IMG/VR virus record: IMGVR_UViG_2706796142_000001
Coordinates: 1 to 64,000 of that record
Length of the DNA stretch: 64,000 nt
Direction: 5' to 3' (one strand)
DNA from: a virus
Taxonomy: Duplodnaviria > Caudoviricetes
In this document: positions 1 through 64,000 of the stretch, in pieces
Layout: the number at the start of each line of letters is the position of its first letter
How positions within the stretch are numbered: position 1 is the first letter of the stretch
The notes under the pieces: model-generated
What the model saw: the letters and a program-made list of their open reading frames with translations, nothing else
The model's database searches: none
Told to the model about the DNA's origin: nothing
Position numbers and translations under genes: made by a program

Positions 1-95
1 TGTGTGTGCCACTGAAGAGTACACTTGGGGGCGGAGTCCCCATCTTATATAAAGTACCCCCCCACCTAAGTCATACACTGTACACATACACTACC

Positions 96-116
96 CCATG
101 CTTACGCATGGTATGG
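96..116 (+). promoter_or_regulatory. Candidate virion-RNAP hairpin promoter P1
   Basis: CCATGC-TTAC-GCATGG followed by TATGG, upstream of the gp1 homolog; same layout as N4 early DNA-hairpin promoters. Confidence 0.7.
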
Positions 117-155
117 CATCTTGCCATCCATCGTTAACCTATTGGAGTAGTATCT

Positions 156-464
156 ATGTCTAACACTCGTATGACCTTCGGTGCTGTACTGTCTACTGTA
201 TCTGATGCTGCAACATCAGTATCTACTGTACTCAACACAGCTACTAAGTCTGTTGGTATGCTTGATACATTCGTAACGAATGCAGCTACTAAACAGAAAG
301 TACGTTCAATCATTGATATGGAGACATTCAAAGAACGTCTCATTGAAGAAGTATCAATGGAAGATACTGTACGTCAGTTAAAAGTAATTGAGTTCTGTAA
401 CACTGAACAAATCAAAGAATTGTTCAATGCCAATCAAACTCGTCTCGCAGCATTGCTAAAGTAA
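156..464 (+). CDS. Early protein, N4 gp1-like
   Basis: First ORF after the P1 hairpin, GGAG RBS; position and MTFGAVLSTV start resemble N4 gp1. Confidence 0.7.
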   Translation: MSNTRMTFGAVLSTVSDAATSVSTVLNTATKSVGMLDTFVTNAATKQKVRSIIDMETFKERLIEEVSMEDTVRQLKVIEFCNTEQIKELFNANQTRLAALLK

Positions 465-472
465 TGCTAAAC

Positions 473-500
473 ACTAACCCAGAAATGGGTTAGTTTTACT
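473..500 (+). terminator. Rho-independent terminator
   Basis: ACTAACCC-AGAAAT-GGGTTAGT then TTTACT. Confidence 0.7.
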
Positions 501-535
501 TTATCGATAGATAAGTAGAGATATCTTGTAAGTAA

Positions 536-557
536 AACTTGCTTCCGCAAGTTATGG
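536..557 (+). promoter_or_regulatory. Candidate virion-RNAP hairpin promoter P2
   Basis: AACTTGC-TTCC-GCAAGTT followed by ATGG, upstream of the gp2 homolog. Confidence 0.75.
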
Positions 558-615
558 AATTCTCGCCAAAGAATCCTAAAAAACCCAACTCAAAATTCCT
601 AACAGGAGATTTACC

Positions 616-1005
616 ATGATTGATTTCGACAAAACATTCGGCCAGAAAGAAACCAAATCCAACAACAAACCAGCTTCTGATTTACCAAAAGCAGAGTTCT
701 GGTTGAACATTGGTTACACCGCAGAAGGTGCTGGCAAAGATGGCGAAGATGCATTTGTATCGCTGCCACAAGGCATTCCACTGGATACCCAAGAGTTGTT
801 ATCTGTCAAAGGTAAGAACTCAGATTGGGTAGCATTCCAGTCAGCACGTAACGCATTGCTCAAGCAAATCATGCAGAAAGTATCCGAGCTTCAGCCGGGT
901 GAAGAAACTCTGCTCAACCTGCAAGTTCAGGTGCGTCGAGTCAACAATGAAGAAACCGTTATCGACCCAGCCGATAATAAGTTTACTCGTCAGCTCGACC
1001 TGTAA
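616..1005 (+). CDS. N4 gp2-like ssDNA-binding activator of RNAP II
   Basis: FWLNIGY, FVSLPQGIPLDTQE and LNLQVQVRRV blocks match N4 gp2; synteny. Confidence 0.85.
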   Translation: MIDFDKTFGQKETKSNNKPASDLPKAEFWLNIGYTAEGAGKDGEDAFVSLPQGIPLDTQELLSVKGKNSDWVAFQSARNALLKQIMQKVSELQPGEETLLNLQVQVRRVNNEETVIDPADNKFTRQLDL

Positions 1006-1013
1006 TGCCCAAT

Positions 1014-1038
1014 AGCCACTCTTCGGAGTGGCTTTTTT
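1014..1038 (+). terminator. Rho-independent terminator
   Basis: AGCCACTC-TTCG-GAGTGGCT plus T-run. Confidence 0.85.
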
Positions 1039-1149
1039 AATGGGGTAGATAGTCTACTTATTAAAACCTAAAAGTAGGATTCTATAGTGGTTTACGTTAA
1101 AACCAGCTATAGAATATCTATTTCTCTTAGACATATGTTGGAGGTAAGA

Positions 1150-1512
1150 ATGAGCATGTCTGAAGACTGCGATGGTATCGTCAAACAGATAATAGCCAAG
1201 CACCAAACTCACTCATTAAGTGGGATATGGTCGTGGTTTGTAGTCAGTGATTATGCGGATATCTATGTCAGGCTAATCACCAATATCAAAGTACGCAAAG
1301 AGCCTACTGTGGTCATCGCACGTATTGAAGTGGATGAACCAAGAAAAGGCTATCTCAAATGTCTGTTGGAAGAATTATATAAAACAGATTATCACCTCGA
1401 ATTCGAATGCATTCTGAATAAAGATTTAGAGGCATACCTGTTGAGCCAAGGGTTCAAATACATTGAGCCAAGAGGCTACGATGTTCATATGCGGAGGGAA
1501 TATCATGACTGA
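1150..1512 (+). CDS. Early protein, possible GNAT-like fold
   Basis: GGAGG RBS before ATG 1150; IARIEVDEPRKGYL and L..YL..QGF segments resemble GNAT motifs. Confidence 0.5.
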   Translation: MSMSEDCDGIVKQIIAKHQTHSLSGIWSWFVVSDYADIYVRLITNIKVRKEPTVVIARIEVDEPRKGYLKCLLEELYKTDYHLEFECILNKDLEAYLLSQGFKYIEPRGYDVHMRREYHD

Positions 1513-1717
1513 AGAATTGTATGTCATCGTGGCACTGGAATATATCTACGGTAAAGAGAATCGTGCAGTAGCAAGGCATTATCTTTATCACGGGCCAGCA
1601 ACGTTCGTAAGCTGTGAAGCTCTAAAAGAACTGCTGGAAGATGATGAAGATTATCGTTGGGATACCTATTACAACATATTCACACATGACGACTATCTAA
1701 AAGGTAAATACGAATGA
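1505..1717 (+). CDS. Hypothetical early protein
   Basis: GGAGG RBS, overlap-coupled to its neighbours. Confidence 0.65.
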   Translation: MTEELYVIVALEYIYGKENRAVARHYLYHGPATFVSCEALKELLEDDEDYRWDTYYNIFTHDDYLKGKYE

Positions 1718-1887
1718 AGTCTCTGATTCTGTTTATCGCCATACTGCTGTGCATGATTAATTTCACTGGAAATATGCTGGGTGCTCCAGCTGATCCAGTA
1801 AAGGCAAAATACCTGTTCCAGTGGAATGGGTTATTTGACGTGATGATTGCTGCTTATTTCGTATTCCTAATGGAGAGAAAATCATGA
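1714..1887 (+). CDS. Small membrane protein (57 aa, not in ORF track)
   Basis: Hand-translated MKSLILFIAILLCMINF...FVFLMERKS; ATGA overlaps at both ends; two hydrophobic segments. Confidence 0.65.
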   Translation: MKSLILFIAILLCMINFTGNMLGAPADPVKAKYLFQWNGLFDVMIAAYFVFLMERKS

Positions 1888-2096
1888 GAAAGAATTCATA
1901 TAACTATCGTGTACAACGTGGAGCCAAAGGGAGTTGGTTGGTGACAGCCAATGATACTATCTATCGTGTACATCGTGGCATTGTGTCAGGCACATGGTAT
2001 GTGACTATCACAGGTGCCAGTCTGTTCAATGCAGGCACTCTGCGTGACTGTGTAATCTGGATAATACTGCGTGAGGGTTTAACCGATGCCATATGA
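1884..2096 (+). CDS. Hypothetical early protein
   Basis: Coupled ORF, GGAG RBS. Confidence 0.65.
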   Translation: MRKNSYNYRVQRGAKGSWLVTANDTIYRVHRGIVSGTWYVTITGASLFNAGTLRDCVIWIILREGLTDAI

Positions 2097-2400
2097 AGAC
2101 GTCAAGACGGGTAGCATTTATGCTATTCGTCATAAACCAACTGGGCTATTGCTCAGGATGCATCCCAAAGGTTTTGGTCATTCTCAGATGGATATCATTG
2201 ATGAAAAGCTGATGCGTCCATCTGCTCCTCGTTTATTCACCAGTGAACGTCAGGCTAAACAAGCTCTGATTATGTGGCTACGTGGTAAACATCGTCAGGA
2301 ATGGGAGGATGGGATCCAAGTATACGCACCAAATACTCCTCGTGTTAAGGAGGAAATGGAAGTCATTGAAGTGGAGCTAATTCATTATGTCCCTGTCTGA
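2086..2400 (+). CDS. Hypothetical early protein
   Basis: GAGG RBS, tiles with neighbours. Confidence 0.65.
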   Translation: MPYEDVKTGSIYAIRHKPTGLLLRMHPKGFGHSQMDIIDEKLMRPSAPRLFTSERQAKQALIMWLRGKHRQEWEDGIQVYAPNTPRVKEEMEVIEVELIHYVPV

Positions 2401-2695
2401 GTTCTATAAAAGCTATGCCGAATGGCTTAGTAAAGGTGCTCCAAACTATATGCCTTATGACAGGCATTCAGGTTTATGTAGAGCACTGGATGTATTCTGC
2501 ATGAGAAGAGGCATGGCTACAGTTGATCGTTACCGGTTAGGTGATCAACAACAAAAGCTATTTATTGATGCTGGTCTTAATGTCTCATTTCCATTTCATG
2601 ATGGTGATATGAATCAGTATCACTATGAGACTATTCTCGGCACCTGTCATCAAAACGTTCAACGTGTTAACTGGGTACATGCACATGCCAATTAA
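2387..2695 (+). CDS. Hypothetical phage protein
   Basis: Tiled ORF with GGAG RBS; FYKSYAEWL...GLC pattern. Confidence 0.65.
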   Translation: MSLSEFYKSYAEWLSKGAPNYMPYDRHSGLCRALDVFCMRRGMATVDRYRLGDQQQKLFIDAGLNVSFPFHDGDMNQYHYETILGTCHQNVQRVNWVHAHAN

Positions 2696-3047
2696 AATAC
2701 TGATAGCTGGTGGTCGTGACTTCACTGATAAGAGAGTCATGCACGCCAAGATCTGCGAGCTGGGTGTCAAAGGTATTATCGACCCAGAGTGTGAACTCAT
2801 CTGCGGTATGGCTCGTGGTGCAGATATGACTGCCTATGAGCTGTTCAGAGAGTCAGACAATGTAATCCATGAATACTGGGCTGACTGGGATGGTCTGGGT
2901 AAACGTGCTGGTTTCGTCAGGAACCATGACATGGGTGAGGACTGTGATGTAGCTCTTATCTTCTGGGATGGTAAGAGCAAAGGCACAGGCCATATGATTG
3001 ATATCCTGCAACGTATGGGGAAACCGCATTACGTAGTGAGGTATTAA
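2685..3047 (+). CDS. SLOG/YspA-like (DUF2493) protein
   Basis: ILIAGGRDF, GMARGAD, AGFVRN, FWDGKSKGTGHMI motifs; start moved to ATG 2685. Confidence 0.8.
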   Translation: MPIKILIAGGRDFTDKRVMHAKICELGVKGIIDPECELICGMARGADMTAYELFRESDNVIHEYWADWDGLGKRAGFVRNHDMGEDCDVALIFWDGKSKGTGHMIDILQRMGKPHYVVRY

Positions 3048-3253
3048 TGCTTTTGAACCGTAATTATGCAGTATGCGAAATCTGTGGTGAACCAAGAAGT
3101 AAACGTATTCATCGCAAGTGTTCTCGCATATTGCAGCAACGCTATGATGCTGAAGAATGGGCCAAGATACTCGCCAATGTTCGTAAAGATGAACTGGGCA
3201 GTACTATGGAACGTTCTCGTTCTGTTCGTATTAATGGGAGAGCCAAGAAATGA
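3047..3253 (+). CDS. Small putative zinc-binding protein
   Basis: CEICG...H..C pattern; coupled ORF. Confidence 0.55.
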   Translation: MLLNRNYAVCEICGEPRSKRIHRKCSRILQQRYDAEEWAKILANVRKDELGSTMERSRSVRINGRAKK

Positions 3254-3513
3254 TTAAAGTCTTAGACGTAGAAGATCAGGTGCCAGCAATTGTAGGTGAG
3301 TTACCGAAGGGAACTGTATTCACCACTCATATGGGTGTTGCTTACATTCTGGGTAAAGAGGTTACATCTCACATGGAACTACCAGAAGCACTACAGAACT
3401 GTCGTCATCGTACTGCATTAACGGGTGAACATGCGGGTAGTCAGAGCATGATCAGTAATGATGCTCTGGTAACTGTTTGCAACTGTAAGTTGGAGATTAC
3501 TCATGAGCTATAA
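3250..3513 (+). CDS. Hypothetical protein (possible paralog of 3781-4017)
   Basis: ATGA-coupled ORF. Confidence 0.65.
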   Translation: MIKVLDVEDQVPAIVGELPKGTVFTTHMGVAYILGKEVTSHMELPEALQNCRHRTALTGEHAGSQSMISNDALVTVCNCKLEITHEL

Positions 3514-3784
3514 AATACTGGAAGGGTTTCATGCCATGTTGCCACCTAATGCTATTGTCCCATCTCAACTGAGTGATATCAGTGAAGGTGATAGCGTAAA
3601 GATTGGTGTGGAAGCACAGAACAGAACTGAAAAGTTCTGGGCTACTGTATATGCCATTGACCGTGACAATGGTGTATTGGGTGTGCGTATCGATAATGAC
3701 CTTCAGTACAGCGAGTATCATGGTTTACATGATCGTGATGAACTGAATGTTAAATGGGAATATGTCGTTGGAGTCATCAAATGA
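3503..3784 (+). CDS. Hypothetical protein, possibly DUF2314/YegJ-like
   Basis: GDSVKI...EKFWATV...G.IDND pattern. Confidence 0.55.
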   Translation: MSYKILEGFHAMLPPNAIVPSQLSDISEGDSVKIGVEAQNRTEKFWATVYAIDRDNGVLGVRIDNDLQYSEYHGLHDRDELNVKWEYVVGVIK

Positions 3785-4017
3785 TTACTATCACTGAAAA
3801 GCCTGAGCCACCAACAAAAGTAAAACTGAGTATGCTCAAGCAGGGCGATACTTTTGTCATGGATGATAACAGGTTGTTTGTCGTTACAAATAAGTGTGAA
3901 GGAAATAATGTTATTTGCACCCGTTTAGGTGGCAAAGAATCAGGATTAATAACACATGTAGGTGCTACTGCTGTAGTGCTTCAGGTTAATCTCCTTGTGG
4001 AAATCACTCGTTTATAA
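3781..4017 (+). CDS. Hypothetical protein (possible paralog of 3250-3513)
   Basis: ATG 3781 overlaps the upstream stop. Confidence 0.65.
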   Translation: MITITEKPEPPTKVKLSMLKQGDTFVMDDNRLFVVTNKCEGNNVICTRLGGKESGLITHVGATAVVLQVNLLVEITRL

Positions 4018-4071
4018 CTCGTCTTATTTGCCCCAAGGGGCAAAACGACTCGCGTTTAGTTAGAGGTATAT

Positions 4072-4389
4072 ATGAAGACTGTATTAATAACGGGTGATGA
4101 GCGATTCACTAATATCGATATCATCATGCGTGATCTGGATTACCTGTTTCGTACCAAGCAGTTGCCACCTCAATTCAAGGTGGTGACTACTGGTGCAGCA
4201 GGCGTTGAGGCTGTTGTGGAACCAGTAATGCTGGATGCTGGTTTCGATGTGACTTCGTATTCAGAAGTCCCAGAGCATGTGGATATCGTGGTTGTGTTCT
4301 TCGTTGAGGAGAACACTCGTGCATATGAGATCATGATGAACCAGTGGAACAATAAGAAGCCTGTCTTCCCATTCAAGGTGCATCCGTAA
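4072..4389 (+). CDS. Divergent SLOG/YspA-like protein
   Basis: VLITGDERF and VTTGAAGVE parallel the motifs of 2685-3047; GAGG RBS. Confidence 0.55.
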   Translation: MKTVLITGDERFTNIDIIMRDLDYLFRTKQLPPQFKVVTTGAAGVEAVVEPVMLDAGFDVTSYSEVPEHVDIVVVFFVEENTRAYEIMMNQWNNKKPVFPFKVHP

Positions 4390-4724
4390 TGAATGAAATC
4401 AAGGTAGTTAATAAGCATCACAAAGTGGGCTTATCTGCTCGTCATTTCTATATCGGTCGTCCATCTACATTGGGTAATCCCTTTGAGATTACTCATCTGG
4501 TGGACAGGGATGATGTAATTGCTGCCTACAAGCCATGGCTTAAACGTAAGCTGCAAGAGGGTGACAAGTCTGTTGCTGCTGAACTGGATCGCATTGCCAA
4601 TATGGTAATGGATAACACAGGGGAACCAGTATATCTGGTCTGCTACTGTGCTCCGAAACCGTGCCACGGTGACGTGATTAAAGAGCTGATTCTGTCTGCT
4701 ATTGCTGGTTCACAGGGAGCGTAG
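4389..4724 (+). CDS. DUF4326 family protein
   Basis: YIGRPS.LGNPF and LVCYCAPKPCHGDVI signature. Confidence 0.85.
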   Translation: MNEIKVVNKHHKVGLSARHFYIGRPSTLGNPFEITHLVDRDDVIAAYKPWLKRKLQEGDKSVAAELDRIANMVMDNTGEPVYLVCYCAPKPCHGDVIKELILSAIAGSQGA

Positions 4725-4733
4725 GTTATTTCG

Positions 4734-4754
4734 TTTTTTTGGTTGTTTAACTCT
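4734..4754 (+). promoter_or_regulatory. Repeated T7-GGTTGTT-N-AA motif (candidate middle promoter), copy 1
   Basis: TTTTTTTGGTTGTTTAACTCT; related copies at 10915, 11232, 14324, 18570. Confidence 0.55.
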
Positions 4755-4772
4755 TTATAACAGGAACCAGAA

Positions 4773-4970
4773 ATGCAAGAAGAACTCGAAGAACTTATTA
4801 AGCGTCATGGTGCTGCCAAGTTCATTATCACTGCATGGCGAGCCATGAAAGAAGAACAGGACATGCGTAAGACCACTCACACTGAAGATATCGCTGTACG
4901 TATCTTAGGCCAGTGTAAGGACATCATGGAACGTGAGCTTAAAGAGCAACGTGAGTCCGAAGAAGAATAA
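4773..4970 (+). CDS. Hypothetical protein
   Basis: AGGA RBS, compact ORF. Confidence 0.6.
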   Translation: MQEELEELIKRHGAAKFIITAWRAMKEEQDMRKTTHTEDIAVRILGQCKDIMERELKEQRESEEE

Positions 4971-5020
4971 TCCCTAGCCATCACATCCGTGGTGGCTTCC
5001 TATTTCTACAGGAAAATCTA

Positions 5021-5410
5021 ATGGCTAAACCGGTTATGGTTTTCGGTTCTAATACCGCAGGTCTGCATGGTGCAGGTGCTGCTAAATTCGCTTATCAACA
5101 AAAAGGTGCAAGATATGGACAAGGTTACGGACGTTATGGTGAATCCTTCGCAATCCCTACCAAAGACGAACGCATTCAGACGCTCAGTCTGGCTGAAATT
5201 GCTGACTTCGTGTGCGGTTTTCTGGCTTATGCTCGGCATCAGCGTAAAGATGTATTTCATGTAACTCGCATTGGTTGTGGTCTGGCTGGCTATCAAGACA
5301 GTCAAATCGCTCCACTATTTGTTAACGCTTCAAAGAACTGTCTGTTCGACGAAGCATGGCGTCCATGGTTAGGTGACACTGTGTCTTACTGGGGAACTTT
5401 CGATGAGTAA
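5021..5410 (+). CDS. Macro-domain-like phage protein (A1S_2505-like family)
   Basis: VFGSNTAGLHGAGAA, YG..FAIPTK, VTRIGCGLAG motifs. Confidence 0.75.
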   Translation: MAKPVMVFGSNTAGLHGAGAAKFAYQQKGARYGQGYGRYGESFAIPTKDERIQTLSLAEIADFVCGFLAYARHQRKDVFHVTRIGCGLAGYQDSQIAPLFVNASKNCLFDEAWRPWLGDTVSYWGTFDE

Positions 5411-5645
5411 TCAAACTATCAAGCGTGAGAACCTACAGTTTGCAGGTGTAGACGAATGGTATCGTCTGGTATTCAAACACGAACAACGTGGTGGATACTT
5501 CTGCACTGTCAATCGACTGTGGGAAGACGGTGATACCAAAGAGACTGTTCAACAGTTTCTGGATCATACCGATGAACTGTATGTGAAGTCGCCATTCAAA
5601 GATTTTGAAGGCGAGCCTAGTCACCCTGTCAGTGTGGTGAACTAA
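5403..5645 (+). CDS. Hypothetical protein
   Basis: Start moved to ATG 5403, coupled. Confidence 0.6.
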   Translation: MSNQTIKRENLQFAGVDEWYRLVFKHEQRGGYFCTVNRLWEDGDTKETVQQFLDHTDELYVKSPFKDFEGEPSHPVSVVN

Positions 5646-5647
5646 CC

Positions 5648-5848
5648 ATGAACAGACTTGACTCTGTATGGCAGGACTACCTGAACATGCGTGTTCAACT
5701 GGTAGAGGCTGCTGTAGCTGACGGTAAAACCGATGCTGAAATCCAAGAGGTTCTCTATGGTGAAACCTCAAAGAACCAAGCTGACGTGTTAATCAACACA
5801 GTGAGGACGTATGTCAAAGCTCCAAGTGACCTGCCAGTACTGCAATAA
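5648..5848 (+). CDS. Hypothetical protein
   Basis: Tiled ORF. Confidence 0.55.
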   Translation: MNRLDSVWQDYLNMRVQLVEAAVADGKTDAEIQEVLYGETSKNQADVLINTVRTYVKAPSDLPVLQ

Positions 5849-6197
5849 GCCTGCTGTACTGGTTCAAGGTGATGTCATTTATGCACATCGACCTGACTTA
5901 GCTCATCTGTATTTCTGGCAGTGTGAGCCGTGTAACGCCTATGTAGGCTGTCATAAAGCAGGCAATGGCCATGGAGATGGTACAACTCCACTGGGCATAC
6001 TGGCTAATGCAGAGTTGCGTAAAGCAAAGTCTGCTGTCCATGCCAAGCTGGATCCACTGTGGAAGAACGGTAGCTGCACTCGTCGTGAGGCGTATGCCAT
6101 GTTAGCCAAAGCAATGGGCATTCCCTCGTATGAGTGTCACATCGGGATGTTCACCCTTGAACGCTGTAAGCAAGCTCTGCTCTTACTGAGCCAATAA
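5811..6197 (+). CDS. Zinc-finger protein, DUF3268-like
   Basis: CQYC...C.PC.AYVGCH...PLG.LAN..LR...H...DPLW...CHIGMF. Confidence 0.8.
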   Translation: MSKLQVTCQYCNKPAVLVQGDVIYAHRPDLAHLYFWQCEPCNAYVGCHKAGNGHGDGTTPLGILANAELRKAKSAVHAKLDPLWKNGSCTRREAYAMLAKAMGIPSYECHIGMFTLERCKQALLLLSQ

Positions 6198-6206
6198 GGA
6201 ATCTGT

Positions 6207-6374
6207 ATGGCCTGTATCACTGAAGAAATGAAAGCAGTAATGGAACGTTTTGAAGCTGCTGTACGTGCTCATGACAATGCTGGTGCTCAAGACCCAGAAG
6301 ATCGTGAGCATATCTATGCTGAGTACGAAGCTGCTAAAGCTGAATTAACTGAATGCCTGTCATGGGTTCCCTAA
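6207..6374 (+). CDS. Small hypothetical protein (55 aa, not in ORF track)
   Basis: AAGGA RBS; hand-translated MACITEEMKAV...CLSWVP. Confidence 0.6.
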   Translation: MACITEEMKAVMERFEAAVRAHDNAGAQDPEDREHIYAEYEAAKAELTECLSWVP

Positions 6375-6399
6375 CAAAGTAACTGAGGATATTAAAGCG

Positions 6400-7215
6400 A
6401 TGGATCAATTAACTGAACATCAGACGCGACTCGAAGAGTTATTCTCAAACAACCAACTCATGCCACGTATGCGTAAAGAGTTCACTGAGTGTGAGTCCTT
6501 TGACTTCACTAAGTATCTTGAGCATAAGGCTATTGACGTGAAGTTTGGCATTGACCTTCTGGTTCAGATGGCATTGCACAAACGCTGTGACTTACAGACG
6601 CTGGTTGGAACACTACGACACCACTGTGAGAGTGCTCAGGAAGTAGTGAACAACATCTTAAAGTGTGCTGAAGCAGACTTAGTGGACTACAACGTCAGTC
6701 TGGGCATCTTCATTGTACGTTGCACTATCAGTAACGATGTACAAGAAGAACTGGATCGCTTCCAGTATCCACTACCTATGGTAGTTGAACCAAAGAAGAT
6801 AACTAACAATAAGCAGAGTGGTTACTTGCTTAACAACAAGTCAATCATTCTCAAAGATAACCATCATGAAGATGATGTGTGTCTCGATCATATCAACCGT
6901 CTGAACAAGATTAAGTTCCGTATCAACTTTGATACAGCTCGGATGGTTAAGAACGAATGGCGTAACCTCGACAAACGTAAAGAAGGTGAGACTCAAGCTG
7001 ACTTTATCAAGCGTAAGAAAGCATTTGAGAAGTATGACAGTACTGCTCGTGATGTTATGGAAGTACTCCATAAGGTATCAGATACCTTTCACCTTACTCA
7101 TAGCTATGACAAACGTCTTAGGACTTATGCTCAGGGCTACCATGTTAACTATCAAGGCACTGCGTGGAACAAAGCAGTGATTGAATTCGCAGAAGAGGAA
7201 GTAACCAATGGATGA
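6400..7215 (+). CDS. RNA polymerase II subunit 1 (N4 gp15-like)
   Basis: FQYPLPMVVEP, HL.HSYDKRLRTYAQGYHVNYQG; synteny with subunit 2. Confidence 0.9.
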   Translation: MDQLTEHQTRLEELFSNNQLMPRMRKEFTECESFDFTKYLEHKAIDVKFGIDLLVQMALHKRCDLQTLVGTLRHHCESAQEVVNNILKCAEADLVDYNVSLGIFIVRCTISNDVQEELDRFQYPLPMVVEPKKITNNKQSGYLLNNKSIILKDNHHEDDVCLDHINRLNKIKFRINFDTARMVKNEWRNLDKRKEGETQADFIKRKKAFEKYDSTARDVMEVLHKVSDTFHLTHSYDKRLRTYAQGYHVNYQGTAWNKAVIEFAEEEVTNG

Positions 7216-7489
7216 GAAGAACTTTAAGCGTGTACCGTTCGAACGTGCATGTGAATTCACCAATGAACGTGGTCGTTTCATGGTAGGCAAAGACGGTACT
7301 GTCTTAGTCGAGTCCATGAGTGCTATCAATGGTGAACATACCATGGTCGTTCTGGCAAGCAGTGAGGAAGACTTAGGAATGTTAATCTCCTTCCTGCATC
7401 ACTGCTTCGAAGACCATCCATTCAAACCAAAGTCTGTGTTGGATCCAGACTTAGCTCAGATGTTGAATATCAATACCACCAAACACTAA
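7208..7489 (+). CDS. Hypothetical protein between RNAP II subunits
   Basis: GAGG RBS, coupled ORF. Confidence 0.65.
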   Translation: MDEKNFKRVPFERACEFTNERGRFMVGKDGTVLVESMSAINGEHTMVVLASSEEDLGMLISFLHHCFEDHPFKPKSVLDPDLAQMLNINTTKH

Positions 7490-7514
7490 TTCACTAACTT
7501 CAAGAGGCGCAATT

Positions 7515-8729
7515 ATGCAGAAGTTTACTGGCTTGCAGTACCTGATGATCGACGTAGCAAACAACTTTGGCTTAGACAAAGAGTCATGGAAGAACCGTCT
7601 TGCATGGTTCGAAGAACATAAGAACCATTTGGATTCGTTGGTTAAACAGGCAGAGTCACCTGCATTGTTCTATGGAGCAATTCAAGCGTATTACAAAGCT
7701 CTGGAAGGTAAGCCGTCAGGTTATCCAGTATCACTGGATGCCACTGCATCAGGCTTGCAGATTCTGGCTTGTCTTACGGGTGATCGTAAGGCTGCTGAAC
7801 TCTGTAACGTAGTGCCAGTATTCGGTGATGATGCCGAAGCTAAACGTATCGACGGATATACCGTGGTATACGAGCGTATGCTGGCGAAGGTTGGTGAACG
7901 TAGTGTAATCAAGCGTGACGACTGTAAGCAGGCTGTCATGACCTCTCTGTATGGCAGTACTGCCATTCCTAAAGAGGTATTTGGTGAAGGTATTCTGTAC
8001 AAAGTGTTCGATGACACAATGGACGAATCTGCACCTGCCGTATGGGAACTGAACAAGGCATACCTTGCCATCTGGGATCCAACCAAAGAAACCAACTCAT
8101 GGACTCTGCCGGATAACGGTCATGTGCATGTGAAGGTTATGGACTTAGATTCAGAGACTGTTCACTTCCTGAATCAGCCAGTAGAAATCATTCGTCGTGT
8201 GCATCGTCCAACTGAAGAAGGACGTTCACTGTCTGCCAATACCACACACAGTGTGGATGGCATGATTGTACGTGAGATGGTTCGTCGCTGTTCATACAGC
8301 AATGAAACTGTCCAGCGTGTCTGGGAGTGCATTGAGACTGATGAGTATCACGAAGGTACAGAAGCTGACCGTACCATGGTTCAGATTCTCTGGAACCATT
8401 ACAAGGAATCAGGCTATCTGTCTGCTCGTATCATGGATCACCTGTACTCCAACAACATGAGCATCGTGGACGTTGAGGTTATCCGTGAGCTGTTACAGTC
8501 ACTGCCTGAGAAACCATTCCATGTTATCAGTGTGCATGACTGTTTCCGTTGCCTGCCAAACTATGCCAATGACCTGCGTGAGCAGTACAACCGTCAACTG
8601 TATCTGATTGCCAAAAGCAATCTGCTGGGCTATATCCTGAAACAGTTGTTGGGGCGTGAAGTGTCTATCGGTAAGCTGGATCCTACTCTTGCTGACGATA
8701 TCCTTACAACTGAATACGCTTTGTCATAA
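7515..8729 (+). CDS. RNA polymerase II subunit 2 (N4 gp16-like, T7-type catalytic half)
   Basis: Motif A LDATASGLQ, motif B KQAVMTSLYG, motif C SVHDCF. Confidence 0.92.
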   Translation: MQKFTGLQYLMIDVANNFGLDKESWKNRLAWFEEHKNHLDSLVKQAESPALFYGAIQAYYKALEGKPSGYPVSLDATASGLQILACLTGDRKAAELCNVVPVFGDDAEAKRIDGYTVVYERMLAKVGERSVIKRDDCKQAVMTSLYGSTAIPKEVFGEGILYKVFDDTMDESAPAVWELNKAYLAIWDPTKETNSWTLPDNGHVHVKVMDLDSETVHFLNQPVEIIRRVHRPTEEGRSLSANTTHSVDGMIVREMVRRCSYSNETVQRVWECIETDEYHEGTEADRTMVQILWNHYKESGYLSARIMDHLYSNNMSIVDVEVIRELLQSLPEKPFHVISVHDCFRCLPNYANDLREQYNRQLYLIAKSNLLGYILKQLLGREVSIGKLDPTLADDILTTEYALS

Positions 8730-8735
8730 TTCAAT

Positions 8736-8772
8736 GCCCACATCCCTTAACAGGGGTGTGGGCTATTTTTTT
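8736..8772 (+). terminator. Rho-independent terminator
   Basis: GCCCACATCCCT-TAAC-AGGGGTGTGGGC plus T-run. Confidence 0.85.
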
Positions 8773-9063
8773 ATGGTCAGATATACTGGCGATAACTTTG
8801 AGGAGAATGCTGTGGCTATTCTGCAAGTCTGTTATGACCGTAAGACCCGTGTTGCTACGCTGCAACCGTTAAACGCTCCTATTCTGGATGGCTCTGAGAT
8901 CCTCGGTGTGACTGGTACAGGTGTCACTTTCTATGACGCTGTGCAGGAACTGCTGAGAGGCATCGGTGTCCTCAGAATGGGTAACGTAACGATCCAGTTT
9001 GATAAGCTGGCCTATGTGACTGATAAGGAGAACGACAGTGAGTCTGAAGACGACACTGAGTAG
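8773..9063 (+). CDS. Hypothetical protein
   Basis: Start moved to ATG 8773 after the terminator; weak RBS. Confidence 0.45.
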   Translation: MVRYTGDNFEENAVAILQVCYDRKTRVATLQPLNAPILDGSEILGVTGTGVTFYDAVQELLRGIGVLRMGNVTIQFDKLAYVTDKENDSESEDDTE

Positions 9064-9538
9064 GTTTTTCCGGTGGTTAGTTACACCCGTTCAGAAAGCT
9101 GAAAAAGTTGTAGTGGTCGAGTTAGAGCACGTATTCCATAAAGAAAAAGAGGCTGCACCTGTAGCCGTTGAACCTGAACCAGTAAAGGAAACAGACCCTG
9201 TGAGTATTTCACTGAGTACCATTGCTAAAGCCATGGCTGATGGCTCCCTGCTTCTCGAAGCTGTGGGCCGTGTAATTGTGGCAACTGAGGCAACTTATGC
9301 CGACTCCACCGATCCTGCTGGTGAAGATAAAAAGACCAACGTTATGCTGGTGGCTAAGGCAATTGCCAAAGAGCTGCTTGTTCCATGGGAAGATGTAGAA
9401 CGTGCAACGGATTACTGGGTCGATAACGTCATTGCAGCGTACAACGCTGTCAAAGATGTGACTGCTCCAGCTCCTATTGCTCCAGCTCCGGTAGCTGTGA
9501 CTCCTGCACCTGTCGCTCCGGCTGTTACTGGTGCATAA
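9038..9538 (+). CDS. Hypothetical protein with Pro/Ala-rich tail
   Basis: GTG start with AAGGAG RBS. Confidence 0.7.
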   Translation: MSLKTTLSRFFRWLVTPVQKAEKVVVVELEHVFHKEKEAAPVAVEPEPVKETDPVSISLSTIAKAMADGSLLLEAVGRVIVATEATYADSTDPAGEDKKTNVMLVAKAIAKELLVPWEDVERATDYWVDNVIAAYNAVKDVTAPAPIAPAPVAVTPAPVAPAVTGA

Positions 9539-9543
9539 TAAGT

Positions 9544-9570
9544 AAGCCCCAATTAAGGGGCTTATTTTTT
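9544..9570 (+). terminator. Rho-independent terminator
   Basis: AAGCCCC-AATTAA-GGGGCTT plus T-run. Confidence 0.85.
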
Positions 9571-9582
9571 GAGGATATATCA

Positions 9583-9996
9583 ATGACGAATCTCGTGCGT
9601 TTAGGCTTCGATGAAGATGCCAAAGTTCTCCACGTAGTGGATCACGATAAAGGTGAGAAGCTGCCAGAAGGCGTTAAAGATCTGGGTCTGGCTCCAAAGG
9701 CTACCCATGAACTGGCTGCTGAAGAGAAACTGAACAGCCTGTATAACGCCGACTCTCTGTCTGCTGTGTCAGTAGTCTATGGTGAAACTGCCAAAGAAAC
9801 TGTGGCTCCTGTTGAGGAAAGCCCTGAGCTTTCTACCCAACATGAAGAAGTTGACGAGCAAGTCAACAACCCACAACCTGAACCAGCTCCTGTTGCTGAC
9901 CCGGTAATCACTGAACCAGTGGAACCGGAACCAGTAGAGGAAGAAGAAGTTGAACCAGAAGAAGAAGATGACTCGGAAGATAAGAAAGAGTCATAA
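9583..9996 (+). CDS. Acidic Glu/Pro-rich protein; N-terminus weakly resembles the gp17 anchor domain
   Basis: GAGG RBS; composition; see finding. Confidence 0.7.
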   Translation: MTNLVRLGFDEDAKVLHVVDHDKGEKLPEGVKDLGLAPKATHELAAEEKLNSLYNADSLSAVSVVYGETAKETVAPVEESPELSTQHEEVDEQVNNPQPEPAPVADPVITEPVEPEPVEEEEVEPEEEDDSEDKKES

Positions 9997-10001
9997 TAAA
10001 G

Positions 10002-10030
10002 AAGCCCTCAATTAGAGGGCTTCACTTTAT
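10002..10030 (+). terminator. Probable terminator
   Basis: AAGCCCTC-AATTA-GAGGGCTT followed by CACTTTAT. Confidence 0.65.
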
Positions 10031-10046
10031 TATAAGGATACCTTAA

Positions 10047-10883
10047 ATGGTCGCTTTACATGTATCGTTTAACCCGACTACCAAAGTCGCTCACGTCGAT
10101 GAGACTACCACTGTACCATCTGGTTTCACCAACATTGGTACATTCGAGCATCCAGATGCAACCTACCCAGATTCATATGTAATCTTCCACGGTGTCCGTG
10201 AATTACTTTATTTCGTGAAGCCGGGTAGTCCTGTAACTCTGGGTGCAAAGTTCCCGGATAATATTACTGATATGTCCTCTGTGGATATTCAGTTTACCTA
10301 TCCTGCTCCACTGCGTCTGACTACTAATCTGGATACCGTCAAAACTGCTGTTGCAGGTACTGACGTAACCTTCACTGTGGCTGCTGCTGATGGTCGAGCA
10401 CCGTATACTTACGAGTGGTTCTACCGCAGCCAGTATAACAGTGTGTGGATCAAGATTGACCCAACGGTTAATCCAACTGCTGCTACAGCCAGCCTGAAAA
10501 ACAGTGCTGTTACTGCTCAGTCTACTGGTCAGTATAAAGCTGTCGTTAAAGATGCATTCCACAACGAAGTAGAGTCTTACTCTACTATGCTGTCTGTGTC
10601 TGACGCTCCTGCTACCACCAGCATTACTGCTACTCCAAGCACTCTGGCTCTGTCAGTAGCTGCTGATGCAACTAATGGTAAGACTGTAGCATTCGCGTCT
10701 GTTCCTACTGGATCAACGCTGAAAACTCTGTCTATCAAAACTGCTCCTGCTGCTGGGCGTGCAACTGCTACCATCGCCAATAACGTACTGACTGTGAAGC
10801 CAGTCGCTGCTGGTGCTGCTACCACTGTTGTGGTAACTGACGGTACGCACGATGTGACTGTAAACGTCACCGTTGCTGCCTAA
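10047..10883 (+). CDS. Capsid decoration protein with Ig-like domains (N4 gp17-like)
   Basis: VPSG..NIGTF.HPD.TYPDSYVI.HGVRELLY block of gp17; Ig repeats (YTYEWF...GQYKAVV). Confidence 0.88.
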   Translation: MVALHVSFNPTTKVAHVDETTTVPSGFTNIGTFEHPDATYPDSYVIFHGVRELLYFVKPGSPVTLGAKFPDNITDMSSVDIQFTYPAPLRLTTNLDTVKTAVAGTDVTFTVAAADGRAPYTYEWFYRSQYNSVWIKIDPTVNPTAATASLKNSAVTAQSTGQYKAVVKDAFHNEVESYSTMLSVSDAPATTSITATPSTLALSVAADATNGKTVAFASVPTGSTLKTLSIKTAPAAGRATATIANNVLTVKPVAAGAATTVVVTDGTHDVTVNVTVAA

Positions 10884-10888
10884 TTAAT

Positions 10889-10934
10889 AGCCCTCATTAG
10901 AGGGCTGTTATTTCTTTTTTTGGTTGTTCAATCT
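10889..10934 (+). terminator. Terminator followed by copy 2 of the T7-GGTTGTT motif
   Basis: AGCCCTC-ATTA-GAGGGCT then TTTTTTTGGTTGTTCAATCT. Confidence 0.7.
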
Positions 10935-10957
10935 TTCATTTAAATAGGGTTCCTTTC

Positions 10958-11224
10958 ATGCGTAAACATAGCTGGCTTGTTGCCTCGTTCCACTTCGTAA
11001 TGTCATTTATCGGTCTGAGCCACTCAGACTGGTTCGTTGATCGTATCGCTACCTTCTGCCGTTATACGGTAGAGAAGGCATCGGCTACTCTGGCTCTGGT
11101 CGTCCCAGTGGCTGAGTGGAAGGTGGTTGAGCGAATGTGTACTCTGAAGCAACGTGTTGCCTTCAATATTCACTCTCGCCGTACAGCTTCCACTGGCTCA
11201 TTGAGCGCACCGTTGCTGTCCTAA
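10958..11224 (+). CDS. Hypothetical protein
   Basis: ORF between motif copy 2 and a terminator. Confidence 0.55.
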   Translation: MRKHSWLVASFHFVMSFIGLSHSDWFVDRIATFCRYTVEKASATLALVVPVAEWKVVERMCTLKQRVAFNIHSRRTASTGSLSAPLLS

Positions 11225-11253
11225 CGATCCGTTTTTTGGGTTGTGAAACTGTG

Positions 11254-11284
11254 AAAGCCCATCTCTTAGGAGGTGGGTTTTTTT
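11254..11284 (+). terminator. Rho-independent terminator
   Basis: AAAGCCCATCTC-TTAG-GAGGTGGGTTT plus T-run. Confidence 0.8.
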
Positions 11285-11314
11285 ATGGTCAATTTTTACT
11301 AATTAGGATCCAGA

Positions 11315-11701
11315 ATGAGAAAGTTTATCCTGTCTGCACTGATTGCTGTAGTTGCCATGACTGGCCTGTCCGGTTGTGACATTAACGATGCCGATGTGGT
11401 ATCGAAGAACCTCAGTACTGATGCTGCGAACTTTAAGGTTAATCGCCGTATCGTATTCACCAATCTGCGTACTGGTGAGTTCCTGCTGTCTATCGAGGGT
11501 CTGTGTGCTCGTGAGAACACATCGACTGAAATTCAGATCACCTGCCAGACTGGCCCGAATGAATTCAAAAAGCATTTCATGGGCCTGACTACCGAGGTGT
11601 CTTACTTCGTTGAACAAACTGATCCAGTTCCATCAAACAAGTACCGTTACACCGTGACGTTCAAACCGTCTGTAATTGTGCCGACTATCGAACTGCGTTA
11701 A
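11315..11701 (+). CDS. Phage lipoprotein
   Basis: Signal peptide with LSGC lipobox; ADVVSKNLS..A.NF...RRIVF..G..LL.IEGLC pattern. Confidence 0.8.
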   Translation: MRKFILSALIAVVAMTGLSGCDINDADVVSKNLSTDAANFKVNRRIVFTNLRTGEFLLSIEGLCARENTSTEIQITCQTGPNEFKKHFMGLTTEVSYFVEQTDPVPSNKYRYTVTFKPSVIVPTIELR

Positions 11702-11740
11702 TCCCAATATTAAGATGCGTGCATAGCACAAGAGGCAAAT

Positions 11741-12490
11741 ATGTTATTTCCACAGCAAGAAAAAGTTGTACGTCAGATGACCCACATCATGACGGTGTTC
11801 AAAGAATCGGATGCTGCGATCCGTCCCCATTTCAGTCTTACTGGGCCAAGTGGCTCCGGTAAATCCTATCTCGTGAACGAGGCTGCCAAAGAAGTTGGCC
11901 TGAAGTTCATGGAGATCAATGCAGCCCAGCTTACTGCTGAAGGGCTGTCTGGTAACTCACTGTCCAAGTCTCTGCGTCAGTTGCGTGAGCACTGGAACGA
12001 GCCGAATATCATCTTCGTGGATGAGTTCGATAAGCTGTTTCAGAACAACGGTGAGCGTACTGAGAACTTCCGTTCACAGGTTCAGGATGAATTCCTCATG
12101 AACCTCGAAAGCAAATATGCCAGTGTCTTCACGGACTATGGCAAGTACGAACCAGTGAAGATTGATAACTCGTTATTCATCTTCGCCGGGGCATACAGCA
12201 ACCAGAAGATCCACACTCTCAGTGATCTGAAGGAAGCCGGTATGCGTACCGAGTTTCTGGGTAGAGTTCCTTTGGTTCTGTATACAGAGGCAGTGCCTCT
12301 GGAGGAATTGCAGAAGCACATTCCTAAACTGGATCTGTATCGTAATTACAAAGCTCTGTATCCGAATATTAAAGATGCTACTGCTGTGAAGCAGATCGTC
12401 AATATTATGATGAAGCAAAACGAAGAAACTCCAATAGGTATTCGTCTTATCAATACCTGTATTCACCTTTATTTCATGAAGGGAATTTAA
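11741..12490 (+). CDS. ClpX/HslU-like AAA+ ATPase
   Basis: Walker A GPSGSGKS, Walker B IIFVDEFDKL, FIFAGAY, GM..EFLGRVP. Confidence 0.85.
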   Translation: MLFPQQEKVVRQMTHIMTVFKESDAAIRPHFSLTGPSGSGKSYLVNEAAKEVGLKFMEINAAQLTAEGLSGNSLSKSLRQLREHWNEPNIIFVDEFDKLFQNNGERTENFRSQVQDEFLMNLESKYASVFTDYGKYEPVKIDNSLFIFAGAYSNQKIHTLSDLKEAGMRTEFLGRVPLVLYTEAVPLEELQKHIPKLDLYRNYKALYPNIKDATAVKQIVNIMMKQNEETPIGIRLINTCIHLYFMKGI

Positions 12491-12828
12491 TGAGTCGTCG
12501 TGACGAAATAATTGACCGTATCTATAAACAAGTAAAGGTTGTGGATACTGGTTATGAAGTTGACGGTATTCCGTCTCCCTGTCATTTATGGCAGGGGCCA
12601 ACATCTGGAAATGGACGTGGTAAAGGCTATGGTCGTATCTCGATTAATAGCGTCACCTCGGCTGTACACCGTGTGTCATATACCCATTACAATGGTTATA
12701 TTCCACTGAAAAAACAAATCGACCATCTCTGCAATGTCCGTAATTGCGTGAATCCAGAACATCTGGAGATGGTCACTCACCTGACAAACCAAGCACGTCG
12801 AGCCAGACGTGCAAAGGAGAAATCATGA
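12490..12828 (+). CDS. HNH endonuclease
   Basis: C.LWQG...GYG...HRVSY...DHLC..R.CVNP.HL. Confidence 0.9.
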   Translation: MSRRDEIIDRIYKQVKVVDTGYEVDGIPSPCHLWQGPTSGNGRGKGYGRISINSVTSAVHRVSYTHYNGYIPLKKQIDHLCNVRNCVNPEHLEMVTHLTNQARRARRAKEKS

Positions 12829-13013
12829 GTAGCAGTGAAGGATCAGCTTTTACAGTGGGATTCCTTATTGGCCTCATAGTGATGGGATGCCTAGGTAATT
12901 GGGTAGGCTCATTTAATAAGGCTGACTTACGAGCTGCTCGTGAGCAATGTGAGAAAGCACTGCCTCGTGACCAGCATTGTGTTTATCAATTCGTACCGGA
13001 GAAGAAACCGTGA
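12825..13013 (+). CDS. Small membrane-anchored protein
   Basis: ATG 12825 with AAGGAG RBS; N-terminal TM segment and a C..C pair. Confidence 0.7.
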   Translation: MSSSEGSAFTVGFLIGLIVMGCLGNWVGSFNKADLRAAREQCEKALPRDQHCVYQFVPEKKP

Positions 13014-13369
13014 AATACCTTCTGGCAATCATGTTATGTTTTTTGGGGTTTAATGCCTTTGCAGACAACCGTTATTATATTCCTGAAACAGATAGTCTGT
13101 TTATCGTCTCGAATGATTTCAAGACGATGACTGTTTATGTCAAAGGACATAATGAAGGTTCTGCGTGGGGATCTGGTGCAACCAGTAATCACAAAACCTA
13201 TGCTGGTAAACCTTATACCAGTGTGTCATTCAAATCCGATAAGTGTGACATTGTTATGTCGTACTACGCATGGGCTAATAATACTCGCTTCAGTTATATC
13301 TGTGGCAAGAGTGTTAAAGCCGAAGCTATTGATATCCCCGATATCAATTCACAGCACAATAACTTTTAA
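13010..13369 (+). CDS. Secreted/periplasmic protein
   Basis: GTGA overlap start; signal peptide MKYLLAIMLCFLGFNAFA. Confidence 0.7.
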   Translation: MKYLLAIMLCFLGFNAFADNRYYIPETDSLFIVSNDFKTMTVYVKGHNEGSAWGSGATSNHKTYAGKPYTSVSFKSDKCDIVMSYYAWANNTRFSYICGKSVKAEAIDIPDINSQHNNF

Positions 13370-13379
13370 AGAGGTTCGT

Positions 13380-13952
13380 GTGAAAGATAAATTACTTGCT
13401 GCAATCATGATGTCCCTGTTGGCTCACGAAGCTGAAAAAGCTGCTGAACCAGAAGAGAAAGGTGATGAGCGTGGCTCAGGCCGTACCACCAAGCACGCTC
13501 TGATCGCTGCGAAAATCGCCATCGATAAAGCTGGCTCGATCATTGAGATGCAAGACCACTCTAAAACCCATGAGGGTAACAAAGAGCTGGCTTCCAAAGT
13601 GTCTCAGATCCTGACCGTGCTGAACGTAGATCATGCGTTCGAGAACAACATCATCTGCGTTAAGCCAATCGAAGAAGCCAAGCGTTCTGATGCTCAGGGG
13701 CCACTGCCTGAATGGGCTATTGGTCGTAACCCTATCCGTGAACTGGTGCCGGGTGCTCAGTTGTATACCCGTAACGGTTCCCGTGTGGGTAATGCCTACC
13801 TGCTGGACTTCGACGACACCACTGGCGTCTGGGAAGTGCTGACTGACATGGGTTCAGCCATGCATCTGACCGTGGACGAAGTGAACGAGTTATTCACCGT
13901 AGGCGAGTACATCGCTGACGTGAACGAAGTCGAATCTCGTCGTAAGAAGTAA
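13380..13952 (+). CDS. Hypothetical protein
   Basis: GTG 13380 with GAGG RBS; GSGRTT P-loop-like stretch. Confidence 0.65.
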   Translation: MKDKLLAAIMMSLLAHEAEKAAEPEEKGDERGSGRTTKHALIAAKIAIDKAGSIIEMQDHSKTHEGNKELASKVSQILTVLNVDHAFENNIICVKPIEEAKRSDAQGPLPEWAIGRNPIRELVPGAQLYTRNGSRVGNAYLLDFDDTTGVWEVLTDMGSAMHLTVDEVNELFTVGEYIADVNEVESRRKK

Positions 13953-13958
13953 GCCGCT

Positions 13959-14321
13959 ATGCAGTTCACTGCATACGAGGTGATCTGTGCCAGTGTTTAC
14001 GGACACTGGCCGGAAGCCGTCACCACACTTGAGTTAGCTCAGGTGTGTGCTCTGATTGACGGTAGGGATCCAGATGATGCCATGCGTGCATGTGCAGCAA
14101 AGATCGCTTACCGAACCAAGGATAAACAGCTTCAAGGTATTCTGCTGACCATGGTCATTGCTGAGTACCCAAGCAATATCCTTCTCTCTCTGGATCAGAG
14201 AGTGGGGGTCATGCTGAAGAATCTCCGTAAAAACGGTGGAGAACTCTTTGAGTATGACAGCCACGAAGCCATGAAATTGGCTTTGAAGAAACCCCGGCTC
14301 TCTCTGGTTCCGACTCGTTAA
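13959..14321 (+). CDS. Hypothetical protein
   Basis: Tiled ORF. Confidence 0.65.
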   Translation: MQFTAYEVICASVYGHWPEAVTTLELAQVCALIDGRDPDDAMRACAAKIAYRTKDKQLQGILLTMVIAEYPSNILLSLDQRVGVMLKNLRKNGGELFEYDSHEAMKLALKKPRLSLVPTR

Positions 14322-14323
14322 AG

Positions 14324-14343
14324 TTTTTTTGGTTGTTAAATCT
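14324..14343 (+). promoter_or_regulatory. T7-GGTTGTT motif copy
   Basis: TTTTTTTGGTTGTTAAATCT upstream of the large AAA ATPase. Confidence 0.55.
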
Positions 14344-14384
14344 CTTAAATCCCAATTCGCCAAACTCTAAACAGGAAGAAAAAT

Positions 14385-15833
14385 ATGTCCCGTAATCTGA
14401 CCCAAGCTCAGGAACAAGTTCAAGTAGCTGAAATTCGTTATCACAACGATGCTCTGATGATCCCTAACGGTATGTCTACCTCTCAGGCCATCGAGCTGCT
14501 GGAACGCCAGCGTGACTATCTCGAAGAGAAAGTCTCTATCAACCGTACCTTCGATGCATTCCCGTTCGATGGTGCTAATGCACTGTCTGAAGTGCTGACT
14601 GCACAGTTTGGCTGGGCTGCTGCCGAATCGACTCCGGGCTTCTTTGGTGATACTCCACCACAGATGCTGACCATCGAAACCGATTTCAACAAAACTCGCC
14701 GTGTACCGTGGGGCCGTTTCTCACTGCCGGGCGTGAAAGGCTACATCGAAACTGGCGTTCGTCGCAAAGACGGTCGTATCGCTTTTTCCATCAACGGTAT
14801 GGTGAAGCGTAAAGACGAAGCGAACATTGAGCGTCTGCTGGACGGCGTTGCTGAATACCTGAAGGTAAACAGCATCTACGCGGGTAAAGCGATCAAGATC
14901 CGTTTCCTCGACGACGATGGCGATGTGCTGGATATGCCGGAACCGAAGTTCCTCGATACTTCGTTCATCTCCCGCGATATGCTGGTCTACAGCGCCGAAG
15001 TTGAAGCAAGCATCGAAACCAACCTGTTCACGCCGATCACCCGTATGGCTGACTGTATCGCCAACGATATCCCTGTGAAACGTGGTGTGCTGCTGGGTGG
15101 CCCATACGGTACTGGTAAAACCATGGCTGCAACTGTTGCAAGCCGTCTGGCTGTTGACGCAGGTATCACCTACGTGTACGTGCCACACTCTGACGAACTG
15201 GCTTATGCCATTGAGTTCGCCAAGCAGTACGACCGTACCGCTGCTGTGATCTTCTGCGAAGATATCGACCGTGCTGTAACTGGCGAACGCTCTGTTGCGA
15301 TGGATGATATCCTGAACATTCTGGATGGTATCGATACCAAATCCAGCAAAATCATCACCGTTCTGACCACCAACCATCTGGAAAACATCAACCCTGCGAT
15401 GCTGCGTCCGGGCCGTCTGGATGCGATCATTAACGTGAACGCACCTGACGCCGAAGCTGTTGAGCGTCTGATCCGTCTGTACGGCAAAGGCACTGTTGCC
15501 AAAGACGAAGATCTGGCGAAAGCAGGTAAAGTCCTGTCTGGTTCAATTCCTGCGGTAATCGCTGAAGTTGTTAAGCGTGCGAAGCTGGTTCAACTGGGTC
15601 TGCAAGAGCCGGGAACCAAAGTGGAAAGCATCTCTGGCGAAGCTATCTATCAGGCAGCACTGACCATTCAGGATCAGGTCGATCTGCTGAAAGAAATGTC
15701 TTCTAAGAAAGTGGTAGAACCTACTTTCAATCAGGTGATGGGCGGCGCTCTGGCTGTTGCTCTGAACGGCACGAAAGAACTGCTGAACGGTGTGGAATCG
15801 AAAGTATCCGAAATTCACGGCAACGTCTGCTAA
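14385..15833 (+). CDS. Classical-clade AAA ATPase (FtsH/Bcs1-like ATPase module) with N-terminal domain
   Basis: GPYGTGKT, IFCEDID, LNILDG, TTNH...INPAMLRPGRLD. Confidence 0.9.
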   Translation: MSRNLTQAQEQVQVAEIRYHNDALMIPNGMSTSQAIELLERQRDYLEEKVSINRTFDAFPFDGANALSEVLTAQFGWAAAESTPGFFGDTPPQMLTIETDFNKTRRVPWGRFSLPGVKGYIETGVRRKDGRIAFSINGMVKRKDEANIERLLDGVAEYLKVNSIYAGKAIKIRFLDDDGDVLDMPEPKFLDTSFISRDMLVYSAEVEASIETNLFTPITRMADCIANDIPVKRGVLLGGPYGTGKTMAATVASRLAVDAGITYVYVPHSDELAYAIEFAKQYDRTAAVIFCEDIDRAVTGERSVAMDDILNILDGIDTKSSKIITVLTTNHLENINPAMLRPGRLDAIINVNAPDAEAVERLIRLYGKGTVAKDEDLAKAGKVLSGSIPAVIAEVVKRAKLVQLGLQEPGTKVESISGEAIYQAALTIQDQVDLLKEMSSKKVVEPTFNQVMGGALAVALNGTKELLNGVESKVSEIHGNVC

Positions 15834-15837
15834 TAGA

Positions 15838-15868
15838 AATCCCTCTTCTTCGGAAGGGGGATTTTTTT
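15838..15868 (+). terminator. Rho-independent terminator
   Basis: AAATCCCTCTTC-TTCG-GAAGGGGGATTT plus T-run. Confidence 0.85.
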
Positions 15869-15897
15869 ATTAGAACCAATCACTTTGAGGAAAGATA

Positions 15898-16941
15898 ATG
15901 GCAGATCCAGTTCTCTACCGTGCATCGCCACGTAAGACCAAGAAATTCATTATGCAGTGTCTCGACGCTGGCCGGGTGCCGTATGTACGTTCATCTCCGG
16001 GTATGGGTAAGTCGAGCCTCTGTGCTGAAATTGCAAAGCTGGCAAGTCTGGAGCTGATAGATCATCGTCTCTCTGGTTCCGGCCCTGAAGATCTAAACGG
16101 CCTACCTCGTTTCAATGAGGCTGGCATGGCTGAGTTCAGTCCATTTGAGGGTTTATTCCCGCTGGACACTACGCCGTTACCAGCCGGTATGAACGGCTGG
16201 CTGTTGTTGCTGGACGAGTTTAACTCGGCACCAAAAGAAGTCATTGCAGCGGCTTACAAGCTGCTTCTCGACCGTATGGTTGGGCAACGTAAGCTGCATC
16301 CTTCGGTATACATTGTCTGTGCAGGCAATCTGGATACTGACCGGGCTATCGTTAATCCAATCGGTACTGCTATGCAGTCTCGTGTGATCCACATCGAGAT
16401 GGAAGTTAATGCCTCTGAGTGGATGGAAGACGTTGCCATTAAGAAACGCTACTCGAAAGAGATCATTGCGTTTCTGGGCCAGTATCCAAGCAAGCTGATG
16501 GACTTCACGCCGAACCATGTAGACAAGACATTCTGCTGTCCTCGTACATGGGAATTCGTGGATGACCTGATGAAAGCTGGTGGTATCGATGAAGACAACG
16601 TTGGCCTGTATGCAGGGACAATCACGTCTGGTGTAGCTGTAGACTTCTTCAACTTCACCAAGGTCTATAAGGATGTGATCACCGTATCTGAAATTGTTGC
16701 CAATCCCCTAACCTGTCGTGCTCCAACCAGTTTGAATATTGCGTGGGCCACAGTGTCAGGAATGATTGAAGCAATCAACACAGACAACTTCGATGCTCTA
16801 TGCGGGTATGCTGAAGCACAATTGCCTCTGGATATGCGTATCTTATTCTTCCGGGCAATGCTGATCCGTGATCCGGCATTACGCCATCATTCAAGATTCC
16901 CGGCTGTAGCGAGTGCTGTTGCTAAGTATCTGAACGAATAA
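15898..16941 (+). CDS. MoxR-like AAA+ ATPase (N4 gp24-like)
   Basis: SPGMGKS, LLLLDEFN, AGN...DRA, MQSR; adjacent to VWA partner. Confidence 0.88.
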   Translation: MADPVLYRASPRKTKKFIMQCLDAGRVPYVRSSPGMGKSSLCAEIAKLASLELIDHRLSGSGPEDLNGLPRFNEAGMAEFSPFEGLFPLDTTPLPAGMNGWLLLLDEFNSAPKEVIAAAYKLLLDRMVGQRKLHPSVYIVCAGNLDTDRAIVNPIGTAMQSRVIHIEMEVNASEWMEDVAIKKRYSKEIIAFLGQYPSKLMDFTPNHVDKTFCCPRTWEFVDDLMKAGGIDEDNVGLYAGTITSGVAVDFFNFTKVYKDVITVSEIVANPLTCRAPTSLNIAWATVSGMIEAINTDNFDALCGYAEAQLPLDMRILFFRAMLIRDPALRHHSRFPAVASAVAKYLNE

Positions 16942-16953
16942 CGAGAGGCAAAC

Positions 16954-18048
16954 ATGGAATTTGATCCAGTAGAGCTGAATAAGCTCTTAGACCGGACAAA
17001 AGCAGCAGTCTTCATGGGGGACAATGCTCCATTTCTGGGGTCTGTGATGTGCTCATTACTGTACGCGTGGAGTACGGATATCCCTACTGCTCAGGTGGAT
17101 GGTACGTGCATGACGTGGAATCCAGAGTGGTTCCTGAAATTGCCTGTCCAAACCCGTAAAACTGTGTTTGTGCATGAACTATGGCATGTTGCCAGATTGC
17201 ACATTCCACGCTGTGGGAAACGTAATTCAAAAGTCTGGAACTGGGCCTGTGATATCCGAATCAATAATGATCTGGAAGATGCAGGCTACACGTTTGAAGG
17301 AACTTCACCGTGGAAAGATCAGGCATACAGTGGCTGGGTTGAGGAGGATATCTATGATGACCTCATAGCTAAAGGTATGGAGCCACCTCCGGGGCCGGAA
17401 GATCTAATCTACGGTGCAGATGAAAAAGCTCTGATTAACATCGTGATCCAAGCAACCCACCAAGCTCGTCTTGGTCATGGCACTGTGCCGGGTGGCGTGG
17501 AAGAGACGATCAAAGCCTTTTTGACTCCTATCGTACCATGGGAAACTTATCTGTATAAATGGATGAGCGATTTGTGTGATACCAACCGATCATGGGCCAG
17601 ACCCAACAGAAGGTATCAGCATATCTATTTGCCCCATCGTCGAAAAGATGAGGGCAGGCTGACACATCTGATGTACTTCCTTGATGTTTCTGGTTCCATT
17701 ACCCGGAAACAAATTGAGCGTTTTAACTCGGAAGTGAAATACATCAAGGACACATACAATCCAGCGAAGCTGACCATTGTACTGTTCGATGTGACTATCC
17801 GTGATGTACAGGTCTGGACGGACAGCGATCCGTTTGATGAGCTGGTAGTGACTGGTCGAGGTGGTACAAGCCTGCACTGTGTGAAGGATTATATCGACGA
17901 GCATCGGCCTACTGCTGCAATCATTTTCACCGATCTTAAAGTGACACCAATGGAACCACTGATGTATGACATTCCCCTGTTGTGGGTATGTATCAACAAC
18001 TTCAGTGCCGAGGTGCCATTCGGAGAAATCATCCATATCAGGAGTTAA
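16954..18048 (+). CDS. Metallopeptidase-VWA domain protein (N4 gp25-like)
   Basis: HELWH (HExxH), MIDAS DVSGS, GRGGT, IIFTD. Confidence 0.88.
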   Translation: MEFDPVELNKLLDRTKAAVFMGDNAPFLGSVMCSLLYAWSTDIPTAQVDGTCMTWNPEWFLKLPVQTRKTVFVHELWHVARLHIPRCGKRNSKVWNWACDIRINNDLEDAGYTFEGTSPWKDQAYSGWVEEDIYDDLIAKGMEPPPGPEDLIYGADEKALINIVIQATHQARLGHGTVPGGVEETIKAFLTPIVPWETYLYKWMSDLCDTNRSWARPNRRYQHIYLPHRRKDEGRLTHLMYFLDVSGSITRKQIERFNSEVKYIKDTYNPAKLTIVLFDVTIRDVQVWTDSDPFDELVVTGRGGTSLHCVKDYIDEHRPTAAIIFTDLKVTPMEPLMYDIPLLWVCINNFSAEVPFGEIIHIRS

Positions 18049-18049
18049 C

Positions 18050-18562
18050 ATGATCGTAAATGCTGGAGCACTTCTGCATAAAGCACCCATTGCTGACATG
18101 GCAGAAACCAAGCTGATTGAGCACGGCGTATCCTACGGCTTATCCGAAGCTGGGTACGATATTCGTATCAAACAGGATATTACGTTTTCACCTGCAAATG
18201 ATAAATACCAAATCACTGTGAGTGAGATCGTTGGTGATACCAACCAGGTTCACTTCCAGAAAGGACGATTCACACTGGCATCAGCAATGGAGTTATTCCA
18301 GATGCCTGATGATCTGCTGGGCGTAGTACATGATAAATCAACGTGGGCCAGACATGGCCTGTCCGTGTTCAATACCGTTATTGAGCCGGGCTGGCATGGC
18401 TACCTAACGTTGGAACTTGTGTACAGCGGGCAGAAGGAATTATTCATTCCTGCTGGTGCCGGTATCGCACAAGTGCTCTTTCATGAAGTCATGGTGCGAA
18501 GCCACTATGACGGTAAATATCAGAACCAAGAGGATAAGCCCATTCCTCCTCGGATGGTCTAA
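18050..18562 (+). CDS. dcd: dCTP deaminase
   Basis: GYDIR, DKSTWAR.G, NTVIEPGW.G.LTLEL, IAQVLF, YDGKYQNQ; start moved to ATG 18050. Confidence 0.9.
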   Translation: MIVNAGALLHKAPIADMAETKLIEHGVSYGLSEAGYDIRIKQDITFSPANDKYQITVSEIVGDTNQVHFQKGRFTLASAMELFQMPDDLLGVVHDKSTWARHGLSVFNTVIEPGWHGYLTLELVYSGQKELFIPAGAGIAQVLFHEVMVRSHYDGKYQNQEDKPIPPRMV

Positions 18563-18569
18563 TCATCCA

Positions 18570-18586
18570 TTTTTTGGTTTTAATCC
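18570..18586 (+). promoter_or_regulatory. Degenerate T6-GGTT motif copy
   Basis: TTTTTTGGTTTTAATCC. Confidence 0.4.
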
Positions 18587-18617
18587 CTTTTCATTCACTT
18601 AAATAAGCGAGTAATAA

Positions 18618-18842
18618 ATGTCCCTGATTAAATTAACTGTAGCGAATTCTGGTCTGCGTCTGGAAGTAAACGCAAAGCACGTTGTATTCATCCGTGATAA
18701 CGGTGAGAGCACTAATACCACTGTTGGCCTGTCAACTGGCGAAAGCGTTGATGTTAAAGAGTCCGGTCGTTCTGTCCGTGGCTATGTAAAAAAAGCTCTC
18801 GCTCCTGTCGGCGTTGCTGCTGCACCAGAAGTAGCTGAGTAA
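18618..18842 (+). CDS. FlbD/SwrD-like small protein
   Basis: IKLT..N.G....VNA..V..I......T.V.LSTG..V.VKES pattern. Confidence 0.6.
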   Translation: MSLIKLTVANSGLRLEVNAKHVVFIRDNGESTNTTVGLSTGESVDVKESGRSVRGYVKKALAPVGVAAAPEVAE

Positions 18843-18904
18843 TTTCGGGTAGGGCAGATATAATGTCTGCCCAATCTCTCCACTGAAACAAACAAAGAGG
18901 CTCT

Positions 18905-19699
18905 ATGTTACGTGCTCCCCTCAAATGGGTAGGCGGTAAAACACGCATTATCGACAGACTGAAAGAGCATTTCCCGGCAGGAAATCGTCTGGTAGAACCC
19001 TTTGCTGGTTCCGGTGCTGTCATGCTGAATACCGACTTTCCTCGCTATTTAATGGGTGATATCAATCCCGATTTGATGAACTTCCACATCGATGTAAGGG
19101 ATAATACTGAGGAGTTATTGGATCATGCCAAATGGTTCTTTAGTACGGGTAATCATGAAAACATTTATTATCGTTATCGGGCTGAGTTTAACCAGCTCAC
19201 TACTCCTACTGTTTATCGCTCTGCACTATTCCTCTTTCTGAATCGTCACTGCTTTAACGGCCTCTGCCGTTACAATGCAAAGGGCGAGTTCAACGTACCG
19301 TATGGTCGTTACCCATCTCCGTATTTACCGGAGAAAGAGATAATGGTATTTGCTGACAAAGCTCACTCTGCTCGCTTCGTAACACAAAGCTGGCTGGACA
19401 CTTTGAAGCAGGTAAAGCACGGTGATGTTGTGTATCTGGATCCTCCGTATATACCAACCAGTGCTACTGCAAACTTCACAGCATATGCCAAAGAGCCATT
19501 CAATTTGACTCATCAAAGAGAACTGGCTGAAGCATTATTTGATCTGGGTAGCTACGGCATTCCGGTCATTGCTTCAAACTCCAATACTCCATTGGCAGTA
19601 GATCTTTACTCAAAATTTAAAGTAGAGAATATATACGCACCACGTTCTGTGGGCGGTGCTGCCGTGGCAAAAGAAATAATTGCTAAATTAAATTGCTGA
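18905..19699 (+). CDS. dam: DNA adenine methyltransferase (Dam, D12 class)
   Basis: KWVGGK, EPFAGSG, FNGLCRYN..G.FNVPYG, YLDPPY. Confidence 0.92.
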   Translation: MLRAPLKWVGGKTRIIDRLKEHFPAGNRLVEPFAGSGAVMLNTDFPRYLMGDINPDLMNFHIDVRDNTEELLDHAKWFFSTGNHENIYYRYRAEFNQLTTPTVYRSALFLFLNRHCFNGLCRYNAKGEFNVPYGRYPSPYLPEKEIMVFADKAHSARFVTQSWLDTLKQVKHGDVVYLDPPYIPTSATANFTAYAKEPFNLTHQRELAEALFDLGSYGIPVIASNSNTPLAVDLYSKFKVENIYAPRSVGGAAVAKEIIAKLNC

Positions 19700-19706
19700 G
19701 GTATCC

Positions 19707-20093
19707 ATGAGTGCCGAAGAGTTAGGGAAATCAATTCACGAAACCATTGAGTCAGGCTCCAGCGTAATGATGGTGCATATCGATGGTGAGTTTCGTCATG
19801 TGACCAAAGAAGAGTTTTATGAACGTATCTTCGGCGCAATGACAGAGAGACAGCGTATCTTTTTAAAGATGCTTGAAGCTGATTTCAGCAGTCTGGAAGA
19901 GAGAATCGCTGCTGTATGCTGTGATCGCAGTCGCAATAAAATATCCGGCTATGGCATTAAGGAGATCATCCTTGATGAATTAGCTGAAGAACCCGAAGCG
20001 GTTCCGAACAAACCCAACATCAAAACAAACAAGCGATCCAAGGGGAAAGGGCATCCGTTGCCATTCTACCTTGGCTCCAAAAGGCGGTATTAA
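19707..20093 (+). CDS. Hypothetical protein
   Basis: GAGG RBS. Confidence 0.65.
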   Translation: MSAEELGKSIHETIESGSSVMMVHIDGEFRHVTKEEFYERIFGAMTERQRIFLKMLEADFSSLEERIAAVCCDRSRNKISGYGIKEIILDELAEEPEAVPNKPNIKTNKRSKGKGHPLPFYLGSKRRY

Positions 20094-20353
20094 TGGACAT
20101 GGTATCTTTAGCGTTATCCGGTACTCAGGAACGTGGCAACACGGATCGAGAGTTCCATATCAGTATCACTCTTATCGGGCTGGCTAAACCTTTGCGTGGT
20201 GTCGTGGATGCTGACTCACATCCTCATGTAGCTTTCCGGGAATATGAACTTTCCCGTAACGGTTCATGGGTTGCTGTCGAAGCTCCACCTCGCTACATTC
20301 TGCGTGAAGGCATCACCTCTGCACAGATTCTGTATCTTGATGGAGTCCCGTAA
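20093..20353 (+). CDS. Hypothetical protein
   Basis: TAATG-coupled ORF. Confidence 0.65.
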   Translation: MDMVSLALSGTQERGNTDREFHISITLIGLAKPLRGVVDADSHPHVAFREYELSRNGSWVAVEAPPRYILREGITSAQILYLDGVP

Positions 20354-20354
20354 T

Positions 20355-20582
20355 ATGGACGGAGAATTGGCTGACCTGCAACAACAGTATATGGATCTGG
20401 AGATTCACCAGATCTGGGCAACTTTAGTCATTGCTGTTGTTCTGTCTGTTCATCCAGAAAGCGATTTCTGGTTCTGGCTCAATACCTTCATAGGCACTGG
20501 TAGTGCTCTGTTTGGTATCTGGGCTTTTATTAAATCACGCAAAGTGAAGAGTAAAATCTATGCTCTGATCTCTGGGGGCTAA
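20355..20582 (+). CDS. Small two-TM membrane protein
   Basis: Start moved to ATG 20355; two hydrophobic helices, basic C-terminus. Confidence 0.6.
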   Translation: MDGELADLQQQYMDLEIHQIWATLVIAVVLSVHPESDFWFWLNTFIGTGSALFGIWAFIKSRKVKSKIYALISGG

Positions 20583-20759
20583 ATGGCAACTGTTAACGCC
20601 ACTACTGAGCAATATGTAACGCTGGTTGTTACATTGAGCCAAGAAGAAGCAAGAACCTTGCAGGCGATGATGCAAAACCCTGAAGAGGATGATACAGAAA
20701 TTGCTATCAACCTTCGGCATAGCCTCTTTGCTGAGTTAAAAAAGGCGGGTATTAAATGA
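20583..20759 (+). CDS. Small hypothetical protein (58 aa, not in ORF track)
   Basis: Hand-translated MATVNATTEQ...KKAGIK; fills the gap exactly, ATGA overlap with thyX. Confidence 0.65.
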   Translation: MATVNATTEQYVTLVVTLSQEEARTLQAMMQNPEEDDTEIAINLRHSLFAELKKAGIK

Positions 20760-21700
20760 CGATCTCTGTAAGGGTAATCGCGGATAGTATCAACGAGTTT
20801 GGGAATCGTATTACGACTTTCCAGCTTCGCTATCCTCGCTTTATCCACGCTGAGTTAATGACTCATCGTAAATTCAGCCGTAATGCTTCCAGCAGCCGGG
20901 CTATTCCCGTTAAGCGTATCATCGCTGACATTAAGGAAGACCCGGCGATCCCGCTTCACTGGGGAAAGAATCAGCCGGGTATGCAAGCTCATGATGAACT
21001 CGACGATAAGGTTATCATCCCTCTGGGGTTAACTGACTCTATCGAAGTGGACAAAGAGCAGGCATGGCTTACTGCCCGTGACCGTGTGATCAAAATTGCC
21101 GAAGGTTTCGACAATGCAGGCTATCACAAGCAGATCGTTAATCGTTTGCTTGAGCCGTGGTCACATATCAACGTGCTGGTGACTTCCACTGAGTTCAACA
21201 ACTTCTATCACCTGCGTTGTCATCCTGATGCACAACCAGAGATTGAAGTGCTCGCTACGCAGATGCGGCTGGCAGCTCAAAACAGCAAGCCTGTCTTACT
21301 GGCTCCGGGTGAATGGCATCTGCCATACATCAAGAATTCTGCGGATTGGGCAGAAGCACACCTGTTCCTGAAGAAAGGTCGAATCACTCGTGATGAACCA
21401 AGTAAGAAGGAAGTTCAGGAGCTGCTGCTGAAAGTCTCTGTTGCTCGTTGTGCTCGTGTCAGTTATCTGCTGCACAGTGGTCGTCAGACTACCGTGGATG
21501 AAGACCTGATTCTGTATGCCAAGCTGCTGGGGTCTGCTCCGTTACACGCTTCACCTGCTGAACATCAGGCAACGCCTGATACTAAGTCGTATTCAAATGA
21601 TTACGGTGGTGAGCTGTGGGATAACGAATCCCTGCATGGAAACTTTACTGGCTGGAACCAATACCGTAAGACATTGCCTTACGAAAACGTTCCCGGCTAA
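20756..21700 (+). CDS. thyX: Flavin-dependent thymidylate synthase
   Basis: ELMTHRKFSRNASSSRAIP, ARCARVSY, HASPAEH. Confidence 0.88.
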   Translation: MTISVRVIADSINEFGNRITTFQLRYPRFIHAELMTHRKFSRNASSSRAIPVKRIIADIKEDPAIPLHWGKNQPGMQAHDELDDKVIIPLGLTDSIEVDKEQAWLTARDRVIKIAEGFDNAGYHKQIVNRLLEPWSHINVLVTSTEFNNFYHLRCHPDAQPEIEVLATQMRLAAQNSKPVLLAPGEWHLPYIKNSADWAEAHLFLKKGRITRDEPSKKEVQELLLKVSVARCARVSYLLHSGRQTTVDEDLILYAKLLGSAPLHASPAEHQATPDTKSYSNDYGGELWDNESLHGNFTGWNQYRKTLPYENVPG

Positions 21701-21706
21701 CCCATA

Positions 21707-21765
21707 GGGGGGCTTCTCTTAAAACCTCGCAGGTGATCAGGAGACTGATCAAGAGAAGTCACCCC
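21707..21765 (+). ncRNA. Predicted structured RNA element (3-way junction)
   Basis: GGCTTCTCTT/AAGAGAAGTC stem enclosing ACCT-CGC-AGGT and GATCAG-GAGA-CTGATC. Confidence 0.45.
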
Positions 21766-21789
21766 ACCTTTTTGCTGTGTGTAGTCTTT

Positions 21790-21813
21790 GCCCATCGTAA
21801 GGTGGGCTTTTTT
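21790..21813 (+). terminator. Rho-independent terminator
   Basis: GCCCATC-GTAA-GGTGGGC plus T6. Confidence 0.8.
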
Positions 21814-21821
21814 ATGGTGTC

Positions 21822-21905
21822 TTTATCGAGGGGATCTCTGAGGCAAACTCAGCTAGATCACGGTGCCTCCGTAGTATGGCATGGGGCGGAGATCCCCACG
21901 ATAAA
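21822..21905 (+). ncRNA. Predicted structured RNA element upstream of rIIA
   Basis: TTTATCG/CGATAAA plus GGGGATCTC/GAGATCCCC stem enclosing TGAG-GCAAA-CTCA and a second hairpin. Confidence 0.5.
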
Positions 21906-21938
21906 CTCATCAACCTACCCAAAAATCCGAGGTAAACA

Positions 21939-24428
21939 ATGCAAGTATCCGATAGTGCAAAAGGGGCTAGTTCAGCCACTTTAGGTGCTCAACCAACCCG
22001 TAATGTTGCTATGGTTCAGGATGCCAGCTTCTTAATGATGCTGTCCTCTAACCTGTATTCCAACCAAACTCTGGCCTGTATCCGTGAACCACTGTGTAAT
22101 GCATGGGATGCTCACATCGATGCAGGTACTACCGATTTACCAATCCGTATCACGATCACTGAAGACCATGAGTTAATCATAGCAGACAGTGGGCTGGGCA
22201 TTCCCGATGATAAGATCGAGGCTGTCTACGGTACGTATGGTGCCTCTACCAAAAAGAACGACAGCAAGACAACTGGTGGCTTCGGTCTGGGTAGTAAGGC
22301 TCCGTGGGCTTATGTAGAAACCTTCCGTGTGATCTCTGAAAACAACGGGATTAAAACCGTTTACAACATGGAGAAATCCACTGTTGAAAACGAAGGTATG
22401 CCGGGTATTACTCCGGTCATGTCTATTCCTACTGATCGCAGTGGTCTGACAGTTCAGTTCCGTCTGAACGAGGAAGACGTGGAAGAGGTGGTTCGCTACA
22501 TCAAAGCAATCACACTGCACGGTGATATGAATGTCATTTTTGACAATCAGTTATCCGGCGAAGGTGAACAAGTTCTGCCTAAGCTGAACCTCGAACCAGT
22601 AGTGGGGAACTATCTCGTTGGTGGTGACGCCTATGAGAACTGGTACTTCCGTTACATGGGCAAGTCCACCATCTTCATTCGTTACGGTGCCGTGGTCTAT
22701 CCAATTCTGGAAACCGTTAAAACTGAGAAAGCTGTCAGCCTGCTCAGGGAATTCATGACGATGGTAGGCTTCCAGCGTCTTCTGGTTCAGGCTGCTCCAG
22801 ATACTCTGGCACTGACTCCGAACCGTGAAGCGTTGTCCAGTAACCGTATGACTGAGGACGGTATCACCGATCTGTGTGTGGCCCTCGTGAATCGCATTGA
22901 GGAGGATCTGATTGCTGCTATTCCCACTGCTGTAGCAAATACAGAACGTATGCTACGTAAGGGTATGGATGGGTCTACCGTGGATAGCCGTATTAATCCA
23001 TGGAGTCATATTCGTCCTGATGCAGTTAGTCGTTACCTTAACTGCTCAGTGGGTAGGCCATTCATGACTAAGTATGATCGTCACCTGAGACATGCTGAAC
23101 ATGCTGGCTTTAAGAAGATGCATCGGTTCAATAATGCCAAGGCAACTAGTGAGTTTCATAAGCTGCGTAATCGTAATAAAAATCGTCGTCATTACGTGAG
23201 TATGCCTGATTTGCGGATCGGCTTTGCTAAACGTTTCATCATGAAACCACTGGCTAAAGTTTTCTTAGATAATCCGAAAATCCTCAAGCCTAAAAACCTG
23301 ATGTTCTCTGAAGAAGAATACTGGGGTCGTAAGATCCACAAGAAAGATATCCTTAGTACTCACATACGGGGTACAAAGTTCAACAATCTGAAGGTGCTGA
23401 TCGACAGACCAACAGTCTTTATTGCTTCCAACATGTCCTGTCTGGATGACAGTATTAATGACTGCCCACTCATCGATAAGAAGGATTCTGTCTGGATCTA
23501 TCGTGTGAATAACCTCGACAAGAACCGTAAGGAAATTGTCAAAGCATTTCAGGATGCTGGTTATCAGGCAATTGATCTGGGTGACAACCACAGTTGGGAT
23601 GGCCCAGCTCAAGCCCGTAAAATGGCCAGAGATGAGAAAGCTGCAATTAAAGCTGCACAAATTGCTGCTGGTAAAAAACCAAAAGTGAAGGTAAAGAACA
23701 GCCTGCTGTCTATCAGTAACGTCTATGTTAATCGTACTAAGCGTCTAACTACTGATGCTATCCGTGGCTTACCACAGACGGCCTCTAAGACCGATAAACC
23801 ATTGTTCTATGCTGAGATCCGCGACTGCAACAGCAATGGCACTATCGGGCATTACACGCATATTCTCGACTTGAGCCAAGAAGAGAAAGAGCATGGCGTG
23901 ATTGCTCGTACTGGTACGGAAGTCAACATGGCGAAGAAACGTGGTGCAGTCCATGTTAATGCCTACTTCAAGGATCGTTTCATTGAACGTGTCTTCAGTG
24001 AAGAATACAAAACTTACATGACGAAAGAACGTAAGGTGGGTATCGCTGAGGACTTATGTATTAGGTCAGTGGACATGAGACTGTTCAGATTACTTGGCAT
24101 TAAAATGCCGGGGCTGGACAAACTGAAGTACGATCCTTCTATGGAACGTCTCCATCAGATGATCGATGGCATGTGGACTCATCTACGCTATACGCTGTTG
24201 AGTGATGATCCTGTTAAAAAGGATTTACTCGACGATGTGGTTCTGAAATACCAGCTCCTCCCTACTCCAACAACTGAGAAGTTGATGATTCTCCAGACTG
24301 ACAAAATCTTGAATAAGTTGGGGAATGGTAAGGGTGTTATGGAGTTAATCCAACGTTATCCAGAGCGCAAAGCAGCTCTGAAATCCCTTGTTTTAATCGC
24401 GATCAAAACTGGAATAAAGAAACCATGA
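21939..24428 (+). CDS. rIIA: rIIA-like protein
   Basis: N-terminal GHKL ATPase (IREPLCNAWDAH, DSGLGI, GGFGLGSK); paired with rIIB. Confidence 0.9.
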   Translation: MQVSDSAKGASSATLGAQPTRNVAMVQDASFLMMLSSNLYSNQTLACIREPLCNAWDAHIDAGTTDLPIRITITEDHELIIADSGLGIPDDKIEAVYGTYGASTKKNDSKTTGGFGLGSKAPWAYVETFRVISENNGIKTVYNMEKSTVENEGMPGITPVMSIPTDRSGLTVQFRLNEEDVEEVVRYIKAITLHGDMNVIFDNQLSGEGEQVLPKLNLEPVVGNYLVGGDAYENWYFRYMGKSTIFIRYGAVVYPILETVKTEKAVSLLREFMTMVGFQRLLVQAAPDTLALTPNREALSSNRMTEDGITDLCVALVNRIEEDLIAAIPTAVANTERMLRKGMDGSTVDSRINPWSHIRPDAVSRYLNCSVGRPFMTKYDRHLRHAEHAGFKKMHRFNNAKATSEFHKLRNRNKNRRHYVSMPDLRIGFAKRFIMKPLAKVFLDNPKILKPKNLMFSEEEYWGRKIHKKDILSTHIRGTKFNNLKVLIDRPTVFIASNMSCLDDSINDCPLIDKKDSVWIYRVNNLDKNRKEIVKAFQDAGYQAIDLGDNHSWDGPAQARKMARDEKAAIKAAQIAAGKKPKVKVKNSLLSISNVYVNRTKRLTTDAIRGLPQTASKTDKPLFYAEIRDCNSNGTIGHYTHILDLSQEEKEHGVIARTGTEVNMAKKRGAVHVNAYFKDRFIERVFSEEYKTYMTKERKVGIAEDLCIRSVDMRLFRLLGIKMPGLDKLKYDPSMERLHQMIDGMWTHLRYTLLSDDPVKKDLLDDVVLKYQLLPTPTTEKLMILQTDKILNKLGNGKGVMELIQRYPERKAALKSLVLIAIKTGIKKP

Positions 24429-26599
24429 ACAAGACCCTCGTGACAATCGTAGCGTTGTCCGTGGATAACCGTACTGCAACTCTGTATTTGCAGGATGGAA
24501 CCACGCTGACAATGAAGCAGGGTGACTCACGTCTCCCTAATATCGCAGCCGTTGCCAAAGAAGCATTTGGCAAAGGTCTGAAGAGTGTTGAGGTGGATGT
24601 TACCGTTCCGGTAGCTGAGAACACCGAATACGCTGACGCAGAGCGTGGAACCAAAGGAGCTGTTAAGTTCTTCCGTGTGGCTAAGTCGCTGCTGAAAAAG
24701 CTGCTTAACACTGATTCACCACAGGAAGTACCGGAAGAAGTGGCATATGTATCACCACTGGATATCGGTACTTTCCCCGGTCGGGAACCTGAACCTGTAC
24801 AGTTCGACTCTGCCGTATCAGCTCAATTGCTTGAGATGATTAAGGTCAGTGGTAACTGGCAGGTAATTCTGACCGACAACAGCAGCAATAGCTTGCAGAA
24901 GGTAGCTGCTATTAAGTTGGTTCGCACTGTCGGTAATCTGGGGCTGAAACAGGCCAAAGATCTGCTGGAACAGCCTGTGCCTGCTGTGATTCTCGGTGGT
25001 TACGACGAGAAGACAGCATTTACCATCTGTCAGTGGTTGAAAGAGTTCGGCTATAAGGCGGATATCGATTACGTAGAGGTTGCTTCATTGGAGCCATGGG
25101 GGCCAACCGCAGAGGAGCAGTTAGCTGAACCTGTGCAGGAAACGAAGGCAGAGCCGACTAACGATCAGAAACTGGATGCTGCTGGTGAGCGTATGCGTAT
25201 GCTCATGGACGGTGGCAAGCAGACTTCTGATCCAGAGTTCCATAAGCCTCTCGATGAATCTGTGGAAACTATCGTTGCTGTACACCAGTCCAGCGGTATG
25301 GTCGTGCCGGATGCTCACAAGCTGTCTCGTCAGCTCAGGGCATCTGCAAAGTTGAAAGACTATGCTGGCTTTGAGAAGTTCCTCGAACGTCTGTCCTTGA
25401 TCATCAATGACCGTGCTCACTCGGTTGAAGATCTGATGAAGTTCATCGAGAAAGGCGATCTGCCAATCGCTGACGATGGCTGCATTGTGATCTACAAACG
25501 TTTGAACCGTGCGATTAACGGTGTGATGACTGACGTTCACAGCGGCAGAATCAAACAGAAAGTAGGCTCGTATGTCTTTATGCGAGCTGGTCTGGTTGAT
25601 CCTAACCGCCGTCAGGACTGCTCAAACGGTCTACACGTTGCGTCTCTGTCGTACCTCGGTGGTTTCAGTGGTGTAGAAACTGTTATCGCCAAGGTGCGTC
25701 CAGAGGATGTATTCGCTGTGCCGGAGTACAGTACCAACAAGATGCGTGTGTGTGGTTATCACATTCTGGGCATCCTGCCAGAGAACCTGCGTGTTCTGGT
25801 AAACGGTGGTGGTTCTATCTCCAGCGTTCCAGAAGGTGCAATCCTGCTGGGCAGTGTTCTGCGTGGGCATCATATCGGTATTACTCAGCACGTCGAGATC
25901 GGTGGTCAAAGCGGAACTAACGTGACCTACACCGATGTGGCTGTGGACAGTGCCGATGATTTGGTTGTAACGGCAGCGACTGCACCTCGTGCAGAAACGC
26001 TGGATCTCGCTGAAGAGTTGCAGGCTAAAGTACCTGTGGCTCCAGACGTAATGCCTGACGAACTGGTGGATAAACCTGTGGACAAAATTAAGCGTTCAAC
26101 GCCAGTCAATCGCAAAGCGACTGGAACCAAGAAGAAAGGGGCTAAATCCAAGCCTGCTAAAGCTGCCAAGCGTGCTGTGAGTAAGTCTCCGGCGTTTGCT
26201 GCTGCTTATGGCAATGTGGCTGGTGCATCAACCTCTGACGTAGCGAACGATGCTGCCAAGAAGTTGTTGCAGATGAAGTCTGCTGCACGCAAAGGCTGGG
26301 ACAAACTGGGCTTCACCAACGAAGAAGTTGCAATCGTGATGAACTCAGTGAGTAAAACAACCAATGCGAAAGCTGAAGGTATTCTGGAAACTCGTGCGAA
26401 AGCCGAGAAACGTAAAGACAGTGGTAAGGCGAATCCGAATTCTCCTGCCGGGCTGATTCGTGGAATGTTGGAGAAAGGCAACTTGTCTGTTGACGAGTAT
26501 AAAGCCATTGTCCTTCTGAAGCGTAAAGCCAAGAAAGGCTGGCAGGCTCTGGGTGTATCCGAAGCGGAACAGGCAGAGATCGAAAAGCATACCAAGTAA
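24425..26599 (+). CDS. rIIB: rIIB-like protein with inserted bL12-like domain
   Basis: DGCIVIYK, D.HSG, QDCSNGLHVAS, V.P.DV..VP.Y...KMRVC.Y core. Confidence 0.9.
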   Translation: MNKTLVTIVALSVDNRTATLYLQDGTTLTMKQGDSRLPNIAAVAKEAFGKGLKSVEVDVTVPVAENTEYADAERGTKGAVKFFRVAKSLLKKLLNTDSPQEVPEEVAYVSPLDIGTFPGREPEPVQFDSAVSAQLLEMIKVSGNWQVILTDNSSNSLQKVAAIKLVRTVGNLGLKQAKDLLEQPVPAVILGGYDEKTAFTICQWLKEFGYKADIDYVEVASLEPWGPTAEEQLAEPVQETKAEPTNDQKLDAAGERMRMLMDGGKQTSDPEFHKPLDESVETIVAVHQSSGMVVPDAHKLSRQLRASAKLKDYAGFEKFLERLSLIINDRAHSVEDLMKFIEKGDLPIADDGCIVIYKRLNRAINGVMTDVHSGRIKQKVGSYVFMRAGLVDPNRRQDCSNGLHVASLSYLGGFSGVETVIAKVRPEDVFAVPEYSTNKMRVCGYHILGILPENLRVLVNGGGSISSVPEGAILLGSVLRGHHIGITQHVEIGGQSGTNVTYTDVAVDSADDLVVTAATAPRAETLDLAEELQAKVPVAPDVMPDELVDKPVDKIKRSTPVNRKATGTKKKGAKSKPAKAAKRAVSKSPAFAAAYGNVAGASTSDVANDAAKKLLQMKSAARKGWDKLGFTNEEVAIVMNSVSKTTNAKAEGILETRAKAEKRKDSGKANPNSPAGLIRGMLEKGNLSVDEYKAIVLLKRKAKKGWQALGVSEAEQAEIEKHTK

Positions 26600-26611
26600 G
26601 TAGCTACTTCC

Positions 26612-26648
26612 AAAATACCTCTAGTCTCTATAGACTAGGGGTATTTTT
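26612..26648 (+). terminator. Rho-independent terminator
   Basis: AAAATACCTCTAGTCT-CTAT-AGACTAGGGGTATTTT. Confidence 0.8.
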
Positions 26649-26665
26649 TATGGGAGTAACAAACT

Positions 26666-26986
26666 ATGTCACAAGTATTCCGTCCTAATCGCAAGGCAAC
26701 TGACGGCGATATTATTCGTCTTAATAGTGTGGGTCTGTCTTTGTCCACGATTGCAAAAGTTCTGGATTGTCATCCAACCACTATTACCCTGCGACTCAAG
26801 TCTCTGAATATAGCTCCTGCTGATACACGTCGAACCTTCATGGAAGATGTGTTTACCTCGCTGTCTCAGAACCAACAAGAGTGGTTAGCTGATCAGCTAG
26901 GCCCACATATTTCCATTAAGGACTTTGTGCGAAATCTGTTAGTTCGTGCCTACCTTGATAAGAAACCGGATAACGACAATGCCTAA
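26666..26986 (+). CDS. HTH DNA-binding protein
   Basis: GLSLSTIAKVLDCHPTTITLRL helix-turn-helix. Confidence 0.75.
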   Translation: MSQVFRPNRKATDGDIIRLNSVGLSLSTIAKVLDCHPTTITLRLKSLNIAPADTRRTFMEDVFTSLSQNQQEWLADQLGPHISIKDFVRNLLVRAYLDKKPDNDNA

Positions 26987-27437
26987 TCCACTTTACGATA
27001 CTCTCCTGTGGTTCCAAAAAGCTGTACCGGAGCCGGGAACCAAGAACATCAACGTTCAGACTGGCGTCCACTTTGAAGAAGTGGTTGAGATGCTGGCTGA
27101 GATGGAAGGTACTGACCAGACGACTCGTACCATGATCTATCAGGCTGCTGATTATCTTGGCAGACTGGCAGAGCATTTGAAAACTTCAAATGCCGATCTG
27201 AAATTCACTCTGAAAGATGAAGTGAAGTTCCTCGATGCTCTCTGTGACCAAGTGGTTACAGCCACTGGTACTGCTCACATGCATAACTTCCTTTTCCACG
27301 GTGCGATGATGGAAGTGAACAGCTCCAACTTCAGCAAGTTTGTGGATGGTGAGCCTGTATTCGATGAGAATCGTAAAATCAAAAAAGGCCCAGACTATCG
27401 TCTGGCTAACCTCGAACCATTCGTGAAACCGCAGTAA
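26979..27437 (+). CDS. MazG-like / PRA-PH NTP pyrophosphohydrolase
   Basis: HFEEVVE, LDALCDQVVTATG, V..SNFSK, KI.KGP.Y; start moved to ATG 26979. Confidence 0.85.
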   Translation: MPNPLYDTLLWFQKAVPEPGTKNINVQTGVHFEEVVEMLAEMEGTDQTTRTMIYQAADYLGRLAEHLKTSNADLKFTLKDEVKFLDALCDQVVTATGTAHMHNFLFHGAMMEVNSSNFSKFVDGEPVFDENRKIKKGPDYRLANLEPFVKPQ

Positions 27438-27461
27438 TTTGTTTTTGCGGTCTGTTCATAT

Positions 27462-27486
27462 AAGCCACTGATTCTAGTGGCTTTTT
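27462..27486 (+). terminator. Rho-independent terminator
   Basis: AAGCCACT-GATTCT-AGTGGCTT plus T-run. Confidence 0.75.
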
Positions 27487-27510
27487 AACATTAAATTGGA
27501 GAGTCTCTAA

Positions 27511-28818
27511 ATGCTTGAGTCACCCAAGACCGCACCGCTAAATGCTGGACAGCAGGCAGCGGCTGACGGTTTCTTTGCATTCCTGTTCGATCAGACACAG
27601 GAGATTATTATTTCCGGTGCCGGGGGTGTCGGTAAGACATTCCTGATGGGCTATCTCATTGATGAGATCATGCCCCGTTATTTCAGTACCTGTCAGTTGA
27701 TGGATATTAAGCCTGAATTCGATGAGGTCGTAATGGCTGCTACCACCAACAAGGCAGCAGAAGTACTGACCCTCAGCACTAGCCGTGGTTGTGGAACGAT
27801 CCACTCCTTCATGAACCTCAAAGTTCGTGATGATTACGGTACTGGTCGAAGTATTCTGACCAAGAAAAACACATGGACTGTTCATCAAAACAAGATAGTT
27901 TTCATCGATGAATGCTCCATGATCGATAGTGCATTACTGGCAATGCTGAAAGAGGGAACCCATAAATGCAAAATCGTTTATGTCGGTGATCACTCTCAGT
28001 TGGCTCCAGTTATGGAAGCGATTTCACCAATCTACCGTAACAACATTCCGATGTTCGTACTGACGGAACCAATGAGGAACGCTGGTCAGCCAGCCCTGTT
28101 GGAAGTCTGTCAGCAACTTCGTGACACAGTTGAAACGGGTGTGTTTAACCCGATTAAAATTGTGCCGGGTGTAATCGATCACATGACCAGCGAAGAAATG
28201 CAGGCTGAGATCGATAAGCACTTTGTAAGTGGTGAAACTGAATCCCGTATCCTCGGCTACACCAACAAACGTGTGCAGGATTATAACCAGTACATTCGTG
28301 AAGTCCGTGGTCTGCCTGAGCAGTTCACCGTGGGTGAGCACCTGATTAATAACTCTGGGATCCAGTTTAAAAACGGGATGCTGAGTGTTGAGCAGGAGGT
28401 GAAAATCACTTTCATGTCTTCCCAGACAGCTTCGATTCGTATCGAGGAAGGTGTGGAGATGGATGTGCATATCTGCACTCTGGAAACCATGCTGGGTGAG
28501 CGATACGAAAACGTGAAGATCCCGGCAAACCGGGAGCATTACGAAGCTCTGGTAGCCTACTACCGAAGGATGAAGAACTGGGAACGGTTCTATTTCCTGA
28601 AGAATAACTTCCCCGATCTGCGTCCTCGTGATGCCTGTACTGTTCACAAAAGTCAGGGCAGCAGTTATGACACGACATTCATTGATCTGAATGACCTGTC
28701 CACCTGCCGTAACCCTGATCTGGCTGCCCGTCTGCTATACGTAGCATTCACTCGTGCTCGTAATCGTGTAGTGCTGTATGGCGAACTGGCTGAGAAATTT
28801 GGTGGTCTGATCCAGTAG
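27511..28818 (+). CDS. SF1B (Dda/RecD-like) DNA helicase
   Basis: GAGGVGKT, IDECSM, GD..QL.PV, TVHKSQGS, YVAFTRAR. Confidence 0.92.
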   Translation: MLESPKTAPLNAGQQAAADGFFAFLFDQTQEIIISGAGGVGKTFLMGYLIDEIMPRYFSTCQLMDIKPEFDEVVMAATTNKAAEVLTLSTSRGCGTIHSFMNLKVRDDYGTGRSILTKKNTWTVHQNKIVFIDECSMIDSALLAMLKEGTHKCKIVYVGDHSQLAPVMEAISPIYRNNIPMFVLTEPMRNAGQPALLEVCQQLRDTVETGVFNPIKIVPGVIDHMTSEEMQAEIDKHFVSGETESRILGYTNKRVQDYNQYIREVRGLPEQFTVGEHLINNSGIQFKNGMLSVEQEVKITFMSSQTASIRIEEGVEMDVHICTLETMLGERYENVKIPANREHYEALVAYYRRMKNWERFYFLKNNFPDLRPRDACTVHKSQGSSYDTTFIDLNDLSTCRNPDLAARLLYVAFTRARNRVVLYGELAEKFGGLIQ

Positions 28819-28826
28819 GAGAGAGA

Positions 28827-29324
28827 ATGTCTAGTTCTACCGTTATGGGCTTAATTGACCGTATTCTCAATGACTTGTTTAAGGCTGAGAAGAGACGGTT
28901 AGCAACCGCAATCGATCAACTGGTTGAGGCCAACGAAGAGTATGTTCAGAGCCAAATGAGAGCCTTCATGTTCAATGGTGATATCTATACCCATAGCCAA
29001 AATGGGTACAGGGATCGTCCACCAATGTTGGCATGGGCTTTGACAGACAGAATGGTTGCTCACATTAAAGACCAGAAGGCTGTCAACATGGACAAACAGC
29101 AAATAGGGCAGATGCTCTTTTCACTGTTTGGCACAAATCCTGACTGGCAACATGTACTTAACCATTTACCACCTTGTCTGGTTCCACTGGTTCCTGAGAC
29201 GAATGCTTACCAGCGTTCTTTCGGTGTGGAAGATCACATTCAACACGACGAGCGATTACTTCGGCAATACCGTAAGATACTTCCGAAAATCGAGATGTAT
29301 AGTGTGACCGGGCTACTTTATTAG
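28827..29324 (+). CDS. Hypothetical protein (N4 gp38 position)
   Basis: Between helicase and polymerase; GGAG RBS. Confidence 0.7.
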   Translation: MSSSTVMGLIDRILNDLFKAEKRRLATAIDQLVEANEEYVQSQMRAFMFNGDIYTHSQNGYRDRPPMLAWALTDRMVAHIKDQKAVNMDKQQIGQMLFSLFGTNPDWQHVLNHLPPCLVPLVPETNAYQRSFGVEDHIQHDERLLRQYRKILPKIEMYSVTGLLY

Positions 29325-29335
29325 GCAGGTGATTA

Positions 29336-31954
29336 ATGAGGAATCTTACGTTCGCAGAGCAGACCAATTATCCGGTCTGCCTGCTGGTATCCGATATCCG
29401 GCAAGACGAGATCAAACGGGCTTATTTCACCGACTATGGTGTTGAGCCAGAAGATGCCATTGTGCTGACGTTGCATCAGGCACCGGGCAAGAAGAAGACT
29501 CCTATGGGAGAAATGAGATCGTACATTGTGGACGAACTCGTACCCATCTGGAAAGACTTCCAAGTCCAGTATGTCCTGTGTACTGACGCCGATTATTTCA
29601 AAGCATTGACCAAAGCGACAAAGGTTGATGCCAACTTAGGTTACGTGCTGGATACCGACTATGGTGTGAAAGCAATTTACGTACCAAGTTACAGAAGCAT
29701 CTTCTATGATCCCCAGAAGATTACTGCAAAAATTGCACAGGGTATGAATGCTCTTGTGGCTCATGTCACTGGTGAGTATAAAAAACCCGGCAGCAGTATT
29801 ATTCATTATGCTGCTTATCCTACTCAGCTTCACGAAATTGAGGAGTGGCTGGTTAAGCTACTCGCAATGAATACCCCACTGGCTATCGATATTGAGGCAT
29901 TCAGTCTCAAGCACGCTACTGCCGGAATTGGCACCATTACTTTCTGCTGGAACCAGCATGAAGGGGTGGCATTCCCTGTGGACTATCAGCCTATCGCTGG
30001 GGCAACAAAGGCACCATTTGGCAGGAACGTCCGTAATGAACCAGTGAGAAGAATGCTCCGTGCTTTCTTCGAGCAGTATATGTCTACAGCGATTTATCAC
30101 AATATTGCTTATGACGTTTACGTGTTGATTTATCAACTCTTTATGGATGACCTTCTGGACACATCCGGCCTACTTACAGGCTTAGATGTGATGCTCAGAA
30201 ACTGGGATGATACAAAGCTGATCACTTATCTGGCGACGAATTCGTGTGCCGGAAACAAGTTAGGCTTGAAAGACCAATCACAGGAATTTGCGGGTAACTA
30301 TGCTGAGGAAGGTATCAAGGATATCTGTAATATCCCTCTGGATCAGCTGCTGCAATATAACCTCGTCGATGGTCTGTCAACGTGGTATGTGCATAACAAA
30401 CACTGGGATACGATGGTTGCTGACCAGCAGGAGCATATCTATGCCACCCTGTTCCAGCCAGCAACCAAAGACATCATTCAAATGCAGCTCACTGGTATGC
30501 CACTGAACATGAAACGTGTTCTGGAGGTGGAAGCCATCATGCAGCATGACAATGATCTCGCAGTCAAAGCTATGCGTAATACCCCAATCATCCAGCAGTA
30601 CTCTTACCGGATGCTTGAGCAGTACATCGACAAGATGCACAAAAAGTGGAAGCAGAAGCGAACCACTATTGCCGAGGTACAAGAAGAAGCCAAGACGAAC
30701 AGTAAGATATTGAAGATGATCACCTTCAATCCGAACAGCAACCTGCAATTACAGGATCTGCTGTTTAACGTACTGCAACTTCCCGTGATCTCTCTGACAG
30801 ACAGTAAGGAGCCAAGTACAGATGGGGATACCATCGATGCACTGTTAAACCATGCAACCGATCCCGAAGTACTGAAATTCCTGAAAGCTCTGAAAGAGTA
30901 TAAGGCTGTCGATAAAATCCTGACCAGCTTCATTCCGGCAATGAAGAATGCTGCTCTGGCAAATGATGGTTGGCATTATCTGTTCGGTAACTTCAACCTC
31001 GGTGGAACGTTATCCGGGCGGTTAAGCTCATCCGATCCAAACCTGCAAAACCTACCAGCGAAAGAGAATAAATACTCCAAGCTGATCAAGTCTTGCTTCC
31101 AAGCTCCACCGGGTTGGATGTTCTGTGGTCTGGACTTTGCAAGTCTGGAAGACAGGATCTCTGCTGTTACCACTAAAGACCCAAATAAACTGAAGGTGTA
31201 TACCGATGGTTATGACGGTCACTGTCTTCGTGCTTATGCTTACTTTGGTGAGCAGATGCCAGACATTGTGGATACTGTAGAGTCCATCAACTCCATTGAG
31301 AAGAAGTACAAAGCTCTCCGTGGTGACAGTAAGGCACCAACATTTGCACTGACTTATCAGGGTACTCATCATACTCTGATGAAGAACTGTGGTTTCCCTA
31401 AAGAGAAAGCTGTACTGGTTGAGAACCGTTTCAAGGAACTCTACAAAGTGAGTATCGACTGGGTTGATGCCAAGCTGCAAGAAGCCAGTAAGGTTGGCTA
31501 TGTGACTGTTGCATTTGGTCTGCGTGTCAGGACTCCACTGCTCAAGCAAGTGATCCGTAAGACAAGTAAGACACCATATGAGGCAGAAGCAGAAGGTCGT
31601 ACAGCAGGTAATGCACTGGGCCAGAGTTGGTGTTTACTCAACTCTCGTGCAAGTGTCGAGTTTATGGAGAAGGTTAGATCCAGTAAACACAGGCTTGATA
31701 TCCGACCATGTGCTCACATTCATGATGCTCAGTACATGATGGTCAGAGATGATATCGATGCCTTGCTCTATGCCAATGAGCATTTAGTGGAAGCTGTTAA
31801 GTGGCAGGAGCATCCTGACATTGCCCACGACGATGTGAAACTGGGAGGTGAGTTCGGTATCTTCTATCCAGACTGGGGCCATGAAATAACGATCCCTAAT
31901 GGAGCCAGTAAAGAAGATATCTATCAAGCGATTGATACTGCTTTAGCTGCTTAA
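29336..31954 (+). CDS. polA: Family A DNA polymerase with 3'-5' exonuclease
   Basis: Exo DIE, PNLQNLP, motif A DFASLEDR, motif B R..SKAPTFALTYQG, motif C HIHD; uninterrupted. Confidence 0.95.
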   Translation: MRNLTFAEQTNYPVCLLVSDIRQDEIKRAYFTDYGVEPEDAIVLTLHQAPGKKKTPMGEMRSYIVDELVPIWKDFQVQYVLCTDADYFKALTKATKVDANLGYVLDTDYGVKAIYVPSYRSIFYDPQKITAKIAQGMNALVAHVTGEYKKPGSSIIHYAAYPTQLHEIEEWLVKLLAMNTPLAIDIEAFSLKHATAGIGTITFCWNQHEGVAFPVDYQPIAGATKAPFGRNVRNEPVRRMLRAFFEQYMSTAIYHNIAYDVYVLIYQLFMDDLLDTSGLLTGLDVMLRNWDDTKLITYLATNSCAGNKLGLKDQSQEFAGNYAEEGIKDICNIPLDQLLQYNLVDGLSTWYVHNKHWDTMVADQQEHIYATLFQPATKDIIQMQLTGMPLNMKRVLEVEAIMQHDNDLAVKAMRNTPIIQQYSYRMLEQYIDKMHKKWKQKRTTIAEVQEEAKTNSKILKMITFNPNSNLQLQDLLFNVLQLPVISLTDSKEPSTDGDTIDALLNHATDPEVLKFLKALKEYKAVDKILTSFIPAMKNAALANDGWHYLFGNFNLGGTLSGRLSSSDPNLQNLPAKENKYSKLIKSCFQAPPGWMFCGLDFASLEDRISAVTTKDPNKLKVYTDGYDGHCLRAYAYFGEQMPDIVDTVESINSIEKKYKALRGDSKAPTFALTYQGTHHTLMKNCGFPKEKAVLVENRFKELYKVSIDWVDAKLQEASKVGYVTVAFGLRVRTPLLKQVIRKTSKTPYEAEAEGRTAGNALGQSWCLLNSRASVEFMEKVRSSKHRLDIRPCAHIHDAQYMMVRDDIDALLYANEHLVEAVKWQEHPDIAHDDVKLGGEFGIFYPDWGHEITIPNGASKEDIYQAIDTALAA

Positions 31955-32005
31955 CAGTAATGTATACTCTGGGGGAGTTTTCTCCCCTTGATTAAGGATT
32001 ACACA

Positions 32006-32650
32006 ATGACCACCAGCAAGATCGCAGTAAACGTGCTTAACAACCAGAATGAACAAGTGAAGGTTGTGGCTGCTGTCCTCATCGATCCAGTAACAGGATT
32101 ACCTTCTGATGGTGGTGGTTCCACTGGGTCAAACATCGACTTTGAACTCCTGTTAATTCAGGACTCAACCGGTGCTACCGGTATTCGTCGTGAGGTAAAT
32201 AACAACGGTACTATTACCGTGAATTATGAAACCCTCGACGGTGGTTCATGGACACCAACTCCCCCAACAAGTCTGGTATCAGCAGCCTTGCCACCAAACG
32301 CAGCAACTGCATCCGCACAAGCAACCTTGCTTACTGTGGTTCAGAACCTACTGATCGCAGCGAAGATGCCTACCTACAGTGCCGTCACCATTCTAAGTGT
32401 TGCTACTTCTGCTTCCGCAGGAGCAACTGCAACAGCGTTTGGTGCTCAGGCTTGTACTGGTCTGGATATCGTGAACAACTCCACTGTGGATATTGAATAT
32501 CAACGTGGTGGTGCAGGACAGTTTATGACCATCTCTGCTGGTACTTCCCGTCTGGTGACAGGCATTACTAATGCCAACCAGATCAGTGTTCGCCGTGTGG
32601 ATCAGGTAGCTACTGCCGTGACCATTAAAGCGGAGGCATTTGCCGTATGA
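32006..32650 (+). CDS. Beta-rich putative virion accessory protein
   Basis: AAGGA RBS before ATG 32006; Thr/Ala/Ser-rich with predicted C-terminal beta-sandwich. Confidence 0.6.
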   Translation: MTTSKIAVNVLNNQNEQVKVVAAVLIDPVTGLPSDGGGSTGSNIDFELLLIQDSTGATGIRREVNNNGTITVNYETLDGGSWTPTPPTSLVSAALPPNAATASAQATLLTVVQNLLIAAKMPTYSAVTILSVATSASAGATATAFGAQACTGLDIVNNSTVDIEYQRGGAGQFMTISAGTSRLVTGITNANQISVRRVDQVATAVTIKAEAFAV

Positions 32651-33321
32651 TGCGTCGAGTTCCCTTCTTGGGTTCACGGTCATTCACTAGTTCTAATTCT
32701 TTCTCTCGAAGGGTTGGAACAGTCCTGCCCGTGTTTACCACACAGCCTGTTACGCAGTCTCTGTTTCAGGAGAATGGGCAATTACTGATCACAGGTGCTG
32801 TGGTCAGGAATGCTTCAAGCTACCAGTGGCAGCGATCTACTGACGGGGTAACATTCACCGATGTTGCCGGGCAAACAGCAGCAGTGCTGAACCAAGCAGG
32901 AGTAACTGGGGGTTCGGCTACGTATCGCCTGAAGGCTATTAACGACAAGGGCTTTACGTACTCAAACAATGTTCAGGTGCTGTCTGCTTACCTGTGGATC
33001 CAGAACGACTCCAGCTCTGCTGATGGAAGTGCTCTGGGTACGACTAAGGTAACGAACAGTACCTATACCTTCAATGCTCCTGCTGGAAATAGGCCGTTTT
33101 CTGCGTTCTACCGTCTCCTCAGTGACAACAGCATTTTCATTCCAGAGGGAACTACTTCTGGGCGTGCTGTACCAACTTGGGTATCGAGTAATACAGCGGT
33201 TCTGCCTCAGACCCCAGTGACAGCAACAGGTCAATTGAACTGTGCGACCAAAGTAGGCAGTGCAACTCTGACTGCCTCAATTGGTAGATTGTCATCTGTG
33301 ATGAGTGCGACGATTACCTAA
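32647..33321 (+). CDS. Ig-like domain protein
   Basis: PVFTTQP...SYQWQ...Y.LKA.N (I-set-like) and C-terminal TWVSSN.AV...G.ATLTA (Big_2-like). Confidence 0.75.
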   Translation: MMRRVPFLGSRSFTSSNSFSRRVGTVLPVFTTQPVTQSLFQENGQLLITGAVVRNASSYQWQRSTDGVTFTDVAGQTAAVLNQAGVTGGSATYRLKAINDKGFTYSNNVQVLSAYLWIQNDSSSADGSALGTTKVTNSTYTFNAPAGNRPFSAFYRLLSDNSIFIPEGTTSGRAVPTWVSSNTAVLPQTPVTATGQLNCATKVGSATLTASIGRLSSVMSATIT

Positions 33322-33344
33322 GCTATCAAAAGCCAATAATTAAT

Positions 33345-33369
33345 AGGCTACAGTGATGTAGCCTTTTTT
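33345..33369 (+). terminator. Rho-independent terminator
   Basis: AGGCTACA-GTGA-TGTAGCCT plus T-run. Confidence 0.8.
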
Positions 33370-33448
33370 CTTTGGTACGTTTACCATTATCCACCCAACA
33401 TATCTTTTATCTGGGGAACTCTCCCCGATCCCAATAGGAGCAGTCTGC

Positions 33449-33826
33449 ATGTCTGAACAAGCGGCAAAAACTAACTATTTCTTAGTGACGGGTAAGGTTA
33501 TCTTTACCGTCAACATCCTGCCTGTACCAGAAAATCCTCAGATTGAGGAGATCGAACTGAACTCTCTGGTGAACCAGAATGCCTCTGTGCTAAGCCGTAA
33601 GAGCATCAGCAATGCTCAACTGGCACTACAGCAGCATTTCATTAAGCGTATCGGTGAGGACTCTCCTGTGTCCATTAACGATATCGTGATCACCAACATC
33701 GTTTCTCTGGGTCTGATGACCGAAGAAGAATTCAACGATGCCGCTGATATGGCACATCTGGAAAAAGAGCCAGCCAAACCTAACCTGTCTGTGGTGCAGA
33801 ATGAGCCGACCGAACCAACTGAGTAA
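33449..33826 (+). CDS. Hypothetical protein
   Basis: AGGAG RBS. Confidence 0.7.
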   Translation: MSEQAAKTNYFLVTGKVIFTVNILPVPENPQIEEIELNSLVNQNASVLSRKSISNAQLALQQHFIKRIGEDSPVSINDIVITNIVSLGLMTEEEFNDAADMAHLEKEPAKPNLSVVQNEPTEPTE

Positions 33827-34091
33827 AGAAGAGTCGGGGGGCCGGGTAAACTATTACCTCGCTGCTGTACTACATCCCCAACGGGAAAGCCAGCCACCTT
33901 ACACAGCCGAGTGTGAAGATATCATCGACGCACTGAATATGACTTTCGATGAGGCCAATATCTTTAAAGAGATCTGGCGTTCAGCGAATGAGCGTACTCA
34001 CGGTGCTGGGAAGGTTGGTAACACTCCTATCCGTGCTGCACAGAAGATGGTTCATTACTCCGGGCGAATCCTGCGTAAGCTGACTCGCTAG
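33801..34091 (+). CDS. DUF3310-like (T7 gp1.7/SaV-like) protein
   Basis: GGRVNYY, ECEDII.AL.M.F.EANIFK.IWR; start uncertain. Confidence 0.6.
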   Translation: MSRPNQLSKEESGGRVNYYLAAVLHPQRESQPPYTAECEDIIDALNMTFDEANIFKEIWRSANERTHGAGKVGNTPIRAAQKMVHYSGRILRKLTR

Positions 34092-34162
34092 AGAAGTAAA
34101 ACCAAAGCACTGTCAGTTTTTTATGGCAGTGCTTTACTGCTATTTCTCAGGAGATCTCCCCC

Positions 34163-35152
34163 TTGAAAATTACCAATAAATCCAATATCCCACTGGCCTT
34201 GGGTGTTTGGCTTTTACACGACGAGTACGATTACATCGACCGACCGAATTACATTTCGGTTACGAAGATGATGAAGCCTCTGAAATCTCTCATTCTGGCT
34301 CAACGTGTTGAGAAGAAAGAGATTGAATGCGACCTTGAGGACTTTGTATCTCGTGCTCTGGGCCACTCACTCCATGACTCAATTGAGAAAGCATGGACGT
34401 TGAGTTACCGATCTTCTCTGAAGAAACTGGGCTATCCAGAAAGTGTTATCGAGAGGGTACTGATCAACCCGACCCAAGAACAACTGGCTAAGGTTCCTCA
34501 CCCCATCCCGGTCTACATGGAACAACGTATGTTCCGTGACATTAAGATCGGCAATGTGACATTCACTATCGGTGGTAAATACGACATGGTTGCCGAGGGT
34601 ATTCCTCACGACAACAAGTCCACCACTGCCTATACGTGGCTGTTTGATAGCAAGGATGATGACTATCGTCTTCAGATGAGTCTGTATCGTTGGATCGATG
34701 CAGGACAGGATCACCCTGTTATCACCGAGGACTTTGGCCGGATCAACTTCATCTTCACCGACTGGCAGAAGATGCAGGCGAAGTCCAATCCAAACTATCC
34801 CCAGAAGCGTCTTGAGCAGAAAGAAATTATGCTCACGCCGGTAAGGGATACGGAGAAGTGGATCCAGAATAAGATCGGGTTACTGGTTAAGTACTATCAG
34901 GAACCAGAAGAGAAGATGCCGGATTGCACACCAGAAGAACTCTGGATGAGCGACCCCGTGCATAAATATTATTCTGACCCTACAAAAACTGAGGGCCGTT
35001 CCACCAAGAACTTTGACAACTTGCCAGACGCTGAAGCGTTCAAGGCCAGCAAAGGTGGAAAGGGTATTATCAAATCATCACGCCCTGAAGCGAAGCGTTG
35101 CGGTTATTGCGATGCGGAGCCAGTGTGCAAACAGAGACAGCGATACCTATGA
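34163..35152 (+). CDS. PD-(D/E)XK (Cas4-like) exonuclease
   Basis: GG.YD, D.KST, QMSLY.W, C-terminal C.YC...C; TTG start. Confidence 0.8.
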   Translation: MKITNKSNIPLALGVWLLHDEYDYIDRPNYISVTKMMKPLKSLILAQRVEKKEIECDLEDFVSRALGHSLHDSIEKAWTLSYRSSLKKLGYPESVIERVLINPTQEQLAKVPHPIPVYMEQRMFRDIKIGNVTFTIGGKYDMVAEGIPHDNKSTTAYTWLFDSKDDDYRLQMSLYRWIDAGQDHPVITEDFGRINFIFTDWQKMQAKSNPNYPQKRLEQKEIMLTPVRDTEKWIQNKIGLLVKYYQEPEEKMPDCTPEELWMSDPVHKYYSDPTKTEGRSTKNFDNLPDAEAFKASKGGKGIIKSSRPEAKRCGYCDAEPVCKQRQRYL

Positions 35153-37323
35153 TTGATTTGACTGGAGTCACTCATCATCCTGCCCTTGAGAGCATCGTAG
35201 AGGTGCTCTGTAACAAGACGCAGAACACGGATCGGGGATTCTTCCGAACCGAGGTAGCTTACTTTTTAGGTAAGATTGCCAGTAATATGCGAGCCACCAT
35301 TGTCACCAAAGACCGTGGTGAAATCCCGGTAAATATCTACGCACTGGCTCTGGCAACGTCTGGTTTTGGTAAAGGTCACTCTGTGAACATTATCGAAAAC
35401 GAATTCATGAGAGGCTATAAAAAGCGTTTCATGGAAGAGACAATGCCAGTGATCGCAGAGAAATCTCTGTGGAACATTGCCAATGAACGTGCTGCCCGTA
35501 ATGGCTCAGACTTGAACGATGAGTTTGAGAAAGCTGAGGGGGAGTATCGTCGTGCCGGGGCATTCCCATTCACATTCGACTCAGGTACTGCACCTGCTGT
35601 TAAGCAGCTCAGAACCAAACTGCTGATCTCAGACATTGGTGCTATCAATCTTCAGATCGATGAGATTGGTTCCAATCTGGTGAACAACATCGAAGTTCTG
35701 ACGTTGTACCTTGAGCTTTATGATCAGGGTATCGTTAAGCAGAAGCTCACCAAAAATACGGCTGAGAGTTCTCGTGCCGAAGAGATGGACGGTAAGACAC
35801 CTGCCAACATGTTGCTGTTTGGTACTCCTGCCAAATTGCTCGATGGTGGTGCTGTGGAAGACCAGTTCTATTCTTTCCTCGACACGGGTTATGCTCGTCG
35901 TTGCCTGTTTGGATGGGGTCAGCATGATCGTAAGGCGTTTAATACTCAGACGCCGGAAGAGATCTATAACAAGCTGATCGAACCATCGAACAATGCAGCT
36001 ATGCAGCAGTGGGCAGCACAGTTCCACCGTCTGGCAGATCCAGCCATGTACAACTGGTTAATGACCGTTGAACATGAAGTGGGTGTGAAGCTGGTGGAAT
36101 ATAAGATCAACTGTGAACGTGCAGCGGATCAGATGGCTGACCACGAAGAAATTCGTAAAGCTGAAATGTCTCACCGTTACTTCAAAGCTCTGAAGTTAGC
36201 CGGGGCTTATGCCTTTGTTGATGAAAGCAATGAAGTGGAAATGTCCCATCTGCTATCTGCAATTCTGCTGGTAGAGGAATCTGGTGCAGCCTTCCAGAAG
36301 ATCCTCACTCGTGAGAAAGCCTACATGAAGTTAGCCAAGTATATCGCTGCTGTTGATGGCGATGTAACTCATGCTGACTTGAATGAGGCATTGCCGTTCT
36401 ATAAGTCTGGTCAGGCAGCTCGTAATGAGATCATGACCATGGCTACGGCGTGGGGCTATAAGAAGCACATCATCATTAAGAAGAAGTTCGATAGTGGTAT
36501 CGAGTTCTTCCAAGGTGAGACGCTGAAAGAAACTGATCTGGATAAGATCCGTGTCTCTTATAGCGATAACTGGGCTTATAACTACGAAGGTGTAGAAGCT
36601 CCGTTTGACCAACTCCACCTCATGACCCAAGGAGAAGATGAGAACGGTGGGCCTATCCACTGGGTGAATCATCACTTCAAGGGTGGACACCGAGCCACTG
36701 AGAATATAATCCCCGGATTTAACTGCATCGTCATCGATGTGGATCATGGCATCCCCATTAAGACAGCTCATGAGTTGTTGGCTGGGTATAAGTTCATGAC
36801 ATACACGACCAAACGTCACCAGACGGAAGGTCACGGGGATCGCTATCGTATCATCCTGCCGATCAACTATACGCTGGAACTCGATACCGAGGACTATCGT
36901 AAGTTCATGAATGGTGTGCTCTCTTGGCTCCCGTTCGATGAACCAACGGATGATGCTTCAGAGCAGATTGCGAAGAAGTGGGAGAGTTTCTCTGGTGGTT
37001 CATACCACTATAACCTCGAAGGTGAAATCTTCGATGCTCTGCCGTTCATCCCTCGTACCAGCCGTAACGAAGACTTCCAGAAAGAATTCGCCAAGGTTGA
37101 GTCCATGGATAACCTCGAACGCTGGTTCGCTCAACGTATGGCATCCGGCAACCGGAACAAGCAGATGATTAAGTATGCTCTGGCTCTGGTTGATAGTGGT
37201 ATGGATCTGGTGAGCGTAAGCAAACAGGTTCATGCCTTCAATGCCAAGTTGGTTAACGGTCTGCCAGAAGATGAGATCAACACAACGATTCTCGCTACTG
37301 TCGCAAAGCGTCTAAACAATTAA
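35149..37323 (+). CDS. DNA primase (N4 gp43-like)
   Basis: SGFGKG, D.GT..A, IDEIGS, GYARR; C-terminal IVIDVD, YTTKRH, GNRN (PriCT-like); start ATG 35149. Confidence 0.85.
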   Translation: MIDLTGVTHHPALESIVEVLCNKTQNTDRGFFRTEVAYFLGKIASNMRATIVTKDRGEIPVNIYALALATSGFGKGHSVNIIENEFMRGYKKRFMEETMPVIAEKSLWNIANERAARNGSDLNDEFEKAEGEYRRAGAFPFTFDSGTAPAVKQLRTKLLISDIGAINLQIDEIGSNLVNNIEVLTLYLELYDQGIVKQKLTKNTAESSRAEEMDGKTPANMLLFGTPAKLLDGGAVEDQFYSFLDTGYARRCLFGWGQHDRKAFNTQTPEEIYNKLIEPSNNAAMQQWAAQFHRLADPAMYNWLMTVEHEVGVKLVEYKINCERAADQMADHEEIRKAEMSHRYFKALKLAGAYAFVDESNEVEMSHLLSAILLVEESGAAFQKILTREKAYMKLAKYIAAVDGDVTHADLNEALPFYKSGQAARNEIMTMATAWGYKKHIIIKKKFDSGIEFFQGETLKETDLDKIRVSYSDNWAYNYEGVEAPFDQLHLMTQGEDENGGPIHWVNHHFKGGHRATENIIPGFNCIVIDVDHGIPIKTAHELLAGYKFMTYTTKRHQTEGHGDRYRIILPINYTLELDTEDYRKFMNGVLSWLPFDEPTDDASEQIAKKWESFSGGSYHYNLEGEIFDALPFIPRTSRNEDFQKEFAKVESMDNLERWFAQRMASGNRNKQMIKYALALVDSGMDLVSVSKQVHAFNAKLVNGLPEDEINTTILATVAKRLNN

Positions 37324-37368
37324 CCAGTTAGCCCTTACTCCGGTGAGGGCTGACATTGAGGAACTTAA

Positions 37369-38100
37369 ATGTCTCAGGCAAATAAAAAGATTGTAATGAT
37401 CATGGGTAAGCCGAATACCGGCAAGTCCACTTCATTACGCAACATGAACCAAGAAAGCATGATCTACCTGAACACGGATCTTAAAGATGTTCCGTTTCGT
37501 GATCGCTTTCTGATGAACGTGGAAGTGTCTAATGCAACTGATATTCTGGGCTTTATCGATGATATTGAGCACAGTGATGAGTGTTCTGGTGCAGCGTTGG
37601 ATACGATTACGTTTCTGATGGCAATGTACGAACGGCAGTATGTTACGCCGTTCGCTGGAACCAAAACAGGCCAGTCAGCATGGGGTGACTACGGTAACTT
37701 TTATCGCAGCTTCATCCATGCCATTAAGTCCGGCAGCAAAAGCTACGTGATTCTGGCTCATGAAGATGAGTCGCTTAACGAGCAGTCCATGCAAATGGAA
37801 AGCCGGGTTCCTGTTAAGGGTGCCGTTGGTAAGATCGGCGTTGAAGCCGACTTCACAACCATCCTGCGTACTCTTCAAATTCCGGTTAAGAAACTGGAAG
37901 GTCATGAAAATGATCTGTTGACCATCACCGACGAAGAACGTGAAGACGGTGTGAAATACGTCTTCCAGACTCGTATAAATAAAGAGTCTGCTGGTGCAAA
38001 GATGCGCTCTGCAATGGGCCTGTGGAGTCGTAACGAGCTGTATATCGATAATGATATGGCTCTGGTTTATAAGCGACTGGAAGACTACTACGGTAAGTAG
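37369..38100 (+). CDS. Sak4-like AAA ATPase (N4 gp44-like)
   Basis: GKPNTGKS, LDTITF, ILAHE, VKGA...GVEADF. Confidence 0.82.
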   Translation: MSQANKKIVMIMGKPNTGKSTSLRNMNQESMIYLNTDLKDVPFRDRFLMNVEVSNATDILGFIDDIEHSDECSGAALDTITFLMAMYERQYVTPFAGTKTGQSAWGDYGNFYRSFIHAIKSGSKSYVILAHEDESLNEQSMQMESRVPVKGAVGKIGVEADFTTILRTLQIPVKKLEGHENDLLTITDEEREDGVKYVFQTRINKESAGAKMRSAMGLWSRNELYIDNDMALVYKRLEDYYGK

Positions 38101-38171
38101 TCAGGTACTTTGAAATGTTCCACGGTGGTTGTTCACCGTGGATCCAATCTGTTAAAAAAAGCGAGTTGAGA

Positions 38172-38939
38172 ATGACTAATTTATTTGGAAACCTGAACAG
38201 TGAAGGTCTGGAAAAAACCAAAGACGTAACTGGTGGTGGCTTCACTCTGGAAACTGGTGTTTATCAGGGTAAAGTTAAAGTGGCTTATGCTGGTAAATCA
38301 GCTCAGGGTGCTGCTTCAGTTACCGTTATCTTCGTAAGTGATTCCGGTAAAGAACTGCGTGAAACCGTGTATGTGACCAGCCGTACTGGTCAGAATTACT
38401 ACCATCCGAAAAACAAAGATGGTAGCCGTGACACCACTAAAAAAGTGCCACTGCCGGGCTTCACCATCATCGACGATCTGTGTCTCGCCATTACTGGCAA
38501 GCCGTTGTGCGAACAGTCCACTGAAGAAAAAGTGGTCAAGATGTGGGACAAAGATGCCAAGGCCGAGCTGCCTAAGAACGTACAAGTTCTGGACGAGCTG
38601 ACCGAAGGCGTTGTGACTCTGGCTATCTGGAAGAACCTCGAAAACAAATCCGAGTTGCGTGGCAATGATTATGTGCCAGTTGCAGATACCCGTGACACCA
38701 ACAACATCGAAAAAGTGATCCACACTGCCAGCGGCATGACCATCGTCGAAGCCCGTGACAATCTGGATGCATCTTTCGCTAAAACGTGGGGTGAAAGAAA
38801 CACTGGCATCACCCGTGACAAGCGTGAGATCAAAGACGGTGCAGGTGCGGCAGGTGCTCCTACCAAACCAGCAGGCGGTGCTCCAGCAGCAGACGCTGGT
38901 GGTGCTCCACGTAAGTCTCTGTTCGACAAAAAGAGCTAA
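38172..38939 (+). CDS. ssb: ssDNA-binding protein (N4 gp45/N4SSB-like)
   Basis: D..GGG..LETG.Y, S..GA, LPG...IDDL, terminal RKSLF motif; start ATG 38172. Confidence 0.85.
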   Translation: MTNLFGNLNSEGLEKTKDVTGGGFTLETGVYQGKVKVAYAGKSAQGAASVTVIFVSDSGKELRETVYVTSRTGQNYYHPKNKDGSRDTTKKVPLPGFTIIDDLCLAITGKPLCEQSTEEKVVKMWDKDAKAELPKNVQVLDELTEGVVTLAIWKNLENKSELRGNDYVPVADTRDTNNIEKVIHTASGMTIVEARDNLDASFAKTWGERNTGITRDKREIKDGAGAAGAPTKPAGGAPAADAGGAPRKSLFDKKS

Positions 38940-38942
38940 CGG

Positions 38943-39497
38943 ATGCTCATTCCAGTAGCAGGTTTTGATCCCAGCTTAAATAGCTGGGGTATTGCCGAAG
39001 GCAAATTAGATCTGACTACTGGGATACTCGACGGTCTGGTACTGGAAACAATTGAACCAGAAAAGAAACAGGGTAAGCAGGTTCGACAGAATAGCGTTGA
39101 CCTGCAACGTGCTGAAGACCTTGCAGCTAAAGCAATTGAAGTTGCCAGACGCTGTAAGGTCGTCTTTGTTGAGTGTCCCGTTGGTTCTCAGTCTGCTAAC
39201 GGTATGAAAGCCTACGGCATTGTCGTGGGTGTATTGGGAGCCATTCGAGCATTAGGCATCCCGGTTATCGAAGTCACTGCTATGGAGTCGAAGAAGATCT
39301 TCACTGGAGATAAGAACGCCACCAAGCAGAAGATGATCGATACGGCAGTAAGGTTGTATCCCGAAGCTAACTTCCCTATGTATCGTGGGGCAGTGGCTGT
39401 CAAAGCAGAACATGTGGCAGATGCAATTGCTGCAATTCATGCCGGGGTACACACCCCGGTATTCAAAAATTTAATGCGATTATTCGCAGAGGTTTAA
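38943..39497 (+). CDS. RuvC-like Holliday junction resolvase
   Basis: AGFDPSL..WG, FVE.P.GSQ, K..M, EH.ADA.AA. Confidence 0.88.
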   Translation: MLIPVAGFDPSLNSWGIAEGKLDLTTGILDGLVLETIEPEKKQGKQVRQNSVDLQRAEDLAAKAIEVARRCKVVFVECPVGSQSANGMKAYGIVVGVLGAIRALGIPVIEVTAMESKKIFTGDKNATKQKMIDTAVRLYPEANFPMYRGAVAVKAEHVADAIAAIHAGVHTPVFKNLMRLFAEV

Positions 39498-39500
39498 TAA

Positions 39501-39974
39501 ATGCAAGTTACCCTGACCCAAGCAGAAATCGAACAGGCTCTGAAGAACTTTATCAATGACCAGATCAACATCAAAGAAGGCATGGAAATCAATATTGATA
39601 TCCGTGCTACCCGTGGTGCTGATGGTACTACTGCTGTCATCGATATCGTTCCTGCTGGTTCTAGCACTCAGGTTGCTGCTGCCCCAGTTAAAGCTGTAAA
39701 GGCTGAAACTAAACCAGTGGCAAAGGAAGAAGCTCCTAAGCCAGAAGTGAAAGCGGAAAAAGCAGCCACTGTCGTAGCTGATGCAAAGGCCGAAGACACG
39801 CAGGATGTAGCACAGACCAATACTGGTGCTGTAGCTGGATCTGCGACTGTTGCTGGTGAAGAAACTGCTCAGGCAGCAGAACCAGTACAGGAAACTAAGG
39901 CTGAGGTAGCTCAGGAAGCTGCCCCACGTCAGAGCCTGTTTTCCGGCCTGAAAAAACCAACCCCTAACGAGTAA
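39501..39974 (+). CDS. Conserved N4-like protein (gp47 position)
   Basis: MQ.TL.QAEIEQA...I.IRATRG.DG start; GAGG RBS. Confidence 0.72.
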   Translation: MQVTLTQAEIEQALKNFINDQINIKEGMEINIDIRATRGADGTTAVIDIVPAGSSTQVAAAPVKAVKAETKPVAKEEAPKPEVKAEKAATVVADAKAEDTQDVAQTNTGAVAGSATVAGEETAQAAEPVQETKAEVAQEAAPRQSLFSGLKKPTPNE

Positions 39975-39982
39975 GGCAGCCT

Positions 39983-40123
39983 ATGAGGATACTGATCTAC
40001 GGTATCCTCACGGTAGCTGTCGTACTCGCAATCACTTCAGCTATCGTGTCGATTGCTCCATACGTAGCGATAATCATCGTGATTGCCTTAATCGGCTGGT
40101 TCGTAGACAGACCTCCTAAGTAA
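39983..40123 (+). CDS. Small membrane protein (46 aa, not in ORF track)
   Basis: Hand-translated MRILIYGILTVAVV...GWFVDRPPK; AAGG RBS. Confidence 0.7.
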   Translation: MRILIYGILTVAVVLAITSAIVSIAPYVAIIIVIALIGWFVDRPPK

Positions 40124-40139
40124 TGGGAGGTCTTTTTTT
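40109..40139 (+). terminator. Rho-independent terminator
   Basis: AGACCTCC...GGAGGTCT plus T-run. Confidence 0.75.
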
Positions 40140-40206
40140 GGATGGTTACTCATAACCTCCTGCTGAAGTTCCTCCTGTTAATAGGCAGGAGGCGTGTTGG
40201 CGCACA

Positions 40207-40623
40207 GTGAGTAATCATCCACAAGGAGATCCTATGCTAATTGATCCAGAAGAGAATGAAGAAGTTCTTGTCTCAGGAATTATGCTGTTTGACTGTAATG
40301 AACGTTTGATGTGTCCTGACTGTGGCACCATTAGCAACAAGCATCTGTGCTCTGCACCATTCTTTTACCAGTACAAACACAGTCCATTTATAGGCCCACA
40401 GTTTGTCTGTCATCACACCTGTCATCGTTGTGGTTACAAAGATGATGTGGGAAGTGGCTTCACTGACTCAGGTAACTATGAGTCTGAAGAAACAGATGGT
40501 ATTCAGGAATGGGAAAAAGAAATCGATGAACTGGAAGATGAGCTTGCTATCTTAAAGCAGAAGTTGGAAAACGGTAAACGCCGTTGGGCAATGTTATGGC
40601 ATGTTGATCATGATGCAACATAA
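40207..40623 (+). CDS. Putative zinc-ribbon protein with C-terminal coiled coil
   Basis: CPDC and C.RC pairs; start may be ATG ~40234. Confidence 0.6.
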   Translation: MSNHPQGDPMLIDPEENEEVLVSGIMLFDCNERLMCPDCGTISNKHLCSAPFFYQYKHSPFIGPQFVCHHTCHRCGYKDDVGSGFTDSGNYESEETDGIQEWEKEIDELEDELAILKQKLENGKRRWAMLWHVDHDAT

Positions 40624-40637
40624 CGTAGGAGTTTACA

Positions 40638-40838
40638 GTGGAACATATCCCTAAAGAAGAATTGATTGTTGGTAAGCGTTACAAGGGTCGTTGTCGTAAC
40701 GCTACAGAAGCAGTATGGGATGGTAAACAATTCGAGTATACCCGTAGTAAGTTTGGGCATACATTTCAGGAGAAGATCTATTGTCCTGAAGATGATGATG
40801 TTTACGATGTGTTCTATGCTCAACAAGCTATTGACTAG
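40638..40838 (+). CDS. Hypothetical phage protein
   Basis: AGGAG RBS; GRCRNATEAVW...KFG...PEDD..YDVF. Confidence 0.7.
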   Translation: MEHIPKEELIVGKRYKGRCRNATEAVWDGKQFEYTRSKFGHTFQEKIYCPEDDDVYDVFYAQQAID

Positions 40839-40860
40839 CAACATAAGTTGGTAGTAGTAT
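40831..40860 (+). promoter_or_regulatory. Sigma70-like promoter of the tRNA operon
   Basis: TTGACT-18 nt-TAGTAT; tRNA-Asn starts 8 nt after the -10 box. Confidence 0.65.
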
Positions 40861-40867
40861 CATTTTC

Positions 40868-40943
40868 GACGGGTTAGCTCAGTTGGTAGAGCGATTGACT
40901 GTTAATCAATTGGTCATCGGTTCAAATCCGGTACTCGTCGCCA
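40868..40943 (+). tRNA. trnN: tRNA-Asn(GTT)
   Basis: Hand-folded cloverleaf, loop CT-GTT-AA, encoded CCA. Confidence 0.95.
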
Positions 40944-40949
40944 AATTAT

Positions 40950-41026
40950 ATTCCCGTAGACAAATTGGTACAGTCACCACACTTTCACTGTGGAGTTTGT
41001 GGGTTCAAGTCCCATCGGGAATGCCA
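40950..41026 (+). tRNA. trnE: tRNA-Glu(TTC)
   Basis: ATTCCCG/CGGGAAT acceptor, loop CT-TTC-AC, CCA. Confidence 0.93.
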
Positions 41027-41032
41027 AACAAT

Positions 41033-41108
41033 AGTCCTATAGTTCAGTCGGTAGAATACCTCCCTGTCACGGAGAAGGTCACGGGTTCGAGTCCCGTTAG
41101 GACTGCCA
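41033..41108 (+). tRNA. trnD: tRNA-Asp(GTC)
   Basis: AGTCCTA/TAGGACT acceptor, loop CT-GTC-AC, CCA. Confidence 0.93.
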
Positions 41109-41111
41109 AAT

Positions 41112-41187
41112 TGCTTCATAGCTCAGTGGGTAGAGCAACCGCCCGATAAGCGGTAGGTCACTGGTTCAAGTCCAGTTGAAGCAACCA
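41112..41187 (+). tRNA. trnI: tRNA-Ile(GAT), atypical C33
   Basis: TGCTTCA/TGAAGCA acceptor, loop CC-GAT-AA, CCA. Confidence 0.92.
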
Positions 41188-41189
41188 GT

Positions 41190-41339
41190 TTAGAGGTATT
41201 CAAGGTCGTTGGTCATAGTGGTTTTCGGTATAGCCCCGAACAACGTAAAATGATCCCTTGCCTCTAATCAATTCCGATTCGCTACCGGAAGACCTGTCAA
41301 CCAGACACTAACTGGTCAATTGGGTGAGAAGCCCATTCA
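41190..41339 (+). ncRNA. Predicted structured RNA A/B in the tRNA operon
   Basis: Nested stems TTAGAGG/CCTCTAA, CAAGG/CCTTG, CGTTG/CAACG, TTCGG/CCGAA, then three hairpins including TGGG-TGAGAAG-CCCA. Confidence 0.6.
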
Positions 41340-41345
41340 AATTAT

Positions 41346-41440
41346 GGAAGCTACAAACACAAGTAGGTCAGGTATTCCTTGGGGCAGTGTCTGACGTGAA
41401 AGTGGAATTGTGAGTGGTGAGAACCCACGAGCTTCCTGCA
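41346..41440 (+). ncRNA. Predicted tRNA-like structured RNA C
   Basis: 7-bp GGAAGCT/AGCTTCC closing stem plus TGCA end; T-arm-like GTGG-TGAGAAC-CCAC; long arm CACAA/TTGTG, GTCAG/CTGAC. Confidence 0.65.
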
Positions 41441-41445
41441 AATTA

Positions 41446-41527
41446 GGGGGATTAGTCAAGCGGTCGAAGACGGCAGACTGTAAATCTGTTATCCCACACG
41501 GTAGTTCGAATCTATCATCCCCCACCA
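41446..41527 (+). tRNA. trnY: tRNA-Tyr(GTA)
   Basis: GGGGGAT/ATCCCCC acceptor, loop CT-GTA-AA, CCA; unpaired 10-nt variable region. Confidence 0.92.
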
Positions 41528-41531
41528 ATTA

Positions 41532-41608
41532 CGGCATTTAGCTCAGTTTGGCAGAGCATCGGCTTTGGGAGTCGAGGGTCGAAGGTTCAAATCCTTCAGT
41601 GCCGACCA
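41532..41608 (+). tRNA. trnP: tRNA-Pro(TGG)
   Basis: CGGCATT/AGTGCCG acceptor, loop TT-TGG-GA, CCA. Confidence 0.93.
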
Positions 41609-41613
41609 AATTT

Positions 41614-41705
41614 GGAAGATTGGCTGAGTGGCTAAAGGCGTCCGGTTGCTAACCGGAAGGCGGTGTAACAGCTTCCCACTGGTTCGAATCCAGTATCTTC
41701 CTCCA
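41614..41705 (+). tRNA. trnS: tRNA-Ser(GCT)
   Basis: GGAAGAT/ATCTTCC acceptor, loop TT-GCT-AA, long variable arm, CCA. Confidence 0.93.
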
Positions 41706-41710
41706 TCTTC

Positions 41711-41787
41711 AGGTCGTTAGCTCAGTTGGTTAGAGCACCGGACTTTTAATCCGGATGTCATTGGTTCGAGGCCAATACGACCTACCA
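41711..41787 (+). tRNA. trnK: tRNA-Lys(TTT)
   Basis: AGGTCGT/ACGACCT acceptor, loop CT-TTT-AA, CCA. Confidence 0.94.
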
Positions 41788-41789
41788 AA

Positions 41790-41906
41790 TTACAGTCCAG
41801 CTTTCTTCTAAATGAAACTCTATTGTGAGTGACAAATAGATCCCCTTAGGGGTAAGGGAAGTTGATAACAATATGCAGTACCCAACTACTGCTGGACTGT
41901 AACCCA
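41790..41906 (+). ncRNA. Predicted CCA-ended structured RNA D (117 nt)
   Basis: 10-bp TTACAGTCCA/TGGACTGTAA closing stem plus C-CCA; GCAGTA/TACTGC hairpin; branched internal arm. Confidence 0.65.
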
Positions 41907-41987
41907 TTTCGGCTCGCTAATCCGAAAACTTGATGTGCTGCTTAACTGGGCTATCCCCCCATCCAAAAGGTTAACTGCACATCGCCT
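41907..41987 (+). ncRNA. Predicted structured RNA E
   Basis: TTTCGG-CTCGCTAAT-CCGAAA then GATGTGC/GCACATC with TTAAC/GTTAA and TGGG/CCCA. Confidence 0.5.
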
Positions 41988-42016
41988 GCCTCGATTGGTT
42001 CCCGTAAGGAACTACT

Positions 42017-42052
42017 AAACCCCTGCATACACAACTATGCAGGGGTTTTTTT
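42017..42052 (+). terminator. Terminator of the tRNA operon
   Basis: AAACCCCTGCATA-CACAAC-TATGCAGGGGTTT plus T-run. Confidence 0.88.
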
Positions 42053-42077
42053 ATATCTGAACCAAGAGGAAATACCA

Positions 42078-42575
42078 ATGAAGTTGAACCAACTGACTGA
42101 TGAAATCCGTCACATGGTACTGGGTGCTGCACAGCATGTGCTGGCTACTCAAGACGACCATGCATCGATGGATCGCTTCCTGACTAAAACCCATAAGCTG
42201 CTGGAGCATGAATTTCCTGAACCAGTAGAAGATGATGAGGCAGAGATCACCATGATTGCCCGTCTGTGTCACCAAGCGAATAAAGCCTACTGTGAATCGC
42301 TGGGGGACTTCTCTCAGCCAGACTGGGAAGATGCACCTTCTGAGATCCGTGCGTCTGCCATGTTCGGAGTTGAGTTCCATCTGGAAGCTGATCGTACTCC
42401 TGCTGAGAGCCATGAAAACTGGATGAAGCAGAAGATACTGGATGGCTGGATGTATGGCCCGGTTAAGAACTTTGAAACCAAAGAACACCCTCTGCTGGTT
42501 GATTACGACCAGTTACCACAGGAACATAAATCGAAAGATTATATCTTCCGTGGTATCGTTAACGCCTTCAAATAA
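42078..42575 (+). CDS. RyR-domain protein
   Basis: HENWM..K..DGW.YGP.K....K.HPLLVDYDQLP...K.KD; GAGG RBS. Confidence 0.85.
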   Translation: MKLNQLTDEIRHMVLGAAQHVLATQDDHASMDRFLTKTHKLLEHEFPEPVEDDEAEITMIARLCHQANKAYCESLGDFSQPDWEDAPSEIRASAMFGVEFHLEADRTPAESHENWMKQKILDGWMYGPVKNFETKEHPLLVDYDQLPQEHKSKDYIFRGIVNAFK

Positions 42576-42584
42576 GGGGCAGTT

Positions 42585-42776
42585 ATGGCAAAGGTTGTAG
42601 CAGATGAAATGACCTACGAGAATACCAGTTGGGAAAGTTGGCTGGTCACTTTAGTAGGTCTGGCAGAGGCACTGGGAGCTGATGTTACTGGTTCTGAGGA
42701 TGCGTGGTTTAGTGACTACAAATCCGGTCTTACTCCGGTAGAATCGATCCGAATGTTTTCACCAAAGTCACAATAA
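42585..42776 (+). CDS. Hypothetical protein
   Basis: Last + strand ORF before the convergent terminator. Confidence 0.6.
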   Translation: MAKVVADEMTYENTSWESWLVTLVGLAEALGADVTGSEDAWFSDYKSGLTPVESIRMFSPKSQ

Positions 42777-42806
42777 AAGAAGCCCCTCAAATGAGGGGCT
42801 TTTTAT
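42775..42806. terminator. Bidirectional terminator at the convergence of the two strands
   Basis: A-run, AAGCCCCTCA-AA-TGAGGGGCTT, T-run. Confidence 0.85.
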
Positions 42807-45800
42807 TTAGTGAGCCAAGATGTTAACCCAAGGGTTTAGCATCGGTGACTGGAGTGCTTGCCCAATACCAAGGGAATAACTCATTCGACCATCGCCCAAT
42901 ACAGTGAACATGTTATCTGTGATCGGTGAACCAATGGTGCCGAACAGTGTAGGGTGAGGAGTCATTGCACCTACCAGAGCATGTACCGGGTTGTTACGCA
43001 GCATGGACATAGCCACTTTTGCGGAACGGATCTTAAAGTTATAGAACCAGAGAAGACCCGTCTTTTCCATGTATCCACGGAAGCGACCCGGCAGTCTGTC
43101 ATAGTTCACATACTCTTCTGTGATACGAGACAGAGCATACTCAGTTGTCTTCTGCTGACGCTTAGTCAGGTGGTCAAACAGGATTGCTTTGGAGATGAAG
43201 TCACCATAGTCCATGGCTTTCTCCAGTCCTTTAAACAGAGCAGTATCCTGAGTGATCAACGCATAACGACCCATGTCACGAACTTCTTTCGGCAGCTTAT
43301 CAACCTTCTCTTCAAGGTATGAGTAGAGCTTTCCTGAAGTCAGTGCAGTCTCTTCACCTGCCAGAGAAGCATCGTTAATTGCTGAGAATTCACCCGCCTG
43401 AATCAGAGGCCAGATACTCATTCTTGAATGGCTATCCAAGATGGTCTGGATCTCAGCTTTCAGTTTACGTGTCTTCACCACATCCCCATTGGCTGCACGA
43501 AGTTCTGCTTCGGCTTCGATCTGACGTACACGAGACTTAGTGTACTTGTCGATCTCTGCCAGTTTACGTGGCAGGCCACGAGCAATATCAGCAATCGGAA
43601 CACCACGGCTAATCAACTGGTACACGTTACCCAAGGCATTCGATACCGGTACGATAATCGACTTAACGATGATCATGGTACGGGCATCATGAACCAAGTT
43701 CTGAGTAAAGCGTTCAGCATTGGTAGCGTACTGGTACGCCTTGTTGCCAAACATAGCCAGTGCCACATTCTTGGCAGTGTCTAAGGCTGATTTATTCCAG
43801 CGACTATTACCAGTCCAAGCATCACCAATTGAAGCATCGCGGTAGCCGAAAGCATCAGCCAACATATCACGGCGTACATAGAACTCTTTTCCGAACGTGT
43901 CTTCGATGTGCTCCTGTACTTCAGGGGTGAACAACGAGACTGCATCCGAGAGGACTTTATCCTTAGCCAGTTCCCTTGGATCCATGATGTTGATATACGC
44001 TGCTTTGTTGCTCGGATCATTAACCATGTCCTTTTCGTACATGCGATGCAGTGAGTCCACCAGTGCTGTGTTTACTGCACCAGCCCGGATCTCTTCGACC
44101 TGACGACCACGCCATACACCGATCATCTTCGCAAGGTTAGTTTCCTTGTTCAGACGAGCTGTCTGCTGTGGAGCCAGGGAACGCTCGTAAGCGATTACAG
44201 TACCCTTGTTGTTATAGACGGGTAGCAAATGCTCTCCAGTCTCACCACGGGCCATACGCTTCGTAATATTACGGATCTCAGTTGGATCAGTAATACGTCC
44301 GGCAACCATAGTGTGAACAGTGTTACCACTGTTAACGTCCACACCATTCACGGTCTGACGAATGTTCTGCATGATACCTTGGTTGAATACAGCACGACCG
44401 GATACCGGAGCATAGTAGTAACCGTGTTTACCACGATTACCCTCTGCACTGGATCCCTTGTAGTCACCCACACGGACATAGCTCATTTTGCTCAGACGAT
44501 CGTACTCAGCATCGCTGGCAACAATCAGGGATACTCCCTGCTGGTTCTCAGAAGGAATGTAACCCTTGTACTGGTTGAACTTAGCAGCAGAAGATTTATC
44601 AGCTTTACGCTTTTCTTCTACCTGCTGACCTTTCAGATAGGCCATGGCAAAGTCAATACCTTCGGCTTCGTTATCGACCAGAGTAGACAGGTCATAACGC
44701 TCTTTCAGGTTCAACATGTCCAGTGCATACAGACTGGTCAGTTGGTCAACCATGGCAACAAACTGCTTGTCCTTCAGCTTGAATCCCTTCGCAGGTTTCT
44801 CACCCAGCAGACGGGAGATAGCCTCAGCATTACGCAGCAGGTTCTGACCGTGTTCACCATTCATCATGTAGCCAGCCAGTTGCTGCATCTTGGCTTGGTA
44901 CAGATCGAAGTTATCTGGATCAGCATTCTTCAACTGAGTTTCAAGGTGCTTAACGGCACGTTTGAATTCAGACGGCTTGCTTATCAAAGTGTGGATCTCA
45001 TCATTGGACAGAGACTGACCCAATGAAGCCAGATCAGCTTTACCCAGTGACTTATGCAGTAATGTCCATTCTGCTTCGGTCAGGTCACGGCTGAACTTGT
45101 CTGCAATCACAGTCGGCAAGTGCTGACGGAATTGCTGACGATCTTGCTGAACCAGAGCATGAACAGCTTTAATCATGTCGTAAACACCAGCATTGGATTC
45201 GGTACGACCAACCATATCGTTGACCAAATCGAACCAAGGCTGTAGGCCACGACTACGGTTCAGAGCAGTCATCACACCATCAGCAACGTGAGCACCATTC
45301 TTCTCAGTAGCAATGGCACCGATCAGTTTGGCAGAAGAAGCCAACGCCTTAACATACTTGTTGTTGGACTTGTTCTTAACCTTCTCTGCTTTATCGATCA
45401 GACCAGAAGACAGGTCATCCATTGCCTGAACAATGTAATCGTTGGCCCGGTCAATGAAGCCACCAGCTTTAGAAGCGTACTGGTCAAAGAAGGTTTCACG
45501 GTTCTGAGCGATATCCAGAATGTGACCAGTCAGGCTATCAACAGCAGCCTGTACTGAATCACCACGCTCACCAGCCATGGTATTGGACAGTTTGTTAATC
45601 AGACGAGTACCAGTGTTTTCCAGCACAGCATCCAGAGTTTTGTCACCATTCAGATCCAGTTTAGGAAGTGGCAGTTTCGCCAGTACCTCACGCAGACCAT
45701 CGTTGACAGTAGCCAGAGCCAAGAAAGAAGGCAGCAGCGAAGAACGACCTGCTGTATCAGTCTCGGTCAGATAGTTACCCATCAGTACGTTGTATTTCTC

Positions 45801-48800
45801 CTGAGCGTAGTAACGCTCAACATCCTGATCAGCAGCATCTGGATTCATCAGATCTTCCACCTTCAGTGTTTTGGTCACATGAGCATAAAGCTCCTGAGCA
45901 CGAGACATTGAAGCTGGGTCGATTTTAGCCTGAGTCATCAAGGCACCAACCATTGCAGAGTAGGCAGTACCTTCTTGCATAGACATTGGGAACCCATGAG
46001 CATTAACAGATCCCTGTAAACGAACCACTGACATAAGAGCATTGTTCAGCTCGTTGTCACGTTTGGCACGAGTCAGTACATCTGGTGCGTCATTCAGATA
46101 CTGAGCAACAGTCTTATCGAAGCCCTCAATCACTTCCTGAAGACGAGGATTATTCCCGTACTGTGAGTTGTGCATCAGTACTGTGTCTTGGTGAGTACTC
46201 AGTGTGGTCGGCATAGACCGCACGAATACAGCCGTGTTGAATGACACGTTAGAGAACAGATCTTCACCCGGTTGTTCCGGGAAACGCTTACGTCCAAATG
46301 CCAGTTGTTTGATCCAACGAACAGCATCTTTAGCAATGCGAACCAAGAAGGAAGCTGGGGTGTTTCGGGTCACTGTTTCCAGATTCTGGTTAGCCAGAGT
46401 CCATGCCATGAACTCATTCAGAGCATAGGTTTTGGCCTTAGCAGTGTCCTGCATGATGTACTCAGAGATTGAGTTATAAGCATCGTTGTAAGCACGTTGC
46501 TGATCACGAGTCATATCTGATTTGTCCATCTGCATGAACTGGTTCATTGACTCTTCCAGTCGCTCTACTGCTTCATCGATCACACCAGACAATGGCCCCA
46601 TGTCCTGACCACTGTAGTGGGCAAACAGATTATCCATTGTTGCTGAGTGGATCATCTCATGCAGCACAACTTCCGGTGAGGCGTTAACCAGATAAATCAC
46701 ACCATCCAACGGAGAGTAGAAACCGTTTACAGATGGATCATTGAAGTACTCGGACTTCAGCTCAGAGCCGTTATCTTTGTTCCACTGGATCAACTGTTCT
46801 GGTGTACCTGTCACCACTTTAAAGTTCTGTGGGCCAACGTTACGCATCAGGAAATTGAACATTTTCTTCTGCGTGTCAGTGCCGGTACGGAACAGATTAG
46901 TCAGGGCATAACGAGTCATCAGCTTGGCACCAGAAGGTGTTTTAGCTGCAACCGTTTCAACCTGCTTGGCCTGCTCAACAGTAGCTGGCTTGAAGGTACG
47001 TTTTACCGGAGCACGTTTGTTCTCCAGACGAACTGCCAGATTCTTATTCAGGGCATCCAGTTTTTCTGCATTGGTAGTTGGTACAGCAGTCTTGTCTCCC
47101 ACAACATACGGGGAACCAACAGCAGCCATCTGATCAACAGAGATATTATGGTTGTCCAGCACAGAGTGTCGGGCATCGATAATGTCAGCAGAGTAATCCA
47201 GTGTTGCTTGTAACTCTTGTAGCATATTCATAATGCCAGCATCAGAGATAGAAGCAGCATCTTCTTCAGAGATAAACTCTGGGGAGATGGAACGAACAAA
47301 GGCTACCCGGCTTGCTTCCGGCATATTGTCTGCAACGTGTTTCATCATCTGGTCGAAGCTGTCTTTCACAACACGGATCGGGTTATTCATCCAGCTATCG
47401 AACACACCTTGGTTCACTGTGGTGCTGTCCTGAGACAAGCGATCCAGTGCCATATTCATACCATCAAATACGTACAGGTTGTTCTTCGGTGCTTTAGGAG
47501 AGGTGGCAGTGTTCTGCACCATCTGCCCATCACCCATACCAATGTTGATGAATGGGATACCGGATACACCGGAATCACTCGGAGCATCTACCGTTGCTGG
47601 CATACGCAGTTTGTCACTGAAGGTACGGCTAAAGTCTGTGTTGGCAACCTCAGAAGACTGGGAGCCTGCAACATAGAAGTTCTGGGTTCCGGTCTGAATG
47701 AACGGAGCCAGTTTAACCAGTCCTTTCTGGATCTCGTTCAGGTCGTTTTGGGACAGGAACTCTGTACCAACATTACCTTTCTCGTCCAGACGTGCCTGCA
47801 CTGCTTTCATGTAAGCATCCTGCAACACGATACTCTGTGCCTGAGTTGCCATGCGAACCAGTGTGGCTGATTGCAGTACTGAATCACCAACGACAGTACG
47901 GATCGCATTGTTCATCGGGGCGACGAACAGCGTTTCCATGTTGTCACGGATGTTCTTCAGTTCATCCCGACCCAATGTGAATTCCTGAATGGACTTCATA
48001 GGGTTAGGCTGAGTAACACGCTCATTCAGAGTCATTGGCTTATTGCCTTTCTGAACAGCAACACGTTCAGTCAGGTTAGACAATGCACGCTGGAAGAATG
48101 CCATCTTAGCCGGATCACCGGGGAACATAGCATCAGCCAGAGTCAGGCTTGGATCCTGATCCATTGCCTCAGCAGCCAGTGACATACGCTGGTAGATTGA
48201 GTCAGCAATAGCCTTAGTCATTTTGCCAGCGATACCAGCAGAGCCGGAACCATACAGGGTAATGGTCAGTGGGTTCTTAGCGATACCACGTTTCATGTCT
48301 GTGATGTTGCCAGACTTGTCCGTGTTGATATCGTCGTTGAACTCACCCATCAGCCATTGCAGAGATGAAGACTGTTTCAGCAGATCACCTGTCAGCGACT
48401 TACGCAGACTTGAGATGTTCTGAGACAATACATCGGTAGTGGCTTGATACATATCACGGCTAACCTGATCACCACGGGAACGCAGTTCATTGGCAGTCGT
48501 TGTTGCATCACCACCAATTACCACACCACCACGACCGAGGTTATCCATCTCGTTCTGGGTGAATGGGCCAGTGGTCATCAGTGCAATTGCGTTAATAACA
48601 CCGTTGGTCATGCCGTCAGCTTCAACGTACATAGGCGTTTTGAATGCTGCACGTTCTTCAGGAGTAGCCTGATCCAGACGAGCATATTCCAGCAGAGCCT
48701 GCATCTTCATGGCTGAGAGTTTACGGCCACCATTGTCAGACAGCAGGGTAGCAGTAATGTCATCAGACAAAGTGCCGGACTCATGGAAGTCACGCATAGC

Positions 48801-51800
48801 CTGAACAGAGTCAGCGAACTGGTTATTAAACAGTTCCTGTACCTGAGCCACAGAAGAATCTCTGTCCTGATTGTGGATCTTGATATCCATCATCTGAGCA
48901 GCAGCAACCATGAAAGCATCACGGTTCTCTTTCTGGTTCATATCCAGTGTTGACCACGTTGGCAGGATAGCTTCACGCATCAGTTTGCTGGACTGAGGAT
49001 TCTGTTTACCCAGCATCTGCAAACGGTTAACACGGGTCATGGCATAGGCATAACGATGTTCAACCTGATCCAGAGGAATCCCGTTCTGATTACTGTGCAG
49101 AGTCGCAGCACCAACAATGTTCTGGAGCTGGTCATAGGCAGCAGTGATCGACAGGTTACGTCCTTTCAGAGTCTCCAGATAATTCTTGTTCAGCAGTTCT
49201 TCACGGCTGGACAAGTCACCCTCACCGTACACATCAACCACGTTATCCCGGCCTAACTGAGTCAGGAAATTGACCATAGGCATGTGGAAATAAAACGGTT
49301 GATCCTGAGCATTCTTAACAGTGGCTTTCTGCTGGGCAGTCAGTTGCACTGAAGCATTGTTCAGTTGGGTTCCGGTTACAGGCAGAGTGTTACCACCGAA
49401 GTGGAATGTCTCTTCTGGGTCAACCATCACAGAACGTTCAATAGCGTCAGGTGCAGCATGTACCGGGCTGTCAGAAGCCAGCAGCTCAACAGGGAACTTA
49501 CTCTGAGCAGTTGGATTACCGGCAACGATACGGTTGATCTCTTTTACACCGGCACCAGAAGACTTCTCGCCATCATCCAGTAAACGACCCATGCCAATAT
49601 CGTAACGGCCTTTCTGGATCTGGAAGATACCCACTGAAGGATCAGTCATTGCTTCAATGATTTCACCAGCCATAGCCAGTGGGATCCCTTTGGTGTAACC
49701 CAGAGGTGCATCATTGTTTTCAGAGACTCCCCAGTACTGCTGGATCTTCTGAGCCAGTGAAGAGACAGCTTCCACTTGAGACAGGCCACTGTTCAACAGG
49801 TCAACCATATCGTCAGTTACGGCAGACTCATCGATACCAAAGAACTTCGCTGCACCTTCAACATCGGTAGCAGTGGTGTAGTTATTGGCAATCAGAGTCC
49901 ACTGCATAGCAGCGAGAATGGCATTCTGTAACAGAGCAGGATTATAACTGATCTTACCGTCAGCACTGGCTTCAGTCAGGTTAAGCAATTTACCAGCCAG
50001 ATAAGTATTGGCCTTGGTCTTACCTGAGAGGAATGCCTGTCCTGCGGTCAGGTCAGACTTACCTTTTTTGTTAGCCCAAGTGTCTAACTGGTTCTGCATC
50101 TGTGCAGCAATAGCACGAGCACCATTCAGGAAGGTTCCATACGCCTGAGTAGTAGCACGAGGCATATCGTAGCCAGCCACGGCATTGCCCTTGATCATAT
50201 TACTGACCAAAGCAAATCCGTTGGATACCTTAGAGATACGAGACTTCTCGGTCTTAGGCAGTTTGAATGCTTCGTGGAACTTGTTCCCGGCTACAGGCTG
50301 AACCAAAGAAGGATACACCTCAGCAACAGTGGTAGGCTCAGTAACAGCTTCTTTCACTGGTTCAGGTTTAGTTACTTCTTCTTTAGGAGCAGTCTTAGTC
50401 GTTTCTGTGTTTTCTGCTTTATCCTGTTCAGTAACAACAGCTTCTTCACGGTTAGTCATTTCGTCAGACATACGTGAGAAATTGTCATTAGTTACAGCGT
50501 CATAGCCATCAGTACGCAGACGGTCATGAGCATCATTCATTTGCTCATTCAGTTCTGCATCAGACATAGCAGAAATCTGATCATCAGATAATGGGGTAGG
50601 CGAGGTGTTCACCACTTCACTATCATTAGATTGATTAACTGATTTATCTACCTTACGGGTTCCATCACGGAATGCTTTAGCAATCTCGCTAGGCGTACCC
50701 TGAACCAGTAAAGGATTCAGAGGAGTGTTCTCCAAATGCCTTACACCAAGCTCTGGGAAAGCCGTACCCAAACTGTTCGCCATGTTGGTAACAAACTGGG
50801 CTTCAAGCCCTACTTGTTTCGCAAGCGCAACCGAACGAGCATTCTGGGGATTGACGAAGAGTCCCTTGCTGCTGGTAGCCCAAGTCCGGTCGGGCATGAG
50901 GGCATCATAGTTGACCGTACTATTCGTATTCGGATCCGCCGTGACGAGATGGGTGTTCAACGCACCAACCTTGTTCTGCATGTGCTGGGCGAACTGCTGG
51001 AGATCAACAAGCAGATTCCGGGCCAGTTCGAGATTACCCGCCATGTACGCAGACCGAATACCCTTCGCATGTTGCAACGCAGATTTTGTGCCTTCTGCAC
51101 TTCGTGTCTCGTCCGTTTTAATCTGGGCTGACACTACGTCTTGCGGCTGCATCCCCTGAGCTGCTGCTTCTGCATCATATGCTTTAGCAGAATTCAGGAG
51201 AGCTGCTGCGGTTTGTAAGGCAGCACGCTGGGTATCGTTGAGTTGGATCTGACCTGTCTGAGCGTGCTTGAGGATCTGATCCACTGCATCCACATTTGCT
51301 TTCTCCGGTGCGTATTCCGCAATCGCAATGTGGTTCTGTGCATTCTGCTGACCCTCTGGAGTAGCAATGTTCTCATCAGTTACAGGCTGAACCAGTCCAG
51401 AAGATTCAGCAGTGTTCACCAGATTATCCATGACCTTACCTGCCCGGCGTACAGACGGGGTATTAGTCACGTTGGCAATCACATCACCCACACCATTGGC
51501 AAACTGTACTGCTGGATGATCAGCAGGCAGATCGTCAAGTGCTTCTGGTGAAGTCTGAATAAACGCAGCCAGTTGACCCAAGTAAGCATTCAGCACCTGC
51601 ATAACATTCATGCGATCCTGCTGGCTGTTCTTTGGATCAGTCATGAAGGTAGCCATCTGCTGCAAGGCTTGCACACGGTTAGTGGCACCCTGAACAGCAC
51701 GACCAGCAGCTTCTGGCATCTGTGGAGCTTCTTCCTCAGCATTGAAGTTGAAGGTATCAGCCAGAGCGTTGATGTAATCGTTTGTGGCAGCTTTCTGATC

Positions 51801-53378
51801 ATCAGGTAGTGCTGACTCAGATACAGCAGAAGTCGCTTCCTGTGCAGCCTGTGGAGCGTTCTGTTGTGCTTCAGCAGCAGCTTGTGCAATCACACTGTCA
51901 GCAACAGGTGAAGCCTGTTCATTGGCCTGAGTCACTGCATCCTGACGGCGTTGGATCAGAGTCTTAGAGGCTTTGGCAGCATTGATAGCAGCCATTGAAC
52001 CAGTAGAAAGAACAGAGCCTGTTTTACCTGCTGCTTGTAAAGCACCAGCAGCACCCATTCCATACAGGCCACCAAGACCAGCTTGCTCACCAACACCTTT
52101 GGTCAGATCCAGATTAGGATCTACAGTGTTCTGCAATCCAATGTTCTGGGCAGTCTGCCCGGTAGCTGATTGCAGAGTTTCTTCCACACCTTCTTTCAGT
52201 GTGTTCTGACCCAGTTGACGAAGGGAAGATACTGCAAACGGGTTGGCTTCAAAGCCAGATGCAATACGTCCAGTCAGTGCAGCAGCCGGGCCTTGAATCA
52301 GAGCAGCCTGAAGACCAGCACTATGAGCCAGTGAAGTACGGGCATCTTCCTGTGACATACCCTGACCACCTTGAGAAACAGGTTTAGTCATCTGTACGAA
52401 ATCAGGAGAGTTTTTGGTTAAGTCAGCAAAAGACATACCAGAAACTTCAGCAGAGTTCTGCTGGTAAGCCCCACCACCTTCCATCAAACCGATACCGGCA
52501 GCGGTAGAACGTTCAGCAGTAGCCAGACGTGACAACGCCGGGATCGCTTCTGAACCAGCTTTGATTGCTTTACCCAGTGGGCCAGCAGCCAGAATAGAAC
52601 CGACACCCTGAGAGATACCATCAGCAACGATCTGCCCTGAGTCAGTAGCATTACTTACTGCATCAATAGCATCACGACCGATACGTTTCAGGCCAGCCAT
52701 AAAGTTGCCATCGTTGCCAATGTCTTTCTGGTACTGAGCTGTGTTGTCACGGTAGTCGAGTGTGTTCTCTGTCTGGTTCAGACGGCGACGAGCATTAAGG
52801 GAATCAGACTCTGAACCAGTAATGGCATCATTGAGACTTTGGATCTGAGAAGAAGCCCACTGGCCTGCTTTGTCATCAACCATTCCCAGACCGAATGCAG
52901 CAATACCACCCAGACCATTTGCCAGACCTTGACCTACACCCAGTGCAGAATCACCCAGCATCTCACCAGTGGATCGAGGATTTACTGCATCGTTACGAGT
53001 CTGAGTTTCTGCCAGTGCTTGTCCGGCAATAATTTTATTCGCATCGGTAGTGCCATATTTGAGCATCAGGCTCAATGGATCCAGATTACGAATATCGGCT
53101 TCTAAACCAGTGGCACTTGCAGCCCCGGCACCTGTTTGTTTACCAACCTGTGCAGAGTAATAGTCAGGCTGTCCAAAGGCAGCAACTTTACCCACAGCAG
53201 CATTAGCAACATCGTCCTGCTTCTGGCTGGAGACTCCTGCTACAGCATTCATAGTCTGTGCAGGTACACCCGTAGAAGAGTCAGGAGCGATATTAGGAAT
53301 GAAACTTTCTGGCGATGCTGGCTGGGATACGTTCCCATTTCCAGCATATTGATTTAACAGGTCGATAGGACTTGCCAT
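42807..53378 (-). CDS. Virion-encapsidated RNA polymerase (N4 gp50-like)
   Basis: 3523 aa; motif A YVEADGMTNG, motif B R..AKNPLTITLYG, motif C VFDGM; no Cys seen on reading (N4 hallmark). Confidence 0.97.
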   Translation of the reverse strand: MASPIDLLNQYAGNGNVSQPASPESFIPNIAPDSSTGVPAQTMNAVAGVSSQKQDDVANAAVGKVAAFGQPDYYSAQVGKQTGAGAASATGLEADIRNLDPLSLMLKYGTTDANKIIAGQALAETQTRNDAVNPRSTGEMLGDSALGVGQGLANGLGGIAAFGLGMVDDKAGQWASSQIQSLNDAITGSESDSLNARRRLNQTENTLDYRDNTAQYQKDIGNDGNFMAGLKRIGRDAIDAVSNATDSGQIVADGISQGVGSILAAGPLGKAIKAGSEAIPALSRLATAERSTAAGIGLMEGGGAYQQNSAEVSGMSFADLTKNSPDFVQMTKPVSQGGQGMSQEDARTSLAHSAGLQAALIQGPAAALTGRIASGFEANPFAVSSLRQLGQNTLKEGVEETLQSATGQTAQNIGLQNTVDPNLDLTKGVGEQAGLGGLYGMGAAGALQAAGKTGSVLSTGSMAAINAAKASKTLIQRRQDAVTQANEQASPVADSVIAQAAAEAQQNAPQAAQEATSAVSESALPDDQKAATNDYINALADTFNFNAEEEAPQMPEAAGRAVQGATNRVQALQQMATFMTDPKNSQQDRMNVMQVLNAYLGQLAAFIQTSPEALDDLPADHPAVQFANGVGDVIANVTNTPSVRRAGKVMDNLVNTAESSGLVQPVTDENIATPEGQQNAQNHIAIAEYAPEKANVDAVDQILKHAQTGQIQLNDTQRAALQTAAALLNSAKAYDAEAAAQGMQPQDVVSAQIKTDETRSAEGTKSALQHAKGIRSAYMAGNLELARNLLVDLQQFAQHMQNKVGALNTHLVTADPNTNSTVNYDALMPDRTWATSSKGLFVNPQNARSVALAKQVGLEAQFVTNMANSLGTAFPELGVRHLENTPLNPLLVQGTPSEIAKAFRDGTRKVDKSVNQSNDSEVVNTSPTPLSDDQISAMSDAELNEQMNDAHDRLRTDGYDAVTNDNFSRMSDEMTNREEAVVTEQDKAENTETTKTAPKEEVTKPEPVKEAVTEPTTVAEVYPSLVQPVAGNKFHEAFKLPKTEKSRISKVSNGFALVSNMIKGNAVAGYDMPRATTQAYGTFLNGARAIAAQMQNQLDTWANKKGKSDLTAGQAFLSGKTKANTYLAGKLLNLTEASADGKISYNPALLQNAILAAMQWTLIANNYTTATDVEGAAKFFGIDESAVTDDMVDLLNSGLSQVEAVSSLAQKIQQYWGVSENNDAPLGYTKGIPLAMAGEIIEAMTDPSVGIFQIQKGRYDIGMGRLLDDGEKSSGAGVKEINRIVAGNPTAQSKFPVELLASDSPVHAAPDAIERSVMVDPEETFHFGGNTLPVTGTQLNNASVQLTAQQKATVKNAQDQPFYFHMPMVNFLTQLGRDNVVDVYGEGDLSSREELLNKNYLETLKGRNLSITAAYDQLQNIVGAATLHSNQNGIPLDQVEHRYAYAMTRVNRLQMLGKQNPQSSKLMREAILPTWSTLDMNQKENRDAFMVAAAQMMDIKIHNQDRDSSVAQVQELFNNQFADSVQAMRDFHESGTLSDDITATLLSDNGGRKLSAMKMQALLEYARLDQATPEERAAFKTPMYVEADGMTNGVINAIALMTTGPFTQNEMDNLGRGGVVIGGDATTTANELRSRGDQVSRDMYQATTDVLSQNISSLRKSLTGDLLKQSSSLQWLMGEFNDDINTDKSGNITDMKRGIAKNPLTITLYGSGSAGIAGKMTKAIADSIYQRMSLAAEAMDQDPSLTLADAMFPGDPAKMAFFQRALSNLTERVAVQKGNKPMTLNERVTQPNPMKSIQEFTLGRDELKNIRDNMETLFVAPMNNAIRTVVGDSVLQSATLVRMATQAQSIVLQDAYMKAVQARLDEKGNVGTEFLSQNDLNEIQKGLVKLAPFIQTGTQNFYVAGSQSSEVANTDFSRTFSDKLRMPATVDAPSDSGVSGIPFINIGMGDGQMVQNTATSPKAPKNNLYVFDGMNMALDRLSQDSTTVNQGVFDSWMNNPIRVVKDSFDQMMKHVADNMPEASRVAFVRSISPEFISEEDAASISDAGIMNMLQELQATLDYSADIIDARHSVLDNHNISVDQMAAVGSPYVVGDKTAVPTTNAEKLDALNKNLAVRLENKRAPVKRTFKPATVEQAKQVETVAAKTPSGAKLMTRYALTNLFRTGTDTQKKMFNFLMRNVGPQNFKVVTGTPEQLIQWNKDNGSELKSEYFNDPSVNGFYSPLDGVIYLVNASPEVVLHEMIHSATMDNLFAHYSGQDMGPLSGVIDEAVERLEESMNQFMQMDKSDMTRDQQRAYNDAYNSISEYIMQDTAKAKTYALNEFMAWTLANQNLETVTRNTPASFLVRIAKDAVRWIKQLAFGRKRFPEQPGEDLFSNVSFNTAVFVRSMPTTLSTHQDTVLMHNSQYGNNPRLQEVIEGFDKTVAQYLNDAPDVLTRAKRDNELNNALMSVVRLQGSVNAHGFPMSMQEGTAYSAMVGALMTQAKIDPASMSRAQELYAHVTKTLKVEDLMNPDAADQDVERYYAQEKYNVLMGNYLTETDTAGRSSLLPSFLALATVNDGLREVLAKLPLPKLDLNGDKTLDAVLENTGTRLINKLSNTMAGERGDSVQAAVDSLTGHILDIAQNRETFFDQYASKAGGFIDRANDYIVQAMDDLSSGLIDKAEKVKNKSNNKYVKALASSAKLIGAIATEKNGAHVADGVMTALNRSRGLQPWFDLVNDMVGRTESNAGVYDMIKAVHALVQQDRQQFRQHLPTVIADKFSRDLTEAEWTLLHKSLGKADLASLGQSLSNDEIHTLISKPSEFKRAVKHLETQLKNADPDNFDLYQAKMQQLAGYMMNGEHGQNLLRNAEAISRLLGEKPAKGFKLKDKQFVAMVDQLTSLYALDMLNLKERYDLSTLVDNEAEGIDFAMAYLKGQQVEEKRKADKSSAAKFNQYKGYIPSENQQGVSLIVASDAEYDRLSKMSYVRVGDYKGSSAEGNRGKHGYYYAPVSGRAVFNQGIMQNIRQTVNGVDVNSGNTVHTMVAGRITDPTEIRNITKRMARGETGEHLLPVYNNKGTVIAYERSLAPQQTARLNKETNLAKMIGVWRGRQVEEIRAGAVNTALVDSLHRMYEKDMVNDPSNKAAYINIMDPRELAKDKVLSDAVSLFTPEVQEHIEDTFGKEFYVRRDMLADAFGYRDASIGDAWTGNSRWNKSALDTAKNVALAMFGNKAYQYATNAERFTQNLVHDARTMIIVKSIIVPVSNALGNVYQLISRGVPIADIARGLPRKLAEIDKYTKSRVRQIEAEAELRAANGDVVKTRKLKAEIQTILDSHSRMSIWPLIQAGEFSAINDASLAGEETALTSGKLYSYLEEKVDKLPKEVRDMGRYALITQDTALFKGLEKAMDYGDFISKAILFDHLTKRQQKTTEYALSRITEEYVNYDRLPGRFRGYMEKTGLLWFYNFKIRSAKVAMSMLRNNPVHALVGAMTPHPTLFGTIGSPITDNMFTVLGDGRMSYSLGIGQALQSPMLNPWVNILAH

Positions 53379-53412
53379 CTCTGGTTCCCTTAATTCGATA
53401 TAAGTTTGAGAG

Positions 53413-53441
53413 AATTTACACTAATAGGGAGGCTGAAACAA
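53413..53441 (-). promoter_or_regulatory. Weak sigma70-like late promoter candidate for vRNAP
   Basis: Minus strand TTGTTT-17 nt-TAAATT just upstream of the start. Confidence 0.4.
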
Positions 53442-53470
53442 GAAAGCCCCATCGCAAGGATAGGGCTTTT
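53441..53470 (-). terminator. Terminator between the gp51-like gene and vRNAP
   Basis: Minus strand AAAGCCCTATCC-TTGC-GATGGGGCTTT-CTTGTTT. Confidence 0.65.
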
Positions 53471-53485
53471 TGAGGTTAAAAGATA

Positions 53486-55564
53486 TTAAGGACGTTGGCT
53501 TAACGCATTCAAATACGCAGCATTTTGAGTAATACGGCTGCGATTCTCTTTCTCGTTCTGAGCACGTCGAGCAGCAGCAGTCAGAACAGCAGCATCATTA
53601 GCCTGCTGTGCTCTTGCACCAGTAGGATCCGCATCCATTGGAATGTTGGACGGATTACCTGCTGTCTGCTGCAAAGCATTTTGATATGCCTGTTGTGCAG
53701 CCTGAGCCTGCTGGGTGTACTGCTGAACCAAAGGAGCCAGAGCAGGTTGGCTACGAACGCGTACCTGCAATTGCTGGAGCTGCTGGAGTGCAGCATCAGC
53801 CTGAGCTTTAGCCTGACTAACAACCTGAGCCTGAGCACGGTTCTGTTGGTTCTGAAGCACCTGTGGGATGAATCCACTGGACTTCATCTTAGTGATATCG
53901 TCACGGACACCAGAGTCATCCAGACGGATACCATTAGCCAAGTTCGGTGTGCTATCTCCATTACCCAGTGGGTTGCCAAGATAACGCATCACCTGACCAA
54001 CAGTACCACTGTCAGACTTACGAACGTTACGGGCCATAATCGCACCAGCAGTGGCTGCGTTATAACCAGTCTGCTGCATAATCTTCTGGATCTCACCAAC
54101 GAGGAAACCATTGTCAGTTCCCTTGAAGTCACCAGAAGAACGCAGCTTACTTGCTACCTGTTGAGTGGTAGAAGTATCGTTCAGACTGTCAGACAGATCA
54201 GCAGCAAGGCCAGTACTGTTCTGAGCCAGACGAGAATTCAGCAGTAACTGAGAGGTGTTCTGAGCTGTGGTGTTATCCCGTTGTACTCCCGGAATACTCT
54301 GTGGATCCGTAGCATCAGGAACACGCTGACCAGTTTCACCCTGAGCAATCATCTGGCGAGCCTGTGACCACGGTACATTTTTAAATGCACCCGGCACATT
54401 GGCACCCGGCAGGTTAGATAACCCTTTCCAAGTCTGAGTCAAATCACCGTTATTACGGTCATTATAAATAGCCTCAGCTACCTTATCTTGGTTCTCCTGA
54501 GTGTTCGGAATGTTCTTCCAATCAGCACCAAACACTTTAGGAGCATAGTCGTTATAGGTTCCAGCAGTGATCTGGTATGCACCAGTTGCTGAGGTTCCCA
54601 TATCTGGCCCAGCACCCACTTTACCTCTGGTGTTAGGGATCAGTGTGTTGTTGCCGAAGTCTACGACTTCGCCCATTGTCATCTGGTCAACAGGTTTGCT
54701 CGGCGTACCGAACTGACCGTTACCATAAACAGTACTTGAAGCTGAACCAGAAGGAGCTGCACCACCTCCACCACCGGGAGCACCACCACCATATAAGCCG
54801 GGGTTAGCAGCACGGAGTAATGCAGTCACAGCAGGATCAGCACCCGGTGAAGAGTTATACTGTTCAATTTTTGCCAGCTTATCTGCCGGGCTGAAAGTAG
54901 AACTGATCAGGTCTTGCTGGATCCGGTTAGCCGTTTCCTGACGACCATAGTTGGTCATGTCTTTGCCAAGTTCAAACTGGCTTGCACTGTTACGCAACTG
55001 CTGACCGGTATCACTCAACTGACGAGTGTTCAGACCAGCATTGTTGTTGTTCAGTGTCTGAGTCTGTTCCGGTGTTAACCGACCCAGTAAAGCCTGATTC
55101 GAGTTAGTGAGTTGATCACCTAATCCACGATTGCCCTGTGCATAAGCAGCATTGATCTGAGCAATAATTGGAGCTGCTGCATCACTGTTAGCATCCAATG
55201 TCTTGGTTCTGTCCAGACCGTAGTTACGGTAATCCAGAGTCGATTGCTGAGTTGCATTGTTCAGCAAGTCAGTAGAGCGAGCACTCAGATCCCGTAATGC
55301 TTCAGGAGTCAGATTGGTTGGATCAATACCCTGAGTAAGAGCACCACTCTGTAAAGCCTGCTGATACGAAGTGGGATCGGTGTAACGCAGAGCATTCTGC
55401 AATACAGCAGCAGTAGTCTGATCCTGTTGAGCTTTACCAAACCCAGCTAATCCCTGAGACAGAGAGTTAGCAGCATTCCCAAACAGAGCAGCCGTATCAC
55501 GGATGCCCTGCTGAGAAGCGGATCCAGAGGGAGCATCAACATTACGCCATGTAAGCTGTGCCAT
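53486..55564 (-). CDS. Virion ejection protein (N4 gp51-like) with lysozyme-like domain
   Basis: MAQLTWRNV start, Cys-free; SATGAYQIT..TY...P.TQ..QDKVA..IY motif. Confidence 0.8.
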   Translation of the reverse strand: MAQLTWRNVDAPSGSASQQGIRDTAALFGNAANSLSQGLAGFGKAQQDQTTAAVLQNALRYTDPTSYQQALQSGALTQGIDPTNLTPEALRDLSARSTDLLNNATQQSTLDYRNYGLDRTKTLDANSDAAAPIIAQINAAYAQGNRGLGDQLTNSNQALLGRLTPEQTQTLNNNNAGLNTRQLSDTGQQLRNSASQFELGKDMTNYGRQETANRIQQDLISSTFSPADKLAKIEQYNSSPGADPAVTALLRAANPGLYGGGAPGGGGGAAPSGSASSTVYGNGQFGTPSKPVDQMTMGEVVDFGNNTLIPNTRGKVGAGPDMGTSATGAYQITAGTYNDYAPKVFGADWKNIPNTQENQDKVAEAIYNDRNNGDLTQTWKGLSNLPGANVPGAFKNVPWSQARQMIAQGETGQRVPDATDPQSIPGVQRDNTTAQNTSQLLLNSRLAQNSTGLAADLSDSLNDTSTTQQVASKLRSSGDFKGTDNGFLVGEIQKIMQQTGYNAATAGAIMARNVRKSDSGTVGQVMRYLGNPLGNGDSTPNLANGIRLDDSGVRDDITKMKSSGFIPQVLQNQQNRAQAQVVSQAKAQADAALQQLQQLQVRVRSQPALAPLVQQYTQQAQAAQQAYQNALQQTAGNPSNIPMDADPTGARAQQANDAAVLTAAARRAQNEKENRSRITQNAAYLNALSQRP

Positions 55565-55573
55565 TATTTTCCC

Positions 55574-56038
55574 TTACTTGGAGAGGCTATTTTTATTGAT
55601 ATAGTCCTGAGTCTGAGCATCATCCCAACCTTCCACTGAAGCACGGGAAGTAGCACGGTCACTCAGAGCAGTATTATATGACTTCATCTGGTTCGCCAGA
55701 TTGGTATCACTCACCTGCTTGGCATAATTAAACTGACTGTTTGCCAGTTTATTGGACTGGAATGCACCCCAGAGATTTCCAATAGATGCCAGACCAGAGA
55801 GGCCCAATTGAGCTGTTGGCAGGTTAAGACCTAAACCCTGTGCTCCATTGCCACCAACACCGTTACCCAGACCGAACGAACTCTGCTGCTGTTGTCCTGT
55901 ATTAAAAAAGGAGTTGTTGTTGGTAGCCAGTGAACCAGTAAAGTCAGTTCCGGCTGTATTCCCCATACCAAAGTCCATACCCTGCAAACTCCCATATGGG
56001 GAAGATTGGTAATTGAAGCCCGTATCAAAGAGACTCAT
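55574..56038 (-). CDS. Virion structural/ejection protein (N4 gp52-like)
   Basis: Gly-rich, Cys-free; synteny. Confidence 0.75.
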   Translation of the reverse strand: MSLFDTGFNYQSSPYGSLQGMDFGMGNTAGTDFTGSLATNNNSFFNTGQQQQSSFGLGNGVGGNGAQGLGLNLPTAQLGLSGLASIGNLWGAFQSNKLANSQFNYAKQVSDTNLANQMKSYNTALSDRATSRASVEGWDDAQTQDYINKNSLSK

Positions 56039-56040
56039 GT

Positions 56041-58719
56041 CTAACCCTCATTCGTTAAATTAGTGCTGGTCGTTACATCGACAAAATTATAAATCAGAGT
56101 ACGTGAGAGTTCAGCAACATCAGAGCCAACCATGAGTGTGCGTTGAATGAACGATGTTGCCGTCTCATATACTACCTGAGAAGCCTCTGTAATTCTCAGT
56201 GGATCAATGACTTCAGTACCGGAACCAAATACATCAGAATATTGCTCGGCAATGGACTTCGCTTTTGCTGTGTAGTCTGCATAAAGCTCTTGGGTTTTAG
56301 CAACAGTTTCCTGTGCAGCAGCCTGCATATATCCAGCATAACCATTACCAGCAGCAACGGTAAGCTGCATGATATTGGCAGCATTTGCCATGCCACCCAG
56401 TGCAGTTACCCCACCAGAGAAACCACCACCAGCATAGATAGTTGCTACCACTGTACCGATCACAGCAAAGACAGCACCAATCTTTTCACCGAACAATTTG
56501 GTGCCAACCAGTTGCAGAAGTTTCAGCAGGATCATTGCTGCTAAGGCATTCAGTATCGTACCAACGATAATCGCTGCCACCCCCGTAAGACCGACAGCCG
56601 TACCCACACCAATAGCAGTCCCCAATAGTCCAGAAGCCGTACCTGCCGTATAGAACGAGACTACGATGATCACAATGATCAGAACTATCTTGAATATGCT
56701 GGATTGATACCACTTCTGTTTCACTACCTGATAGCAGTTAAACACAATGAACATGCAGGCTGTAGCCATCTGAGTGGAATCCACCAGAGACATAGCAGAG
56801 TAGATATCCTGCTGAATTGGGATCACGAACCCCGATTCTTCATCGTCATTAATTGCTGACTTAGCTGAAGTCGATACCGACTTACCACCGTAGATTTTAT
56901 TGTTGTGGTTCAGGCCAGTAGCCTTCATTGCTTTCCATTGGGTCTTTGATACCTGCCAGAACAGGGTAACGCTATCCACAGTAGAGGTGTTCTGTGTGAA
57001 TGGTTCACTACCAGCACCGGTATAGATAACCTCATCGAACACATCAGAGACGCCCACTACGAACCAGAGATCACCCACTTTATGAGTGCTATCATACATG
57101 CCTGAACCAATGACCTCATCAAATGCTGACCAGCTAATCGTCATGTTGTAATTCATGAGACTGTTAGCCTTAATCTGAATAGCTGAAGTCGGCAATGGTG
57201 GAGAGCTGATTACTTTTGGAGGTTTAGTCCTGTTCTTACTGTCCTCGTTACGGTTCGCTTTATACCACTCTTGGTAGGCTTTCTGGCTTGCAATAGCAGC
57301 AGCCATTTGAGTCTGGTAAGCCTCATAATCAGCACCCAGATTCTTATTGATCGCATACAGTGACTCAAAGAATTTATAGAGGTATTTCTTACAGGCATTC
57401 TCTTTAACGTTCAGTGAGACACCAAAGACGCAATAGGCATAGTCAATGTCACCTAAATTATCGTTGGTCTTAACGATATCGATAATCTCGGTGAACTTCT
57501 TATTGGTGGCTTTCTTATATGCCTTGGTTGCCATTGGGTAATAGGCATCAAATCTGTCATCGGTAATCATATCGTTATCGACACGAATAGGGATGAAAGG
57601 AGCGAAGTGAACTTCATGAGCCTCAGTGTTAAACATGGCATCCAGTACAGCGTTACCAGACAGGTGACGGTAGATGAATACCTTGGTTCCATAGAAGGTG
57701 TTGTTCACCACTCGCATAGTATCAGTCCGATACTTACGGTTAATCCGTACCGACTGGTTAGTCGTTACTGTAGTTGTGGTGATTACTACTCCTTCTGGAT
57801 CAGTCTCTGTATCAGTGTCGGTTACAGGGTTGCCTGTAACAACTGACCCGGTTTGGTCTTGATACTGTGTGCTGACAATGCTGACGTATTCTTCAACGCC
57901 ACCAACAGGAATAATGCCTTGATACTCAGTGTCACTGTACACCCCATGGCTTGTTTCATAAGAGGATGAAGTCGGTATTACCACAGTATCAATTTCATCA
58001 GGACGACCATCAGAGTAGGACTTAGTGGTCTTAACAGTCTTGTTCAGAGTCACTGGAGTTGGAGTACTGGTAAACGATTCAGTCTCCCAGTCACTCACAT
58101 CCGGGAAAGGTGCAGTACCCAAATCAATCACCGGGCCGGGAATGAGAGGATCAGAAGATCCTTCACCAGTCAGGGTGTATGAGCAATAGATATACTGACC
58201 ATTCTTGGCAAAGTTGGACGGCACAAATGCATAAAGAGAACCGTCTTCATAGGTGATAACAATCTGTCCTGTGGCTTCATTGAAGTCAGCAATCCAGTCT
58301 GTATCAACCAATTCAGGGTGGTTTTCCAGCATGTACTGATCAGCCCACCAAGTGTAATCACCCAGATCAATAGTGGCATTCTGGACGTTTACCGTTTGGT
58401 CAGATGAATGGGGAATCTGAGCAGCAAGGGTATTGTTGTTCAGGTCATTACCCAGAGCCAATGAGACAGGCTGAACTCCCAACAGGTCATTGTATCCAGA
58501 AGACTCACCCCATTTAATAAAGGATCTGAGCCGGATACCCGGCCCATTTATATAGCTACTCTGGAGAGTGTCAGACAATGACTGAGAGGGATCAGTGTCA
58601 GCAATCAGTTTACCTGTGATTGTCGTCTTCAGATAATCGGGACGGTCATCCTCATCCCCTGCCAGATTGTAGAGGACAGAGGACACATAGGTTTTCTTCT
58701 TACTTCCAAATAATCCCAT
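56041..58719 (-). CDS. Virion structural protein (N4 gp53-like)
   Basis: MGLFGSKKKTYVSS start; C-terminal hydrophobic helices; synteny. Confidence 0.8.
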   Translation of the reverse strand: MGLFGSKKKTYVSSVLYNLAGDEDDRPDYLKTTITGKLIADTDPSQSLSDTLQSSYINGPGIRLRSFIKWGESSGYNDLLGVQPVSLALGNDLNNNTLAAQIPHSSDQTVNVQNATIDLGDYTWWADQYMLENHPELVDTDWIADFNEATGQIVITYEDGSLYAFVPSNFAKNGQYIYCSYTLTGEGSSDPLIPGPVIDLGTAPFPDVSDWETESFTSTPTPVTLNKTVKTTKSYSDGRPDEIDTVVIPTSSSYETSHGVYSDTEYQGIIPVGGVEEYVSIVSTQYQDQTGSVVTGNPVTDTDTETDPEGVVITTTTVTTNQSVRINRKYRTDTMRVVNNTFYGTKVFIYRHLSGNAVLDAMFNTEAHEVHFAPFIPIRVDNDMITDDRFDAYYPMATKAYKKATNKKFTEIIDIVKTNDNLGDIDYAYCVFGVSLNVKENACKKYLYKFFESLYAINKNLGADYEAYQTQMAAAIASQKAYQEWYKANRNEDSKNRTKPPKVISSPPLPTSAIQIKANSLMNYNMTISWSAFDEVIGSGMYDSTHKVGDLWFVVGVSDVFDEVIYTGAGSEPFTQNTSTVDSVTLFWQVSKTQWKAMKATGLNHNNKIYGGKSVSTSAKSAINDDEESGFVIPIQQDIYSAMSLVDSTQMATACMFIVFNCYQVVKQKWYQSSIFKIVLIIVIIVVSFYTAGTASGLLGTAIGVGTAVGLTGVAAIIVGTILNALAAMILLKLLQLVGTKLFGEKIGAVFAVIGTVVATIYAGGGFSGGVTALGGMANAANIMQLTVAAGNGYAGYMQAAAQETVAKTQELYADYTAKAKSIAEQYSDVFGSGTEVIDPLRITEASQVVYETATSFIQRTLMVGSDVAELSRTLIYNFVDVTTSTNLTNEG

Positions 58720-58723
58720 CAGC

Positions 58724-59587
58724 TTAACCCAATTGGTTGTTGGTTTTGATTGTCTGAAGCACGGTGTTGATGCTGTCATTGCTGAAGTTAGTAGGTGCAG
58801 CCAATCCTTCATCAATGGTCTTCATCGTGATCCACGCATTGGTGAACAGGGTAGCCGACTTAACTTCTGCATCACGCTCATAGGAGACGATCTGCTGTTG
58901 GTACAGGGCTTTCTGTTTACCCACTGAACCAGCAACAACAGAGCCGTCAGTACGAGTATCCAAGGTCTGAGCACGCTGGGCTTCTTTCTGCTCAAGTACC
59001 ATCTGGTTCTGGGAACCAAGTAAGGTATTCTGCAAGCCAGCCGCAGCAAGCTGGAGAGGAGCCATACGGTCAAGGTTATAGACAGCCTGTCCATATGCCA
59101 CAGACTCGGTAGCGATCTTCGCCTTAGTCAGTGCATAGGTTGCCTGCTGGGTCAGAGCTTCCATCTTCACAGCAGTGAGCTGAACTTTGGCAGTAACCAA
59201 CTGAACCTTCGCAGTAACGGCACCAATCTGAGCTTGTACAGCAGCCCAATAAGCCTGATCTCGACCCAAGAGGAACTGGGTTGCATTGGACATTGCACCT
59301 GCTACCAGAGCCGTATAGGTCTTACTGTACTCAGCACCAGTGATACGGTTCTTCTCATACTCTTGTTGAAGCTGCACTTTGAAAGCATTCATCAACGAGG
59401 TGAAGGTAGTAACCAGATCAGCATCATCGATTTTATCGACGGGCTTATACAGCTCAGAGTCATCACCACCGGGAATTTCATATTCCGGGCCAGAGATATC
59501 AACGTCTGGGAAGGTGAAATCGACACCATCCATCAGTGCATCAAAGACCGGATTCGCTTCTAATTCTAAGCCGTGGGTAGTTGCCAT
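58724..59587 (-). CDS. Structural protein (N4 gp54-like)
   Basis: GAGG RBS before ATG 59587; RITGAEY, GSVGKQK.LY..Q...Y.RDAE. Confidence 0.8.
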   Translation of the reverse strand: MATTHGLELEANPVFDALMDGVDFTFPDVDISGPEYEIPGGDDSELYKPVDKIDDADLVTTFTSLMNAFKVQLQQEYEKNRITGAEYSKTYTALVAGAMSNATQFLLGRDQAYWAAVQAQIGAVTAKVQLVTAKVQLTAVKMEALTQQATYALTKAKIATESVAYGQAVYNLDRMAPLQLAAAGLQNTLLGSQNQMVLEQKEAQRAQTLDTRTDGSVVAGSVGKQKALYQQQIVSYERDAEVKSATLFTNAWITMKTIDEGLAAPTNFSNDSINTVLQTIKTNNQLG

Positions 59588-59600
59588 CGGTATAACCCTC

Positions 59601-59634
59601 AAATAAAAATGGCCCAATTAAGGGCCATTGTTTT
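59601..59634 (-). terminator. Rho-independent terminator
   Basis: AATGGCCC-TTAATT-GGGCCATT plus T-run on the minus strand. Confidence 0.75.
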
Positions 59635-59645
59635 GTTTCTCAACG

Positions 59646-60242
59646 TTAGTCAATGCTACCAGCAGCAATCTGTGCAGTCTTCAGATCAGCAATCTGTGCA
59701 ACAGTCAGTGGGGGCAGAACAGCAATTGAGAACTCTTTTAGCCAGTTCGATTCTATACGAGGAACACCGGTACGGCGATCTTTAACGCTACGGATGTTCA
59801 GGAACTTACGAGCTTCGAGAGCACGGTAGATACAGTACGGTACGTGGAAACCTTCATCGGTGGCTTCACCATACGGTACGAATTTCTTCACAGTACCCAG
59901 ATGTTCGTTGGCTACAGTGAAAATCTCACCCGGCAGGTTCGCTTTCTTTGGATCCATGCAGGTGATACGAATTCGGATCAGCTTCATCTGTTCGTCATGT
60001 AATTTCTGACGCAGAGTACGCTTCTTGGTGACAGGCTTCTCACCCATAGCAAGAGGGTTCACCTGTGGTTCAACTGCTTCAGCCGGAGCCAGCTTCTCGT
60101 TGATACGATTACGCAGAGTGTCCAGACCGATACTGTTACTGAATTCAATACCCATTGCTTTGGCACGGGATTTCAGTACAGACATTTCATCAACGGTGTT
60201 TTCTTCAGCCCCGTTAGCTTGGCTTTCATCAAGGGTGCTCAT
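59646..60242 (-). CDS. Conserved N4-like late protein (gp55-like)
   Basis: LK.RA..MGI.FS.SIG, RIRITCMDPKK..LPGEIFTVAN. Confidence 0.8.
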   Translation of the reverse strand: MSTLDESQANGAEENTVDEMSVLKSRAKAMGIEFSNSIGLDTLRNRINEKLAPAEAVEPQVNPLAMGEKPVTKKRTLRQKLHDEQMKLIRIRITCMDPKKANLPGEIFTVANEHLGTVKKFVPYGEATDEGFHVPYCIYRALEARKFLNIRSVKDRRTGVPRIESNWLKEFSIAVLPPLTVAQIADLKTAQIAAGSID

Positions 60243-60274
60243 ATAAGCGTGTCCTGTTTTCTTGGTTCAATTGA

Positions 60275-60302
60275 GAGAAGTAGGGGAGGATTTCTCCTCC
60301 CC
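60275..60302 (-). terminator. Terminator after the major capsid gene
   Basis: GGGGAGGA-GAAA-TCCTCCCC-TACTTCT on the minus strand. Confidence 0.6.
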
Positions 60303-60309
60303 ATATTAC

Positions 60310-61539
60310 TTAGATTGGAGCAACGGTTTTGATCAGGCCAAGACGTTCTGCACGCTTAACCAGAATACCGTAGTACCACTTGATGGAGCTGAAACCAGTC
60401 TCACCGTATGGATCGTTACGGTCAGCAGTTTCTTTACCCGGCATCTTGGTCATGATGGTGAAGTTCACAGTCTTACCGTTGGTCTGGAAACCAATGGTAG
60501 AGAATGCGTCATCACCAACAACCAGCATTGGATACACGTCATAGTGCTCAGTGCCGTTAACCATAGATGTACGGAAGCCCGGATTCTCATCCACGGCTGC
60601 ACCAGCACCTGCCCAATGCAGCATCTCTGGAACCTGAATGATACGGAACTTATCGATAGAACCGATTTCGCCGTGCATCAGAGTACCAGCATCAGCGTAG
60701 TGCTGAACTTCGATGAATGCCTTGTTACCGAACAGGTCTTTCATGCCTTTCAGCAGTGGAACCAGTTCAGAACCAACGAACATCACACGGGTAGCACCGA
60801 CAACACGAGTGTCAGTACGCAGAGAACCAGTGATGATAGTGGTGGAGGTTGGTGTACGCAGGTCAGTCAGAGTCTGATCCAGACGCATCAGGTTGGCGTA
60901 GCTGATAATAGAAGCTGGGATTTCTGGATCTGCACCAGCAGCAGCAGTAACTTCACCAGTGATTTCATCATCGGCAGTTGCAGCACCTGCATACAGAACA
61001 GTACCAGCAGCAGCCAGCAGGTCTTTTTGCAGAACAGCTTCGGTCATCTGTACAGCACCGTTCATCAGCTCGGTAGACAGGTGATCCATCAGGCCATCAT
61101 CAGAGTCGAAGTCCATAGACTCTTGAGTGAACTCATGGAAGAAACCGAACTTGTGAATTGAGCCTTCACGTTCCAGACGGGTGAAGCCAACACGGTTAAC
61201 ACGACCACCATTTTCGGTCAGCAGTGGCAGCTTGTTGGTGATAGTACCAATGTCTTTACTGGAGCCATACAGGTTCCCATTAGCAATGGTCACACCAGAA
61301 GCATCGATGCCCTGATCGTTAATGTTACGGTCGTCCAGCAGTGGTACGTATTCGTACACTTTGATGGTTTTACCGTAGTTCTTCGGCATGTTCGTGACGT
61401 TAGCCAGTGGCATGAAGAACTGTTCTTTACGGGAAGTGATGATCGCTTTCTTCAACCAGAAGAAGGTATTCATCTGGTCTGAACCGTCACCATCAATGGT
61501 AGACTTCTGACCGTCAATAGGGGCGTTGTAGTTTAACAT
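60310..61539 (-). CDS. Major capsid protein (N4 gp56-like)
   Basis: [39 protein letters not shown]. Confidence 0.95.
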
Positions 61540-61551
61540 TTACTGTTTTCC

Positions 61552-62787
61552 TTAATGGCGATTTTTGAACTGCTTCATGAATTCGTCATCACTCATGGCG
61601 AGTGGATTAACTGACTTACCAACCTGTTTAGTAGTGGTGCTACGTGTCGCAGCAGCAGCAGCTACTTTTGGGTCGTCCACAACATCGCTTTTAGGTTTCG
61701 CAGCTTTAGTCGCCAATGGTTGAGCCGGAGCAGTAGTGGTTGCTTTCGGTGCAGCCTTTGGAGCCAAGTCAGCAAATTTACCCTGCGAGTCCATGAACTG
61801 GCCCACTTGCTGATATGCCGACAAGAACGGTGCATTTGCTGGAATCTGCCCAAGAGTTTTAAGACGGTCAACCTCGGCACTGATACGGTCATAAATACCG
61901 TTCTCACGCTGGGCATGTACTACGTCCATTACCTCTGGGTTATTCCACAGCATCTCCTTACTCGCCTGATCCCAAGAGTTAGTAATCAGGTTGATAGTCT
62001 CTTTCCCCTCTGGGTTAGACACAAGGTCGTCCAGATGGCTACGGAAAGTGGCTTCCTGATCAGTAACCTTGTGATTGCCACCAAGGTAATTAACCGGTTC
62101 TGCTGGGTCGAGATCCATAGGATCCATACCAGATTCTTTAATGAGCTTCTTAATAGCGTCCGGGTTTTTCTTATCCAGATCGACCAGATATGAAAGTTTG
62201 CCCTCGTCCAGAAGACCATTATTTTCGAGCATGATGAGAACTTTGCGGTGTGGTGCAATGTCCTGCATCTTACGAGTGTAGTTAGCTCCCATCTTCATCA
62301 GGGCAATGGCTTCTTCAGGTGACTGAAGCTGAACCGTTTTGCCGTTGGCTTTGAATGGACGCATCACCTCATCGTGAAACGATTTATAGTCGAGAGCAGG
62401 TTTCTCCGTCTCAGGTTTAGGCTTCTCGTCAGTAGACGGTTCCTTATCACCCTTCTCGGCTTTCGCCTTATCTGCTTCCGTCGAACCAGTAGGAGATGAG
62501 CTTAGAGATTTCTCAGGAGTATTAGTGCCTTTTTCGACATTATTATCTTCAGAGTTATTATCGCTATTTTCTTCAACATTACCAGTAGGAACTTCAACTT
62601 CAGGTTCTACTTTAGCTGGTTCAGTTGGCTCATTCTCAACTTTAGGTTCTTCAGCAACAGGAGTCTCTACAACTGGAGCAGCTTCTTTCTTAGCTGGAGG
62701 TGCAGAGAGTTTCATGAAATCTTCGTCGGACATACTAAAGATGTCCGACTGATCTTCAATTTCTTGGTTCTCAGTCGGATTAGCCAT
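61552..62787 (-). CDS. N4 gp57-like protein (annotated as tape measure / probable scaffold)
   Basis: MSDEDF...FKANGK...LMKMGANYTRKMQ; terminal PLAMSDDEF repeat. Confidence 0.85.
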   Translation of the reverse strand: MANPTENQEIEDQSDIFSMSDEDFMKLSAPPAKKEAAPVVETPVAEEPKVENEPTEPAKVEPEVEVPTGNVEENSDNNSEDNNVEKGTNTPEKSLSSSPTGSTEADKAKAEKGDKEPSTDEKPKPETEKPALDYKSFHDEVMRPFKANGKTVQLQSPEEAIALMKMGANYTRKMQDIAPHRKVLIMLENNGLLDEGKLSYLVDLDKKNPDAIKKLIKESGMDPMDLDPAEPVNYLGGNHKVTDQEATFRSHLDDLVSNPEGKETINLITNSWDQASKEMLWNNPEVMDVVHAQRENGIYDRISAEVDRLKTLGQIPANAPFLSAYQQVGQFMDSQGKFADLAPKAAPKATTTAPAQPLATKAAKPKSDVVDDPKVAAAAATRSTTTKQVGKSVNPLAMSDDEFMKQFKNRH

Positions 62788-63122
62788 TAGATATTATCCT
62801 CTTCTGCACGAGCCATATCGATAGCTGCTTCGATATTCACAATGTCGCGTTCATGGACATTACCTTGGGTAATGCAGATTTCCATGAATCGACGAAGATG
62901 GCCTGCTGCCTGAGCCATTGCCAGAGAACTCTCACGAGCTTCAACTGACATATCAAAATCAGCAGAGAGCTGGGCATATTTAGCACACTCAGTTACGCAG
63001 AACTGCTCCATAATTAACTTACGGAAGTCAGGGTTCTTCGACAGTTTGAGTGCTAAATCACGCCGAGCGACGAGTTGTTTAGCATTTTCCAATTGCTGTT
63101 CGAGTGCAAAAACTTGCGACAT
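62787..63122 (-). CDS. Conserved N4-like protein (gp58-like)
   Basis: L..NPDFRKLI; synteny between portal and gp57. Confidence 0.75.
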   Translation of the reverse strand: MSQVFALEQQLENAKQLVARRDLALKLSKNPDFRKLIMEQFCVTECAKYAQLSADFDMSVEARESSLAMAQAAGHLRRFMEICITQGNVHERDIVNIEAAIDMARAEEDNI

Positions 63123-63131
63123 TGTGAATCC

Positions 63132-64000
63132 TTAAATATTTATTGCCGGGTTAAGTGCCGGATCCTGTGCTGGGTCAAAGTACTGAGATCCCAGAGAAAG
63201 CTGAGGATTACGGCCTGCTTGTTGGTCACGGGAGATGGTAGTCGGAACAGCATTACCTTGTCCAGCGTTATCCAACTTATCACTAAGTTGGTTGTAGCCG
63301 ATGGCTGCTGGAATATCAGGTTTAGATTCCCCACCATTAGCTTGCTTCGTTGGTTTGAGCAATGCCTTGGTGACTTCCAGATCCTGATTACCTTGTGCCT
63401 GTCCTTTCTGTTTCTCCATATCTCGTGCGTGTTTGGTTCCTGTTTCCTGCTCAACAAAGTTGAGGTTAGCCAGATCTTTATTGGCTGCGGATTCTGCTGC
63501 CTTGGCCTGATTAAGTTCAATCTCAGATTGTGTTTTCTGGTTCTCAAGCTGCTGTGCTTGTAATTCCAGTTGCTTCATCTGTTCTGCCATTGGATCAGGC
63601 TGAGGTTTCCATGTGGCTAATTTATGAGCCAACTCAGGCATACGTTTTAATTCAGCAATCTCAGACAGAATCATCATGCTAATTGCCGGATCCATACCGG
63701 GGCCAATAGTTTGCAGCATGAAGCCCAGATCTTTAGCTTTCTGGTCATCGACTTCAGCAGTGGCAATATCCACTTCTAAATCGAAATTACCCTTCAGATC
63801 TTCACGATTTACGGTAATAAACGTGCTATTTGTGACCCGTACCACCTCTTTTTCAGAGAGGAATACGGCATTCATAGCGATGATTTTATTCCCGATATCG
63901 GTCATACCCTTGGCTAAACGGCGTAAAATAGCCATTTCACGCTTACTTGCAGCGTCCAAAGTGCCACGAATACCAGCAGCCACATCACCATAAGCATTAC
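63132..64000 (-). CDS. Portal protein (N4 gp59-like), 5' part outside the window
   Basis: Frame open to the edge; [37 protein letters not shown]. Confidence 0.92.

Follow-up and report, generated by a model that had tools for sequence, protein, structure and literature searches.

Structured RNA modules in the gaps of a phage tRNA operon and a compact motif recurring in phage tRNA arrays

What occupies the two long gaps in an otherwise tightly packed tRNA operon of an Erwinia N4-like phage? The question arises from a 64,000-nucleotide stretch of DNA (positions 1 to 64,000 of IMG/VR virus record IMGVR_UViG_2706796142_000001, class Caudoviricetes), referred to here as the window. A sequence-only reading of the operon had proposed that the gaps hold a new system of tRNA mimics, processed by RNase P and provided with CCA ends, which might act as decoys for defences that target tRNAs. 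Here we describe the operon, compare the gap sequences with those of related and unrelated phages, and weigh the explanations that they allow.

Eight tRNA genes lie on the + strand of the window, with ARAGORN and Rfam in agreement (RF00005 scores of 59-72 bits for the block from Asn to Ile). The first block (40868..41187) contains tRNA-Asn(GUU), starting at 40868, tRNA-Glu(UUC) at 40950, tRNA-Asp(GUC) at 41033, and tRNA-Ile(GAU) at 41112-41187, while the second (41446..41787) contains tRNA-Tyr(GUA), starting at 41446, tRNA-Pro(UGG) at 41532, tRNA-Ser(GCU) at 41614, and tRNA-Lys(UUU) at 41711-41787. The spacers inside the blocks measure 6, 6, 3, 4, 5, and 5 nt, bearing out the earlier description of eight tRNAs separated by 3-6 nt, and the two large gaps that had been put at about 255 and 230 nt prove to be 258 nt (gap 1, 41188-41445) and 229 nt (gap 2, 41788-42016) long. 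The single terminator said to close the operon is also present at 42017..42052 (+), as a 13-bp hairpin stem followed by a U run, and relatives have a terminator of different sequence in the same place. The sigma-70-like promoter fares less well: a site does exist at 40831..40860 (+), overlapping the stop codon of the upstream ORF, but its match at 9 of 12 positions is weak and no better than chance, with one site found against 2.8 expected in shuffles. All of the units described below are encoded on the same strand as the tRNAs, have a single upstream region before them and a single strong terminator after them, and are set apart by tRNA-like spacers. No ORF longer than 63 aa overlaps either gap, and the small frames there are short and unconserved. 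In three RNA-seq runs and one wastewater run, what matched the locus was confined to tRNA-like cross-matches and to contigs from relatives.

The gaps had been described as almost fully base-paired, which overstates their folding. Taken whole, gap 1 is no more stably folded than its shuffles (z -0.79), and of the five units into which the gaps can be divided (A, z -3.3; B, -1.8; C, -1.6; D, -4.0; E, -2.2) only A and D are backed by thermodynamics alone, since B, C, and E do not stand out clearly from shuffles in folding energy. The true support for these predicted RNAs is comparative: each of the five units is retained in relatives, in most cases with compensatory changes of bases, which is not the behavior of degraded spacers lacking covariation. 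Nor do the gaps resemble degenerate tRNAs, as no tRNA model or other Rfam model matches either gap even at E<=10. Identity of the units as tRNAs was accordingly rejected, ARAGORN and RF00005 calling the eight tRNAs and none inside the gaps. A bacterial Y RNA (YrlA, RF02553) was rejected as well, its matches reaching only 15-25 bits against a threshold of 69 bits and all overlapping true tRNAs. Several details reported from the sequence alone stand as given, including the 3' terminal sequences of units A to D, the AAUUAU spacer that precedes C, and the lack of an anticodon-arm mimic in any unit. The ends themselves are UCA in A and B, GCA in C, and CCA in D, with no uniform CCA.

Unit B (41271..41336, +) is a member of a motif found in phage tRNA arrays, an RNA of about 60 nt with three hairpins, a pseudoknot, and a nearly invariant 3' hairpin, GGG-UGAGAAG-CCC. 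Our definition of the motif comprises a P1 hairpin, a 4-bp P2 with which a 3-bp pseudoknot stem is interleaved, a linker of the CAAUU type, the hairpin GGG-UGAGAAG-CCC, and then AU, with the whole on the tRNA strand and an acceptor stem 4-9 nt downstream. In the window, P1 pairs 41272-41276 with 41286-41290 around a 9-nt loop containing UCGCUA, the pseudoknot stem pairs 41296-41298 with 41304-41306, P2 pairs 41300-41303 with 41313-41316, and P3 pairs 41321-41324 with 41332-41335 around the loop UGAGAAG (41325-41331). Thus P2, the pseudoknot, and P3 of the definition are all present, the pseudoknot stem being retained with its middle pair flipped, while P1 is replaced by the UCGCUA-loop hairpin, as is typical of enterobacterial N4-like copies; the acceptor-like stem of unit C begins 9 nt 3' of the motif. 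A covariance model built from compact metagenomic copies of the motif (R1) matches the window at 41280-41344 with 32.5 bits (E 9e-8). Between Johnsonvirus and Yonginvirus, two genera of Erskinevirinae, the core blocks of B are invariant and the flanking sequence has diverged.

An 18-nt word from the core of the motif turns up in the tRNA arrays of phages in 42 distinct contexts, and 37 of these have a tRNA on the same strand 4-9 nt downstream. The carriers include four Schitoviridae lineages, one Ackermannviridae phage, one Pantoea phage, and many freshwater phage contigs. Each array has one copy, whose place within the array varies; among enterobacterial phages the neighbor of B is always tRNA-Tyr, and in other phages a Gly, Leu, Ser, Val, Met, or Pro tRNA follows it. 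About 50 further matches to the word were left out by context, being coding or chance occurrences with no adjacent tRNA. Most of these are coding, corresponding to a conserved protein start in Oscillospiraceae MAGs, with others in Rhizobium, Anaerolineales, and soil contigs; in a single case there are tRNAs, at a distance of 3 kb. A scan of IMG/VR with a 14-nt word returned almost exclusively chance coding matches.

Across the motif copies, the three hairpins are 98% paired, with six pairs changed on both sides, against 25-45% pairing in slid controls, and RNAalifold predicts the same three hairpins. The pseudoknot stem is 100% paired with two covarying pairs. The covariation comes from a small number of clades, which means that the independent events are few. 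N4-type copies have P1 or P2 swapped for other hairpins, and the P3 stem is constant even when left free in the search pattern, with variation limited to loop positions 4, 6, and 7. Such extreme invariance of sequence could have other causes, either a constraint at the DNA level or recent horizontal spread. A further closing stem, P0, joining the 5' flank to the 3' tail of the compact motif, was discarded for its ambiguous register and its competition with P1. Rfam 15 has no match for the motif in the window and eight loci, at the gathering threshold or at E<=10, and the compact form, like the window units, has no match to the tRNA model RF00005. Word and sequence-string searches of the literature found no description of it, the candidate list of a viral RNA survey with 10,006 candidates lying outside the search. 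The B motif family looks new and is apparently uncatalogued.

Units A and D are closed by stems. In A (41188..41270, +), positions 41190-41196 pair with 41261-41267, followed by UCA. Relatives have replaced its sequence and kept the closing stem with other sequences, beginning right after tRNA-Ile and ending right before B, and the A unit of Tellus is found again in the Asp-Ile slot of phiEaP8. Unit D (41792..41906, +) has a closing stem of 10-12 bp (41792-41801 with 41891-41900), an internal conserved hairpin with a GGGG loop at about 41842-41856, and the end AACCCA. Pairing in both its closing stem and its internal hairpin is kept by compensatory changes in phiEaP8 and in the metagenomic N4-like contig L228, and the phiEaP8 copy has a CCA end followed by an AAUU spacer. 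A and D are most likely hairpin-closed cargo RNAs.

Unit C (41346..41440, +) was recognized by its fold and by compensatory changes in L228, whose C-like unit keeps both stems in this way. Its 7-bp acceptor-like stem pairs 41346-41352 with 41430-41436, a hairpin with the loop UGAGAAC occupies the position of a T arm (41414-41428) before the tail U-GCA, and a GUGAAAG element lies at 41396-41402. The 7-bp stem and the hairpin of 4 bp and a 7-nt loop, 1 nt before the 3' strand, follow the pattern of RNA C of phage T4, but the loop is not UUCRANY and the tail is U-GCA in place of a single-stranded N-CCA. C is found only in the window, Rexella, and L228; it has no RF00005 match, and a scan of IMG/VR for the C-type pattern gave none either. 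In other relatives, units in the Tyr-Ser gap of Ea9-2, the Gln-Ile gap of Kuerle, and the Met-Ile gap of UTK0001 combine a 7-bp stem joining their ends with a canonical T arm, and of these Ea9-2 alone has a CCA tail, the other two ending in CAA. Judged by this anatomy, C is most likely a non-decoding tRNA-like RNA.

Unit E (41907..42016, +) is the terminal element. It begins with a P1 hairpin like that of B (41908-41912 with 41922-41926, loop containing UCGCUA), followed by a long hairpin (41932-41938 with 41977-41983) that encloses a GGG-CUAUCNN-CCC hairpin, a GCCUGCCUCG box at 41984-41993, and a 3' hairpin at 41997-42014. In N4-like Klebsiella phages of the genus Efbeekayvirus, orthologues close the tRNA operon on its 3' side, directly ahead of the terminator; Erwinia phage MIF8 has a reduced E directly ahead of a terminator, and Kuerle a partial one. 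Neither B nor E has a closing acceptor stem or a match to a tRNA model, so the proposal that the units are tRNA mimics finds some support in the anatomy of C and fails for these two.

The arrays are mosaic even among close relatives: some have tRNA-Pro or unit C where others lack it, and A has been exchanged for other sequence. Modules are also common to unrelated phages, namely Erwinia N4-like phages, the Pantoea phage TacPo2, and Kosakonia T4-like phages, and the unit of Kc304 is a chimera of two modules. Comparison of the arrays shows RNAs of phage tRNA operons that appear to be modular, under selection, and exchanged between unrelated phage families.

The best explanation, to which we assign a probability of roughly 0.6, is that the gaps encode five conserved RNA modules, co-transcribed with the tRNAs and processed by the host, with B serving as a leader or partner for the adjacent tRNA. 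The modules would be transcribed together with the eight tRNAs, kept by selection, and cut from the polycistronic precursor by the tRNA-processing machinery of the host. RNase P would cleave where the following tRNA or tRNA-like unit begins, enzymes of the RNase E type would cut in the A/U-rich spacers, and 3' exonucleases would trim to the terminal hairpins, leaving small RNAs that would accumulate stably in the manner of T4 RNAs C and D. A difficulty for this scheme is that neither B nor E is closed by an acceptor-like stem: of their ends, RNase P could set the 3' side of B alone, since E is followed by the terminator. B would then act as a structured 5' element in the maturation of the adjacent tRNA or in its handling by a universally conserved host factor, perhaps through its T-loop-like or GNRA-like hairpin, and E would be the 3'-terminal element of the operon.

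A bolder idea, which we regard as a tentative and rather unlikely suggestion, is that B is a free-standing RNA device acting on tRNAs, either a minimal double T-loop platform that docks the elbow of the neighboring tRNA or pre-tRNA or a new class of small ribozyme that processes the array. The P3 loop U-G-A-G-A-A-G, closed by G-C, fits a T-loop in its U1, purine 4, A5, and two spacer nucleotides, a match of pattern alone. A second T-loop-like pentamer, UGAAA, is present in the L1 loop of the compact motif, and unit C carries both elements; the P1 loop of B in the window is without the second. The same loops also allow a reading as GNRA tetraloops with U-A or U-G closing pairs. Interdigitated T-loops occur in RNase P, T-box Stem I, and the L1 stalk (PMC4810234), and a double T-loop platform would dock the elbow as in RNase P, T-box leaders, and the L1 stalk. 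If the suggestion is true, phages carry their own RNA cofactor for tRNA handling, and C, D, and E would also belong to a set of RNA tools that phage families exchange.

The decoy proposal, in which look-alikes processed by RNase P and ending in CCA would soak up anticodon nucleases, tRNA-sensing defences, or synthetases, is improbable. It draws on the acceptor-like stem and T-arm-position hairpin of C, on the canonical T arms (and, in Ea9-2, the CCA end) of RNAs in the equivalent slots of relatives, and on the constant placement of enterobacterial B beside tRNA-Tyr, a known defence target. Yet no unit mimics an anticodon arm or reaches any tRNA model, B and E have no acceptor stems, and the other tRNAs that B precedes elsewhere mean that it is not tied to one targeted tRNA.

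We hold it similarly improbable that the B motif is a small self-cleaving ribozyme of a new kind that cuts the tRNA array. HDV-like ribozymes are marked by a nested double pseudoknot (P1-P1.1-P2-P3-P4) with a catalytic C in J4/2, and theta ribozymes by cleavage at their 5' end, directly after a tRNA. In favor of a ribozyme, the B motif has a length of about 60 nt, a pseudoknot, and highly conserved loop and junction nucleotides, and it is phage-specific and tRNA-adjacent. HDV-like theta ribozymes that adjoin tRNAs of gut Caudoviricetes, with a proposed role in tRNA processing, set a precedent (Kienbeck et al. 2024, PMC10879173). Both are small structured RNAs within a few nucleotides of phage tRNA genes, but the theta ribozymes follow the tRNA and have the nested HDV topology and catalytic C, whereas B precedes it and consists of three serial hairpins and a small H-type pseudoknot. 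An HDV-like or theta identity was rejected on these helices, which are the ones supported by covariation, and on the absence of an Rfam HDV-type match; the interval between the P1 strands, only 10 nt, leaves no room for HDV P2 and P3. The motif matches no Rfam ribozyme family of any type, it lies anywhere from 4 to 9 nt before the tRNA, a spacing too variable for it to make the mature end, and the replacement of P1 or P2 in N4-type copies would hardly be tolerable in a catalytic core.

That the gaps are decayed tRNA genes or recombination scars without function of their own is quite unlikely: the mosaic arrays, with units gained and lost between close relatives, and the chimeric unit of Kc304 would fit such relics, but the stems are preserved by compensatory change, the B core is invariant in unrelated phages at strictly one copy per array, and degenerate tRNA models do not match. 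Least credible is a DNA-level element, the invariant 18-20 bp of B being a site for protein binding, recombination, or a homing endonuclease, carried along with tRNA genes; the invariance of P3 beyond what structure needs, the horizontal spread of the module, and the homing endonuclease genes of phage tRNA clusters (segB in T4) speak for it, but the adjoining P1, P2, and pseudoknot covary like RNA helices, strand and spacing relative to tRNAs are fixed, and no endonuclease gene lies nearby in the window.

The motif of unit B also has a wider relevance. Sharply defined, compact, and widespread, it is an unusually tractable handle on the stable RNAs of phage tRNA operons, amenable to study in cultured Erwinia and Salmonella phages. 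That phages infecting widely different hosts have conserved it suggests an interaction with something universal, such as RNase P, tRNA-modifying enzymes, the ribosome, or the tRNAs themselves.

Among known phage RNAs, GOLLD, ROOL, and other large RNAs beside phage or prophage tRNA genes are also structured, cluster with tRNA genes, and are without an assigned function (10.1101/2024.12.08.627333). They are several hundred nt long and form multimeric cages, whereas the units of the window measure 65-115 nt and are unrelated in sequence; the Rfam models of GOLLD and ROOL have no match in the window.

The closest likeness is to phage T4. Stable non-tRNA RNAs of the RNA C and D type have been known from phage tRNA operons since the 1970s, and to speak of a new system, as the sequence-only reading did, is therefore too strong. 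In the T4 annotation, RNA C (species 1, 119 nt) and RNA D (species 2, 139 nt) follow tRNA-Arg at the operon end, 1-6 nt apart. Both are made from the end of the tRNA operon, and their function is still unassigned (PMC3014915, PMC9697503). The T4 RNAs occupy the end of their operon, in contrast to A-C, which lie within the array, and no sequence homology is detectable between the T4 RNAs and the window units; a BLAST search with B found no T4-like phage. Membership of B and E in the RNA D family, which is marked by a conserved 5' domain and a 3' block of the T-even RNAs, was rejected, as a model (R2) of the 5' domain from five T-even phages, a UCGCUA-loop hairpin followed by AAGUCGUCGG, had no match to B or E in 813 kb of related loci with filters on or in 34 kb of the window with filters off. 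The 5' hairpin of RNA D, of 5 bp with UCGCUA in its loop, is like P1 of B and E, a likeness that amounts to a shared 10-mer in a similar hairpin context and is a resemblance only. RNA C has a canonical T arm and acceptor-like ends, as do tRNA-like units of relatives, and unit C of the window is like it in its acceptor-like stem and its hairpin in T-arm position. In kind, the predicted gap modules resemble the stable RNAs of T4.

In the window, an operon of eight tRNA genes on the plus strand, separated by spacers of 3-6 nt and called alike by ARAGORN and Rfam, contains two gaps, one of 258 nt after tRNA-Ile (gap 1, 41188-41445) and one of 229 nt after tRNA-Lys (gap 2, 41788-42016), the latter followed directly by a terminator consisting of a 13-bp hairpin and a U run. 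A scan of both gaps for ORFs gave none of note, and neither gap matches any Rfam model, that for tRNA included, even at E<=10, which argues against the possibility, raised by an earlier sequence-only reading, that they hold degenerate tRNAs. The tRNA-like unit ends quoted in that reading are all present as written. Its promoter at 40831-40860 matches 9/12 positions, no better than chance, and gap 1, described as almost fully paired, folds as a whole like shuffled sequence (z -0.79). Taken singly, only units A (z -3.3) and D (-4.0) stand out from their shuffles, with B at -1.8, C at -1.6 and E at -2.2.

The region is about 95% identical in the N4-like phages Rexella, Ea9-2 and Tellus of E. amylovora (Johnsonvirus; Schitoviridae, Erskinevirinae), in whose records the tRNAs are its sole annotation except in Tellus, where the gaps bear a few short 'hypothetical protein' calls. 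These public calls of 30-43 aa cover units A and D/E (Tellus locus L003, 977-1166 and 1857-1988) and are most likely spurious calls on RNA genes. The annotations of Rexella and Fifi450 give the gene directly downstream of the operon (42079 onward, plus strand) as a RyR/Ca2+-release-channel domain protein; it follows the operon in Johnsonvirus (Rexella) and Yonginvirus (Fifi450) alike.

When the Ile-Tyr gap was aligned among Johnsonvirus and Yonginvirus phages, the position of unit A held unrelated sequence, and unit B (41271-41336) showed two invariant blocks: a hairpin with a UCGCUA-containing loop followed by GACCU, and the region around a GGG-UGAGAAG-CCC hairpin (P3). The 3' block recurs in three other phages, 8 nt ahead of tRNA-Tyr: the Salmonella N4-like phage UTK0001, the Salmonella Ackermannviridae phage CRW-SP2 and the 65-kb Pantoea phage TacPo2. 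In exact-word scans of IMG/VR, JGI metagenomes and 185,579 species genomes, an 18-nt B core turned up in many contigs, and its genomic context separates these cleanly into two classes. In 42 distinct contexts the core lies within a same-strand tRNA array, and in 37 of these a tRNA called by ARAGORN begins 4-9 nt downstream; the others are Rexella (with the window) and metagenomic contig L228, each with the tRNA-like unit C in between, L182 and two truncated loci. The motif occurs once per array, at no fixed rank, and precedes tRNAs of eight different specificities. The remaining matches, about 50, are coding or chance occurrences with no adjacent tRNA. Since the species genomes yielded a single real match, a MAG contig with 22 tRNAs, the motif looks phage-specific by its distribution. 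Many gut Clostridia (L136-L157, L200 and L203; Oscillospiraceae and Eubacteriales MAGs) also carry the word on the opposite strand, where a coding gene has its conserved start (MGFSPN...); this match is unrelated to the RNA motif and a trap for word-based searches. Five freshwater phage contigs (L014, L185, L194, L214 and L016) carry arrays of 12-36 tRNA genes with many more same-strand gaps in two size ranges (70-160 and 250-1800 nt), some of which could contain further RNA genes; in several, the B motif is directly preceded by a stretch of 534-1096 nt.

B is compact in most metagenomic copies, at about 60 nt. Aligned without gaps, 21 distinct compact copies (A4) support three hairpins that are 98.3% paired, against 25-45% with slid partners, and in which six pairs have changed on both sides; RNAalifold predicts the same three. 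A mutual-information scan pointed to two additional elements: an H-type pseudoknot, formed by 3 bp that link the P1-P2 junction to the P2 loop (100% paired, two pairs covarying), and an isolated long-range pair that joins the 5' flank to the P1 loop (C-G 11, A-U 6, U-G 2, U-A 1). As the sequences fall into few clades, the covariation in the family represents a small number of independent events. The P3 stem varies in no copy. Leaving P3 free in the search pattern revealed differences only at loop positions 4 and 7, and the aligned copy L172 differs at loop position 6 too. A model built from compact copies alone (R1) matches B of the window at 32.5 bits (E 9e-8), aligning P2 and P3, and by inspection the pseudoknot is kept (41296-41298 with 41304-41306), its middle pair being U-A instead of A-U. 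Enterobacterial copies are long forms, with 5' hairpins added or swapped.

The slot of unit A (41188-41270) holds a different sequence in every relative, with a closing stem that runs from directly after tRNA-Ile to directly before B. Unit D (41792-41906) has a 10-bp closing stem and an internal GGGG-loop hairpin, and compensatory changes keep both paired in L228 and in phiEaP8, where the unit ends in CCA. Unit E (41907-42016) shares the UCGCUA-loop hairpin with B and adds a long variable hairpin around GGG-CUAUCNN-CCC and a GCCUGCCUCG box; its orthologues close the tRNA operon of Klebsiella Efbeekayvirus phages, and a reduced form is found in Erwinia phage MIF8. Unit C (41346-41440) has its ends joined by a 7-bp stem, with a 4-bp hairpin (loop UGAGAAC) one nucleotide ahead of the 3' strand, followed by U-GCA; compensatory changes preserve both stems in the C-like unit of L228. 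Wastewater metagenome contigs join 41336 to 41446, so natural relatives without unit C circulate, as in Ea9-2.

Further tRNA-like RNAs, in which an aberrant core is combined with an acceptor stem, canonical T arm and CCA or CAA tail, occupy the Tyr-Ser gap of Ea9-2 and Tellus, the Gln-Ile gap of Kuerle and the Met-Ile gap of UTK0001. Unannotated tRNA-like RNAs whose acceptor stem has 7-8 bp, with a canonical GUUCGAnnC-type T arm, a CCA or CAA end and aberrant cores of 50-100 nt, lie at L002:1220-1316, L005:1486-1600, L012:1338-1431 and L009:1103-1255 and 1262-1400 of the comparison set; one annotator labelled the Kuerle-type unit 'tRNA-Cys(aca), 115 nt'. In the Kosakonia T4-like phage Kc304 (L265:509-640), the 5' half of C (about 45 nt) is fused, after tRNA-Asp, directly to the unit found between Tyr and Ser in Ea9-2, a natural chimera indicating recombination of modules between Schitoviridae and Straboviridae. 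B in its Ea9-2 form is near-identical in TacPo2, tRNA-Tyr included, and together with the chimera this indicates that these RNA modules move between phage families.

The operon thus carries conserved, structured modules on the same strand and at the spacing of tRNAs, which RNase P, RNase E and exonucleases would excise into stable RNAs; B may act in concert with the tRNA next to it on the 3' side, by way of a universally conserved partner. We put the probability of this general reading at roughly 0.6, and that of any specific function far lower.

Among known RNAs, the T4 tRNA operon ends in tRNA-Arg, RNA D and RNA C, spaced by 1-6 nt, and the roles of the two RNAs are still not known (PMC3014915, PMC9697503). 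RNA C matches the anatomy of the tRNA-like units of Ea9-2/Tellus, Kuerle and UTK0001. At its 5' end RNA D has a 5-bp hairpin with UCGCUA in the loop. This is its most conserved part among T-even phages and is similar to P1 in units B and E; a model of this 5' domain (R2) matches neither unit, and we therefore report resemblance rather than membership. Both the P3 loop and, in compact copies, the loop of P1 fit the T-loop pentamer pattern and can be read equally as GNRA tetraloops, so that this likeness is a lead only; interdigitated T-loops dock the tRNA elbow in RNase P, T-box leaders and the L1 stalk (PMC4810234). Theta (HDV-like) ribozymes, although different in fold from the B family, adjoin phage tRNAs (PMC10879173) and are the nearest functional precedent.

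Follow-up and report, generated by a model that had tools for sequence, protein, structure and literature searches.

Folding and comparative analysis of the window (the whole 64,000-nucleotide stretch of phage DNA studied here) suggests that a 95-nt segment of its tRNA operon, element C, has the shape of the top half of a tRNA in which a long hairpin replaces the decoding arm. A divergent homolog on a metagenomic contig retains both helices of this frame through compensatory changes while its arm differs in sequence.

Setting and predicted structure of element C

Across 41150-41460, the window is 99.7% identical to the Erwinia phage vB_EamP_Rexella (Schitoviridae, Johnsonvirus); the source phage is a Rexella-like, N4-like Erwinia phage with a full record of 75,147 bp. 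ARAGORN and Rfam placed eight tRNAs on the plus strand at 40868-41787, all eight with an encoded CCA. The spacers between the tRNAs are 3-6 nt long, commonly AAATT, with two exceptions: a gap of 258 nt separates tRNA-Ile from tRNA-Tyr (41188-41445), and another gap lies past tRNA-Lys. Element C (41346-41440) forms the final 100 nt of the former gap, between element B and tRNA-Tyr, and has AAAUU-type spacers in common with the operon tRNAs. The GenBank annotation of Rexella shows nothing at this position, and the coding potential over element C is limited to ORFs of 20-63 aa, none of them supported or credible. The sole RNA run aligned (X21) gave 0 reads over the stretch and is thus uninformative on expression; indexed RNA runs contained no more than 5-8% of the sequence words. 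The features of the operon and of element C are as follows.

40831-40860: sigma-70-like promoter-like site, single, upstream of the tRNA operon
41272-41337: element B, with its hairpin at 41321-41335
41338-41345, plus strand: 5' junction and leader CAAAUUAU, ending in A(-2) and U(-1) before the predicted RNase P cut
41346-41352, plus strand: 5' strand of the acceptor stem, GGAAGCU, in perfect 7-bp pairing with 41430-41436
41353-41411, plus strand: long irregular arm, with ACAA/UUGU, CAC/GUG, a 3x3 purine internal loop and a terminal hairpin in the MFE fold
41361-41363 and 41399-41401, plus strand: the 3x3 purine internal loop of the arm in the MFE fold
41367-41395, plus strand: terminal hairpin of the arm, 12 pairs, GTCAG/CTGAC at its head, loop UUGG
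41414-41428, plus strand: hairpin at the T-arm position, GUGG (41414-41417), UGAGAAC loop (41418-41424), CCAC (41425-41428)
41429, plus strand: single G that separates the hairpin from the 3' strand of the acceptor stem, the same in the homolog L111
41430-41436, plus strand: 3' strand of the acceptor stem, AGCUUCC, pairing with 41346-41352
41437-41445, plus strand: discriminator U (41437), GCA (41438-41440) and AAUUA spacer; tRNA-Tyr starts at 41446
42017-42048: terminator, single, downstream of the tRNA operon

RNAfold predicted a three-way junction of -30 kcal/mol for element C, which persisted when the full 258-nt gap was folded. The parts named in a sequence-only reading of this DNA, namely the 7-bp stem, the discriminator T followed by GCA, the 7-nt-loop hairpin and the long arm, were all located. 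The CACAA/TTGTG helix proposed there for the arm exists as a register, but the MFE fold instead favors ACAA/TTGT plus CAC/GTG around the 3x3 purine loop. The hairpin at the T-arm position consists of four Watson-Crick pairs and an A.G pair. Its UGAGAAC loop matches the T-loop consensus only at U54, R57 and A58, and the G53-C61 closing pair is retained. Loop positions 55 and 56, which in tRNA pair with the D-loop, are replaced, in keeping with the absence of a D-arm.

The MFE z-score of the window copy against shuffles was only -1.6, which is unremarkable. A perfect 7-bp stem anchored at both cassette ends was obtained in 301 of 200,000 shuffles (0.15%), and the same anchored stem with an adjacent hairpin of 4 bp and a 7-nt loop in 27 of 200,000 (0.0135%). 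It is position, not energy, that sets element C apart from chance.

Further along the operon, a tRNA-Pro was found at 41532-41608 between tRNA-Tyr and tRNA-Ser, where the Rexella annotation has no tRNA. The Pro-Ser stretch of the window is approximately 70% identical to the Pro-Ser-Thr tRNA region of T4, which points to tRNA cassette exchange with T4-like phages.

Conservation, loss and exchange of the cassette

Scanning of metagenome contigs for the B-to-C junction identified a 74.5-kb contig (L111) with the same layout of tRNAs and element B as the window, and a homolog of element C in the same slot between B and tRNA-Tyr (L111:6178-6283). The homolog reads GGAAGCA, approximately 70 nt unlike the window arm, GAGG-TGAGAAC-CCTC, G, TGCTTCC, C and GCG, followed by UAUUU. 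Acceptor pair 7 changes from U-A in the window to A-U in L111, and the hairpin stem from GUGG/CCAC to GAGG/CCUC (U-A to A-U), which amounts to one compensatory pair in each helix; the 7-nt loop and the single-G spacer are identical. The L111 homolog folds into the same three-way junction, with z = -4.5. The sequence of its long arm differs from that in the window and contains a purine-rich 8x8 loop, and the two arms have in common a purine-rich internal loop under a terminal hairpin.

A covariance model built from the window copy alone detected L111 at 29.1 bits (E = 7e-5) and gave no other match among 25 loci (178 kb). The two homologs were aligned on the basis of the model, since MAFFT slips onto an internal ATGGAAG duplication in L111. 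All 53 of 53 cells were paired, compared with 33-45% for slid controls, in a count that comprises two sequences and a model-fitted alignment that leans towards structure. In the two lineages compared, the frame is thus conserved with covariation while the middle differs. The compensatory changes, the identical loop and spacer and the differing arm suggest that the frame is under structural constraint and that the arm is exchangeable. The proposal that element C keeps the acceptor and T-arm half of a tRNA is strengthened by the retention of both helices in L111 and by a related phage contig from run X7, in which 41428 C>T turns the G-C pair of the hairpin into G41414-U41428 with pairing kept, as well as by the tRNA operon setting with its AAAUU-type spacers. 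The accompanying proposal of a specific protein-binding arm was not supported, as the arm is the non-conserved part and its sequences differ between the two homologs.

The L111 homolog opens with a tandem duplication, ATGGAAGC-ATGGAAGT (L111:6175-6192). Through G.U pairs, the 3' strand could also accommodate the second copy (GGAAGUG), so that the 5' end of the L111 RNA is ambiguous.

In the cultured-phage collection, the whole of element C was found only in Rexella, at 100% identity. Element C is rare, and its divergent full-length lineages known to date number two. In the sister phages Ea9-2, Tellus, phiEaP8 and Kuerle, in CRW-SP2 (Ackermannviridae) and in a contig of run X10, B is joined directly to tRNA-Tyr. 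These direct joins indicate that C is an accessory cassette of approximately 100 nt flanked by CAAATT repeats, and it appears to be dispensable. Patterns of the 5' half and the 3' half of C returned nothing in metagenome or viral contigs. Two matches to the half patterns in genome_contigs lay inside GC-rich coding sequence, and the 11 loci matching the pattern TACAAACACRAGTAGGTC in viral contigs were all low-complexity coding repeats without tRNAs; both sets were attributed to chance.

The T4-like Kosakonia phage Kc304 carries only the 5' half of C, 46 nt including the CAAATTAT junction at 95.7% identity. The fragment follows tRNA-Asp and runs straight into a different, 96-nt tRNA-like element, which is intact past tRNA-Tyr in Ea9-2 and Tellus. 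The same CAAATTAT junction also precedes T4 rnaC, the L111 homolog and other tRNA-like elements. The X7 contig has the order C, tRNA-Tyr, 96-nt element, and shares with Kc304 an A>G change at 41361. The Kc304 arrangement would be explained by a deletion between GGGCAG motifs in an X7-like array, and its copy of C is probably a truncated remnant.

The 96-nt element was located at L015:701-796 (Ea9-2), L018:~991-1083 (Tellus) and L001:1544-1637 (Kc304). It reads GGGCAGG...CCUGUCC-A-CCA and contains a G3:U70 pair; its T-arm is close to canonical, and its encoded end is ACCA. Its match to the tmRNA model is sub-threshold (approximately 19 bits, E ~1e-4). It is 98% identical between the N4-like Erwinia phages and the T4-like Kosakonia phage, and in Ea9-2 it takes the slot held by tRNA-Pro in the window. 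This element could be an alanine-accepting tRNA-like RNA.

Another module of the gap, element A (window 41190-41270), lies directly past tRNA-Ile and differs in sequence in almost every related phage. Its counterparts (L015:440-512, L016:1050-1120, L017:990-1075, L018:660-790 and L111:5955-6050) have in every case a long terminal stem beginning GUUU-. The L111 version resembles an element past tRNA-Tyr in phiEaP8, suggesting that cassettes also change position.

Comparison with T4 species 1 RNA and with element B

The closest analogue of element C is the T4 species 1 RNA (rnaC, 139 nt), which the sequence-only reading had not named. The order in T4 is tRNA-Arg, rnaD, AAAUUAU, rnaC. Like C, rnaC lies in a phage tRNA operon, right after an AAAUUAU junction and downstream of an rnaD-like RNA; the upstream RNA opens with a UCGCUA-loop hairpin in both T4 (rnaD, species 2 RNA) and the window (element B). 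In architecture only, rnaC and C share a 7-bp acceptor, a hairpin in T-arm position by the 3' strand and a long arm where a tRNA has its D and anticodon arms. Both end in a discriminator U followed by NCA and not CCA (U-ACA in rnaC, U-GCA in C). Unlike C, rnaC carries a T-loop of canonical sequence (UUCGAAU) on a stem of 5 bp, as well as a 10-bp hairpin whose CGUCAA loop is conserved, and it occurs in approximately 750 phage records, whereas C occurs in two divergent lineages.

A covariance model of rnaC (R1) was built from an alignment of seven diverse T4-like copies. In the consensus, the 7-bp acceptor stem is accompanied by a long arm, a hairpin of 10 bp and a T-arm of canonical type, and the RNA ends in U-ACA; compensatory change was seen in 22 of 44 pairs. 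Model R1 gave no match to element C at E<=10. Element C resembles rnaC in layout and stands outside its sequence family. An acceptor stem and a canonical T-arm combined with a long insert were also observed in two unannotated elements, one in Kuerle between tRNA-Gln and tRNA-Ile (L017:795-908; a weak match to R1 at 14.8 bits) and one in Klebsiella phage vB_KpnM-20 past tRNA-Gln (L112:509-655). Each is preceded by CCAAATTAT.

The recurrence of the TGAGAA loop in element B, as previously pointed out, was confirmed at 41325-41331 (TGGG-TGAGAAG-CCCA), and the loop of element C recurs on other stems in the widespread B-type hairpin of unrelated phages. This hairpin, UGGG-UGAGAAG-CCCA, is part of an invariant 18-mer (AUUGGGUGAGAAGCCCAU) and lies at the end of a widespread element that resides in phage tRNA clusters and has no Rfam match. 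Copies were found at L021:10558-10622(-), L026:1857-1921(-), L023:3593-3657, L104:996-1060(-), L028:2136-2200, L020:2394-2458(-), L019:1032-1110 and L112:~385-420. In every tRNA-flanked copy, the hairpin lies 5-9 nt before the next tRNA, which may be Tyr, Gly, Leu, Ser, Pro, Arg, Met or Gln. The short form of the element is 60 nt long with three hairpins, two of which covary, and the stem in Klebsiella Taipeivirus is a compensated CGGG/CCCG. The long form in Erwinia phages begins with a UCGCUA-loop hairpin, as T4 rnaD does. A second hairpin with the UCGCUA loop, UUUCGG-CUCGCUAAU-CCGAAA, was observed at window 41907-41927, beyond element D in the stretch that follows tRNA-Lys. Apart from its stem, which differs, it corresponds to the first hairpin of B and to the start of T4 rnaD.

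Possible role and origin of element C

With moderate confidence, we read element C as a non-decoding, tRNA-shaped RNA that would be released by host tRNA-processing enzymes, with the minihelix as a handle for processing and stability and with an exchangeable arm. C and the eight tRNAs would share one transcript, which would begin at the promoter-like site (40831-40860) and end at the terminator (42017-42048). In the conserved minihelix, the 7-bp acceptor would stack on the hairpin at the T-arm position to give 7 plus 4-5 stacked pairs. Because RNase P reads stacked acceptor and T stems, and C offers these with an A(-2)U(-1) leader, host RNase P is expected to cut between U41345 and G41346, and this cut would also set the 3' end of B. 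The known substrates of RNase P extend beyond tRNAs to tmRNA and to the phage RNAs M3 and C4, among others (PMC11143913). The P1/P7 C4 antisense RNA, the phi80 M3 RNA and minihelix model substrates obtain their 5' ends from RNase P through an acceptor/T-stem-like stack (PMC11143913). C4 acts by antisense pairing, whereas C has no complementarity of more than 10 nt to its own phage genome; a search there for an antisense target returned no complementarity of at least 11 nt, and 12 ten-mers compared with approximately 10 expected from shuffles.

Once RNase P frees tRNA-Tyr, RNase E and exonucleases may trim the AAAUU spacer. The product would be a stable RNA of approximately 92-95 nt with neither an anticodon nor an encoded CCA, which might act in trans, and the long arm would be an exchangeable insert, not a conserved binding site. 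The GCA end (GCG in L111), as opposed to CCA in all eight tRNAs, suggests that, barring trimming and repair, the RNA is not made to be charged. Trimmed and repaired 3' ends occur in T4 tRNA-Pro and tRNA-Ser. With GCA or GCG at the 3' end instead of CCA, RNase P makes weaker contact with that end of its substrate, and an unrepaired RNA could not be charged. The points that count against our reading of C as a processed, tRNA-shaped RNA are this 3' end, the unmet T-loop consensus, the z-score of only -1.6, the restriction to two lineages and the dispensability of the element.

The main rival is a neutral, decaying cassette, in which C would be a tRNA-derived pseudogene or recombination remnant, possibly from a phage tRNA-Ser, lying passively between CAAATT repeats and without function. 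This is consistent with the narrow distribution, including sister phages without C and the truncated copy in Kc304, with CAAATT at both ends, and with a 3' end that is not CCA. In addition, two of the five differences between the window and the X7 relative over 429 nt fall in C, which is thus conserved no better than its flanks. The acceptor GGAAGCU with U73 is one compensated pair apart from GGAAGAU with U73 in the phage's own tRNA-Ser, and all seven phage tRNA-Ser genes examined in the gene pool start with GGAAG (GGAAGAT in six of the seven). However, the acceptor alone is alike and the global alignment to tRNA-Ser is weak (z = 1.4-2.5), leaving descent from tRNA-Ser as a lead and not a result. 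Neutral decay is, moreover, an unlikely outcome when two lineages with unrelated arms keep both frame helices by compensatory changes, with loop and spacer identical, and when the L111 fold is far more stable than shuffles. It is rather improbable that C and its neighbors, B and the rnaC- and rnaD-type RNAs of T4, are phage-made tRNA decoys or hijackers that titrate or redirect a host factor reading the top half of tRNA. Such a decoy would combine a tRNA-Ser-like acceptor with a long arm placed as the variable arm is in type II tRNAs and with a T-loop that lacks the two bases for D-loop pairing, and the invariant GG-UGAGAAS-CC hairpin, common to the leader hairpin before tRNAs in unrelated phages, would be its recognition element. 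Candidate targets would be a tRNA-targeting defence nuclease, seryl-tRNA synthetase, the CCA-adding enzyme or RNase P. On host mimicry, a blastn search of 5,426 E. coli genomes with B plus C gave no match; such a search is blind to short mimicry.

C may alternatively act in cis as a processing module, whose minihelix would give RNase P a site for defining the 3' end of B and would keep B at a distance from tRNA-Tyr, with the released piece as a by-product. C always lies between B and tRNA-Tyr (in the window and L111), what is conserved in it coincides exactly with the smallest unit that RNase P recognizes, with the arm left free to vary, and its leader ends in A(-2)U(-1). A purely cis role is nevertheless improbable, since in most relatives tRNA-Tyr already gives the cut 5-9 nt past the B hairpin and C is thus unneeded; it also leaves the long structured arm in both lineages unexplained. 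Membership in a catalogued tRNA-like family, either the tRNA-like domain of tmRNA or the bacterial Y RNA YrlA, is highly improbable; the sequence-only reading had named tmRNA and bacterial Y RNAs as known RNAs with this tRNA half. In topology, C does resemble the tmRNA tRNA-like domain (RF00023) closed by helix P2, with paired ends, a stacked T-arm-like hairpin and one long helix at the anticodon-arm position. Unlike tmRNA, it has A3-U70 instead of G3:U70 and lacks CCA, a canonical T-loop and an mRNA-like part or tag reading frame. YrlA (RF02553) is likewise a non-coding RNA with a tRNA-like module, but its ends form the Ro-binding stem and its tRNA-like part is internal, with D- and T-arms, whereas the ends of C form the acceptor stem. 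A Rfam search that included the Y RNA and tmRNA models as well as the tRNA model (RF00005) gave no match to element C at E<=10, nor did any Rfam family match the L111 homolog at this threshold, and the YrlA matches in 40700-42300 fall only on true tRNAs, at 15-25 bits compared with a gathering score of 69. ARAGORN, which called the eight tRNAs elsewhere in the operon, reported neither a tRNA nor a tmRNA at 41346-41440.

The T4 species 1 and 2 RNAs have been without an assigned function for approximately fifty years, and reviews and a 2022 omics study list no known function for RNAC and RNAD (PMC3014915, PMC9697503). Element C is a smaller, rnaC-type version without a D-arm in an unrelated family, the N4-like Schitoviridae, and the natural arm swap between the window and L111 together with the natural deletions in Ea9-2 and Kc304 constitute ready-made mutants. 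Near-identical cassette pieces occur in N4-like Erwinia and T4-like Kosakonia phages, and the B-type hairpin is also found in Ackermannviridae, suggesting that non-coding cassettes move between the tRNA operons of phage families. If such RNAs are released by host tRNA enzymes, tRNA processing would serve phages as a general route to small RNAs.

Follow-up and report, generated by a model that had tools for sequence, protein, structure and literature searches.

What does a phage keep between the last tRNA of its tRNA operon and the operon terminator? In the 64,000-nt stretch of phage DNA analysed here (the window; its source record, a virus genome, has 75,147 bp), this interval is ~230 nt long, contains no ORF and carries, right behind tRNA-Lys, a 117-nt element at 41790-41906 that we call RNA D. 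A first-pass annotation had read RNA D as a branched RNA with a functional encoded CCA, comparable to the stable RNAs of T4 and T5 and acting as an aminoacylatable tRNA mimic or as a tRNA decoy. Judged from sequence comparison, RNA D is a real and conserved structured non-coding RNA module of the plus strand, with borders like those of a tRNA and a body that is not a tRNA.

RNA D lies within a tRNA operon

Over the region, the best DNA matches of the window are N4-like phages of Erwinia amylovora from the genus Johnsonvirus, namely Rexella (95%), Ea9-2 (91%) and Tellus (98%). The operon starts with a sigma-70-like promoter found by promoter scan (TTGACT-18-TAGTAT, 40831-40860, plus strand), 8 nt 5′ of tRNA-Asn. 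The tRNAs Asn, Glu, Asp and Ile follow, then a 258-nt gap, the tRNAs Tyr, Pro, Ser and Lys, the interval without an ORF and an intrinsic terminator (42017-42048, plus strand), recognized by inverted-repeat and terminator evidence. Every one of the eight tRNAs has an encoded CCA. That of the last, tRNA-Lys(UUU) (41711-41787, plus strand, tRNA search), is at 41785-41787. Downstream of the operon are the gene for a RyR-domain protein and a convergent gene for the 3,523-aa virion RNA polymerase.

RNA D is on the strand of the tRNAs, within this single promoter-to-terminator unit. The scan of 40100-42900 found the operon promoter as the sole promoter-like site, and none directly 5′ of RNA D. The GenBank records of the relatives carry no annotation over RNA D.

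The tRNA content of the operon varies among close relatives, with tRNA-Pro unannotated in Rexella, Ea9-2 and Tellus. The Tyr-Ser interval is a 5-nt spacer in Rexella; Ea9-2 and Tellus have extra unannotated gaps of 103 nt and 222 nt, and module C (41346-41440) is missing from both.

A diverged homologue exists in phiEaP8 and Fifi051

The Rexella copy of RNA D is identical to that of the window. Ea9-2 and Tellus share a second version with seven differences, six of which cluster at 41826-41832 in one hairpin and lengthen its stem in the minimum-energy fold, the seventh turning C-CCA into C-CUA. Mean column identity in Rexella, Ea9-2 and Tellus is 97%.

Beyond these close copies, we took 34 N4-like loci from IMG/VR, with the C-terminus of the virion RNA polymerase as anchor, and ran a covariance model built on the four close copies over 336 kb. 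Exactly one of the 34 loci matched, that of Erwinia phage phiEaP8 (locus L078, 8262-8367, minus strand; 30.4 bits, E ~1e-4). The same copy is carried by Fifi051. Across models the phiEaP8 match scores 30-35 bits (E about 1e-4 to 1e-6), and a local alignment of the window and phiEaP8 copies scores 30 compared to 10 ± 2 for shuffled sequences (z = 10, 0 of 2000). On the opposite strand, the covariance model gives 13.5 bits for phiEaP8 instead of 30.4. This much lower minus-strand score, together with the G.U pairs of the fold, speaks for an RNA of the plus strand and against a DNA site.

The fold is closed by a 12-bp helix

The terminal helix of RNA D, P1, is a perfect 12 bp (41790-41801/41891-41902) with a pairing probability of ~1. 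The 64-kb window has just two perfect inverted repeats that are non-palindromic, at least 12 nt long and within 150 nt, namely P1 and the operon terminator. By our own rough estimate ~0.6 such repeats are expected per window by chance, so the inverted repeat by itself is not decisive. The folding energy of the 117-mer is -38.5 kcal/mol compared to -23.9 ± 3.2 kcal/mol for shuffled sequences (z = -4.6, 0 of 200). In the modelled fold of this single sequence, P1 is firm and the interior is ambiguous.

Folded alone, the phiEaP8 RNA adopts the same architecture, in which 13 bp close an inner helix and a hairpin with a GGGG loop. It scores 35.2 bits with the minimum-energy-type fold compared to 30.4 bits with the RNAalifold consensus fold, the interior of which includes a CUAUUG/CAAAUAG-type hairpin resembling that of the first-pass annotation. 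On an alignment that is fitted to the tested fold and contains three distinct sequences, in effect one divergence, the fold made of P1, H2, H3 and H4 has 94.6% of cells paired and six double-sided pair changes (three in P1, one in H2 and two adjacent ones in H4). Slid controls reach 27-43% paired cells with no double change, and one of 500 shuffles reaches the observed value. As far as sequence comparison goes, the diverged homologue in phiEaP8 and Fifi051 settles the fold of P1, H2 and H4, which we regard as established along with the unit, its borders and its conservation; H3 and the 3′ junction region are uncertain. A significant homologue with compensatory changes rules out a chance origin.

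Both strands of P1 (5′ strand 41790-41801, 3′ strand 41891-41902, plus strand) are supported by fold, inverted repeat and alignment, the helix differing from phiEaP8 by its three compensatory double changes with all cells paired. Inside it, fold and alignment define an inner domain (41807-41840, plus strand) in which helix H2 (41807-41810/41837-41840), with one compensatory double change relative to phiEaP8, bears hairpin H3 (41817-41820/41827-41830). H3 is the weakest helix, with 75% of cells paired, and is lengthened by the Ea9-2 and Tellus changes; 41826-41832, the sole variable patch among close relatives, lies inside this domain. The next hairpin, H4 (41843-41858, plus strand; stem 41843-41848/41853-41858, probability ~0.7), is CCCUUA[GGGG]UAAGGG with an invariant GGGG loop. 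Its phiEaP8 form, CCCGCA[GGGG]UGCGAG, has the two adjacent compensatory double changes and one C.A mismatch.

H4 is followed by an A-rich segment, AAGUUGAUAACAAUA (41859-41873, plus strand; AAGUCAUAACAAUA in phiEaP8), which is conserved, mostly single-stranded and a candidate binding surface. Conservation of primary sequence falls on AGAUCCC, the GGGG loop, GAAGU, AUAACAAUA and CUACU. No complementary (antisense) target of the conserved AUAACAAUA strand was found in the window. Last comes a lineage-specific hairpin, GCAGUA-CCCAAC-UACUGC (41875-41892, plus strand, probability ~0.3), which competes with the last 2 bp of P1. About 12 nt (UGCAGUACCCAA), most of this hairpin, are missing in phiEaP8 and Fifi051, and neither has a counterpart of it.

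The first-pass annotation had drawn another interior. Its complementary segments are all present, but the fold that it built from them comes to -29.9 kcal/mol, 8.6 kcal/mol worse than -38.5 kcal/mol. The proposed 8-bp arm (41800-41807/41855-41862) has a probability of ~0.1 and three of its eight pairs are broken in phiEaP8, where the proposed CTATT/AATAG hairpin has no counterpart either. For the CCCC-TTA-GGGG hairpin the probability is 0.13 compared to ~0.7 for the alternative CCCUUA[GGGG]UAAGGG. The 41875-41892 hairpin had been likened to a T-arm; its CCCAAC loop lacks the T-loop sequence, its probability is low (~0.3) and the phiEaP8 homologue has it deleted, which speaks against the analogy. 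Homologue covariation, named there as a check, is indeed found, as six compensatory double changes in a non-tRNA fold.

A loop-strand pseudoknot, UAUUGU/ACAAUA, is possible in the window copy. It was dropped, the phiEaP8 copy having no UAUUG for its ACAAUA.

The borders of RNA D resemble those of tRNAs

RNA D begins 2 nt (AA) past the CCA of tRNA-Lys, exactly where the first-pass annotation had placed its start. Its first ten nucleotides, TTACAGTCCA (41790-41799), are complementary to TGGACTGTAA (41893-41902), and C-CCA (41903-41906, plus strand) comes next. This pairing and tail had been described as a 10-bp stem followed by C-CCA; both are there, but the helix is really the 12 bp of P1.

The 5′ junction is CCAAAUU (41785-41791, plus strand), the same motif as at the Asn/Glu, Asp/Ile and Pro/Ser tRNA junctions. 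AAATT is found seven times in the 1.2-kb operon (40860-42060) compared to 0.8 times per kb across the window, a 7-fold enrichment, and six of the seven copies are at or beside unit borders, usually as CCA-AAUU. At the 3′ border, an NCCA-like 4-nt tail precedes an A/U-rich stretch. In its sequence, RNA D has the shape of a hairpin-type RNase P substrate, with a helix, a single-stranded 5′ leader and an RCCA-like 3′ tail.

In E. coli, RNase E cleaves tRNA precursors in A/U-rich sequence 1-3 nt past the CCA, with mapped examples in lysY (CCAG/UUUUA) and tyrT (CCAU/AAUUC), while polycistronic tRNAs can also be separated by RNase P and trailers ending in an intrinsic terminator are removed endonucleolytically (PMC2190699). 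Since the borders of RNA D have the same syntax as those of the tRNAs, we infer that it is excised by host tRNA-processing nucleases: 41785-41791 would be cut by RNase E, as an A/U-rich site after CCA, and/or by RNase P at 41789/41790.

The tail itself is C-CCA in the window and Rexella, C-CUA in Ea9-2 and Tellus, and CCAA in phiEaP8 and Fifi051. The CUA of Ea9-2 and Tellus shows that the encoded CCA varies even inside the genus, and with two of four close relatives differing there it cannot bear the weight that the first-pass annotation had put on it. Opening of the terminal U-A pair in the 13-bp helix of phiEaP8 would leave both lineages with "12 bp, N, CCA", the helix being as long as acceptor plus T stem in a tRNA, a likeness that is suggestive, not compelling.

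Homology between the two lineages runs from the first helix base to the 4-nt tail and no further. In phiEaP8, the upstream neighbour is another stem-closed cassette and no tRNA, and the downstream sequence is unrelated. Homology limited to the helix ends, together with these other flanks, makes RNA D a separable module. By this comparison it is neither an appendage of tRNA-Lys nor part of element E, which abuts its tail.

RNA D was found in a few Erwinia phages only

The RNA D family was found only in seven Erwinia phage genomes, including the window phage, Rexella, Ea9-2, Tellus, phiEaP8 and Fifi051. A blastn search of 50,697 phage records with RNA D and element E matched Ea9-2, Tellus and Rexella and, for element E, a 31-nt stretch of Pastis; there was no other match. 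An exact 18-mer search of IMG/VR had no match, and RNA D was not found at the loci of relatives of the downstream RyR-domain protein. Three RNA D models, R1-R3, run on ~1 Mb of N4-like, T4-like and EP_H11 loci, recovered phiEaP8 only.

A degenerate pattern of the conserved blocks had no match in metagenome contigs, matched phiEaP8 alone in IMG/VR and gave two chance matches, rejected by the model, in 185,579 bacterial and archaeal genomes. The carriers of RNA D belong to just two small genera of Erwinia phages, so that it is dispensable for N4-like phages generally.

Other stem-closed cassettes occupy the tRNA operon

The slot after tRNA-Ile holds module A (41190-41270) in the window and Rexella and unrelated stem-closed inserts in Ea9-2 (L002, 1335-1400) and Tellus (L003, 1265-1400), three mutually unrelated cassettes in phages that otherwise hardly differ. 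The flanking UCGCUA-loop hairpin and GGGUGAGAAGCCC hairpin are invariant around it. The slot inserts have stem-closed folds, start with UU 2 nt past the CCA and end with AA plus UCAA or UUAA. The cassette of Tellus is found again in phiEaP8, there in another slot, between tRNA-Asp and tRNA-Ile (L078, 8826-8958, minus strand), which indicates that cassettes are shuffled.

Another phiEaP8 cassette, X (L078, 8372-8468, minus strand; closing helix UUGAGUAACAGGU/ACCUGUUGCUCAA), shares 83-86% identity over ~100 nt with unannotated DNA of two coliphages of 111-116 kb, EP_H11 and IME392. The EP_H11 copy (L113, 6001-6101) lies between tRNA-Arg and tRNA-Met. Such matches suggest that RNA cassettes are exchanged horizontally between unrelated phage groups. 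Pairwise comparison shows no sequence kinship of RNA D to module A or cassette X.

There is a weaker match to cassette X in Pseudomonas phage nickie. The hairpin GGGUGAGARGCCC (41322-41334), with a 7-nt loop UGAGAAG that is T-loop-like (U-G-N-R-A), is invariant in four Johnsonvirus genomes and phiEaP8, and a copy in EP_H11 (L113, 5719-5731) lies 10 nt 5′ of tRNA-Arg.

Element E starts with a UCGCUA-loop hairpin (41907-41927, plus strand) that has a second copy at 41272-41290, after module A. The UCGCUA loop and 3′ stem are the same as in the 5′ hairpin of T4 rnaD and lie outside RNA D; this resemblance to T4 rnaD holds at the motif level only. The 41272-41290 copy has TCGCTACCGG..AAG in common with the T4 rnaD 5′ hairpin (L004, ~1640-1665, minus strand). 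The motif CGNNTCGCTACCGGWAAG is found in 58 IMG/VR contigs, including many T4-likes in which it opens rnaD, and also in a large group of shorter contigs (~45-50 kb where judgeable) as an apparent intergenic leader. It may represent a common signal for processing or binding.

Element E was considered as the true homologue of T4 rnaD and then reduced to this resemblance of motifs. The two have in common only the UCGCUA hairpin and a short GGUUCCC..GUAAGGAA stretch that varies among T4-likes, and element E is not matched by the rnaD profile.

A helix of element E (41932-41983), GAUGUGC/GCACAUC, becomes GGUAUGU/GCAUACC in Rexella (L001, ~2170-2260), with two compensatory double changes, one wobble and a 23-nt loop insertion. 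These compensatory changes indicate that element E is also a constrained RNA structure. Erwinia phage Pastis (L005, 1753-2290) has a noncoding region of ~540 nt without tRNAs that begins after a terminator and has GGGCTATCAACCCA, CGCCTGCCTCGATTG and a UCGCUA-containing hairpin in common with element E. It is a candidate for a free-standing relative of element E.

Possible roles of RNA D

Co-transcription, excision, stability and any trans function of RNA D are what we infer. It would share one transcript with the eight tRNAs, begun at the promoter (~40831-40860) and ended at the terminator (42017-42048), and be released by RNase E after CCA, RNase P at the helix base and 3′ exonucleases. The product would be a stem-closed, exonuclease-resistant RNA of ~117 nt, one of the interchangeable stem-closed cassettes carried between tRNAs. 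Its closing helix (12 bp, 13 bp in phiEaP8) would enclose the inner helix-hairpin domain, the GGGG-loop hairpin and the A-rich single strand, and this conserved interior is most likely the working part, binding a protein or an RNA. That RNA D is excised as a stable RNA of about this length, with an interior that binds some partner, is the reading that we favour, at slightly better than an even chance.

The traces would be no different if RNA D acted purely in cis, or structurally, than if it acted in trans. RNA D lies between the last tRNA and the terminator, where a cis-acting spacer could insulate units by its fold, position nuclease sites and aid both the 3′ maturation of tRNA-Lys and the removal of the terminator trailer, a step that has to be endonucleolytic (PMC2190699). 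The excised piece would then be a functionless by-product, and the junction motifs that RNA D has in common with the tRNAs would fit, as would the ease with which cassettes at such slots are swapped. The phiEaP8 homologue does not adjoin a tRNA, however, and 3-6 nt suffice between most tRNAs of the operon. Moreover, interior helices and single-stranded blocks have been kept, with compensatory changes, which exceeds what a spacer needs. We give a spacer a limited but real chance.

The traffic of cassettes raises another alternative, that RNA D is selfish or decaying, either the remnant of a tRNA gene or a mobile element spread by recombination, with a helix kept as it is harmless when tightly folded. 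Cassettes are gained, lost and moved, are common to unrelated phage groups, and all start with UU and end with AA and a 4-nt tail ending in A; the narrow distribution of RNA D would also agree. Yet RNA D is single-copy in the genome, has no target-site duplication beyond a possible CCA and retains no tRNA signal for the tRNA model or ARAGORN. Selection on the fold of the RNA is indicated by its conserved loops and six compensatory changes, and we regard a selfish origin as improbable.

A quite improbable reading takes RNA D for a mimic of the tRNA end, a 12-bp helix with N-CCA and no decoding body, that diverts a host factor acting on tRNA 3′ ends or acceptor helices. Candidate targets would be a tRNA-directed defence toxin (a nucleotidyltransferase or an acceptor-stem nuclease), the CCA-adding enzyme or RNase P. 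RNA D would then be one item of a shuffled arsenal of cassettes traded between tRNA clusters.

The first-pass proposal, that RNA D is a tRNA decoy or a tRNA mimic open to aminoacylation, its encoded CCA being functional and one hairpin equivalent to a T-arm, is very improbable. It has on its side the tRNA-like 5′ border and the 12-bp helix followed by N-CCA in the window, in Rexella and, if the terminal U-A opens, in phiEaP8. Against it, Ea9-2 and Tellus have CUA, the hairpin put forward as the T-arm has no T-loop sequence and is missing in phiEaP8, and tRNA searches are negative, with no cloverleaf and no 7-nt anticodon-like loop. Charging of RNA D with an amino acid is unlikely, and it is not decoded.

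Barely credible, finally, are a chance inverted repeat, for all that ~0.6 are expected per window by our estimate, and a minus-strand small protein (ORF 41907-41782, 41 aa), which spans RNA D almost exactly but loses its ATG in Ea9-2 and Tellus and is stop-ridden in phiEaP8. The plus-strand mini-ORFs of RNA D differ among copies.

RNA D adds an RNA family that is unrelated to T4 species 1 and 2 and has a fold that is defined and supported by covariation. Its phage-host pair, Erwinia amylovora with its N4-like phages, is small and tractable. RNA D and its neighbours show such RNAs to be exchangeable cassettes whose borders follow one syntax; N4-like Erwinia phages have some of them in common with much larger coliphages. 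If even one cassette truly acts in trans, for example in tRNA processing or against a tRNA-directed defence, it would become possible to interpret a widespread layer of phage genomes that now lacks annotation.

Comparison with known RNAs

RNA D matches no described RNA family (Rfam 15). Searched at gathering thresholds and at E ≤ 10, the window had no Rfam 15 match over RNA D, with YrlA, skipping-rope and other tRNA mimics among the families covered; these searches, and those of the phiEaP8 and EP_H11 loci at E ≤ 0.1, gave only tRNAs and noise. The cmsearch check named in the first-pass annotation accordingly returned neither a tRNA nor another Rfam family. The tRNA covariance model (RF00005) has no match at E ≤ 10 in 41790-41906, and neither the window copy nor that of phiEaP8 is detected by ARAGORN, whether run by default, with introns allowed or at 70% thresholds. 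For tmRNA, ARAGORN in tmRNA mode at 70% and Rfam are both negative, and the plus-strand mini-ORFs are not conserved.

Like a tRNA, RNA D has a terminal helix that joins its 5′ and 3′ ends, here 12 bp or the length of acceptor plus T stem, with an unpaired N and CCA in the window copy and a tRNA-type 5′ junction. Unlike a tRNA, it has no D, anticodon or T arm and no T-loop; the helix is 12-13 bp instead of 7, opens into a multi-branch junction and is followed by a CCA that is not conserved. With no cloverleaf, anticodon-like loop or T-loop, and no match to the tRNA model or by ARAGORN, the charging that had been suggested finds no footing. To our knowledge, the U1:A72/C73 end of RNA D fits no known E. 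coli identity set.

The species 1 and 2 RNAs of T4 have been known since the 1970s. In T4, tRNA-Arg is followed after 1 nt by rnaD (species 2 RNA, 119 nt) and after a further 6 nt by rnaC (species 1 RNA, 139 nt), and RNA D, 2 nt after tRNA-Lys and on the same strand in the window, is placed alike. RNA D resembles both as a small non-tRNA RNA at the 3′ end of a phage tRNA cluster, co-transcribed with tRNAs in T4 and putatively so here. A relationship to them finds no support, however: nhmmer profiles of 13 T4-like rnaD and 6 rnaC sequences match neither RNA D nor the rest of the operon, models R1-R3 do not match the T4 locus, and pairwise comparison of RNA D gives z = 0.5 (rnaD) and z = 2.1 (rnaC). 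T4 rnaD also has an encoded CCA next to it, which varies among T4-likes (ACCG, ACAG or ACCT). T4 rnaC has a canonical T-arm (GGGUUCGAAUCCC) near its 3′ end and RNA D has none. In phiEaP8 the position differs, with the RNA D homologue following another cassette, unlike T4 rnaD. The roles of the T4 rnaD and rnaC RNAs are still unknown (PMC3014915, PMC9697503, PMC12685909).

A minimal RNase P substrate consists of a stem, a short single-stranded leader at its 5′ strand and an RCCA-like tail at its 3′ strand. Non-tRNA substrates of bacterial RNase P include the precursors of 4.5S RNA and tmRNA and the C4 antisense RNA of phages P1 and P7. RNA D has this shape in common with them and no sequence relationship, and its cleavage is a prediction only.

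In border syntax, RNA D is like the other stem-closed cassettes placed between tRNAs, which start with UU 2-6 nt after the previous unit, have a closing helix of 7-14 bp and end with AA and a 4-nt tail ending in A. Among them, RNA D is the sole one with N-CCA, and it is stable across Johnsonvirus whereas slot A has been swapped.
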